Shown: one piece after another, positions 1-38,231 of the stretch | Layout of the letters: every line of letters begins with the position of its first letter | Numbering within the stretch: position 1 is the stretch's first letter | Assembly: GCA_043818275.1 (NCBI GenBank) | Contig: JBDRFY010000079.1 | Span: forward strand, 1 to 38,231 | Length of the DNA stretch: 38,231 bases | Direction: 5' to 3' | Source: a bacterium | GTDB lineage: Bacteria > Babelota > Babeliae > Babelales > JAUWHS01 | Position numbers and translations under genes: made by a program | The notes under the pieces: model-generated | What the model was told of the DNA's origin: nothing | Seen by the model: only the letters and a program-made list of their open reading frames with translations | Databases searched by the model: none

Positions 1-494
1 ATGAGTGTGCCAAGCGAAGCGCATGTTAATAAATCGGTGCAAATCCGATCTTGACAAGGTCTAGCCAACCGTCAAGAACAGAATTCGACATTCAGAGAGG
101 TAACGAACTGGATGAAGCTCGGAGGATGGATGTATCAGGCTGCAACGAAAGTGAATGTATTGAGCCCCGTAATATCCATTGTCGTAGAGGTCGACGCTTT
201 TCATTGTGACGGAAGACAATACCGCTGTAACGATTTGGCAAGGAAACAGCGGCTCTACCGGGGTCTGAGGCAGTGGCATGATACAAAATGGTTAACATGT
301 GAACTTGGGAGATCCACTAAGTTCTTCAATTTTGAAGTACGCCGAAACAAGTCAAACAAAGACGAATAATGCGGATAACTTAGTGGAAGTCGGACTGACT
401 GATAGTACTCTGAGTTTGGGAAAGCCAAGCACATGGCTGCAGATTGACAGCTAAGGGGAAGCGGTCAGAGAAAGTGAAACAGGTTGAAGCAACC

Positions 495-513
495 AAAAAA
501 AAAAAAAAAAAAA
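495..513 (+). repeat. A19 homopolymer upstream of the RT ribosome-binding site
   Basis: 19 consecutive A counted directly. Confidence 0.9.
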
Positions 514-528
514 GAGGTACCAGAGACG

Positions 529-1857
529 ATGAAAAGAACTTACGAAGATAAGCTCAACCTGATAGCTGAAATGGTTAAAAGAGACAAAAAGATTCGACTT
601 ACAACTTTGTATCACATGGTGAATTCTGACAGTCTCGAGAAGTGCTACAAAAAGCTCAACAAGGCGAGCGCTAGCGGCACTGATAGAGTAACAACACGAG
701 AATATGGAGCATACCTAGCGGATAATATCTCAGATTTAAACATTCGACTACGAAGGAAAACATACAAACCTAAATCGGTCAGACGTGTCAACATTCCAAA
801 ACCTGGAAAGAAAGGAGCGACAAGACCTCTTGGGTTACCGGCAACTGAAGATAAACTTGTTCAGATGGTAGCGAAAGAAATACTGGAAGCAATCTATGAA
901 CAGGACTTCAAAGATTTTTCACATGGTTTCAGACCGGGAAAAGGCTGTCATATGGCAATCAAAGAACTCAACAATGCTGTCATGTATAAGCCAATCAACT
1001 GCATTGTTGAGGTAGACATCAAGAAATTCTTCGACACAGTAAATCACAAATGGCTCTACGAAATGTTAAAACAACGAATAGCAGATCCAGTTTTTCTGGG
1101 TCTAATATGGAAAATGCTGAGGGCTGGTGTGATGGAAGGCGGTCAAGTAAAGACGAATGAGATTGGAACACCGCAAGGTGGAATAATAAGTCCAATACTT
1201 GCAAACATTTATTTGCACTATGCGTTGGATCTTTGGTTTGATGCGGTATACCGTAAACGAGCGAAAGGTTATGTTCAACTTATAAGATACTGTGATGACT
1301 TTGTCATGGTATGTGAAAGTAAACATGACGCACATCTATTTCTAGAGCTCCTTGAAGAACGTCTTGCAATGTTTAAACTGGAAATATCGGAAGATAAAAC
1401 CAAAATACTTAAATTTGGAAGACGAGTATGGCAACAAGCACAAAAGAGGAATGAGAAAATTGAAACTTTCGACTTCCTTGGATTTACGCATTATTGCGGA
1501 GCAAGTAGAAACGGATTGGTTATCATGGGACACAAAACATCGAAGCAACGATTGCGAGAAAAACTCAAAGCACACAATTTATGGCTAAAGAAAATGCGCA
1601 ATGGAGTTCCCATGGTGGATCTGTGGAAATTAATAAAAAGCAAGCTAATTGGACATTACAACTATTTTGGAATAAATGGAAACATACGATGTCTAAAGCA
1701 ATATTTTAGACGAATTATATCGCTTTGTTTCAAGTGGTTGAATAGAAGGAGTCAGAAGAAAAGCATGGATTGGAACCAATTTATGAAATATCTTCAGTGG
1801 AACCCTCTACCGCAACCACGAATTTATCACCAAATATTGTACTCTATGCCAAAGTAA
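529..1857 (+). CDS. ltrA: Group II intron reverse transcriptase/maturase, no C-terminal endonuclease domain
   Basis: Motifs RRVNIPKPGK..RPLGLP, SHGFRPGKGCH, VDIKKFFD, GTPQGGIISPILANIYLH, RYCDDFV, FDFLGF, and X/thumb domain GHYNYFG...WLNRRSQ. ATG529 follows GAGGT (514-518); the ORF track starts at TTG484, which reads through the poly-A. Confidence 0.95.
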   Translation: MKRTYEDKLNLIAEMVKRDKKIRLTTLYHMVNSDSLEKCYKKLNKASASGTDRVTTREYGAYLADNISDLNIRLRRKTYKPKSVRRVNIPKPGKKGATRPLGLPATEDKLVQMVAKEILEAIYEQDFKDFSHGFRPGKGCHMAIKELNNAVMYKPINCIVEVDIKKFFDTVNHKWLYEMLKQRIADPVFLGLIWKMLRAGVMEGGQVKTNEIGTPQGGIISPILANIYLHYALDLWFDAVYRKRAKGYVQLIRYCDDFVMVCESKHDAHLFLELLEERLAMFKLEISEDKTKILKFGRRVWQQAQKRNEKIETFDFLGFTHYCGASRNGLVIMGHKTSKQRLREKLKAHNLWLKKMRNGVPMVDLWKLIKSKLIGHYNYFGINGNIRCLKQYFRRIISLCFKWLNRRSQKKSMDWNQFMKYLQWNPLPQPRIYHQILYSMPK

Positions 1858-1874
1858 GTGAATGCACTTTTTAA

Positions 1875-1961
1875 GAGCCGTATGAGGGAAAACTTCAAGT
1901 ACGGTTCTGTGAGGGGCATTAAAACTTTAAAATTATTAGGAGTTAAATATGTCTACTCGAC
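1875..1961 (+). ncRNA. Group II intron catalytic domains V and VI
   Basis: AGC triad at 1876-1878, canonical DV hairpin, DVI with branch A seven nt from the 3' end. Confidence 0.93.
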
Positions 1962-2185
1962 AAAATATGTTTCCGCTAATTAATACGCAAATTATAACAA
2001 ATAAAAAAGGCCAGGAGTTAGGTGTTTTTATAGAAATGAAGGATTATAAATTGTTATTGGAAAAGTTTGAGGATTTAGTCTTAGGTATCATTGCTCATAA
2101 TATTAAAGAGAAAAGTGAAGGCTACGAATCATTAGAGAACATTAAAAAAGAGATAATGAATAAGCGTAAAAATGGAAAAAAATAA
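1949..2185 (+). CDS. Putative antitoxin of a RelBE/ParDE-type pair, interrupted by the intron (spliced form joins 1..4 to 1962..2185)
   Basis: Short ORF (ITNKKGQELGVFIEMKDYKLLLEKFED) overlapping the relE-like gene by 14 nt. Spliced start reads ATG AAA AAT ATG TTT; unspliced start is ATG1949 with AGGAG at 1938-1942. Confidence 0.72.
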   Translation: MSTRQNMFPLINTQIITNKKGQELGVFIEMKDYKLLLEKFEDLVLGIIAHNIKEKSEGYESLENIKKEIMNKRKNGKK

Positions 2186-2471
2186 TTTATATGGTTATAA
2201 AGTTCAATTTGATAAGAAAGCCAAAAAGCAACTTAGTTCTTTAAGCGCAAAAATTCAGGATAAAATATTAAGCAAATTGGAAGAGTTGATTGCCGAACAG
2301 AATAATTTAAACATAAAGAAGCTGTTTCTTTGTAAAAATCTTTATAGAATTAAATGTGGCGATTATCGGATAGTTTATGAACCTTTGCACAATGTTATTA
2401 TTGTTTATATAGTTGCGATTGATCATAGGAAAAAGGTGTATAAGTATATTGAAAAATTATTCTTGTATTAA
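2172..2471 (+). CDS. relE: RelE/ParE-family type II toxin
   Basis: 99 aa, basic; YKVQFDKKAKKQL...YRIKCGDYRIVY...IVAIDHRKKVY matches the RelE pattern. Confidence 0.88.
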   Translation: MEKNNLYGYKVQFDKKAKKQLSSLSAKIQDKILSKLEELIAEQNNLNIKKLFLCKNLYRIKCGDYRIVYEPLHNVIIVYIVAIDHRKKVYKYIEKLFLY

Positions 2472-3536
2472 TTGTTCAATTGTATCATTATGTATAATTT
2501 TTAAATTAATACTTTGATATTCTAACATTTTGGTTGGTCTGGAAACCCAATTGATTATATCTTTATCCCGAAACAATAATCCGTAATCAGCGCCTGATAA
2601 ATATTTATAAACTTCATTAGGTTTAACGCTCAAAACACAAAAATTATTTTTTGGTATTTTTTGTTTTTCTGTTTCTTTTTCAAATTCATTTTTATCTTTA
2701 GATAAGATTAATAAAAAGGTATTTGGATTTTTTTCGTGAATGTTTTTAAAATATTCGATACTTTCTTTAGCGCATTGCCATGGTCGCATTGATCCGCTGT
2801 AAACATAAACTTTATAATTAAATGGAATTTTTAATTGTTTCCTTATTTCTTCTTTCCAAATTTGGATTTGTGAGTCATTAATTTTTTCAGGGATGTCATT
2901 TGATGCAATATAAATTTTGTCACTTTTAGCATTAAAGTTTTTAACCAAATATTCTTTTAGAGCATCGCTGACCGATTCAATTTTGAAAATTTCATATTTG
3001 TTTGAATAAGTTTGTTTTTCTACTTTTTTGAAACTTTTGTAAATAAATTTCTGCAAAAGCTTTTTAAATAAATTTTTATTTTGGTATTTCATTGAAAATC
3101 TGAATTCTTCTGCGCAAAGGCCTCGCGCCTGTATTATTAAATCTTTTTTTAAATTTAATTTTTGTATAGCTTTTAAACTTATAAAACCGGCCAGTGGCCC
3201 ACGTGCAATAATTTTTTGAAATTCTAATTTGGCTAATATTTTAATTAATTGTTTTTGAGGGTAAAAAAGAGTTGTTTTACCTAAAAAAGGGAGTTTTTTT
3301 GCAAATATAAAATTTATTTTAGGGTGAAAAGGAGACTGAATATTTTTTAAACGAAAATCTTCAAAAGATATAATTGTTATTTGTTGATATGTATTATTTT
3401 TAATTAATTTGATTAATGGTTGAAAAACCTGACTTTCAAAAACAGAATTATAGATGCTGTCATATAGTATAAAGATTAAATTTTTAGACATTTGTTTATG
3501 CCTTAAGATTTTTAGATTAAAATTAATTTTTGTCAT
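2457..3536 (-). CDS. GT-B fold glycosyltransferase (GT4-like); start may be ATG at 3491
   Basis: VFESQV, YVYSGSMRPWQ, YLSGADYGLLFR...SRPTKMLEY resemble GT4 C-terminal motifs. Confidence 0.7.
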   Translation of the reverse strand: MTKINFNLKILRHKQMSKNLIFILYDSIYNSVFESQVFQPLIKLIKNNTYQQITIISFEDFRLKNIQSPFHPKINFIFAKKLPFLGKTTLFYPQKQLIKILAKLEFQKIIARGPLAGFISLKAIQKLNLKKDLIIQARGLCAEEFRFSMKYQNKNLFKKLLQKFIYKSFKKVEKQTYSNKYEIFKIESVSDALKEYLVKNFNAKSDKIYIASNDIPEKINDSQIQIWKEEIRKQLKIPFNYKVYVYSGSMRPWQCAKESIEYFKNIHEKNPNTFLLILSKDKNEFEKETEKQKIPKNNFCVLSVKPNEVYKYLSGADYGLLFRDKDIINWVSRPTKMLEYQSINLKIIHNDTIEQLIQE

Positions 3537-3584
3537 AAATTATAGATGTTTTGAAATTTTTTAAAATTAAAAGGCGGATTGTTT

Positions 3585-5975
3585 ATGAAGTTTATAAAAT
3601 CTTTTGAAGCAGTTGGATTGAAAGATATTCCATTGGTTGGTGGAAAAAATGCGTCGTTGGGGGAAATGATAAAAAATCTTTCACCTCAGGGAATTTTAGT
3701 CCCTTTAGGCTTTGCTGTTACCTCTCAAGCTTATTGGCATTATTTAAAACAAAATAAATTGGATGATAAAATTAAGAATCTGTTGAATCAATTGGACAAA
3801 AAAAATAAAAATCTAAAACAGCTTGAAAAAGTTGGAAAACAGATTCGAAGTTTAATTGAAAAAGCCACGTTGCCAAAAGATCTGGAAGAACAAATTGTGG
3901 ATGCTTACGAGGAACTTGAGAAAAAGTATGGTAAAAATTGTGATGTGGCTGTCCGCTCTTCCGCGACAGCCGAAGATTTACCAGAAGCTTCTTTCGCGGG
4001 GCAGCAAGAAACCTTTTTAAATATTCAGGGGCAAAAAAACTTATTGGACGCCTGTAAAAAATCTTTTGCATCGCTTTTTACAGATCGTGCAATTTCATAC
4101 AGACAAGATCATGGTTTTGATCACATGGATGTTGCACTTTCAATTGGGGTGCAAAAAATGGTTAGATCTGATCTTGCAAGCGCTGGAGTTATTTTTACTC
4201 TTGATACCGAATCAGGTTTTAAGGATGTTGTTCTTATAAATTCTTCTTATGGCTTAGGGGAGTCAGTTGTAAAAGGTGTTGTTAATCCTGATGAATTTTA
4301 TGTCCATAAACCAACTTTGGAAAAAAATTTTAAACCTGTTTTGAAAAAACGCCTGGGAAGTAAAAAATCTAAATTAATTTATTCAAAAACAGGTGAAAAA
4401 ATAAAAACAGTCGCTGTATCTGAAAATGATCAAAAACTTTTTTCTTTAACAGATGAAGAAATTTTAAAGTTGGCAGAGCAGGCTTTGTTAATTGAAAAAC
4501 ATTATTCAAAAATTAAAAACCGTTGGATGCCGATGGATATAGAATGGGCAAAAGATGGTAAAGATGGAAAAATTTATATTTTGCAGGCTCGTCCTGAAAC
4601 CGTTCATTCTTTAGATTTAAATAAAAACTTTATTCAGGAATATGTTTTAAAAAAAGACAAAGATTTAAAAAATAAAATTTTGGTAACAGGAAAAGGTGTT
4701 GGCAGAAAAATTGTTTCAGGTATCGCCAGAGTAATTAATTCAGCTAAAGAAATATCAAAAATTAAAAAAGGTGAAATTTTAATAACAGATATGACTGATC
4801 CGGATTGGGAACCGGCAATGAAAATTGCAGCAGGTATTGTTACAAACAGAGGGGGTAGAACGTGTCACGCCTCAATAGTAAGTCGTGAATTAGGGATTCC
4901 TGCTATTGTTGGAACGCATGATGCGACTAAAAAAATAAAAACGGGCCAGCAAATCACAATTGATTGTAGTAGTGGAGAAACAGGAGTTATTTATTCTGGC
5001 AAAATTCCTTTTATAATTGAAAAAATTGAGTTAAAAAAATTACCAAAACCTCCAGTTGAATTAATGTTAAATGTTGCTGATCCTGATCAGGCTTTTAATT
5101 TTGCATTACTGCCCCAGGATGGAGTTGGGTTGGCAAGAATAGAATTTATAATAAATAATTCAATTAAAATTCATCCAAATGCATTAATTTATCCAGAAAA
5201 GATTAAAGATAAAAAAATAAAAAAGGAAATAGAGAATCTGACTTTTAGTTATAAGGATAAAAAACAATTTTATGTAGACACATTGGCTCAGGAAGCAGGA
5301 ACAATAGCGGCTGCTTTTTGGCCTAAACCTGTAATAATTCGTATGTCAGATTTTAAAAGTAATGAATATAGAGAGTTAATTGGTGGTAAATACTTTGAAC
5401 CTGAAGAAGAAAATCCTATGCTTGGTTTTCGGGGAGCTTGCCGTTATTACAACGAACAATTTAAACATGCTTTTGCACTTGAATGTTTAGCGATGAAAAA
5501 AATAAGACAAGAAATGGGATTAACTAATGTTAAATTGATGATACCTTTTGTCAGAACAATAGATGATGCAATGAATGTTATTAAAGAAATGACAAAATAT
5601 GATCTCGTGCAAAAAAAAGATGGTTTGCAAATTTATATGATGTGTGAAATTCCAAGTAATGTTTTATTAATAGATGATTTCAGTGAAATTTTTGATGGTT
5701 TTTCTATTGGTTCAAATGATTTAACTCAAACAATTCTTGCCGTTGATCGTGATTCGCAATTAGTCTCAAATCTTTTTGATGAAAGAAATAAAGCTGTAAA
5801 ATTAATGATGATGCAGGCGATTAAGGGCGCAAGAAAAAATAATAAAAAAATTGGAATTTGTGGTCAGGCTCCATCAGATTTTCCTGAACTTGCAGAATTT
5901 TTAATTAAACAGGGAATTAATTCTATTTCTTTGAATCCGGATTCTTTGTTAAGAACTTTGATTAAAATAAAATAG
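3585..5975 (+). CDS. ppsA: Phosphoenolpyruvate synthase
   Basis: VGGKNASLGEM, VAVRSSATAEDLPEASFAGQQETFLN, phospho-His motif GGRTCHASIVSRE, GFSIGSNDLTQ, GICGQAPSD. Confidence 0.97.
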   Translation: MKFIKSFEAVGLKDIPLVGGKNASLGEMIKNLSPQGILVPLGFAVTSQAYWHYLKQNKLDDKIKNLLNQLDKKNKNLKQLEKVGKQIRSLIEKATLPKDLEEQIVDAYEELEKKYGKNCDVAVRSSATAEDLPEASFAGQQETFLNIQGQKNLLDACKKSFASLFTDRAISYRQDHGFDHMDVALSIGVQKMVRSDLASAGVIFTLDTESGFKDVVLINSSYGLGESVVKGVVNPDEFYVHKPTLEKNFKPVLKKRLGSKKSKLIYSKTGEKIKTVAVSENDQKLFSLTDEEILKLAEQALLIEKHYSKIKNRWMPMDIEWAKDGKDGKIYILQARPETVHSLDLNKNFIQEYVLKKDKDLKNKILVTGKGVGRKIVSGIARVINSAKEISKIKKGEILITDMTDPDWEPAMKIAAGIVTNRGGRTCHASIVSRELGIPAIVGTHDATKKIKTGQQITIDCSSGETGVIYSGKIPFIIEKIELKKLPKPPVELMLNVADPDQAFNFALLPQDGVGLARIEFIINNSIKIHPNALIYPEKIKDKKIKKEIENLTFSYKDKKQFYVDTLAQEAGTIAAAFWPKPVIIRMSDFKSNEYRELIGGKYFEPEEENPMLGFRGACRYYNEQFKHAFALECLAMKKIRQEMGLTNVKLMIPFVRTIDDAMNVIKEMTKYDLVQKKDGLQIYMMCEIPSNVLLIDDFSEIFDGFSIGSNDLTQTILAVDRDSQLVSNLFDERNKAVKLMMMQAIKGARKNNKKIGICGQAPSDFPELAEFLIKQGINSISLNPDSLLRTLIKIK

Positions 5976-6000
5976 CACCTCAATTGAGGCGCTATTTTAT
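5967..6000. terminator. Bidirectional intrinsic terminator between convergent genes
   Basis: ATAAAATAGCACCTC-AATT-GAGGCGCTATTTTAT hairpin with A/T-rich arms. Confidence 0.8.
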
Positions 6001-6007
6001 TGTTTTT

Positions 6008-6592
6008 TTATCCACCAATTCTTTGTTGTAATTGTTGAACTAATTTTGTTAATTCAGTAATTTTCTTTTCTAATTCTGCAATTTTACCATCTGATTGAGT
6101 TGTTGCTGTTGTTGGCGTGGTATAAGTTGGTGTTGGAGCTTTTGGCGCTGTGTAAGTTGTTGGCGCGGTATAAGTTTGAGTTGTAGCTTTTGGCGCTGTG
6201 TAAGTCTGCGTTGTAGTTTTTGGAGCCGTGGAAGTCGTAGTTTTTTGTGTTGTATAATCTTTTGTCTTGGTTGAGGTTGTGTCTGTTGCAGAAGTTGCGC
6301 CTGTTTGAGATGTTGCAGCTCCCGTAGATGTTTTTGGGTTATAATTAGTAATTGTTGTTACATGACTTGGCAAGGTCAGCGCGCTTCGTTGCGCTGAAGT
6401 TAATGAAATTGGGTTTCCAGCCAAAAAATTATTCGCTTGTTGTTGTCCAAGAATATTTACAAGCGCTGCCTCCATAACGTTTTGTTTAGGATAATAATTA
6501 TCCCCCCTGCTGTTGAGGTACCAGATTTGAGTTTTAGCGCCCAAATTCATAGTAAAAATTAAGAAAAAAAGCAGTAAAAAATATTTTTTCAT
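6008..6592 (-). CDS. Secreted Thr/Pro/Ala-rich low-complexity protein with C-terminal coiled coil
   Basis: Signal peptide MKKYFLLLFFLIFTMNLGA, Thr-rich repeats, heptad tail IAELEKKITELTKLVQQLQQ; GGGAG SD upstream. Confidence 0.8.
   Translation of the reverse strand: MKKYFLLLFFLIFTMNLGAKTQIWYLNSRGDNYYPKQNVMEAALVNILGQQQANNFLAGNPISLTSAQRSALTLPSHVTTITNYNPKTSTGAATSQTGATSATDTTSTKTKDYTTQKTTTSTAPKTTTQTYTAPKATTQTYTAPTTYTAPKAPTPTYTTPTTATTQSDGKIAELEKKITELTKLVQQLQQRIGG
6121..6228 (-). repeat. Intragenic degenerate 30-bp tandem repeat (APKxTTQTYT)
   Basis: Units at 6121-6150, 6151-6168 (shortened to 18 bp), 6169-6198 and 6199-6228. Confidence 0.8.
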
Positions 6593-6714
6593 TTTTCTCC
6601 CTTTGTTTATTAAAATTATCTTCCCGAAACATCTTTACTATAATATTAAATAATTTCTTTTTGATGCAATAATTTGTTAAAGTTTGTTTTTGATTTAAAT
6701 AAAGGATTTTTTAA

Positions 6715-6981
6715 ATGATTTCTTTTTTATTAGGTTTAGGGCTAGGCATTTTTTATAGTCATGCGTTTTTATTTCAGCAAAAGAAAAATTTTAATTTGTC
6801 AGTTCAAAAAAAGACAATAATCCGTAATTCTGTTTTTAGCATGTTTACAAGATTTTTGATTTTTCTTTTATTTCTTATCTTTTTTTCTTTAATATTAAGC
6901 ATTAATATTTTTTTAGTTATTTTTGGTTTTTTGATTTCTTTTTGGTTGTATATTTTTATTTCTCTTAGGAAAAAAATATGA
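6715..6981 (+). CDS. atpI: ATP synthase subunit I / AtpR-like membrane protein
   Basis: Small hydrophobic ORF (SMFTRF) overlapping the atpB start by ATGA. Confidence 0.65.
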   Translation: MISFLLGLGLGIFYSHAFLFQQKKNFNLSVQKKTIIRNSVFSMFTRFLIFLLFLIFFSLILSINIFLVIFGFLISFWLYIFISLRKKI

Positions 6982-7838
6982 ATATCTCGATTTTTGAATA
7001 TTGGGCAGTAAGACCATTAGCTAAATTTGGTTTAACCGGTAAATTTTGGGATATTCATTTAGATACCTTAATTTATACATGGGCAGCGATGTTGCTTTTG
7101 TTTGGCGTATCTTTAGTTGGTGTTTATTTTATAAAAAGAAAAATTAATATTGTTTCACTGCTTACAGAACAAGGAGTTGATTTTTTTATAAATCTTACCA
7201 AAGAATCTATGGGTTCAACTTTTACTTATAAACATTTTGCATTTATTGCAACCATGTTTTTTTATACGCTTTTTTGTTGCTTAATTGGATTATTTCCATA
7301 TCTGGAAGAATCTACAAAAGATCTGAATACAACTTTGGCTTTGGCAATTATAAGTTTTTTGTATGTTCATTATCAAAAAATAAAATATAAGGGGTTGAAA
7401 GGTTATTTAAAAGAATATATTGAACCCTTTTTTGTTTTACTTCCATTAAACGTAATTGGGGAAATTGCAAAAGTTATTTCAATGTCATTTCGTCTTTTCG
7501 GAAATATTTTGGGTGGTGGAATTATATTTTTTATTGTTGTTGAAGTTATTAGAGTTTATAAGATTCCTTTCATGATTTTTACATTAGTTGTTTTAGCTTC
7601 TTATTTTATTATTAATAAATTTGTAGATTTAAATGCGCATAGAATTTTAAAAATTCACCTATATACTTTTTTAGGATTAATTTTCTCTCTAGCCTGGTTA
7701 CAAATGTTTTTTGGGGTTTTTGAAGGAGTTGTGCAGGCTTTTGTCATAACAATGCTGACAATAACTTATTTAGCTGTTGGTATTCATAACGAAGATGAAG
7801 TAGTAAATCAAAAAGGAACTCAAGATGTTGACGCCTGA
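6978..7838 (+). CDS. atpB: Fo ATP synthase subunit a
   Basis: TKDLNTTLALA, PLNVIGEIAKVISMSFRLFGN (essential Arg), VQAFVITMLTITY. Confidence 0.95.
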   Translation: MNISIFEYWAVRPLAKFGLTGKFWDIHLDTLIYTWAAMLLLFGVSLVGVYFIKRKINIVSLLTEQGVDFFINLTKESMGSTFTYKHFAFIATMFFYTLFCCLIGLFPYLEESTKDLNTTLALAIISFLYVHYQKIKYKGLKGYLKEYIEPFFVLLPLNVIGEIAKVISMSFRLFGNILGGGIIFFIVVEVIRVYKIPFMIFTLVVLASYFIINKFVDLNAHRILKIHLYTFLGLIFSLAWLQMFFGVFEGVVQAFVITMLTITYLAVGIHNEDEVVNQKGTQDVDA

Positions 7839-8775
7839 ACTATTACATTATTTTGCTGTTGGAATTCCTGTTGTTTGTGCCGGATTAGGTACAGGAGTTG
7901 GACAAGGAATTGCGGCTTTGGGAGCAATTGAATCTTTAGTACGTCAACAATTGGGAAGAGAACAAAGTTTCAGAGCGATGATTATTGGGCTTGCTTTGGT
8001 TGAAAGCGCTCTTGTAATTGCTTTAGTTGTTTCAATTTTAACTTTGTTTGGTCCGCAAGCAGTTATTACCTGGCCAATCGCGTTTGCGGAATTAGGTATG
8101 AGTATAGCAATTGGTTTTTCTTCTTTATTCGTAGGTTTATCTTCAAGTTATGCTGTTAGATCCGCGTGCATTTCGATAACAAGACAACCATTTGCAAGTC
8201 AAAAAGTTTTAACTTTAATGTTGCTTATTCAATCTTTAATTGAAGCGGCGTTAGTTTTTTCTTTTATAGTTGCCTTGTTTATTAGAAATGGAATAAATCC
8301 TGAACTTGATATTTATGGTGGTTTAAAATTGTTATCCGCAGGTCTTGCGATCGGTATAGGTTGTATTGGTCCATTACTTGGGCAGGCTATTTTTGCAAAT
8401 AAAGCTTGTCTGGCTGTTGGATTTAATTCGGATGCATATAAAAGAGTATTGCCTTATTCGCTTTTGAGTGAAGCGGCGATTGAAACGCCTTTAATTTTTT
8501 CTTTATTAGTATCGTTATTAATTCTTTATTTTCCTTTAAATCCTTCAAATTATTTTTTATCGATTGTTAGTTTTTCTATTGCTGCCGTTACAATTGGTTT
8601 GGGGTCTTTTGGCGCTGTTGCTTCAGGAAGAGTTTCAGCTAAGGGATGTCAGGAAGTTGCTTTGAATTCAGAAATTTATGCTTCATTATTGCGTTCAACT
8701 TTGTTGGCTCAGGCATTTATTGAATCAACTGTTATTTATGCATTAATAGTTTCTTTGTTTTTGTTAATACGCTAA
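7825..8775 (+). CDS. atpE: Fo ATP synthase subunit c, four fused c hairpins (316 aa)
   Basis: Four 80-aa repeats, each with a Gly/small-residue helix and a conserved Glu (E60, E140, E220, E300); RQ loop in repeats 1 and 2. Confidence 0.92.
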   Translation: MLTPELLHYFAVGIPVVCAGLGTGVGQGIAALGAIESLVRQQLGREQSFRAMIIGLALVESALVIALVVSILTLFGPQAVITWPIAFAELGMSIAIGFSSLFVGLSSSYAVRSACISITRQPFASQKVLTLMLLIQSLIEAALVFSFIVALFIRNGINPELDIYGGLKLLSAGLAIGIGCIGPLLGQAIFANKACLAVGFNSDAYKRVLPYSLLSEAAIETPLIFSLLVSLLILYFPLNPSNYFLSIVSFSIAAVTIGLGSFGAVASGRVSAKGCQEVALNSEIYASLLRSTLLAQAFIESTVIYALIVSLFLLIR

Positions 8776-8796
8776 AAAATTTTTTAATGGAGAAAT

Positions 8797-9948
8797 GTGA
8801 ATAATAAACAGATTCAGGTTTTGTATATTTTGACCAAATTAGAACTGGGTGGGGCACAAAAAGTTTGCCTGTCCTTATTAAAAGGGGTTAAAGATTCTAA
8901 TAATTACGCAGGCCTTATTTCTGGTAGCCAAGGTTCTTTAATTGATCAGGTCAAAGCTCAGGAATCAATTTTTTTACTTGATAGTTTTAAAAGAGAATTT
9001 GGTTTTAAAAATTTTTTCAAAGAGATTAAGAATTTCTTTGAAGTATTAAAAATTATAAAAAAAGTAAAAAAAAATAATCCAAATTTAATTGTTCACACTC
9101 ATAGTACAAAGGCTGGGTTAATTGGAAGATGGGCAGCTTTTTTTGCCTGCGTTAAAAATAGAGTTCACACTGTACATGGCTTTGGGTTTCATGAATTTCA
9201 GCCTAAACTTGTCTGGTTTATAATTTATTTTTTAGAGCTTATTACCAGTTTTATTACCACAAAATATATTTGTGTATCTAAAAAAGATTTGGAATTGGGT
9301 AAAAAAATTTTTCCGGGATTTAGTAAAAAAAGTGTTGTTATTCGCGCTGCTGTTGATTGGGATAATTTTCATATTCCAGCAAAAAAAATGAAGAATTATT
9401 CAGATGAAAAATTTATTTTAGGAGCCGTTTCCTGTTTTAAACCACAAAAAAATTTATTTGATCTTTTAAGCGCATTTAAAAATGTATATGAAGCATTAGA
9501 TTTGAATTCAAGAGAAAATATTTTATTACAAATTATTGGTGATGGGAAGCAGCGAATAGAAATTGAAAAATGGATATCGGAAAATCAATTAATTGGCAAA
9601 ATCGAATTATTGGGTTGGCAAAATGATGTTGCATCATGGATGAAAACCTGGGATTTATTTGTTATGAGTTCTTTATGGGAAGGATTACCTTGCGCTGTTG
9701 TTGAAGCCAGGTTGAGTAAGTTGCCAATTATAACTTATGATGTTGGTGGAATTTATGAAATTTTGCAGAATGGGAAGAATGGATTTTTGGTTAAAACTGG
9801 TGACTATAAAATTTTAGCTGAAAAAATAAAAAAACTTTTTTTGAATAAACCTTTACATAAAAGTATGAGTTTACATCCAGACAATTTAGACGAGTTTAAA
9901 AATTCCGTTATGATTAAGCGACATTTAGAATTTTATAAAAATTTGTAA
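8797..9948 (+). CDS. Glycosyltransferase family 4
   Basis: LGGAQK, VHTHSTKAGLIGRWAA, HTVHGF, SSLWEGLPCAVVEA, YDVGGIYE. Confidence 0.92.
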   Translation: MNNKQIQVLYILTKLELGGAQKVCLSLLKGVKDSNNYAGLISGSQGSLIDQVKAQESIFLLDSFKREFGFKNFFKEIKNFFEVLKIIKKVKKNNPNLIVHTHSTKAGLIGRWAAFFACVKNRVHTVHGFGFHEFQPKLVWFIIYFLELITSFITTKYICVSKKDLELGKKIFPGFSKKSVVIRAAVDWDNFHIPAKKMKNYSDEKFILGAVSCFKPQKNLFDLLSAFKNVYEALDLNSRENILLQIIGDGKQRIEIEKWISENQLIGKIELLGWQNDVASWMKTWDLFVMSSLWEGLPCAVVEARLSKLPIITYDVGGIYEILQNGKNGFLVKTGDYKILAEKIKKLFLNKPLHKSMSLHPDNLDEFKNSVMIKRHLEFYKNL

Positions 9949-9977
9949 AAATATTTATAAAAATATAAAAATTTTTT

Positions 9978-10007
9978 TTGACATATTGAATCTGAATTTG
10001 ATAACGT
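9978..10007 (+). promoter_or_regulatory. Putative sigma70 promoter for acyP
   Basis: TTGACA, 18 nt spacer, TAACGT preceded by TG (extended -10). Confidence 0.4.
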
Positions 10008-10044
10008 TACTCTCGTTGTAGAAAATTAAAAGGGAGAGTATTTA

Positions 10045-10323
10045 ATGAAGAGATGCATAAAAATTATAGTTACAGGTAGAGTTCAGGGAGTTTTTTATCG
10101 AGACTTTGTTCGAAAAAATGCTGAAAAATTAGGGGTAGAGGGAAGTGTTCAAAATCAGGAGGATGGAACAGTTATAATTTATGCTTGTAGTTTTGCAGAA
10201 ATTTTGGATGATTTTATTGATGCTCTTTATCAAGGTTCTAATAAATCTTTGGTTGAGGATGTTTCCGTAACTCCTTTGAATATGGATAAAAATTTTCGGG
10301 GTGTATTTAGGGTTATCGGATAA
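10045..10323 (+). CDS. acyP: Acylphosphatase
   Basis: VTGRVQGVFYR...GSVQNQEDGTV signature. Confidence 0.93.
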   Translation: MKRCIKIIVTGRVQGVFYRDFVRKNAEKLGVEGSVQNQEDGTVIIYACSFAEILDDFIDALYQGSNKSLVEDVSVTPLNMDKNFRGVFRVIG

Positions 10324-10432
10324 AATATCTCTAGTTTTATTAATCGAGAATAATTTTTTACGCATAAGGCTTTGTAGCCTAATCTTTGCTGTTTTTTACA
10401 AAATTAATTTAATATTAAGCTTATTTAGTAAC

Positions 10433-10604
10433 CTGGCCTGCCATCTATCCTTCGATTTCGCTTGCGCTACACTCAGTATGAGGGGCGAAAAATGGCCGCG
10501 TCCCGTCTTCACTAAAATTACGCCGGGCACGCAGGTGACTTGTCCTTCGAAGCTTCAGCGAGGAGGAAGACTGGCCTGCCATCCGAAGCTTTAGCGTAGG
10601 ATGG
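10433..10604. repeat. Composite GC-rich REP-like palindromic array 3' of tRNA-Glu
   Basis: Several hairpins with a CGAAGC-loop-GCG(A/T)AG-like core; CTGGCCTGCCATC occurs twice; the first 60 bp match 37810-37870. Confidence 0.8.
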
Positions 10605-10676
10605 TAGCCTCAAGGGGAATCGAACCCCTATTTCTGCCGTGAGAGGGCAATGTCCTAACCGTTAGACGATGAGGCC
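10602..10676 (-). tRNA. tRNA-Glu(CTC)
   Basis: GGCCTCATCGTCTAACGGTTAGGACATTGCC-CT-CTC-AC-GGCAGAAATAGGGGTTCGATTCCCCTTGAGGCTACCA; full cloverleaf, encoded CCA. Confidence 0.96.
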
Positions 10677-10807
10677 AATTCGTTAAAAGATCTTTTTTTT
10701 GTATCTGACTTAATCTGTTGTATGCTAATCAAACGATAAGAAACAATAATATCTTATTATATGCGTGAAGTAAAGGCTGTTCCCGGTAATAAAGTTGCTT
10801 ATTTAGA

Positions 10808-13633
10808 ATGAATTTTAATAATTTTTATACAATTTTTCTTTTCTTGCTTTTTCCATTTTTGTTGTTTTCACATAATTCTTTGCCAATTCTTAAATCTGAA
10901 TTTGAAAATTATAAAACTTTAAAACTAGAAAAAGTAACATTTGATTCAGATATTTCTTTTAATAAATATGAATTCCTTTACCTGGTTAATTTAAAAGTTG
11001 GGGAATTGGTTTCATTTAAAAATATCAAAAAAGCTTATAAACAGTTAATGAGGATTAAACGCTTTAAGAATGTGGAAATTGATTTTGATATTTATTCGGG
11101 AAATCTTGATTTGCGTTTTAAGTTAACTGCTAACTGGATTTTTAAAACTTTGATTTTGAAAGGTATATGGTTTGATAAATATCAATATGAAGATTTATAT
11201 CTCCAACAACCGGGTGATATTTTTGATATTTCTTTACATGAAGAATCTATTCATGACATAAAAAACATGCTTAAAGATAAAGGTTTTTTTAACAGTGTTG
11301 TAGAAGATGAATTTGTTTATGAAGCAGCTGAAAAATTAGTAACGGTAAAACTTAATGTGGATAGAAGCAAATGTTTTAAAATAGAGTCAGTTAGCTTTGA
11401 TTTTGATTCAGAAGATAAAAAAGATGTTTATGATTCAATAAATAAAAGATTTAAGAACTCTTTCGTTGGCTTTTATTATTTTAAAAAATTAATAAAAGAA
11501 GAAAGTGAAAGGTTAAGTGAATTTTTAAGGAAAAAGGGTTATTTAAATTGTGAGATAAAAATTAAACGAATAGTAAAAAGAAACAAATCTAAAGTTGCCA
11601 TTGTTTTTGAAGTTAAGTTAGGAAAAAGATTTAAAATAAAATTTTTGGGTAATAAATTTTATTCAAAAGAATATATCAGACAAAATTTATTAAGTTCCGA
11701 TATGCCTTCGTGGCTTTTTTCTCCTCCCATAATAGCAGAGCAGTTATTGCAGGAATATTATAAAAAAGGTTTTTGGTCCACAGTTGTTAATTATAAAATT
11801 CAGGAAGATGGCACTATTTTTTTTACTATCAACGAGGGGGGACGATTTATTGTAGATTCAGTTGTTTTAAAAAGTTCAGTTAATGATTCTTTAATTGGAA
11901 GATCTTCTTATTTTAATGAGCTATTAGCCAATAAATATTATGATGAAGAAATTTTGAATGATTGTTTGAAAAATTTGACCAATTTTTATTTATCTATTGG
12001 TTTTTGGGATTTTAAAATTTTGCAAAAACGTTTTGTAAAAATTAATGATAGATACAAAATTTTAATTTTTATAGATAAGGGGCAGCAAAGGTTTTACGGA
12101 GGTGTTTCTGTTAAAAATTTTGAATATTTAAATGGTGATAAATTTTTTCAAAAAAATGAACCCAGGAATTCTTTAATTCCGTTTAATAGTGATTGGATAT
12201 CTGAGCAAAGAACTTTTTTGTTAAAATATTTTCAAAAACAAGGTTATTGGTATGTGGAAGTTCAGCCTGAATTTGTATCAACAGTTTTAAGAAATAATAA
12301 ATCTCTGGTATTAGTTAAATGGGGGGTTAATTCAGGAAAAAAAGTAAAATTTGGAAAATTATTGTTGCAGGGAAATACAAAGCTTCCATTTAAAAGAATT
12401 CTTGATGAGTTGCGATTTAAACAGGGAGAAATTTGGGATAAGTCAAAACTTGATTTAACGACTTCAAGGTTTAGAAAATTAGATCTTTTTAAAAAAATTC
12501 AGCTTCAACCATATAAAGTGTCTAAAGCAAGTGAAGAAAAACCGATTATATTAACATTGGTTGATGATGATCCTTATGAGGTCCGTTTACGTTTAGGTTA
12601 TTTTTTAACCAGTAAAAATTTTTTATTAAAACGTCAATCTACATATAAAATTGGTTCATCTTTTGTTTTTAAAAATCCAACAAATAGCGCGGACAAATTA
12701 TCTTTTAATGCTGATTTAACAAGGTTTGAAAGATATTTAAATATTGATTATCAGATTCCGTCTCCTTTTGATTTACCAATAATTGCAAAAACTAAAGCTT
12801 ACGCAAATAAATACGTTCAGCCAGTAGAAATTGGCAAAAGTGGTTCTGCTTATGAAGCGATACAAAATGGTTTTTTAGTTGGTTTAAGCAATGAATATAA
12901 AAAGAATTATTTTTGGGGATGCAATATTGGAAATGAATGGATGGAGACAACTAAAGTTAGAGGGAATTTAGATTTTGCACCGGAATTGATTGATAAGACC
13001 GTACCATATTTTTTTGTTGAACCAAGTTTGGTGATAGATACTATTGATGACAGATTAAACGCAAAAAATGGTTCATTAACTTTTTTATCTTTAAAAACCA
13101 TGGTTCCATATAAAGATGCGCAAACTACTTTTAAAATTATGATAGAACAATCTTTTTTAAAAAATATTTTTTCTGATGTTGTTGCCGGTTTGAGGTTGAG
13201 ATGGGGACATATTTTTAGACAGGATTTTGAGTATATTATGCCAATTGAGCGTTTTTATTTGGGTGGACCACACTCCGTTCGGGGTTATGAGATAGATTCT
13301 ATTCCACCATTAGGAGTATCAATAAATATTGTAGATGGAAAAATTATAAAAGAATATACAATTCAGGGGGGCAGTTGCATGGTTAATGCAAATTTGGAGC
13401 TTCGTTTTCCTATTTATAAATCTTTCAAGGGAGTTATTTTTCAGGATATTGGTGTTTTGAGTCAAACAGGATTTGGCGGTTTTAAAGGAACCTGGTACCC
13501 GGGAACAGGATTTGGTTTTAGATACAAAACTCCAATTGGACCAATTCGTTTTGATATTGGCTGGAAATGGAAAAAACGTTTTGAACATGATTGCCCGTAT
13601 GCCTGGTATTTAACTATCGGAGAAGCGTTTTAA
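10808..13633 (+). CDS. Omp85-family outer-membrane protein (BamA/TamA-like) with multiple POTRA domains
   Basis: Signal peptide, POTRA-like repeats (FLRKKGY, YFQKQGY, LQGNTKL), RFYLGGPHSVRGY, TPIGPIRFD, C-terminal Phe. Confidence 0.9.
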   Translation: MNFNNFYTIFLFLLFPFLLFSHNSLPILKSEFENYKTLKLEKVTFDSDISFNKYEFLYLVNLKVGELVSFKNIKKAYKQLMRIKRFKNVEIDFDIYSGNLDLRFKLTANWIFKTLILKGIWFDKYQYEDLYLQQPGDIFDISLHEESIHDIKNMLKDKGFFNSVVEDEFVYEAAEKLVTVKLNVDRSKCFKIESVSFDFDSEDKKDVYDSINKRFKNSFVGFYYFKKLIKEESERLSEFLRKKGYLNCEIKIKRIVKRNKSKVAIVFEVKLGKRFKIKFLGNKFYSKEYIRQNLLSSDMPSWLFSPPIIAEQLLQEYYKKGFWSTVVNYKIQEDGTIFFTINEGGRFIVDSVVLKSSVNDSLIGRSSYFNELLANKYYDEEILNDCLKNLTNFYLSIGFWDFKILQKRFVKINDRYKILIFIDKGQQRFYGGVSVKNFEYLNGDKFFQKNEPRNSLIPFNSDWISEQRTFLLKYFQKQGYWYVEVQPEFVSTVLRNNKSLVLVKWGVNSGKKVKFGKLLLQGNTKLPFKRILDELRFKQGEIWDKSKLDLTTSRFRKLDLFKKIQLQPYKVSKASEEKPIILTLVDDDPYEVRLRLGYFLTSKNFLLKRQSTYKIGSSFVFKNPTNSADKLSFNADLTRFERYLNIDYQIPSPFDLPIIAKTKAYANKYVQPVEIGKSGSAYEAIQNGFLVGLSNEYKKNYFWGCNIGNEWMETTKVRGNLDFAPELIDKTVPYFFVEPSLVIDTIDDRLNAKNGSLTFLSLKTMVPYKDAQTTFKIMIEQSFLKNIFSDVVAGLRLRWGHIFRQDFEYIMPIERFYLGGPHSVRGYEIDSIPPLGVSINIVDGKIIKEYTIQGGSCMVNANLELRFPIYKSFKGVIFQDIGVLSQTGFGGFKGTWYPGTGFGFRYKTPIGPIRFDIGWKWKKRFEHDCPYAWYLTIGEAF

Positions 13634-13760
13634 GTCTTATTTTTCTTTACTTTCCATTACATTTGTTTATATTCAATATTTGTCGCTCAAGTCTTATTTT
13701 TTTAGGGGGAGAGCAGGTTTCAAATAATTGTTTCCATATATAAAATATAAAGGTATGAAA

Positions 13761-14477
13761 ATGGATGGTACAGTTAAGGGGACAAACAAATCATATTCAA
13801 ACAATCAATGCACCGATAAACATTTGTGTCTTTATGCTCATGATCATTGTTGTGGTACATCTTTAAAAGATGAGTTGGTTGCCCATTTTCCTTATGCAGT
13901 TTTAGCAGTTGCTTTTAGCATGATAATTTTAGGCATTTTTTATTCATTAGATGTTTTTTTACAAGCTGTAAATGGTGAGCACCGTTTGTTTCATATTTTT
14001 CATTACGTGCATTTATTATTTGCTGGAACCGGGACCGTTTTAAGTTTTCGTCGTTATTCTAAGAATATTTTAGGCAGCATTATTGCAGGTCTTTTCATAC
14101 CAGCCTTTTTTTGTACTATTTCTGATGCAATTTTACCTTATTTTGCCGGTAATCTTTTAGGTTTGGATATGCACTTTCATTGGTGTTTTGTTGATCATTT
14201 AAGTATGGTTTTACCTTTTTTAATCGCAGGAATTGTTAATGGTTGGGTGTTAAGTACTTATCCAAGTGATAAGCATATTAATTATTCAACCGGGTTTCAT
14301 TTTTTGCATATAGCAGCTAGTGCGATGGCATCCTTGTTGTATTTTGCAGGATTTGGGTTTTATGATTGGATGAATAGCATGGGAACAACTTTTTTATTGT
14401 TGTTATTTGTTGTTTTGTTGCCTTGTTCTTTATCTGATATTGTTATCCCTATTTGGTTTGCCAAAAAGAGAAAATAG
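13761..14477 (+). CDS. Polytopic membrane protein with His/Cys-rich N-terminus (possible metal transporter); start uncertain
   Basis: HLCLYAHDHCC, intramembrane HIFHYVH and HFLH, two related C-x-x-S-D motifs (CTISD, CSLSD); about six hydrophobic segments. Confidence 0.65.
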   Translation: MDGTVKGTNKSYSNNQCTDKHLCLYAHDHCCGTSLKDELVAHFPYAVLAVAFSMIILGIFYSLDVFLQAVNGEHRLFHIFHYVHLLFAGTGTVLSFRRYSKNILGSIIAGLFIPAFFCTISDAILPYFAGNLLGLDMHFHWCFVDHLSMVLPFLIAGIVNGWVLSTYPSDKHINYSTGFHFLHIAASAMASLLYFAGFGFYDWMNSMGTTFLLLLFVVLLPCSLSDIVIPIWFAKKRK

Positions 14478-14486
14478 GGGGTTTTA

Positions 14487-15578
14487 ATGAGGCAAATAAG
14501 ATTTGTTGATGTTTGCAAATCATATGATGGTGATTTAATTCTTGATCATTTAAATCTTACAATTCCATCAGGTCAATTTTTTGCTCTTCTTGGTCCAAGT
14601 GGTTGTGGAAAAACAACTTTGCTTAGATTATTGGCCGGTCTTGAGTCTGTTGATTCAGGAAAAATTTATATTGGAAAAGACGATATAACAAATCTTCCAA
14701 TTTATAAACGTAAAATAAATACCGTTTTTCAGCAGTATGCTCTTTTCCCTCACCTTTCTCTTTACGATAACGTTGCTTATGGTCTTCGTGTTAAAGGAGT
14801 AAATGAAGCCAGAATTAAAGATCGTGTGTACGATGTTTTAAAAGCTGTTCAATTATTGGGTTTTGAAAATAAAAAAATAAGAAGTCTTTCAGGTGGACAG
14901 CAGCAAAGGGTTGCTATTGCAAGAGCAATTATTAATGAGCCGGAAGTTTTGCTTCTGGATGAGCCGTTGGCCGCTTTAGATTTAAAATTAAAAGAACAAC
15001 TTCTTGTTGAATTAATCGATTTGCATGACAAGTTAAAAACCACATTCGTTTATGTTACTCATGATCAAATGGAAGCATTAACAGTTGCAGACAAAATGGC
15101 AATTATGAATGTTAATGGGGAAATTGAACAAATTGGAACGCCAAAAGAAATTTATGAATTTCCAAGCTCCCGATTCGTGGCCAATTTTGTAGGGAAAACA
15201 AATATTTTGGAAGGGGTTTTAAAAACTAAGGATGAAAAGCCTTTTGTAGCAGTAGAGGGTCTTGGAGATTTTGAAGTTTATATTCCTAAGAGAAAAGACT
15301 GGATGATTGATGGAGGCGATATTTTTATGAATATTCGTCCTGAAAAAATTTTTATAAGTAAAAAGAAAATTTTAAATTTTTCCAATCATTTAACCGGTGT
15401 TGTTATTGATATTATTTATCATGGTCTTTCTACTCAATATAATGTTGAACTTAGAACGGGAAGAATTTTAAAAGTTTTTGAACAAAATGAAGAACATTTT
15501 CCCCAAGAAACAATAGATTATAATGACAAAGTTAATCTTTATTTTCAAAAAGAAAATGTACTGTTACTGGAAGATTGA
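14487..15578 (+). CDS. potA: Spermidine/putrescine ABC transporter ATPase
   Basis: GPSGCGKT, NTVFQQYALFPHL, LSGGQQQRVA, LLLDEP; first of four pot-like genes. Confidence 0.92.
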   Translation: MRQIRFVDVCKSYDGDLILDHLNLTIPSGQFFALLGPSGCGKTTLLRLLAGLESVDSGKIYIGKDDITNLPIYKRKINTVFQQYALFPHLSLYDNVAYGLRVKGVNEARIKDRVYDVLKAVQLLGFENKKIRSLSGGQQQRVAIARAIINEPEVLLLDEPLAALDLKLKEQLLVELIDLHDKLKTTFVYVTHDQMEALTVADKMAIMNVNGEIEQIGTPKEIYEFPSSRFVANFVGKTNILEGVLKTKDEKPFVAVEGLGDFEVYIPKRKDWMIDGGDIFMNIRPEKIFISKKKILNFSNHLTGVVIDIIYHGLSTQYNVELRTGRILKVFEQNEEHFPQETIDYNDKVNLYFQKENVLLLED

Positions 15579-16480
15579 TGAAAATATTTAAGAATATTTT
15601 AAAAAAAGAAATGCCATTTCTTTTTGCTTGCCCGGCGATTCTTTGGCAGTTTTTATTTTTATATATTCCATTATTTATTTTATTTTTTTACAGTTTTATC
15701 TTTTTTTCTCCAACGAAAAAAGCTGTTTATTTTACTATTAAATATTATTCTAAAATTTTTGAATTAACATATTTACAGGTTATTTTTAATTCTTTTTTAT
15801 TGGCTTTTTTAACATCTGTTATTTGTTTGTTTATCGCTTATCCCATAGCATATTTTTTGGTTATCAAAGTTGAAAAGAAATATAAAACATTTTTATTGGT
15901 GTCATTAATATTGCCTTCCTGGACAAGCCTGATCGTTCAGATTTATGCCTGGTTTTTTTTGTTAGAAAACAATATCTTTGTCTTTTGGTTAAAAAAAATT
16001 GGCTTGATTCCTGAAGGTTTAAGTTTTATTAATAATTATTTTTCAATATTAATAGGCACTGTTTATTGTTGGTTACCATTTATGATTTTACCTATTTACG
16101 CAGTTTTGGATCGAATGGATAAAAATTTACTGGAAGCATCAGCTGACTTGGGAGCGAGTAGATTTGAAACTTTAAAGCGTGTGGTGCTACCTATTTCTGT
16201 TCCAGGAATTCTTGCTGGTTCAGCTTTAGTTTTTATTCCTGTTTTTGGTGAGTTTGCTATTCCAATTTTATTGGGTGGTGGAAAAATAGCTTTTTGGGGA
16301 AATATAATTGTTGAAAAGTTTTTATTTTTAAAAGATTGGAAGTTGGGTTCAGCATTTGCTTTTACAGGTGTAATGCTACCATTGTTTATTATCTTTACTA
16401 TTTTTTATTTTTATAAAATTGGAATTTTTTTAGGTAAAACTATTTTTTTAAAAAGGCAAAGTTTAAATGGTAGAAAGTAG
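15575..16480 (+). CDS. potB: Spermidine/putrescine ABC permease
   Basis: IAYPIAY, LPFMILPIY, LLEASADLGAS (EAA loop). Confidence 0.9.
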   Translation: MMKIFKNILKKEMPFLFACPAILWQFLFLYIPLFILFFYSFIFFSPTKKAVYFTIKYYSKIFELTYLQVIFNSFLLAFLTSVICLFIAYPIAYFLVIKVEKKYKTFLLVSLILPSWTSLIVQIYAWFFLLENNIFVFWLKKIGLIPEGLSFINNYFSILIGTVYCWLPFMILPIYAVLDRMDKNLLEASADLGASRFETLKRVVLPISVPGILAGSALVFIPVFGEFAIPILLGGGKIAFWGNIIVEKFLFLKDWKLGSAFAFTGVMLPLFIIFTIFYFYKIGIFLGKTIFLKRQSLNGRK

Positions 16481-17261
16481 AAGCATTTTTTTTAAAATTT
16501 TAAATCCGTTATTTGTTTTTTTAGGATATCTTTTTTTGTATGTTCCTATGCTTGTAATGGTTTTATTTTCTTTCAATAGCTCACATTCAGGAGCAAGCTG
16601 GACAGGCTTTTCTTTTAAATGGTATGTAAAACTTTTGCATACCCCTGAGATGTTGAATTCTTTATATGTTTCTTTAATAGTTGCTCTGTGTTCTACCCTT
16701 TTAAGTATTTTTATAGGGACATTTCTTGTATTTGCGAGTCGCTGGTGGAAATCATTTTTTTTATTTGGGATCTTTTATTCAAATCTTATTTTACCAGATA
16801 TAGTTCTTGCGATTTGTATTTTAAGTGTTTTTGCCTTTTTAAATATCCCTTTGGGTTATGGTAGTTTAATCGCAGGACATACATTAATTGGATTAGGTTT
16901 TGTGATTCCTATTGTTAGGGCCAGATTTATAGAATTAGATCCTGTGCTTACTGAAGCGTCTTTAGATTTAGGAGCAACTTATTTGCAGACCTTTAGGAAA
17001 GTGATTCTTCCTCTTTTGATGCCGTCTTTAATTGCTTCTTCATTATTAGTTTTTACCATTTCTCTGGATGATTTTTTAATTGCCTTTTTTTGTTCCAGCC
17101 CGAGTGTGCAAACTTTATCTGTTTATATTTTTTCAATGGTGAGAGCTGGTGTTGATCCATCTATTAATGCTATTTCAACTATTTTATTAGTTGTAAGTAG
17201 TTTGTTTGTTTTGCTTCTTTCCGGCTTTAAGGTTATAGATCAGGTTATTTCATATGAATAG
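16467..17261 (+). CDS. potC: Spermidine/putrescine ABC permease
   Basis: FLYVP..LFSFN, WTGFSFKWY, EASLDLGA, FTISLDDF, PSINAIST. Confidence 0.9.
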   Translation: MVESRSIFFKILNPLFVFLGYLFLYVPMLVMVLFSFNSSHSGASWTGFSFKWYVKLLHTPEMLNSLYVSLIVALCSTLLSIFIGTFLVFASRWWKSFFLFGIFYSNLILPDIVLAICILSVFAFLNIPLGYGSLIAGHTLIGLGFVIPIVRARFIELDPVLTEASLDLGATYLQTFRKVILPLLMPSLIASSLLVFTISLDDFLIAFFCSSPSVQTLSVYIFSMVRAGVDPSINAISTILLVVSSLFVLLLSGFKVIDQVISYE

Positions 17262-18345
17262 ATTTTATGCAGGTGTAAGTAGAAAAATTATTATATTTTT
17301 ATTTTATTTCTTAATTGTTTTGTTTTTTTTATTTATTCCGAAAATTTTAAATTTTATTAAATTATCTTTGGTATCGGATAATACAATTAATATTTATGCT
17401 TTCATGGATATTATTCCACTTGACGCTATAAAAGAATTTGAAAAACAAAATGGGATTAAGGTTAGAGTAAAATATTTTGATAATAACGAAGATCTTTTGG
17501 CTAAATTTAGAATTAATAAAGGTGAGGGTTATGATTTAATAACAGTAACAGATTATATGATTGAGTTGTTACGTAGGGAGAGTTTGATTCAGCAAATTAA
17601 TGTTGCAAAAATTGAAGAATTTAAAAATATAGATTCAAGATTATTAAATAATTATTATGATCCTGGAAATAAGTATTCTATTCCTTATGCATGGTCTGTT
17701 TATGGAATTATTTATAATAAAAATTATTTTGGTCACAAAAAAATAGATTGGGACTATGTTTTTCGTCGTCCAAAGGGATTAGATTATAAAATTTGTATGC
17801 TGGATGATGCTTTGGAATCTGTTTTTTTAACTTCTATTGCATTATTTCAAAAAACAAGAAAATTGTCTGAATCTAATTTGAAAACTATAGAAAATGTCTT
17901 GATAGAACAAAAAAAATGGATTGAATGTTATACATATTCAGGATCAGAGTATTTTTTAAATAGCGGAACTGTGCAATTAGCACTTATTCCTGGATTAATA
18001 GCAAAAAAAATACTTAAAGAAAATAATAAATTTAAATTTGTTATTCCATCGAGAGGAAGTCTTATTTCTATTGAAAATTTTGCGGTACCTATCAAGAGTA
18101 AAAAATTAGATTTAATATATAAATTTATAAGTTTTATGATTTCTAAAGATGCTGCTAAATTGAATGTTGATGAATTTGGCTATAATCCCGTTAACGTAAA
18201 AGCTTATGATTTACCTGAAATGAAATTCATGAAAAATAACGGTATGTTTCCTCCTCCGTATATTTTTGATAAGTTAGATCTTGTTAATAATGAGTTATCT
18301 TTGGAACGTGTTAATGATATTTGGTTAAAGGTTAGGGTTAGTTAA
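17254..18345 (+). CDS. potD: Spermidine/putrescine-binding protein with N-terminal membrane anchor
   Basis: FEKQNGIKV, FDNNEDLLAK, YDPGNKYSIPYAW; operon position. Confidence 0.85.
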   Translation: MNRFYAGVSRKIIIFLFYFLIVLFFLFIPKILNFIKLSLVSDNTINIYAFMDIIPLDAIKEFEKQNGIKVRVKYFDNNEDLLAKFRINKGEGYDLITVTDYMIELLRRESLIQQINVAKIEEFKNIDSRLLNNYYDPGNKYSIPYAWSVYGIIYNKNYFGHKKIDWDYVFRRPKGLDYKICMLDDALESVFLTSIALFQKTRKLSESNLKTIENVLIEQKKWIECYTYSGSEYFLNSGTVQLALIPGLIAKKILKENNKFKFVIPSRGSLISIENFAVPIKSKKLDLIYKFISFMISKDAAKLNVDEFGYNPVNVKAYDLPEMKFMKNNGMFPPPYIFDKLDLVNNELSLERVNDIWLKVRVS

Positions 18346-18356
18346 TTAGGATTTAT

Positions 18357-19538
18357 ATGAATTATTTAAAAATAAAATTTGACTGGTTTTATTCAAATTT
18401 TCAAAAACGAAGAAAAATTTTTGAAGAATTTATACAAAAAACTTCCGGAAAAACGCAAGAAAATGCAAAAAATATTTTAATTTCTCTTGAAAATTTAGGT
18501 AGAGAAATAAATGAAATTTTTTCTCAATCCAAACAAGCTTCCATGAAAGAATTAAGGCAAAAAATTAAAAAATTTAAAGAGTTTTATAAAGAAATTAATG
18601 AAATACGCAAGCCTGCCTGGAGACAGTGGTTTGAAGCTTTAATTGTTGTGTTGCCATTAATTTTTGTATTACGTAATTTTGTTTTTGGTCTTTATCATGT
18701 TCCTACAGGTTCAGCTGAATATAATATTTTAGTTGGAGATCGTCTTTGGGGAAATAAGGTTGTTTATTTTTTTAATGATGTTCAACGTGGAGATTGTGTT
18801 ATTTTTGATAATCCGGAATTTTTTTATGATAAATCAAATCCAATTAAATTTTTTTGGCAAAAATATATTGGTTTCGGGATTCCTTTTTTGGGGTTGCCTA
18901 ATGGACCAGATAATTGGGTTAAGCGTGTTGTTGCTATTCCCGGAGATACTATTGAAGGAAGAATTGAAGATGGAAAAACGGTTATTTATAGAAATGGCGA
19001 AAAATTAAAAGAATCTTATGTGAATCCTTATCCTTTAATTCGTTTAATAAAAACTACAGGATTTTTTGATTTTGATTTTAATTTAGGATTGCTTAATTTT
19101 TTGAGATTAAATAGAAAAATAGTTGATTATACTTATGTTCCAGATATTGAATTAAGTGAACAACCTTTTTATTTTATGACAAAAAATGAAATTTATCGAA
19201 ATCCGGCTACCTGGGAACCAGTTTTTCGAAAACCTTACACACCAACTTATAATGAATTTGGTCAGAACGTGGATCTTTTTGGTCCTATAAAAGTTCCGGA
19301 AGGTAAATATTGGGTTATGGGGGATAGCAGAAAAAATAGTAGGGATAGCAGATTTTGGGGATTTTTAGATAAGTCTCTTGTGCATGGAAGAGCAAGTTTT
19401 ATAATTTATTCACTTGATAGTGAAGAACCAATTTGGTTATTTGAATTATTAAAGCATCCAATTGATTTTTGGACAAAATATTTAAGATGGAATAGAACTG
19501 GGAAAAGTTTAAGTACTTCAAACTGGCAAATAGATTAA
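18357..19538 (+). CDS. lepB: Signal peptidase I with N-terminal extension
   Basis: VPTGSAE (catalytic Ser), WVKRVVAIPGD (catalytic Lys), VMGDSRKNSRDSRFWG. Confidence 0.93.
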   Translation: MNYLKIKFDWFYSNFQKRRKIFEEFIQKTSGKTQENAKNILISLENLGREINEIFSQSKQASMKELRQKIKKFKEFYKEINEIRKPAWRQWFEALIVVLPLIFVLRNFVFGLYHVPTGSAEYNILVGDRLWGNKVVYFFNDVQRGDCVIFDNPEFFYDKSNPIKFFWQKYIGFGIPFLGLPNGPDNWVKRVVAIPGDTIEGRIEDGKTVIYRNGEKLKESYVNPYPLIRLIKTTGFFDFDFNLGLLNFLRLNRKIVDYTYVPDIELSEQPFYFMTKNEIYRNPATWEPVFRKPYTPTYNEFGQNVDLFGPIKVPEGKYWVMGDSRKNSRDSRFWGFLDKSLVHGRASFIIYSLDSEEPIWLFELLKHPIDFWTKYLRWNRTGKSLSTSNWQID

Positions 19539-19553
19539 ATTTAGGATTAAAGA

Positions 19554-21485
19554 ATGAATAGAAATAAATTTTATGTAACAACTCCTATTTATTATGTTAA
19601 TTCCAAACCGCATTTGGGAACTTTATATTCAACTCTTATTGCCGATGTGGCAGCTCGCTGGAATAAATTAAAAAGTAAAAAAGTATTTTTTTTAACTGGT
19701 ACTGATGAGCACGGACAAAAAATTGAAAATAAAGCAAAAGATGAGGGAAGAGATCCAAAAGAATTTGTTGATTCAATGATTGAGCCTTTTAAGAAAGTTT
19801 GGCATGAATATGAACTTGATTATGACAAATTCATTCGGACTACTGATCCGGAACATGAAAAGGCGGTTATAAAATTAATCAAAATTTTGCAACACAAAGG
19901 GGATGTTTATAAAGCACCATACATTGGATATTATTGCACTCATTGTGAAACTTTTGTAAATGTTGGGTCTGAAGCTGAAAAAAATGAAGCTGGAAAATAT
20001 ATTTGTCCGTCTTGCAAAAGAGAAATTTATGAGGTTTCTGAAGAAAGTTATTTTTTCAGACTTTCGGCTTACGAAGATCAATTATTAAAATTTTTCAAAG
20101 ACAATCCAAATTTTATTGTACCTAAAAATCGGCTTAACGAAGTTATTTCTTTTGTTAAGGAAGGTTTGAAAGATTTATGTATTTCACGAAAATCTGTTAA
20201 ATGGGGCATCCCTTTTCCTGGAGATCCGGATCACACAGTTTATGTTTGGGGTGATGCACTGACAAATTATATAAGTGCTATTGGTTTTGGTTCTGATGAT
20301 AAAAAGAAACAAGAAGAGTTTGATTTTTGGTGGCCAGCAGATTTGCATGTTTTGGGAAAAGATATTTTAAAATTTCATGCTGTTTATTGGCCGGCGATCT
20401 TGATGGCTGCAGGTCTACAACCGCCAAAACAACTTTTAGTTCATGGTTTTATTTTGATGGGTGAGTCCAAAATGTCCAAATCATTAGGCAATGTTATGGA
20501 TCCTAAAGTTTTGGCTGATTGGTATGGAATCGAACCTGTTCGTTATTATTTAATGAGACAAATGCCAATAACTCAGGATGGAAAATTTGATTTGAAAGAT
20601 TTGGAAAATAGGATTTCTGGGGATTTGGCAAATAATTTGGGTAATCTTTTAAATAGAACAGTAGGTCTTGCGTTAAAAAACGGTTTGGAAACAGTTGAAA
20701 CTTTTAATGTCTGGGAAGCTGATTCAGCATCCTTAAAAGAAAAATGTGAAGAAGCATTTAGAAGTTTTTGGGATGATATGAATCATAAAAATTATCATAT
20801 TGCGCTTGCTGATCTTGGAAACTTTATCTCGGAAGTTAATGGATATTTTCACTATATGCAGCCCTGGGTTTTGGCTAAGAAAAATAACGAATTATTTAAG
20901 GAAGTTATTTCCGCGACATGTCATAGTCTTTATGCAATTGGTATTATGCTTTGGCCAATTATGCCAAGAAAAATGGAAAAATTGCTACAACATTTGGGTT
21001 ACAGTTTTGATTTGAGTGAAAATTACGAAGAGGAACTGCGAAAAAATGAATGGAATAAAGTTTTTGTTTTAAATGAAGTTGGAGAACCTTTGTTTGTAAA
21101 ACCTGAAACACATGTTGAGCCTGTTGAGAAAGAAGAATTGGAAACAGAAAAAGAAGAAATTATAAACATGGATGATTTTGCAAAAATTAAATTACATGTT
21201 GGAAAAATTTTGGAATGCGAATCACTAAAAGATTCTGATAAACTTTATAAACTTCAGGTAGACCTTGGCAACCTAGGTAAACGACAAATCTTGGCTGGTG
21301 TAGCACAGTTTTTCAAGCCGGAAGAATTGATAGGAAAACTTGGAACGTTTGTTGTTAATTTAAAGCCAAGAAAAATTATGGGGGAAGAATCACAGGGAAT
21401 GATGCTTGTCGCAAAAGATGAAAAAGGCAACATGAGATTTGTTACATTTTCTGGGGAAGTTGAACCTGGAATCCGTTTAAGTTAA
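19554..21485 (+). CDS. metG: Methionine--tRNA ligase with C-terminal tRNA-binding domain
   Basis: YVTTPIYYVN..PHLG, GTDEHGQK, YVWGDAL, KMSKS, NLKPRKIMGEESQGM. Confidence 0.97.
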   Translation: MNRNKFYVTTPIYYVNSKPHLGTLYSTLIADVAARWNKLKSKKVFFLTGTDEHGQKIENKAKDEGRDPKEFVDSMIEPFKKVWHEYELDYDKFIRTTDPEHEKAVIKLIKILQHKGDVYKAPYIGYYCTHCETFVNVGSEAEKNEAGKYICPSCKREIYEVSEESYFFRLSAYEDQLLKFFKDNPNFIVPKNRLNEVISFVKEGLKDLCISRKSVKWGIPFPGDPDHTVYVWGDALTNYISAIGFGSDDKKKQEEFDFWWPADLHVLGKDILKFHAVYWPAILMAAGLQPPKQLLVHGFILMGESKMSKSLGNVMDPKVLADWYGIEPVRYYLMRQMPITQDGKFDLKDLENRISGDLANNLGNLLNRTVGLALKNGLETVETFNVWEADSASLKEKCEEAFRSFWDDMNHKNYHIALADLGNFISEVNGYFHYMQPWVLAKKNNELFKEVISATCHSLYAIGIMLWPIMPRKMEKLLQHLGYSFDLSENYEEELRKNEWNKVFVLNEVGEPLFVKPETHVEPVEKEELETEKEEIINMDDFAKIKLHVGKILECESLKDSDKLYKLQVDLGNLGKRQILAGVAQFFKPEELIGKLGTFVVNLKPRKIMGEESQGMMLVAKDEKGNMRFVTFSGEVEPGIRLS

Positions 21486-21513
21486 TTATTTTTAGAATTA
21501 ATAAAAATTAAAT

Positions 21514-21538
21514 GCCCGGATTTATTCGGGCTATTTTT
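21514..21538 (+). terminator. Intrinsic terminator after metG
   Basis: GCCCGGA-TTTA-TTCGGGC followed by TATTTTT. Confidence 0.7.
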
Positions 21539-21565
21539 ATGAAAATTATCTTGTTTTGATCCTTT

Positions 21566-21594
21566 TAGACATATTTGATGTATTCTTCTAAAAT
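21566..21594 (+). promoter_or_regulatory. Putative sigma70 promoter for sufS
   Basis: TAGACA, 17 nt spacer, TAAAAT; low specificity in AT-rich DNA. Confidence 0.4.
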
Positions 21595-21630
21595 ATAAAA
21601 AATAAATGATTTAATAAAAAGAGGTTTAAG

Positions 21631-22866
21631 ATGGATATTGAAAAATTAAGACAAGATTTTCCTATTTTAGGGCGAATTATAGATTCGAATCCTTTAATTT
21701 ATTTTGATAATGCTGCTACGAGTCAAAAGCCAAATATGATTATTGATGCTGTTTCTGATTTTTATAGAAAATACAATTCAAATGTTTTGCGCGGAGTTTA
21801 TCCATTGGCTGAGCAGGCTACCCAAATGTATGAAGATGCAAGACAAAAAGTTTCTATTTTTGTAAATGCATATGATTCAAGTGAAATAATATTTACAGGT
21901 GGAACTACAGAAGGTATAAATTTTATAGCCAATTCTTGGGCGCACGATAGTTTAAAAGAAGGTGACGAAATTGTTTTAACCGAGGTTGAGCACCATGCAA
22001 ATTTTTTACCTTGGGTTTTACTGGCAGAAAAAAAAGGACTCAAATTAAAATTTATAAAGATAAATCCACAAACTTTTAAGTTAGAATTTGATCCAAATCT
22101 TATAACTGAAAAAACAAAACTTGTTTCAGTAATTCATTCTTCAAATGTATTGGGGGATGTTTGGTCGGAAGGTCAACTTGAAGAAATGATTCAAAAAGCT
22201 AATGCTGTCGGAGCAAAAGTTTTAATAGATTCAGCTCAATCTGTTGCGCATAAAAAAATCGACATTCAAAAACTAAACCCAGCTTTTTTGGTTTTTTCAG
22301 GTCATAAAATCTTGGGACCAACCGGAATTGGGGTATTATATATCAAAAAAGATTTACATGAAAAAGTTAAACCATATCGTGTTGGTGGTTCGATGGTAAG
22401 GTCAGCTGTATCAGAATGTCCTATCTGGAATGAATCGCCGCAAAAATTTGAAGCAGGAACGCCGCCAATTGCTCAAGCTGTTGGGCTTGGCTCAGCAATT
22501 GATTATTTAACTCAAAATATAAATTTTGAAGAATTAAAAAAATATGAAGCAAAGCTTTGTGAAAAATTAATTGATGGATTATTAAAAATTCCAGGTATCC
22601 ACATCGTAGGAAATATTGTGGAGTTAAAAAAACAGGGACATCTTGTAAGTTTTTTTGTTGATGGAATGCATGTTCACGACGTTGCCAGCATGTTGGGAAA
22701 TAAAAATATTTGTACCCGGGCAGGTCATCATTGCGCGCAACCTTTGTCTGCAAAGTTAAAAATTGAATCTTCTTTGCGTGTAAGCTTTTATTTTTACAAT
22801 AATGAAAAAGAGGTTGATATTTTTTTAAAAGAATTAAAATCAGTTATAAGTTTTTTAAAAAAATAG
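21631..22866 (+). CDS. sufS: SufS-type (class II) cysteine desulfurase
   Basis: YFDNAATSQKP, FSGHK (PLP Lys), FEAGTP, RAGHHCAQP. Confidence 0.95.
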   Translation: MDIEKLRQDFPILGRIIDSNPLIYFDNAATSQKPNMIIDAVSDFYRKYNSNVLRGVYPLAEQATQMYEDARQKVSIFVNAYDSSEIIFTGGTTEGINFIANSWAHDSLKEGDEIVLTEVEHHANFLPWVLLAEKKGLKLKFIKINPQTFKLEFDPNLITEKTKLVSVIHSSNVLGDVWSEGQLEEMIQKANAVGAKVLIDSAQSVAHKKIDIQKLNPAFLVFSGHKILGPTGIGVLYIKKDLHEKVKPYRVGGSMVRSAVSECPIWNESPQKFEAGTPPIAQAVGLGSAIDYLTQNINFEELKKYEAKLCEKLIDGLLKIPGIHIVGNIVELKKQGHLVSFFVDGMHVHDVASMLGNKNICTRAGHHCAQPLSAKLKIESSLRVSFYFYNNEKEVDIFLKELKSVISFLKK

Positions 22867-22871
22867 GAAAT

Positions 22872-23252
22872 ATGAAAGTGAGTGATAAAATTTATCAGGA
22901 AGAGTTGATGGATCATTATAAATTTCCAAGAAACAGACAAAAAATAAAAGATCCTGATTTTTTTGCGGATGATGGAAATATTACATGTGGGGATAAGATT
23001 CATATTGAAGGAAAAATTGAAAATAATAAAATAACAGAAATTGGATTTGATGGAAGTGGTTGTGTTATAAGTCAGGCTGCAGCTTCGATGTTGACTGAAA
23101 AAGTTTTGGGCAAAACAATTGATGAGGTTTTAGCTTTAAATAAAGATGATATTATTGAACTCCTGGGAATTGAACTTGGACCAAACAGATTGAAATGCGC
23201 ATTGCTTTCTTTGCAGGTATTAAAAAAGGGATTGTCTGAGTTTAAGGAGTAA
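22872..23252 (+). CDS. sufU: SufU/IscU-like Fe-S scaffold or sulfur acceptor
   Basis: MDHYKFPRN, NITCGD, GSGCVISQAAAS, RLKCALL. Confidence 0.9.
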   Translation: MKVSDKIYQEELMDHYKFPRNRQKIKDPDFFADDGNITCGDKIHIEGKIENNKITEIGFDGSGCVISQAAASMLTEKVLGKTIDEVLALNKDDIIELLGIELGPNRLKCALLSLQVLKKGLSEFKE

Positions 23253-23271
23253 TTTTATTGAGGGAGGTGGG

Positions 23272-24891
23272 ATGAATAAAAAAATCTTGTTTATTTTTAT
23301 TTTTACTTTTATTAATAACGTATTTTGTACTTTAGTTGAAAATAATTTAAAAAACGAATCAGAGGAATTAAATATGATTGATATTCAAATTGCGCCAAAA
23401 AGATTTTGGGAAAATGACGTGGAGGGTTATATTTTCTTGTTACAAGAAAATATTGAAGATTCTTCTGAAATTGAAAAAATTGAATCTGAATATTATCCAA
23501 ACTTAAGAGAAATCCTTAAAAAGCATAAATTTAAAGGCGGCAAAAAAGATTCTTTCGTTTTAACCGCAACAAAAAATGAAAAATTAATTCAATTAATTTT
23601 TGTAGGTCTTGGAAAAGTTGATGGTTTATGGAGTACGGAACTTGAAAATTTAAGACGTGCTGTTGGCAGAGCGGTTAAATCGATTAAAAAATTAGAGATA
23701 GAAAGTTCTGTTTTGGATGTGCCATATCTTAAAGAGTTGGAAGTTGATATTGATGAAGTTGTAAAACAGATAACTGTTGCTGGAATTATGGCTGATTATG
23801 AATTTATAAAATTTAAAACGGCAAAAGATATCAAAGATTGGCATGGAAAATTACTTCTTTCAGTTAATGATGTGGACAAAAAAGATTGTGAAAAAAGCTT
23901 GATTGAAGGAATAATTATTGGTCGGGCTACAAACTTTACTCGTTCACTTGCCGATTTACCGCCAAATATTTTAACACCCGCCGTTTTGGCTCAAGAAGCA
24001 AAAAATATGGCTGTGGAATTAAATCTTAAATGTACTATTTTTGGCAGAGCTGAAGCAGAAAAACTTGGAATGGGCGGTTTTTTAGCTGTTGATGAAGGTT
24101 CAGACAAAGAAGGTAAATTTGTTGTTCTTGAATATTGGTGCGGTAAAAAAGATGCTCGCACAATTGCTTTGGTTGGAAAGGGTGTAACTTTTGATTCCGG
24201 TGGAGTGAGTTTAAAACCTCCCGCCAATATGACGGGAATGAAATATGACATGTCAGGCGCTGCTGGAGTTCTTGGTGTAATAAAAGCAATTGCTCAAATA
24301 AAACCAAACGTAAATGTAATTTCTGTTACTCCCTTAGTTGAAAACATGCCGAGTGGTAAATCTTCTCGTCAGGATGATATTATTACTTTCATGAATGGAA
24401 AAACAGCGGAAATACAAAATACAGATGCAGAAGGGCGATTGATTTTAGCTGATGCTTTGTGTTACGCGGAAAAGAATTATAATCCAGATGTTATGATTGA
24501 TGTTGCAACATTGACCGCAGCATGTGTTTATGCTTTGGGACATTTTTTTACCGGTTTGATGACAAAAAATAAAGAACTTGAAGAATCTCTTATTGAATCT
24601 GCAATGTTGACTGGAGATAGAGTTTGGCCATTGCCATTTGACGATGATTTTAAACCTGCAATTGAATCAGATGTTGCAGATATTGCAAATACGGGAAAAC
24701 CAAATTACAAAGCGGGAACAGTAACCGCAGGATGGTTTTTAAGCAATTTCGTTGATAAATCAAAATGGGCTCATCTTGATATTGCGGGAACCTCAGATGG
24801 AGTTCCAGGAATTGATTATATTGATAGTAAATGTTCAGCCGGAGCGGCTGTTAGATTATTGATTAATTTTATTTTAAATTACGAAAAATAA
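23272..24891 (+). CDS. pepA: Leucyl aminopeptidase (M17) with signal-peptide-like N-terminus; second start at 23374
   Basis: VGKGVTFDSGG, MKYDMSGA, NTDAEGRLILADAL, WAHLDIAG. Confidence 0.95.
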   Translation: MNKKILFIFIFTFINNVFCTLVENNLKNESEELNMIDIQIAPKRFWENDVEGYIFLLQENIEDSSEIEKIESEYYPNLREILKKHKFKGGKKDSFVLTATKNEKLIQLIFVGLGKVDGLWSTELENLRRAVGRAVKSIKKLEIESSVLDVPYLKELEVDIDEVVKQITVAGIMADYEFIKFKTAKDIKDWHGKLLLSVNDVDKKDCEKSLIEGIIIGRATNFTRSLADLPPNILTPAVLAQEAKNMAVELNLKCTIFGRAEAEKLGMGGFLAVDEGSDKEGKFVVLEYWCGKKDARTIALVGKGVTFDSGGVSLKPPANMTGMKYDMSGAAGVLGVIKAIAQIKPNVNVISVTPLVENMPSGKSSRQDDIITFMNGKTAEIQNTDAEGRLILADALCYAEKNYNPDVMIDVATLTAACVYALGHFFTGLMTKNKELEESLIESAMLTGDRVWPLPFDDDFKPAIESDVADIANTGKPNYKAGTVTAGWFLSNFVDKSKWAHLDIAGTSDGVPGIDYIDSKCSAGAAVRLLINFILNYEK

Positions 24892-24896
24892 ATAAG

Positions 24897-25994
24897 ATGA
24901 AGTTTATAAAAAAGGTATTGTTTTGTTTATTGTTTTTATCTTTTCCTGCTTGTTTTTCTATCCCTAGATTTATCATTTTGCCTAACATAAGTGCGCAAAG
25001 TTGTTACATGAATTCAGTGTTGCAAATTTTGCTGCGAAATAAAGATCTGAATAATATTTTGTTGGAAAATAAAAATGATTTTAGGGATTCTCCAATTAAA
25101 GATTACATTGATTTTTATATAAAACTGGATGAACAAGTGGTTGATGAGATTGATATAAAAAATAATCAAGTATTATTTAATTTATTAAAAGCCTTTTTTG
25201 ATGAAAGTAGAGAGGTTTTTAAAAACAAGCTGCACCAGAGTAAAAGTTATATGGGAGAAAACCGTTATGGTGTTGAAGGTGGAACGGCTGAAGATTTTTA
25301 TCAAGATTTTCTAGAGGAAATGTGTGACAAGCAATCTGTGAAATTATGTTCTGATTTTAAAAAAAAATATTTTGTTGGTTTTTATTCTATAAACTCTAAG
25401 ACAAATCAAAAGATTCGACGAGAACAACCGATTTTGTTTGTAAGTGTTAATGATATTAAAGAAACAATTAAGAATAAAGAAGATATGGATGTAGATGATG
25501 AGGATATCTCTATCGTTAGTTTTACTTATAAAGAGGTTTCATATTTTCCTAATCATTTGGTTATAGAGCCAGGAAATTTTTTGAAGAATTATTTCTCTTT
25601 AAATGATTTTGATCCTAAAAATTATTTAAAAACGGAAAATATTACTTTAAATAAAAAATATAAATTAAATGGTATTGTTGCTTCTTACAAAGAGAAAAAA
25701 CATGCTGTTTCTTTTGTTAATATTCAAGATGTTTGGTATGAGTGTGATGATTTAAAACCAGATATTAAGCCAATCGAACAACAAGAAATATTAAACCTGG
25801 TAAACAACTTGGAAAATAAAAATATTTATGTAAATCTTCTTTTTTATGAACAAAAAGAATCCCAAACAAAAAAATTAGTTAAAAAAACGCCACATTCCAA
25901 ATCTCCCATTCATAAGACCAGGGTAAAAAAGAGGGACTCCAAATACAGCAATTTTTGGCATAATCTCTTTAATTTTTACTTTATGTTTGTTTGA
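24897..25994 (+). CDS. Secreted ubiquitin-specific protease (USP/C19)-like cysteine protease
   Basis: Signal peptide; Cys box LPNISAQSCYMNSVLQIL; His box YKLNGIV...HAVSFV...WYECDD; terminal LLFYE. Confidence 0.8.
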   Translation: MKFIKKVLFCLLFLSFPACFSIPRFIILPNISAQSCYMNSVLQILLRNKDLNNILLENKNDFRDSPIKDYIDFYIKLDEQVVDEIDIKNNQVLFNLLKAFFDESREVFKNKLHQSKSYMGENRYGVEGGTAEDFYQDFLEEMCDKQSVKLCSDFKKKYFVGFYSINSKTNQKIRREQPILFVSVNDIKETIKNKEDMDVDDEDISIVSFTYKEVSYFPNHLVIEPGNFLKNYFSLNDFDPKNYLKTENITLNKKYKLNGIVASYKEKKHAVSFVNIQDVWYECDDLKPDIKPIEQQEILNLVNNLENKNIYVNLLFYEQKESQTKKLVKKTPHSKSPIHKTRVKKRDSKYSNFWHNLFNFYFMFV

Positions 25995-26923
25995 TGAAAA
26001 ATTTTAGCTATTTGTTATTTAGCAGTTTAATTATTTTTAGTTGTGATTTTTTTGCAGTGCAAGGAGAACCTGTGAAAGATGTATTTTTATGTCATGTTTA
26101 TACCTTTGTTGATGAAAAAACTTACGAAGAAATTAAAAAATCAGATTTTTTAAAGAATGAATTTTGTCATTGTGAAGAAAAAACTCATAGCGCTGGAGAT
26201 GGCGCAACTTGGACTGGTTTTTATTTGACAGGAGAAAATACTTATATTGAATTTTTTAATCATAAAGATCGGGATTATCTATTAACTGTTGATTGTGGTG
26301 GGAGTAATGCTATTGCATTTAGTATAGATAACCCAAAAGAATTTAATGAGTTGGTTGAAAATTTCAAACAAAAATTTTTAGCAAATAATATTCGTTCAGG
26401 ACTTATTGAAAAAAATATTGATAATAATCTTATCAATTGGTTCTATTATTTGTTCTTAATTAAAGATTTTTCAATGATGCCAGAATTGGATTCTTGGGTT
26501 ATGACTTATCATCAGGATTATCCAAAAAAAGTAGGAAGGAATCAACCAGAAAAAGAGGATATTATTACTCGGAAATATTATAATAAAGAATGTAATGCAG
26601 TACCATACGATGAAAGTAAATTGTTTAAAGATATAGAAGAAATAACTTTATGGTTAAACGATGATAATAAAGTGAAATTTGTTAATCAATTAAATTTATT
26701 TGGCTACACATGTGAAGAGGTTGATAATTGTGTAATTTGTCGTGGTTCAGATGTTGTGATTAATATTAAATCTTCTAGTGATGATAAAAGCGAACATTTG
26801 ATTTTATGTATGAGTTTAAATCGTGAAGTAAATGGTGCTCAGATATATAACATTGGAAATTCTAAGTTAGAGCTTAAAGATAAAACAGCTGTATGGAAGT
26901 TTGCTAAAATCTCTGAGAATTAA
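25991..26923 (+). CDS. DUF5829-like (glyoxalase/VOC-like) protein with signal-peptide-like N-terminus
   Basis: FLCHVYTFVD..TY..I..S.FL and WTGFYLTGENTYIEFF, recalled from memory as the DUF5829 pattern. Confidence 0.6.
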   Translation: MMKNFSYLLFSSLIIFSCDFFAVQGEPVKDVFLCHVYTFVDEKTYEEIKKSDFLKNEFCHCEEKTHSAGDGATWTGFYLTGENTYIEFFNHKDRDYLLTVDCGGSNAIAFSIDNPKEFNELVENFKQKFLANNIRSGLIEKNIDNNLINWFYYLFLIKDFSMMPELDSWVMTYHQDYPKKVGRNQPEKEDIITRKYYNKECNAVPYDESKLFKDIEEITLWLNDDNKVKFVNQLNLFGYTCEEVDNCVICRGSDVVINIKSSSDDKSEHLILCMSLNREVNGAQIYNIGNSKLELKDKTAVWKFAKISEN

Positions 26924-26940
26924 GTAATTCTTAAAATTTT

Positions 26941-28119
26941 ATGCTTGATAGAGCCAAATTAGCAAAACAAATTACATATTTAGCAGAGAAAATTTTTCCG
27001 GATTTTTTTCAATCGTCTGATATTGCTCAAAAAAAATGGCAACAAATTTGTAACGATCAATATTTTTTACAAAAAGTTGAGGCAGCACAAAGTTCTTTTT
27101 TGCTTCCCGGTTGGCAGGGTAATTTATCTGATACCTTTCAAATCAAAAATGATTTAACTAATTATTCAGTTTTAGCTGTTGATGGATCTCAAATTTATCC
27201 AGATCGCAATTTTTCTGGAGCATCCTGTTTTTTAATAAATAGCGGTGGTTGCTTTTTAAAATATGGCCAAAAAAGTGAGGCTAAATTTTTTAATGAACCC
27301 AAACTTTTTCTTCCGGATGATTTAAAGGATGAACGGTTTGCTTTTTCACGTGATCTTGTTGATTTAATACGAGAGGAACTTGAATTTAAAACATTATTTG
27401 AAAAGTTTTCGTTTTATAAAAAAGAATACAATTTAAAAAATGATGGATTTGTTTGTCTGATGGATGGGACAATAATTTTTTGGACTTTGGAAGGCAAGTT
27501 GCCGGAAGTTAAGCAATATTTTTTAGATAGATATTTGTATTATTTAAATCAATTTTATAAAAATAATATTTTAATTGCCAGTTTTATAAGCTTTCCTAAA
27601 AGCAAAGAGCTTGTAAATTTAATTAAAATTGGATTATGCCGTTTTGATTTAGTTGATTGCATTAAATGTCACAAAGAATTTACAGATTTTCCATGCAAAG
27701 TTGTTGATAATCTAATTGATACAAAAATTGTCAGAATGTTTTTTCCATTTGATAAAAAAAATAAATATTATCGTACGACACTTTTTTATAGTAATTCAAA
27801 AATTGTTCAAAATTATCCAGATCAATTAAAACCATGTTTTTTTTATTTAGATGTTGGAGCTGAAATTGTTCGAATTGAAGTTCCGGTTTACGTGGCGCTT
27901 GATCAAGAAAAATTAGATTTAATTTGCAAAGTTGCAATGGATCAAAGTTTAAAGGGGAATGGATATCCTGTTTGTTTAGCAGAATCGCATGCACAAGCAG
28001 TTGTAAAAAACGCCGATCGTGAATTCTTTTATCATTTAATTTATAAATTAGGAATAGAACAAAATCGACGTTTTTTTATGTCGCAAAAAAGCATTAAAAA
28101 AAGGGGAATTGGAATTTAG
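26941..28119 (+). CDS. nurA: NurA-domain nuclease
   Basis: LAVDGSQIYPDR, LMDGT, RIEVP, GYPVCLAESHAQAVV. Confidence 0.85.
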   Translation: MLDRAKLAKQITYLAEKIFPDFFQSSDIAQKKWQQICNDQYFLQKVEAAQSSFLLPGWQGNLSDTFQIKNDLTNYSVLAVDGSQIYPDRNFSGASCFLINSGGCFLKYGQKSEAKFFNEPKLFLPDDLKDERFAFSRDLVDLIREELEFKTLFEKFSFYKKEYNLKNDGFVCLMDGTIIFWTLEGKLPEVKQYFLDRYLYYLNQFYKNNILIASFISFPKSKELVNLIKIGLCRFDLVDCIKCHKEFTDFPCKVVDNLIDTKIVRMFFPFDKKNKYYRTTLFYSNSKIVQNYPDQLKPCFFYLDVGAEIVRIEVPVYVALDQEKLDLICKVAMDQSLKGNGYPVCLAESHAQAVVKNADREFFYHLIYKLGIEQNRRFFMSQKSIKKRGIGI

Positions 28120-29246
28120 ATGTTAAATCTAACGTGAATTATATCACCTTCCTGCATGATATAATCTTTGCCTTCAATTTTTAATTTACCAGCTTCTTTA
28201 ACAGCATGTTCTGTTTTAAATTTTATTAAATCATCGTAATTATAAACTTCTGCGCAAATAAAACCGCGTTGAATATCAGAGTGAATTTCTCCAGAGGCTT
28301 GATGAATTGTTTTTCCTTTTTTAATGCTCCACGCATGAGATTCTTTTGGTCCACAAGTAAAAAATGTAATTAAGTTTAAACTTTTGTATGCTTTTTTGAT
28401 TATATTGTCAAGACCACTTTCTTGAATATCTAACGATTCAAGCATTTCAACTTTTTCTTCATCATCAAGTTGCGCAAGTTCAAATTCGATTTTGGCAGAC
28501 ACCGGAATAACCTTTTCAGGGCCAAATTTATTTAATAAATCTTTGTAATACTTGTTTTCTGTATAATTTTTACCCGCGAAATCGTCTTCGGATAAATTTG
28601 CGATAATTAAAAAGTTTTTACTTGATAAAAGTGGAATAGTTTCAATTCCAACTTCTTTTTTTTCGTTAATTAATTTTTGTAATTCTTGAAAATTCCCTTT
28701 ATTTAAAAAAACTTTTGCCTGTTTTAATAATTCTTGTTCGTTTTCAAGCGTTTTTATTTCATTTGCTGAAAGTTGTTTGCTTTTTGCTTTTATTAAAGTT
28801 GCTTTTAATTTTTCTTCTCTTTTCTCCACTGATTCCAGATCTTTAAGCATTAACTCAGAAATAACTGTTTCAAAATCATCGATTGGATTTATTTCGTTGT
28901 GAACATGAGTTATATTTGGATCTTCAAAGCAACGCAAAATATGCAAAATTAAATCTACTCCCATGATGTTGGATAAAAATTGATTTCCTAATCCTTCACC
29001 CTGAGCGGCGCCTTTAACAAGTCCAGCGATATCTACAAACTGAACTGTTGTAGGTATTGTTTTTGCGGAATTAAAAATAGCGGTTAACTTTTCAAGCTTT
29101 TCATCTGGAACATTAGTGATTGCAACGTGTGGATCAACGGTACAAAATGGATAGTTTTCTGCCGGTATGCAAGATTTTGTTAATGCGTTAAAAAGAGTTG
29201 ATTTTCCAACATTTGGTAATCCTACTAATCCAGCTTTAATTCCCAT
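28116..29246 (-). CDS. ychF: Obg-family ATPase YchF
   Basis: GLVGLPNVGKSTLFNALT, NYPFCT, FVDIAGLV, GEGLGNQFL, EGKDYIMQEGD. Confidence 0.97.
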   Translation of the reverse strand: MGIKAGLVGLPNVGKSTLFNALTKSCIPAENYPFCTVDPHVAITNVPDEKLEKLTAIFNSAKTIPTTVQFVDIAGLVKGAAQGEGLGNQFLSNIMGVDLILHILRCFEDPNITHVHNEINPIDDFETVISELMLKDLESVEKREEKLKATLIKAKSKQLSANEIKTLENEQELLKQAKVFLNKGNFQELQKLINEKKEVGIETIPLLSSKNFLIIANLSEDDFAGKNYTENKYYKDLLNKFGPEKVIPVSAKIEFELAQLDDEEKVEMLESLDIQESGLDNIIKKAYKSLNLITFFTCGPKESHAWSIKKGKTIHQASGEIHSDIQRGFICAEVYNYDDLIKFKTEHAVKEAGKLKIEGKDYIMQEGDIIHVRFNI

Positions 29247-29388
29247 AAAAACCTTTCTGATACTTGTTAATAAAGCATTATTTTACCTTTTTTATCTATT
29301 TATGCAAAGTCGGTTGAGCCTATTTTTAGTTGTTTTATACTGTAATTTTAACATTTCAAACTTTTTATGCATTTGGGTAATTTAACTT

Positions 29389-30723
29389 ATGATTAAATTT
29401 TTTATTAAAACATATGGTTGTCAGGCAAATGAGGCGGATTCTGCCGCTCTTGCCAATTATTTGATTTCTCTTAATTGCAAACAGGTTTATGATAAAAATT
29501 TATCTGATCTGATTGTTATTAATACTTGCGCAATTAGGCAAAAAGCAGAGGATAAATTTTTTTCTTATTTGGGGGAGCTTGCTGAAGTTAAGAAGCGCGC
29601 AGCACATTTGAAAGTTATTGTAATTGGATGTGTTGCAACTTACAGAAAAGAAGAAATTTATAAGCGTTTTGAATATATAAATTTTGTTTTAGGCGCAAAA
29701 GAAGATTTAAATAAATTAAAGACGTACTTATTTAATTCAATTGTGGAATTAGAATCTGTAAAACAGATTTATGGACAAAATAAAAAAGAGAATAATGTCG
29801 TTTTAAATTTAGGTGGAATTAAAGACACACCAAAAGAATTTAAGCGTTCTTTGATAAATATAATGATAGGATGCAATAATTATTGCAGTTATTGCATTGT
29901 TCCGTTTACCAAAGGCAGAGAAAAAAGTTTTGCGGCAAAAGATATTTTGCTAAAAGTTAAAAGTGATTTAGAGCAGGGTGTAAAAGAAATAACTTTATTG
30001 GGACAAAATGTTAATTCATATAAAGATCCTCAATCAGGAATTAATTTTGCGCAATTATTGGATACCGTCGCAGCTGTTGAAGGTGATTTTTGGATTCGCT
30101 TTGTTAGCCCACATCCAAAAGATATGACAAAAGATGTTTTACATGTTATGGCAAAATATCCTGATAAACTTTGTGCGTTTATTCACCATCCATTGCAATC
30201 GGGTTCTGATAAAATATTGAAATCTATGAATAGAACATATACAGTTGAAAAATATTTGGAACAAATAGATTGGATAAAAACTATTTTGCCAAATGCGACA
30301 ATTTCAACCGATATTATCGTTGCTTTTCCAGGAGAAACGATAGATGATTTTGAGCAAACAATGATGGTTGTTGAAAGAGTTAAATATGATAATATTTATC
30401 CATTCATTTATTCTTCAAGAAATTACACCAAAGCATCATTACTAAACGATGATGTTTCGAGAAAAGAAAAAATTAGACGAATTGAAGTATTGATAAAAAG
30501 GCAATCGGAAATTTCATTTGAAAAAAACTCAATTAATGTAGGCAAAAATTTAAGAGTTTTGGTTGAAAAACGTGCAACAAATGGTAAGCTGCTTGCAAGA
30601 ACTCAAGGGAATATTAGAGTTTTTTTTGATGGTGATGATAAATTGATTGGTTCTTTTGTTGATGTTAAAATTGAAAAAGCAACTCCAGCAGATTTGAAAG
30701 CAGCTTTTTTGTCAACGGATTGA
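29389..30723 (+). CDS. miaB: tRNA methylthiotransferase MiaB
   Basis: TYGCQANEADS, NTCAIRQKAE, radical-SAM CNNYCSYC, SPHP, C-terminal TRAM-like domain. Confidence 0.92.
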   Translation: MIKFFIKTYGCQANEADSAALANYLISLNCKQVYDKNLSDLIVINTCAIRQKAEDKFFSYLGELAEVKKRAAHLKVIVIGCVATYRKEEIYKRFEYINFVLGAKEDLNKLKTYLFNSIVELESVKQIYGQNKKENNVVLNLGGIKDTPKEFKRSLINIMIGCNNYCSYCIVPFTKGREKSFAAKDILLKVKSDLEQGVKEITLLGQNVNSYKDPQSGINFAQLLDTVAAVEGDFWIRFVSPHPKDMTKDVLHVMAKYPDKLCAFIHHPLQSGSDKILKSMNRTYTVEKYLEQIDWIKTILPNATISTDIIVAFPGETIDDFEQTMMVVERVKYDNIYPFIYSSRNYTKASLLNDDVSRKEKIRRIEVLIKRQSEISFEKNSINVGKNLRVLVEKRATNGKLLARTQGNIRVFFDGDDKLIGSFVDVKIEKATPADLKAAFLSTD

Positions 30724-30735
30724 AATAAATAATCT

Positions 30736-30810
30736 GGCGGCATAGCCAAGTGGTAAGGCCGCGGTCTGCAAAACCGCTATGCCCCGGTTCGATTCCGGGT
30801 GCCGCCTCCA
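30736..30810 (+). tRNA. tRNA-Cys(GCA)
   Basis: GGCGGCA...GCGGT-CT-GCA-AA-ACCGC...GGTTCGATTCC...TGCCGCC-T-CCA; U73 discriminator. Confidence 0.97.
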
Positions 30811-30961
30811 ATTAAATATTTAAAAATTAGATTTTTGTATTAGTTTCTTCTTATGAATTTTCAAAGTTATTTTTTGCGGCGAAAATTGTGTTGAAGGATT
30901 GAAAAAAATCAAATTGTGCTTTATTATAGGTTCATACTTTAGAAATTATTTGAAATTTTGT

Positions 30962-31050
30962 GCCGGGGTGGCGGAATTGGTAGACGCAAGGGACTTAAAA
31001 TCCCTCGGGTATTAATACCTGTGCCGGTTCGAGTCCGGCCCTCGGCACCA
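30962..31050 (+). tRNA. tRNA-Leu(TAA)
   Basis: GCCGGGG...AGGGA-CT-TAA-AA-TCCCT, long variable arm, CCA end. Confidence 0.97.
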
Positions 31051-31202
31051 TAAGTAATTTTAGTGAAAATGTATATTTGAAATGACTTGCTTGACAAATC
31101 TGTGTGCATGAATAATGCTTCAAAGAGTGTAAAATTTTGTGTTGATTTTTGTTGTGTATTTTATATTTGCAGTCAGTATTTTTAAATGACGAGGAGTCTT
31201 AT

Positions 31203-31475
31203 ATGAACAAAGCTTCTTTGGTCGAACAAATGGCAAAAGATACAAAATTGCCTAAATCAGCTTGTAAAAGAGCCTTAGAATCTTTTATTAAAGCAGTTGA
31301 AGGCAGTTTGAAAAAAAATAAATCTGTTGTTTTAACCGGTTTTGGAACCTTTAAAGTTATGAAAAGGAAAGAAAGAATCGGAGTAAACCCAGCAACAGGT
31401 AAAAAGATGAAGATACCTGCAAGAAAAGTTCCTAAATTTAGCGCAGGAAAAGGATTAAAGGGTATGGTTAAATAA
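31203..31475 (+). CDS. hup: DNA-binding protein HU
   Basis: MNKASLV...LTGFGTF...RIGVNPATG...VPKFSAGK; GAGGAG SD before ATG31203. Confidence 0.95.
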   Translation: MNKASLVEQMAKDTKLPKSACKRALESFIKAVEGSLKKNKSVVLTGFGTFKVMKRKERIGVNPATGKKMKIPARKVPKFSAGKGLKGMVK

Positions 31476-31502
31476 TTAAACCATAACTTATTAATAAATT
31501 AA

Positions 31503-31536
31503 CGGGAAAACCAATTTGGTTTTCCCGCTTTTTTTT
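31503..31536 (+). terminator. Intrinsic terminator after HU
   Basis: CGGGAAAACCA-ATT-TGGTTTTCCCG followed by a T run. Confidence 0.88.
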
Positions 31537-31658
31537 CATTGAATTAGGATTTATTTCTTTTTTTTACGTACTTCTGGTAATAAAGTTGTTCTCTTTGCTA
31601 TTCTAAAAAACAGTAGATGGTAAATTATTAATTTTAATTAATGTTGGGAGGTAGGTTA

Positions 31659-32104
31659 ATGCAAGGTTTACCAGAAGGAGTTGCTCAGGAAGTAGCTCAA
31701 ATTCCTCAAAAGGCCGGAAATTTTTTACCACAATTATTGATTGGATAAAAACTCTTTGGGACAAAATTGATATCAAGGGCTGGGCTCAGCAAATTGGAGG
31801 TGGGTCAGCTGAAGCAGTGGAGGCTGCGATTTATTTTGGTTCCGGTTTTGCAATTGGTTTTTTGTTTAAGAAATACTTTAAGTTTGTTTTGTTAACATTG
31901 GTCGCATCTATTATTTTGATAAAGATTTTAGAATACAACATGGTTTTGGAAATTGACTGGGAAGGTATGAATGTTCTGATGGGTTTTGATTCAGCGGCAG
32001 ATTTTAACGCTATAGTTAATGATATTTTTTCCTGGATTAAAAACAATTTTATTATTTTTATTTCTTCGGTTGTTGGTTTTCTGGTTGGTTATAAATTAGG
32101 TTGA
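31659..32104 (+). pseudogene. FUN14-like membrane protein split by a -1 frameshift at 31721-31727
   Basis: GGGAGG SD and ATG31659; frame 0 stops at 31746-31748; the -1 frame continues into GFAIGFLFKK...IEIDW-like...GFLVGYKLG. Confidence 0.7.
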
Positions 32105-32113
32105 TGAAGGACC

Positions 32114-33361
32114 ATGGGGGGACATAAATTTGATGAAGCTTCAACGTATCAGCTTTTCAATAAAGATCAAAAATTAAAAGATGAAAATGGACAAGATTTA
32201 GTTATTGATTTAGTTGATGATATTTTATGGTCAGCGATTAAAATTGGTGCTTCAGATATTCATTTAGAACCAAATGAAAAAAATCTTCGTGTTCGTTTTA
32301 GAATCGATGGTGTTTTGTACGATCAAAATCCTATGGATGTCAACAAAGCATCAAATATTATTTCACGCTTAAAAGTTTTATCATCGTTAGATATTGCGGA
32401 AAAAAGAGTTCCTCAGGATGGAAAAGTTAAACTTATTTTTAAAAATGGCGCGGCAAAAGAAAAAATTATAGATTTACGAATATCAACATTTCCATCTATT
32501 CTTGGTGAAAAAATAGTTATTCGTATTCTTGATAAGTCTCAAAATTTTATTGATTTAAATTCTCTTGGTTTTAGAAAAAATGTTTTGGATGATATTAAAA
32601 ATATCATTGATCGGCCAAATGGTTTTATTTTGGTAACAGGACCAACAGGTTCTGGAAAAACAACAACCCTTTATGCTGTGTTATCAATATTAAACAAACC
32701 TGATAAAAACATAATCACAATGGAAGATCCGGTTGAATATAATATTGAAGGAGTAACGCAAAGTCAGATTAACCCAAAGGCCGGTTTTTCTTTTGATAAT
32801 GGTCTACGTTCCATTTTGCGTCAGGATCCTGATGTTATAATGGTTGGGGAAATTAGGGATAAACCAACATGCCGTATTGCTATTGAAGCTTCATTAACGG
32901 GTCATTTAGTTTTAAGCACTTTGCATACAAATGATGCGGCAGGTGCGGTAACACGTCTTTTAGATATGGGAATTGAATCATTTTTAATAAACGGTTCACT
33001 TTCTGCGGTACTTGCTCAAAGATTAGCCCGTAAGCTTTGTGATCACTGTAAGTATGAAGTTGAATTGGAAAAAGATGGGCAAGAAATTTTAGCTTCAAAA
33101 AATATTAAGTTAAAACGTTTGTTCAGATCCAAGGGTTGTAAAAAATGTTTTGATTTGGGTTATAAAGGTCGAATGGGAATTTTTGAACTTTTAATCATTG
33201 ATGATGCGATTCGCGAGTTAATTTCACTTAAACAAGGTACGGAAAAAATTTATGAACAGGCATTAAAAAATGGCATGATAACTTTATATCAGGATGGTCT
33301 GGATAAAGTTGAACAAGGTTTGATTTCATTAGATGAATTTTTAAGAGTTATAACAGATTAA
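32114..33361 (+). CDS. GspE/PilB-family secretion or pilus ATPase
   Basis: ASDIHLEP, RFRIDGVL, GPTGSGKTTTLY, EDPVE, LRQDPD, GHLVLSTLHTN, two CxxC motifs. Confidence 0.93.
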   Translation: MGGHKFDEASTYQLFNKDQKLKDENGQDLVIDLVDDILWSAIKIGASDIHLEPNEKNLRVRFRIDGVLYDQNPMDVNKASNIISRLKVLSSLDIAEKRVPQDGKVKLIFKNGAAKEKIIDLRISTFPSILGEKIVIRILDKSQNFIDLNSLGFRKNVLDDIKNIIDRPNGFILVTGPTGSGKTTTLYAVLSILNKPDKNIITMEDPVEYNIEGVTQSQINPKAGFSFDNGLRSILRQDPDVIMVGEIRDKPTCRIAIEASLTGHLVLSTLHTNDAAGAVTRLLDMGIESFLINGSLSAVLAQRLARKLCDHCKYEVELEKDGQEILASKNIKLKRLFRSKGCKKCFDLGYKGRMGIFELLIIDDAIRELISLKQGTEKIYEQALKNGMITLYQDGLDKVEQGLISLDEFLRVITD

Positions 33362-33363
33362 TT

Positions 33364-33394
33364 AAATGGCCACAAAAATTTTGTGGCCATTTTT
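33364..33394. terminator. Bidirectional intrinsic terminator
   Basis: AAATGGCCACAAA...TTTGTGGCCATTT inverted repeat between convergent stops. Confidence 0.85.
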
Positions 33395-33398
33395 AATT

Positions 33399-34685
33399 TT
33401 AACAGCCTAAATCTAGTTCTTGTAAATTTTGCTCGAAATAAAAATGTAAATTTTCAGGTAATTTTTTGTAATCGATAGTATTTGTAATTTCTGAAAAATC
33501 CCCAGCGCAAAATGTATCCCAAAATAAAACTGTTTTGTTTCTTAATTCATTTTTATTTTTGCTTACTTCATCAATTAAAGCGGAAAATGCTTTTCCTGAA
33601 TATGTGCCATCAAGTTTTATGTCTTCTGTTTCGTCTAATATTTTTATAGCATCATGAGCTTGTTGAGTTATTTGTGCATACTCATTTCCAGCAAAATCAT
33701 TATTTATTAAAACATCTTCAGGGAATTTTATAATTGGACAATCTGGATCTAAATCGTTTAGAAATTTACTTGTCTCATTAAACAATTCAATAAGTCTTTC
33801 AAGCTTTTCTTCTGCTGTGGAACTTACTCTTACAGGTATTATTTTGCTTTTTAAACCTGCGAGTTTTACTCCTAAAATTAAACCAGCAGCAGTTCCGCAA
33901 CTACCAAGTGTTACATAAATAAAGTCTGGTTCAGGGATCAGTTTTGCTTCAATTTGTTCTTTTAATTCAAATACTGCGTTTATAAAACCAATTACGCCTA
34001 ATGGAGTAGATCCACCTGCCGCGATGAAATATGGAGGAACTTTTTCCTTTTCAGATCGTTCGTCATAAAATTTTTCAATATCTACATCTCTGGCATCGGA
34101 TTCTTCATAGTAATTAATTTGAGCTTTGTGATAATGGCTTAAAAGCAAATTTCGTTGTAGATATTTTGTATTTAATTGGGGTGTTAGCATTACAATAGAA
34201 TTTAAAGCTAATTTTTCACAACATGTTGCTGTTGCAAGGGTGTGATTTGATCCTGCAGCGCCTACTGTAATTATTGTTTTAACGTTATTATCTAATGCAT
34301 CAGCCAAAAGAAATTCCAGTTTTCTTATTTTATTTCCACCAAAAGGATTGCGACTAATTCCATCATCTTTTAAGTACAAATTTTGCAATCCAAGTTCTTT
34401 GCCTAAATTTTCAAGCTTTTCAATTGGTGTTGGAAATTCACCAAGTTTAATAAAAGATAATTTATTAGTTAAATTTGGAAATGCTTTAAAAAGAGGAATA
34501 TCTTTTTTTCCCTCAGATATAGCAAGATTTTTTTCTGTTAATGGTTTTGTCCAGGAATTAAGAATAGAGGTAATATTATAAGTGTCTTGTCCGATAATTT
34601 CTGTTCTAAGTGGTGCTGAAATTAATTGTTGTGAAAGAAATAGTATTTGAGTGAACATCAAAAAAGAAAATATTCTTTTTTTCAT
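33399..34685 (-). CDS. PLP-dependent D-cysteine desulfhydrase / ACC deaminase-family enzyme with signal peptide
   Basis: PTPIEKL, GGNKIRKLEFLL, GSNH, GSCGTAAGL, LDGTYSGK. Confidence 0.88.
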   Translation of the reverse strand: MKKRIFSFLMFTQILFLSQQLISAPLRTEIIGQDTYNITSILNSWTKPLTEKNLAISEGKKDIPLFKAFPNLTNKLSFIKLGEFPTPIEKLENLGKELGLQNLYLKDDGISRNPFGGNKIRKLEFLLADALDNNVKTIITVGAAGSNHTLATATCCEKLALNSIVMLTPQLNTKYLQRNLLLSHYHKAQINYYEESDARDVDIEKFYDERSEKEKVPPYFIAAGGSTPLGVIGFINAVFELKEQIEAKLIPEPDFIYVTLGSCGTAAGLILGVKLAGLKSKIIPVRVSSTAEEKLERLIELFNETSKFLNDLDPDCPIIKFPEDVLINNDFAGNEYAQITQQAHDAIKILDETEDIKLDGTYSGKAFSALIDEVSKNKNELRNKTVLFWDTFCAGDFSEITNTIDYKKLPENLHFYFEQNLQELDLGC

Positions 34686-34715
34686 TACTATTTCTCCTAT
34701 AAAAAGGTTAAAAAA

Positions 34716-35801
34716 TTAAAAATTATTTTCTAACTCTTTATTCCTTAATTCCAGAATTATTTCTTTAGAATTTAAAAACGAACCAAAATAAATTAAAAAA
34801 TTGTTTATTTTGCACCTGTCTTTACCAGATTCAATTTTATTAATTATTTTTCCTAAATAATCGATTGCTGAAATTATTCGAACATTTTTATCAGAATTAT
34901 CTCCTCCGGATGACTCAATTAATAAATTATCTCCAAGATACATCATTACATGGACGACTCTTGTTTTACCGCTCAAACGTCTCAACAAGGTTTGATCATC
35001 GAATAAAAAAACTAAGTCTCCAGGTTTTAAATCTGATCCAGTTTTTATTTTATTTGATTTTTCCCATTGAGAGGGTGAATTTTTTGGAATTTGAAATCCG
35101 CAACTTCTAAAAACTAAATTGATAAAATCAGAACAATCAACACCAGTTATTTGATTATTTAAATCTTTTTTGTAAGGACTTCTTCCGCCAAAAACATATG
35201 GGCAATTTAAAAATAACATTGCTGATAAAGTTATGTTATTTCGTAATTCATCTTCTGTTTCTTGAATTTTATTTGTTATTTCGTAGATATCATTAGCTTG
35301 AATATAACCATTTTTATTTTCAGGCAATTTAATTTTCCACCAATTTTCATTAACTTTTTCACCTTCAAATTTTGTTCCAATGCAGATCGATAAAGTTTTG
35401 TTTGAATTTATATCTGGTTGTTCAAAAATATTTGTCCATAAAACTTGTGTAACTAAATTAAATTTTGGAAATTCTTCAACCTCGATTGCTTGATTTTTTT
35501 CTATAAATCCTGGGCAAGGTATAAAATTATTTTCGGAATTTTTAATTTCTTGTTCAATTGCTTCAACATTAAGCCAACTAGGATTTTCTGTTGATTCTTC
35601 GGCTAATATGCATTCGTTAAATAATAATTGAGAAAGCTGTCCATTCATATCTTTTAATAAGGCAGGAGGCGTTAAACTAGGATCAACTTTAACGGTCTTT
35701 GATCTTAAATCTGCAACTGGAACAGAAACAATCATTTTTTGAAGTTCTGAATATAAATTAAGATTTATTAGTAAGATAAAAATAAAATAAAGTTTTTTCA
35801 T
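34716..35801 (-). CDS. SH3b-NlpC/P60 peptidoglycan or muropeptide peptidase
   Basis: Signal peptide, SQLLFNE, PYVFGG, GVDCS, PGDLVF, HVMMY. Confidence 0.9.
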   Translation of the reverse strand: MKKLYFIFILLINLNLYSELQKMIVSVPVADLRSKTVKVDPSLTPPALLKDMNGQLSQLLFNECILAEESTENPSWLNVEAIEQEIKNSENNFIPCPGFIEKNQAIEVEEFPKFNLVTQVLWTNIFEQPDINSNKTLSICIGTKFEGEKVNENWWKIKLPENKNGYIQANDIYEITNKIQETEDELRNNITLSAMLFLNCPYVFGGRSPYKKDLNNQITGVDCSDFINLVFRSCGFQIPKNSPSQWEKSNKIKTGSDLKPGDLVFLFDDQTLLRRLSGKTRVVHVMMYLGDNLLIESSGGDNSDKNVRIISAIDYLGKIINKIESGKDRCKINNFLIYFGSFLNSKEIILELRNKELENNF

Positions 35802-35885
35802 TTTTTCAGCTAAGATTTTTTAGAAAAACATATATTTAACCATCGAATAAAAGCATATCAGAAAGAGCTTTTCTTGCAAAAGTCG

Positions 35886-36461
35886 TTAGTTTTTAAAATT
35901 TTTAATGAATTGCTTTTTTGCCGGATGGAACCATTTAAGATATCCATATTTTAAGGAAAGTTGTTTTAAAGCTTGTGTCTTTTCTTTTTTTTGTTGATTT
36001 AAGACCCACAAAGCTGCTGCTTCACCGCTTCGGTCAACTCCTGAACGACAATGAATTAAAATTGGTTTAGGCGCATTTTGATAAATGTTTAAAAGCTTTT
36101 TTATTTGTTTAGGTGTTGGATTTAAGTTTGAATTCATTGATATGTTAAATAAACATATATTATTTTCATCCGTGATGTTTTTTTCTTGTTGCCACCAATC
36201 TTTATCTTCATTTTTTCCGCGCAGATTTACGATTGTTTTAATTCCGAGTTTTTTAATGTAACGATTTAAGTTTTTAGAAGATAATTGTTTTGATCTGTAT
36301 AATTTTCCAGATTCTACCGCGTGGAAATTATCGAATAATTTTCTGCAAGTACTAAGATGAATTTTTTTGTTCAAATTTTGCGCGAAAAGAGTTCGATTAA
36401 AAAATAAAAACATTGCCATGCTTAATAAAAAGCATGGCAATATCTTGCCCCTAAATTTCAT
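35886..36461 (-). CDS. Secreted protein-tyrosine / dual-specificity phosphatase-family protein
   Basis: NFHAV..GKLYRSKQ, IVNLRG, P-loop IHCRSGVDRSG; GAGGGGG SD before ATG36461; signal peptide. Confidence 0.88.
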   Translation of the reverse strand: MKFRGKILPCFLLSMAMFLFFNRTLFAQNLNKKIHLSTCRKLFDNFHAVESGKLYRSKQLSSKNLNRYIKKLGIKTIVNLRGKNEDKDWWQQEKNITDENNICLFNISMNSNLNPTPKQIKKLLNIYQNAPKPILIHCRSGVDRSGEAAALWVLNQQKKEKTQALKQLSLKYGYLKWFHPAKKQFIKNFKN

Positions 36462-36561
36462 GTTCGCCCCCTCAACCCTCACATTTAATCATATGTGAAT
36501 TAGTTGCTTAGAGGCAATTTTTTTTTAAATTGAACCGTTTAAGTTTTATTAACCGGTAATT

Positions 36562-37689
36562 TTAACCTAAAAATTTTTTGAAAAATCCGGAAATTCCGCC
36601 TTGATCATTTTGATCCTGGGGGCCCAATTTTTCAGAATATTCCAAAAGAGCTTTTTTTGTTTCGGCATTTATTTTTTTAGGAATGCGACATTGAGTTATG
36701 ATTACAAGATTTCCTTTTCCATATCCGTGAAGGCGTGTAAAACCTTTTCCTGTAATTACGATTTCTGTGCCAATTTCACAACCTTTAGGAATTTTTATTC
36801 CAATTCTTTCTTCATCAATGTTTTCAATTTCAATGTTGGCGCCCAAAACTAATTGAGGATAACTAAGATTTAATTTTGTTGCTAAATCATCGCCTCTACG
36901 TTCAAATTTATCATCTTGCGTTACATGGATAATTAAATATAAATCTCCATTTGAACCGCCAAAAATTCCTGCATCACCTTTTCCTGGTACGCGAAGTTCA
37001 GCTTCATTATAAATTCCCGCTGGTATTGTGATATTTAATTTTTCATGCTTTTGAATTCTCGTTTGGCCTTTACATATTTTGCATGGATTTTTAATTTCAA
37101 AACCACGCCCGCCACATTTTGGGCATGGTCTGGAAAAAGCAAAAAAACTTTGTCTATGCTGAACCGAACCAGTTCCGCCACAATTGCTACATGTAGTTGG
37201 TTTAGTTCCTGGTTCTGCTCCGGTTGCATTGCAAGTTGGACATTTTTCATATCTATAAATTCGAATTTCTTTTTTGCATCCGAGATATGCTTCTTTAAGT
37301 GAGATAGTTAGTATCTGAGATAAATCATGACCTCGCTGGGGTGTAGGACCTGCTTTTTTTGATCGTTTTGTAAATCCAGCACCACCGAATAGATCTGCAA
37401 AGATATCTTCAAAATTTGAGAAAATATCCCCCATATTTGAATAGGAATGATAATCGAAGCCTCCCTGCATGCCAGAGTGACCAAATTGATCATATTTTTG
37501 TTTCTTTTGGGCGTTTGATAAAACTTCATATGCTTCTGTTGCTTCTTTAAACTTTTCTTCAGCATCTTTATTTCCGGGATTTTTATCCGGATGATATTTG
37601 ATTGCAAGTTTTCTGTATGCTTTTTTTATTTCATCATTTGAAGCGTTTTTATTTACGCCTAAGATTTCGTAGTAATCACGTTTGCTCAT
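36562..37689 (-). CDS. dnaJ: Chaperone DnaJ
   Basis: [14 protein letters not shown] region, four CxxCxxxx zinc-finger repeats. Confidence 0.97.
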
Positions 37690-37805
37690 ATTTTTTACCA
37701 AATTTTAAATTATGAATTTAGATTTTAATGTTAAACCTTAGTGGTTTGCGCTCAAATTTAGTATAAGAAATAGCCTGAAAAAGGCAAATCCGTCTTTTTA
37801 ATAAA

Positions 37806-37988
37806 AAGACTGGCCTGCCATCCGTCTTTCGATTTCGCTTGCGCTACACTCAGGATGAGCGGGCGAAAAAACTAGCCGTGCCACCCGTAGCCTATACATC
37901 TTTTGCTAATCTTCCCCTACTTCGTGTAAAACTTCGCAGGGTCCTCCGAAGCTTTATGCGAAGGAGGAGGAGTGAAGGCGAAGGGTGG
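37806..37988. repeat. Composite nested REP-like palindromic array 3' of tRNA-Leu(CAG)
   Basis: Shares about 60 bp with 10433-10492; outer CCACCC(37881-37886)/GGGTGG(37983-37988) stem encloses inner hairpins. Confidence 0.8.
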
Positions 37989-38072
37989 TGCCGAAGAGGG
38001 GAGTTGAACCCCTACCTCCTTGCGGAGACCAGACCCTGAACCTGGCGCGTCTGCCAATTCCGCCACTTCGGC
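37986..38072 (-). tRNA. tRNA-Leu(CAG)
   Basis: GCCGAAG...CCAGG-TT-CAG-GG-TCTGG, variable arm, ...CTTCGGC-A-CCA. Confidence 0.96.
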
Positions 38073-38209
38073 TATAATTAATTTCTATATAAATAACGCG
38101 AATTCGATAATTAATTTTCTTTGACATTATAGACACAATGCTCCAATCCGTTAACCTTAAATAATTATTTAATCAATATCAAAAAAGGAAACCGGAAAGG
38201 AGCAATTTT

Positions 38210-38231
38210 ATGATTACTGAAATATTTTATC
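38210..38231 (+). CDS. Start of a CDS truncated by the window end (MITEIFY...)
   Basis: AAGGAG at 38197-38202 followed by ATG38210. Confidence 0.5.

Follow-up and report, generated by a model that had tools for sequence, protein, structure and literature searches.

The DNA analysed here, the window, is a stretch of 38,231 nucleotides at the start of contig C79 of a 1.3-Mb Dependentiae-like genome (G000). It opens with the last four bases of a 5′ exon, ATGA (1-4), followed on the plus strand by a class E group II intron of 1957 nt (5-1961) with 5′ GUGUG and 3′ AC ends. The DNA reads GTGTG from position 5, the last intron base is C1961, and the 3′ exon begins at 1962. Rfam matches were obtained for domains I-IV (40-273, E = 9e-34) and for domains V-VI (1873-1961, E = 5e-9). 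RF02005 and RF00029 both score over their cut-offs and, together with the predicted folds, give a six-domain ribozyme with a domain V, a bulged A in domain VI, and GUGYG...AY ends. Domain V (1874-1908) has a 5-nt GAAAA loop at 1888-1892, and domain VI (1910-1959), with the bulged branch A1955, folds with a z of about −3; the z for the whole of domain I is −0.75. The α′ element, UGGC at 237-240, is in a terminal loop of the Rfam alignment, and its complement is GCCA at 64-67. EBS1 (UCAUU, 202-206) is complementary to AAUGA, as would suit an anti-start-codon guide, and the EBS2 region (171-181) contains UCC at 175-177. These features, like the genes below, are on the plus strand. No promoter-like site was found within the intron, and two plus-strand terminator-like matches inside it coincide with intron stems.

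Domain IV encodes a reverse transcriptase (RT)/maturase of 442 amino acids (529-1857), with YCDD at 1288-1299 and a score of 339 bits against TIGR04416 (cut-off 300). The protein ends in the maturase domain, and a search for an endonuclease domain gave no HNH match at E ≤ 1. An earlier reading of the window, made from the sequence alone, had proposed placing this RT among the known classes. Among references for B, C, D, E, G, ML, CL1A, and CL2A, with class E labels from the supplement of Miura et al. 2022 (PMC8919778), the three class E proteins give 341-393 bits and 42-48% identity, while the others give 117-164 bits; in the tree, the RT is nested with two class E references. A run of about 19 A's in domain IV (495-513) lies directly before the Shine-Dalgarno (SD) sequence of the RT. 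The length of this run may be an assembly error, as the relatives' proteins suggest a shorter one. The same genome holds a second, unrelated group II intron (L203, contig C16, about 6400-8450), whose RT groups with a class C reference and appears broken.

Near its 3′ end, the intron carries a second set of translation signals. Domain VI contains AGGAG (1938-1942), a 6-nt spacer, and ATG (1949-1951), with the AUG paired in the basal stem. The AUG and the following 10 nt, up to 1961, make 13 nt, or four codons plus one base, in frame with the 3′ exon. This exon (1962-2185) encodes a RelB-like antitoxin, with a weak match to Pfam PF18506 that is below cut-off, and the end of the antitoxin gene is overlapped by a RelE/ParE-family toxin gene (2172-2471). 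The sequence-only reading had placed ATGA, AGGAG, the spacer, the ATG, A1955, and the 3′ exon at exactly these positions, and its two translations, MKNMFP from spliced and MSTRQNMFP from unspliced RNA, were reproduced; both are in frame with the antitoxin. An additional in-frame ATG at 1967 is too far from the domain VI SD, and the intron-less ortholog described below has Leu there. In unspliced RNA, the host ATG opens a short frame into the intron (1-54), with 17 codons and a stop at 52-54.

The 5′ exon in the window consists of the host ATG and one more base (IBS1), and this shortness had been noted as a caveat, with the expectation that an SD would lie upstream and that an empty allele would start at the same ATG. 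Contig C73, which overlaps window 1-141 exactly, settles the caveat, since it gives AAGGAG, 6 nt, and ATGA, the same SD-to-ATG spacing as in domain VI. The empty allele is found in G119, a genome of the same genus, where a syntenic locus without the intron has the same upstream genes and an identical SD-ATGA stretch. The antitoxin of G119 (P0122) begins MKDLFP, in register with the spliced MKNMFP. This synteny confirms the join of C73 to the window; an assembly artefact at the contig start was considered and is ruled out by the exact C73 overlap and the G119 locus. The insertion site also lies within the last codons of an overlapping upstream metallo-hydrolase gene, whose frame in unspliced RNA stops at window 27-29, with loss of only its last few residues. 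Neither a second copy of the intron nor an empty antitoxin allele was found in G000, and no joint skipping the intron was found among the contigs of seven runs, in which coverage is patchy. In G119 (L257, contig C131), the remaining ca. 580 bases 3′ of the antitoxin ortholog contain no plus-strand open reading frame (ORF) of at least 60 amino acids, so that the toxin gene may be missing or disrupted in that genome.

Run X1 shows the intron at a second site. A 219-nt contig of depth 2.5 joins window 1-107, with 0 differences, to a different upstream flank, and the 30 flank bases compared, out of 112, match contig C70 of G000 exactly, at an SD and start codon. The target is an intact 430-amino acid lolC/E-like permease gene, which is intron-less in G000. 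Thus, as far as one short contig covering the 5′ end shows, the same intron begins at ATG+1 of an unrelated gene. A second site would explain why the contig breaks exactly at ATGA, and together with the empty alleles it implies that the window intron is mobile.

Insertion sites and guide pairing in the clade

Relative loci were collected from genome contigs (7), from the phylum (5 of 261 genomes), from plasmids, from metagenomes (the best 80 of 599 confirmed, from 2 of the 64 parts of the collection), and from viral contigs (78, the best of 404), and the 176 loci reduce to 112 distinct RTs. The nearest named relative of the RT among the genome contigs is from a TM6 (Dependentiae) genome. In the RT tree, the window falls in a group of 39 tips, here called the clade, whose boundary was set after the flanks had been seen. 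SH-aLRT values are 96-100 for its subgroups and 39 for the 39-tip node, 79 with two sister tips included, and 73 for a core of 35 tips. The 5′ ends were picked by motif and profile, and three are noncanonical; 3′ ends were set six bases beyond the bulged A, and two end in CA or CC. A domain V pattern gave 0 matches in the viral contigs, and a shorter one gave four stretches, two of them informative. Two clade members are twintrons, in which another group II intron interrupts domain I (L023) or domain V (L054).

An ATG lies 0-4 nt before the 5′ junction in 27 of the 35 visible clade junctions, at +1 in 23 of them, and eight members are not at start codons. Outside the clade, 2 of 32 callable junctions follow ATG, many outgroup ends being uncallable. 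The element had been proposed to target start codons, with other copies expected at such sites, and the flanks support this: the second site and most of the relatives sit just after ATG.

In the clade, EBS1 usually reads anti-AUG. The pairing of EBS1 with the intron's own flank, over 33 introns, has a mean of 5.5 vs. 2.6 ± 0.23 for permuted flanks, and 0 of 20 000 permutations reach it. For the EBS2 region, the clade-wide values are closer, 4.15 vs. 3.48 ± 0.14, again with 0 of 20 000 permutations. In the members off start codons, EBS1 has changed to match the new sites, suggesting that insertion is guided mainly by RNA-DNA pairing. In the window copy, EBS1 makes 4-5 pairs, and the UCC of EBS2 (175-177) is complementary to the GGA at −14 to −12, part of the SD at both known sites, so that a weak interaction of 3-4 bp is possible. 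Comparison across the clade shows the anti-AUG role of EBS1 and its covariation with the junction, and it shows a contribution of EBS2 for the clade that is weak for the window copy.

Pairing this short leaves room for another guide, and the intron could instead be led to start codons by the translation machinery or by its RT, for example via initiation complexes. G000 has 4071 WATGAA sites, of which 253 have an upstream SD, and both known intron sites are among those with an SD, as such a guide would favour. However, EBS1 and EBS2 covary with their own flanks also in members that have left start codons, and a mid-gene copy in Megaera has inserted at a non-start sequence that resembles an SD and matches EBS1. 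We regard machinery-led targeting as improbable and pairing by the two EBS elements as the probable principal guide.

Other targets were seen in the survey. One clade member is present in three copies (L012-L014, genome G242), each after the same short GC-rich inverted repeat, which is not a start codon; its EBS1 is altered to fit the repeat and its domain VI AUG is kept. An enterobacterial class E intron (L116, L117, L164, and about 50 near-identical viral-contig loci) has 5′ flanks that end in a CTGT-N8-ACAG palindrome plus T, and we take this palindrome to be a LexA/SOS box. In genome G147, five 3′ ends of a different group II intron lie at the starts of contigs C16, C45, C53, and C84 and at the end of C129 (L211-L215). 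This intron ends in CC and has a short domain VI without an AUG, and in four of the five 3′ flanks a long phase-1 ORF follows whose N terminus resembles a signal peptide. Start codons may be targets of this intron as well, and if these flanks are gene starts, a spare start would not be required for such targeting. Pattern and Rfam searches found neither its 5′ ends nor its RT.

The start codon in domain VI

What is the function of the AUG in domain VI? It is present in the 3′ strand of domain VI in 31 of the 34 clade tips with a complete 3′ end. The distance from the AUG to the intron end is 13 nt in 16 tips and 16 nt in 11, then 19, 15, 33, and 17 nt; it is one more than a multiple of three in 28 of 31, and it matches the phase of the junction in 22 of the 24 start-site introns with both ends. 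Where the target has shifted, the distance is still phase-matched: L100 is at ATG+0 with 15 nt, Megaera at NTG+3 with 33 nt, and L105 at ATG+4 with 16 nt. In 20 of the 24 introns at start sites, and in 2 of the 8 off start sites, an SD with at least five matches accompanies an in-phase AUG (Fisher p = 0.005, a value that is overstated since the clade tips are related and kin are not independent). Domain VI of the outgroup gave SD plus AUG in 0 of 24 calls, about four of these being doubtful. Thus, the domain VI SD and AUG are conserved and phase-matched, as had been predicted from the window. The clade demonstrates, at the level of sequence comparison, both targeting of start codons and conservation of the frame. 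The sequence-only reading had named three observations that would speak against it, namely a flank without an SD or an empty allele starting elsewhere, copies unrelated to start codons, and an unconserved domain VI start; all were looked for and none was found.

The frame opened in domain VI forms the N termini of CoaE, AtpD, DUF433, IS3 transposase, integrase, and tail sheath proteins, from scans of 21 and then 14 proteins, several of which had no match. The 16S tail of G000 carries the anti-SD, and spacers that follow AGGAG in G000 are most often 5-7 bases long. Existing gene predictions place the start of such proteins at the domain VI AUG, and therefore N termini in databases, such as MSTR, can be intron-derived. 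Seven loci (L021, L026, L048, L050, L051, L056, and L113) share a long domain VI extension of about 70 extra nt, which is also found in outgroup class E introns and which leaves the SD-AUG spacing unaffected.

Could the SD and AUG have been kept for RNA structure or RT binding, the match in phase being inherited chance? In favour of this, the AUG is base-paired, a single ancestral state (ATG+1 with 13 or 16 nt) is common to most tips, which are therefore not independent, and the Wolbachia-type L106, at a start codon, has lost its AUG by a compensatory change that leaves the stem intact. However, a structural role fits poorly with the outgroup class E introns, which lack the motif. Moreover, the strand opposite the AUG varies by wobble while the AUG stays constant: the partner has gone to G-U in 5 of the 16 13-nt types, one further partner having been miscalled by the script. 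The SD-AUG distance is also held constant although the length of domain VI varies widely, and about seven of eight length changes, placed on the tree by eye, keep or follow the phase. We consider this structural explanation highly improbable.

It is also unlikely, if somewhat less so, that the site serves mainly to regulate the intron, with a bound ribosome opening domain VI or shielding the RNA and so tuning splicing or mobility, and with rescue of the host gene secondary. In most members, the AUG is located in the basal stem at a distance of 4 nt from the branch A, and association with ribosomes protects the Ll.LtrB intron (PMC3851717, as cited in PMC12584367). Binding alone needs no frame, yet the phase is matched and tracks shifts of the target. 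Such regulation would be compatible with a spare start, and a spare start for the interrupted gene is the explanation that we favour.

Some members break the pattern. In 7 of 20 scorable start-site introns, the phase matches but no long ORF follows (L056, L023, L026, L011, L016, L106, and L108); for three of the seven, another copy of the same intron does have a long ORF, and L108 misses the frame of a tape-measure gene by one base. The Wolbachia-type L099, at a start codon, has a domain VI start that is out of phase and a poor SD, and the mid-gene Megaera copy is out of phase as well. In genome G032 (contig C1, about 70000-70500; L240, L216), a 342-nt 3′ fragment of the intron is fused into the start of another gene and precedes an intact 316-amino acid WD40 ORF that begins at the domain VI AUG. 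This fragment was not counted as proof that the start is used, as its SD is weakened.

A probable spare start and its possible consequences

From these observations, we conclude with good confidence that a lineage of class E introns sits just behind start codons and that the SD and in-frame AUG of domain VI are a likely spare start for the interrupted gene. EBS1 would guide the intron to the start codon, EBS2 would add pairing to the spacer or SD, and, judging from group II introns in general, the intron would enter by reverse splicing into DNA at these sites. Splicing would then restore the native start MKNMFP. Unspliced RNA would give MSTRQNMFP, in which five residues coded by the intron replace the first two. 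We infer translation of unspliced RNA from the domain VI start, probably at a lower rate than from the native one: the AUG is predicted to be 98% paired, and opening the site is predicted to cost 8.3 kcal/mol, compared with 5.8 kcal/mol for the native site in spliced RNA, which makes the spare start probably the weaker of the two. Selection on the reading frame would keep the AUG-to-end distance in steps of three or make it follow shifts of the target. The likely benefit is access to the starts of many transcribed genes, including essential genes, where the intron could settle with little harm to its host. Ribosome loading at domain VI would compete with splicing or branching, as we infer from the position of the site. 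"Competition with branching" may be the wrong framing, because hydrolysis was the only splicing route reported for the three active class E introns assayed in vitro by Nagy et al. 2013 (PMC3753933).

A Rickettsiales-like subclade suggests a further use of the host start. In L016 (Megaera; CP113869, 14228-14725), L020, and L061, a frame of 163-166 codons begins at the host start, stays open across the entire 5′ ribozyme, and ends only a few bases from the RT start. Such a frame arose in 0, 0, and 4 of 20 000 shuffles for L016, L020, and L061, respectively. The junction phases of L016, L020/L061, and L106 differ, and an indel of 1-2 bases at about intron position 10 compensates for this difference. 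These frames suggest that the RT is translated by coupling from the host start, with the caveats that RNA structure also suppresses indels and that the three introns are 79-86% alike and are not independent. The window intron has no long frame through its 5′ ribozyme, the frame from the host ATG closing after 17 codons. A more extended scheme is an exchange of translation starts at both ends of the intron. The lineage would take the host SD and AUG at its 5′ end, where the ribozyme frame of the Rickettsiales-like subclade would imply host-driven, coupled translation of the RT, and in return would provide the host gene with the SD and AUG of domain VI; splicing would then switch the host protein between two N termini and two levels of expression. 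This scheme we hold tentatively, and we lean slightly against it.

If the spare start is used, a catalytic RNA domain doubles as a translation initiation region under selection for reading frame. Furthermore, the intron would then offer a small, endonuclease-free scaffold that inserts at gene starts without knocking the genes out.

Comparison with known introns

The window intron resembles the class E introns described by Nagy et al. in having a short RNA, a 5-nt domain V loop, a terminal α′, and both EBS1 and EBS2. The domain V loop and the terminal α′ loop (DId3 stem-loop) are given in that paper as traits of classes E and F, and covariation of EBS1 and EBS2 with the 5′ exon is clade-wide here, that of EBS2 being weak in the window copy. 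The other class E introns sampled differ from the clade in showing no preference for start codons and no SD plus AUG in domain VI. In the full-text literature searched, we came across neither a domain VI carrying an SD and AUG nor start-codon targeting by class E introns; Michel 2007, Simon 2008, and Leclercq 2011 are outside that literature, and an earlier mention in them is possible. The parts of PMC4424553, PMC3073962, and PMC4028801 that were available, and of the main text of PMC8919778, likewise do not mention a domain VI start.

The sequence-only reading had mentioned that bacterial intron lineages targeting translation signals are described, and one exists, a specialised IIB1/CL1 clade at initiation or termination codons (Michel et al. 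2007, as cited in PMC12584367), but it is of a different class, and the window intron departs from it in three features. The first is the RT, which in that clade is CL1; the window RT has 30% identity and 117 bits to the CL1A reference and is far from it in the tree. Second, IIB1/CL1 introns such as Avi.groEL and EcKTE56.groEL carry a 300-700-nt insertion in domain I, which is absent here, the Rfam domain I match starting 35 nt into a 5′ RNA of 524 nt. Third, these introns encode an endonuclease, C-terminal in EcKTE56.groEL, and the window RT has no endonuclease match. The two lineages are alike in inserting at or beside start signals, and the groEL members, when they insert, bring a substitute stop codon. 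The available part of PMC12584367, the source for these features, contains no mention of a spare SD and AUG in domain VI for IIB1/CL1 introns, and it calls open how they colonise start and stop codons and the starts of housekeeping genes. The present clade would be a second, independent origin of start-codon siting, with a mechanism that can be read from the intron: a guide complementary to AUG, together with a replacement start in the domain that holds the branch point.

IIC-attC introns, which carry outward promoters (PMC3001079), are similar in that an intron-borne expression signal compensates for the insertion and favours the downstream gene. In those introns, the signals are promoters in domains I and II of an intron inserted antisense at attC, whereas the window intron carries a translation start in domain VI, in the sense orientation at a start codon.

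Follow-up and report, generated by a model that had tools for sequence, protein, structure and literature searches.

A four-hairpin F-type c subunit in Dependentiae and its proposed place in a mixed ATPase rotor

The atpB-c4 locus

An atpI-like gene, atpB, and a gene for a multi-hairpin c subunit, hereafter c4, lie in close succession in the window, the whole 38,231-nt stretch of DNA analysed here (Table 1). The c4 reading frame begins with ATG and contains no internal stop codons. A Pfam scan gave the four stretches of PF00137 that the first-pass annotation had predicted (E value 1e-33; 115.8 bits against a cut-off of 24). A six-frame search of the genome resolved c4 into four separate PF00137 matches, at 7852-8040, 8092-8283, 8332-8523, and 8581-8763, each of which exceeded the curated cut-off alone. 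The AlphaFold2 model, calculated from an alignment of 71 sequences, agrees (mean pLDDT, 94.0; pTM, 0.89); it consists of four helical hairpins, or eight helices, and the limits of helices and hairpins were taken from it. The four hairpins carry Glu in the contexts LVES, LIEA, AIET, and FIES, and are far from near-identical repeats, with 13 to 20 identities per 77 to 80 positions; the earlier suggestion of a non-uniform rotor is supported. F-type c models outscored those for subunit K on c4 (98.9 versus 41.2 bits), which bears out the F-type assignment, and we conclude that c4 is a natural four-hairpin F-type c subunit. Identification as a V/A-type subunit K was rejected, given the far higher F-type scores and the F-type neighbours and partners; c4 also differs in its eight helices.

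Table 1. Features of the atpB-c4 locus (window coordinates)
Feature	Coordinates	Strand	Notes
atpI-like small membrane protein	6715..6981	+	88 aa; putative c-ring assembly factor; sits before atpB
atpB, Fo subunit a	6978..7838	+	286 aa; PF00119, E value 3.5e-35
c4, four-hairpin c subunit	7825..8775	+	316 aa; profile, genome search, model
Hairpin 1, residues 4-74	7834..8046	+	Q27 and E60, canonical outward half-site; loop RQQ
E60 codon	8002..8004	+	sequence
Hairpin 2, residues 83-156	8071..8292	+	S107 replaces the Gln ligand; E140, A141, F145; loop RQP
E140 codon	8242..8244	+	sequence
Hairpin 3, residues 163-235	8311..8529	+	Q187, E220, T221, P222, F225
E220 codon	8482..8484	+	sequence
Hairpin 4, residues 243-315	8551..8769	+	S267, E300; S301 and Y305, canonical outward half-site
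E300 codon	8722..8724	+	sequence

The atpI-like frame matched PF03899 with an E value of 0.017, under the curated cut-off, and an NCBIfam scan of it gave no match. Subunit a is the single match of its kind across the genome; its stator residue, Arg172, lies within RLFGN and is present in 147 of 149 aligned rows of the phylum alignment, the remaining two being gaps. The first 14 nt of c4 lie within the end of atpB. The same adjacency recurs throughout the phylum Dependentiae: in 149 of 150 loci c4 immediately follows subunit a, the remaining locus being cut by a contig end, and of 149 genomes, 98 have the c4 start at most 5 nt, and 147 at most 30 nt, from the a stop. The gene for a single-hairpin c subunit (single c; see below), unlike c4, is mostly preceded by a gap. 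Such tight coupling of the c4 start to the a stop fits about one c4 per a. The gene order in Dependentiae is atpI-atpB-c4 in one locus and c-b-b'-delta-alpha in another, transcribed separately; the arrangement is that of an operon with subunit a, a multi-hairpin c, and a single c, split between the two c genes.

Elsewhere in the window, positions 484-1857 (+) encode a 457-residue reverse transcriptase (PF00078), which we take to resemble a group II intron maturase. A pair of overlapping small frames at 1949-2471 (+) has, from translation, the look of an antitoxin and a RelE-type toxin. The product of the frame at 6008-6592 (-) begins like a signal peptide, contains Thr-rich repeats (TTQTYTAPKA), and has a coiled coil at its C terminus; it gave only weak Pfam matches.

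A second c gene and the ion sites

The first-pass annotation had reasoned that, if c4 were the only c gene, the ring would be limited to multiples of four (c8, c12, or c16), with a fixed ion/ATP ratio. The genome search found a canonical single-hairpin atpE of 84 residues on contig C64 (33002-33256), directly before genes for b-like, b'-like, delta, and alpha subunits, and all 150 relatives surveyed also encode a single-hairpin c, in open frames of 82 to 136 residues. Because a second c gene is present, neither the limit nor the fixed ratio follows. Although four hairpins with four Glu residues would suit c4 as the only rotor subunit, an intact canonical atpE beside b and delta in every genome makes a c8, c12, or c16 ring of c4 barely credible. 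The single c could have been a binning artefact; this was dismissed, given that contigs C64 and C79 are alike in G+C content (30.0% and 30.8%), that close homologues are named Dependentiae, and that 19 single-contig genomes contain c4 and single c on the one contig. Named homologues of both c proteins come from Candidatus Dependentiae/Babeliales.

Genes for a, alpha, beta, and gamma occur once each in the genome (1.33 Mb, 94% complete). F-type partners were identified by similarity or motif (a; b-like and delta; alpha, beta, and gamma), beta and gamma being picked by motif. An epsilon-like frame follows beta and was assigned by position only, as was the second b-like (b'-like) frame, which has no b-family match. 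The only alpha paralogue found was the F-type beta.

The single c has the full set Q32/E65/S66/Y70, the same four positions named as Na+ ligands for Ilyobacter tartaricus c (PMC2359735). Such a site is shared by two adjacent hairpins, one supplying Gln and Glu and the other Ser/Thr and Tyr; in the fused K subunit of Enterococcus hirae, the Ser/Thr and Tyr side belongs to the preceding hairpin (PMC2359735). We scored each junction in 149 genomes for Q/E, an acid, S/T, and Y. The full ligand set was found in 111 genomes at c>c, 97 at c>h1, 116 at h4>c, and 113 at h4>h1, and in none of the 149 at each of the inner junctions h1>h2, h2>h3, and h3>h4. The inner junctions of the present genome read S/E/S/I, Q/E/A/F, and S/E/T/F. 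Thus, both ends of c4 are canonical, its inner sites are degenerate even when they keep Glu, and a retained Glu does not equal an intact Na+ site. From these ligand patterns, Na+ would be the coupling ion, its signature being confined to the single c and the outer junctions.

Canonical ends with degenerate inner sites fit an arc of c4 inserted among single c subunits in a ring. With h4>h1 complete as well, the pattern at the ends fits a ring of c4 alone equally well. In such a scheme c4 would form its own ring (for example, three copies, 12 hairpins), a low-gear rotor that alternates with a single-c ring on the same a and F1; separate transcription of the two c genes is consistent with this. 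However, only one in four sites would be complete, and the tight coupling of c4 to a single-copy a gene points to a low copy number. The R-Q-P motif, present in the F1-facing loop of hairpin 2, is missing from those of hairpins 3 and 4, and in other bacteria a related gene lies directly before the single c gene, as does that for Acetobacterium woodii c1. We consider a ring of c4 alone unlikely.

Conservation in Dependentiae and relatives in other bacteria

The first-pass annotation had also proposed a survey of taxonomic distribution, which we carried out on 151 genomes drawn evenly from the phylum. The c4 profile matched in all 151, at one locus each; genome G064 matched only weakly and was left out of the c4 counts, which cover 150 c4 sequences and 149 complete sets. 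Exactly five PF00137 matches were found in 130 of the 151 genomes. None of the 151 single-c loci had a second c match beside the single c, so that the two c genes were adjacent in none of the loci examined. A related-locus search of genome contigs with one query gave only one locus. Since the genomes are kin, these counts describe a distribution, not separate events.

Acids at the four hairpins followed the patterns E/Q/E/D (61 of 150 c4 sequences), E/Q/E/E (36), E/E/E/E (23), E/M/E/D (12), D/Q/E/D (5), E/Q/G/E (4), E/E/E/D (2), and others (7). Four acids are present in 25 of 149 genomes, three in 117, and two in 7; at least one hairpin lacks an acid in 124 of 149, whereas the c4 of this genome keeps all four. 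The 72 nearest homologues are biased the opposite way, with 55 E/E/E/E. Retention of all four Glu residues, as first described, therefore holds for this protein but is a minority state in the phylum, and it leaves no inner junction with full ligands. The exact 80-residue period, likewise correct for this protein, proved incidental: 80/80/80 spacing occurs in 8 of 150 sequences, only the spacing between hairpins 2 and 3 is nearly always 80, and the period was discarded as a constraint.

Conservation differs by position. Hairpin 1 has its acid in 149 of 149 genomes and Q/E at position 27 in 125; position 140 is E in 28, Q in 108, and M in 12 of 150; hairpin 3 retains E220 in 143, P222 in 138, and F225 in 144 of 150; and hairpin 4 has an acid in 147 of 150 (D 82, E 65) and Y305 in 147 (Tyr in 146 of the 149 complete sets). 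The GxGxG packing motifs are conserved. The single c acid is retained in 151 of 151 genomes, and its Gln is missing in 17 of 151. In a hairpin tree, each hairpin position formed its own clade across the phylum. The c4 units are 21 to 25% identical within a genome and 36 to 49% identical to the same position in other genomes, which, with the position-specific clades, indicates that the fusion is old and position-specific; c4 diverges faster than the single c, which is 56% identical between genomes.

The faster divergence of c4, the dispensability of its inner acids in many lineages, and its encoding with an atpI-like gene and atpB, apart from the other subunits, might be taken to mean that it serves as a template for assembly or as an accessory bound to subunit a (a ring nucleator acting with AtpI, or an ion-leak regulator), the working ring being of single c only. 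We regard such a role as quite unlikely: the invariant acid of hairpin 1 and the nearly invariant Tyr of hairpin 4 are needed to complete neighbouring ion sites, the packing motifs are conserved, and c1, a homologue, is a stable component of its ring (PMC9171764).

In six genomes of family f11 (loci L007-L156, L158-L307), Leu or Met replaces the Gln ligand of the single c, and position 27 of c4 is Leu too. From sequence, this is possibly a joint switch away from Na+, and probably one event. The Gln position covaries weakly between hairpin 1 and the single c, in f11 and not in f5.

A tree of subunit a and single c, built without c4, placed this genome in a group of 28 with support of 0.999, of which 24 have four acids; one four-acid genome, G054, lies outside. 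In an a + c tree with 33 outgroup loci, the four-acid clade was monophyletic (0.948) and the rest unsupported (0.158). Four Glu residues in this c4, four acids in most of its clade, and the frequency of E220 and of an acid at position 300, which suggests selection, would agree with a mixed ring in which every c4 acid is active, H+-coupled or Na+/H+-promiscuous, and the gear ratio is hardly changed in this clade. Against this, the single c has all four Na+ ligands in 111 of 149 genomes, and E140, E220, or E300 was lost independently in 4 of the 28 clade members; we hold full activity of the c4 acids to be highly improbable.

The wider search used P0073, a three-hairpin protein outside the c4 group, as query and returned 80 of 374 confirmed metagenome loci, many of them near-duplicates and all selected by similarity to that one query. 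Among these 80 listed loci, 58 have subunit a, a multi-hairpin c (two to six hairpins), and a single c in that order; 12 have no visible a, 8 no visible single c, and 2 another order. Of the multi-hairpin genes, 69 were complete. Their first hairpin carries E in 59 cases, and F at +5 occurs in 64; in the last hairpin, Y at +5 is common (62), but E is found in only 13. Among their 106 inner hairpins, Q occurs in 89 and E in 8, so that most are ion-blind, as is hairpin 2 in most Dependentiae. Pro at +2 occurs in 77% of the inner hairpins of other bacteria (identical genes removed), versus 91 to 93% of Dependentiae hairpins 2 and 3. Five loci (L337, L345, L357, L379, and L380) encode, downstream of subunit a, a six-hairpin c of which the first hairpin alone has Glu; a single c follows in four of the five, and in loci of sufficient length the six-hairpin match lies near 4001.

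Both hairpin trees placed the Dependentiae hairpins among multi-hairpin proteins and not among single c subunits. Derivation of c4 from a doubled two-hairpin unit (h1h2 to h3h4) was unsupported, as the sister pairing shifts with outgroups: h2 and h4 were sisters without them (0.84), and h2 and h3 with them (0.90, 0.88). With all 65 columns, h2 and h3 grouped within the Gln-type inner hairpins from other bacteria; this nesting was gone once six motif columns were removed, and regain of the inner Glu is only a possible direction of change.

Three further proteins came to light. P0204 (1139 residues, labelled Promethearchaeota) and P0229 (968 residues, with 12 cluster members) are uniform c concatemers of 15 and 13 hairpins with Glu in every one; on their sequences, they are candidates for single-chain rotors. 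P0332 (524 residues, labelled Candidatus Gracilibacteria) is a seven-hairpin c with Glu in all.

A proposed mixed rotor

The best solved relative of c4 is A. woodii c1 (4BEM_J), by sequence (E value 6e-16) and by Foldseek (E value 2.8e-5). In VIA-align, 4BEM_J was the best match to the c4 model among natural proteins (Z score, 14.5; rmsd, 1.4 Å over 152 residues); two designed helical repeat proteins that outranked it (rmsd, 3.8 and 8.9 Å; 9% identity) were discounted as generic helical matches. A. woodii c1 has two hairpins, the second without an acid (PMC7911925), and one c1 assembles with nine single c subunits in a mixed Na+ ring, c1(c2/3)9 (PMC9171764). Like c4, A. woodii c1 (AtpE1) and Clostridium aceticum c1 are multi-hairpin F-type c subunits encoded directly after atpI-atpB, and a single-hairpin c is co-encoded in the same genome. 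The first hairpin of A. woodii c1 keeps Q...E-S/T, as do Q27, E60, and S61 of c4, and the two share Phe for Tyr on the inner face and Tyr on the last hairpin; in c1, the first hairpin ends E-T-x-x-x-F and the last T-T-x-x-Y. In contrast to c1, c4 has four hairpins rather than two, and in this genome it keeps all four acids; its hairpins are 21 to 25% identical, versus 58% for C. aceticum c1. The Dependentiae operon is split between c4 and the single c, the genes not being adjacent, and the bacterium is host-dependent, with no respiratory chain detected. We have not filed c4 as a c1, since neither the hairpin number nor, in this protein, the loss of an acid agrees. Nevertheless, c4 likely works as c1 does, and we read it as likely an extended form of the A. 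woodii hybrid rotor.

Other fused c subunits resemble c4 less closely. Archaeal A-type c (13 hairpins in Methanopyrus kandleri; duplicated in methanogens) is, like c4, a natural fusion, in M. kandleri of more than two hairpins (bioRxiv 10.64898/2026.10.01.756066), but it is the sole c gene and has near-identical hairpins, each with a site, whereas c4 is F-type, with unlike hairpins and a second c gene. For these reasons, and because its inner sites are incomplete, c4 was rejected as a sole concatenated rotor of the M. kandleri type. V-type K/c subunits (E. hirae NtpK, 2BL2; eukaryotic c, c', and c'') also have fused hairpins and fewer sites than hairpins; their fold matches the c4 model over two hairpins. 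Engineered single-chain c-rings of Bacillus PS3 establish that an F-type ring can work with its hairpins joined covalently (PMC8809890), although their units are artificial and identical, unlike the natural, position-specific divergence of c4. The preprint on rotary ATPase evolution cited above names A. woodii as a mixed ring; the terms Dependentiae, Babel, and TM6 are absent from its main text, and its supplements may bear on c4. No paper in the literature searched dealt with a four-hairpin F-type c or with the Dependentiae c subunit.

We propose, with a probability of roughly two in three, that c4, probably in one copy, and several single c subunits form the mixed ring of the only F-type ATPase of this bacterium, likely an ATP-driven Na+ pump. 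In favour are the single c in this genome and in all 150 relatives, the one Fo a and one F1 set, and the layout with subunit a, a multi-hairpin c, and a single c in 58 of the 80 loci listed for other bacteria. Co-assembly of c4 with single c, the copy number of c4, the coupling ion, the direction of operation, and the behaviour of the inner Glu residues are what we infer from these comparisons. In the proposed mechanism, c4 would be made at about the level of subunit a, one per rotor, and form an arc of the ring: hairpin 1 (Q27, E60) would complete a Na+ site with the preceding c and hairpin 4 (S301, Y305) one with the next, while the inner sites would bind Na+ weakly or not at all. Weak or blind inner sites would mean fewer ions per turn, as with A. 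woodii c1. By way of illustration only, a ring of 11 hairpins (one c4 and seven c) with 8 full sites would carry 2.7 Na+ per ATP, versus 3.7 ions per ATP with all 11 acids working.

The proposed enzyme would hydrolyse imported host ATP and energise the membrane, a task that a lower ion/ATP ratio would suit. Matches to the ATP/ADP-translocase family number six in the genome, and none were found to COX1, cytochrome bd, Nqr/Rnf, or complex I membrane families, although absence from a genome 94% complete is not proof. Reverse operation of the phylum's ATPase has been proposed (PMC4776705, PMC6561590); the passages concerned speak of protons and make no mention of a c subunit. A membrane pyrophosphatase clears both a sodium-named and a proton-named NCBIfam cut-off and was for that reason set aside as a sign of Na+ energetics. 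One ATP/ADP-translocase-family gene, after beta/epsilon (G000:C37:11656-12985), appears split in two overlapping frames.

Several points weigh against the mixed Na+ ring with weak inner sites, among them the complete h4>h1 junction, the non-adjacent c genes of Dependentiae, the 17 single c subunits that lack Gln, and the weak covariation at that position. This c4 keeps four Glu residues, unlike c1, and its inner sites may still carry ions. In the engineered PS3 H+ ring, one E56Q substitution abolishes ATP synthesis (PMC8809890), so that several consecutive blind c4 sites need explaining. A further, rather doubtful version of the mixed ring is that the inner hairpins of this clade regained carboxylates without Na+ ligands, giving a rotor in which the single-c sites take Na+ and three c4 sites at fixed positions take H+. 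If true, this would be a two-ion rotor, position-specific, with its gear ratio retuned between lineages by single Q/E/D switches.

To our knowledge, mixed F-type rotors have one solved example, that of A. woodii, with a two-hairpin subunit. Throughout Dependentiae, an entire phylum of protist parasites, the four-hairpin version is fixed, and relatives with two to six hairpins occur in other bacteria; mixed rotors are therefore likely to be far commoner than the searchable literature suggests. The natural series of two, three, or four acids per c4 offers a way to test how long a run of blind or weak sites can be tolerated by an F-type rotor, and whether the ion/ATP ratio can be tuned at constant ring size.
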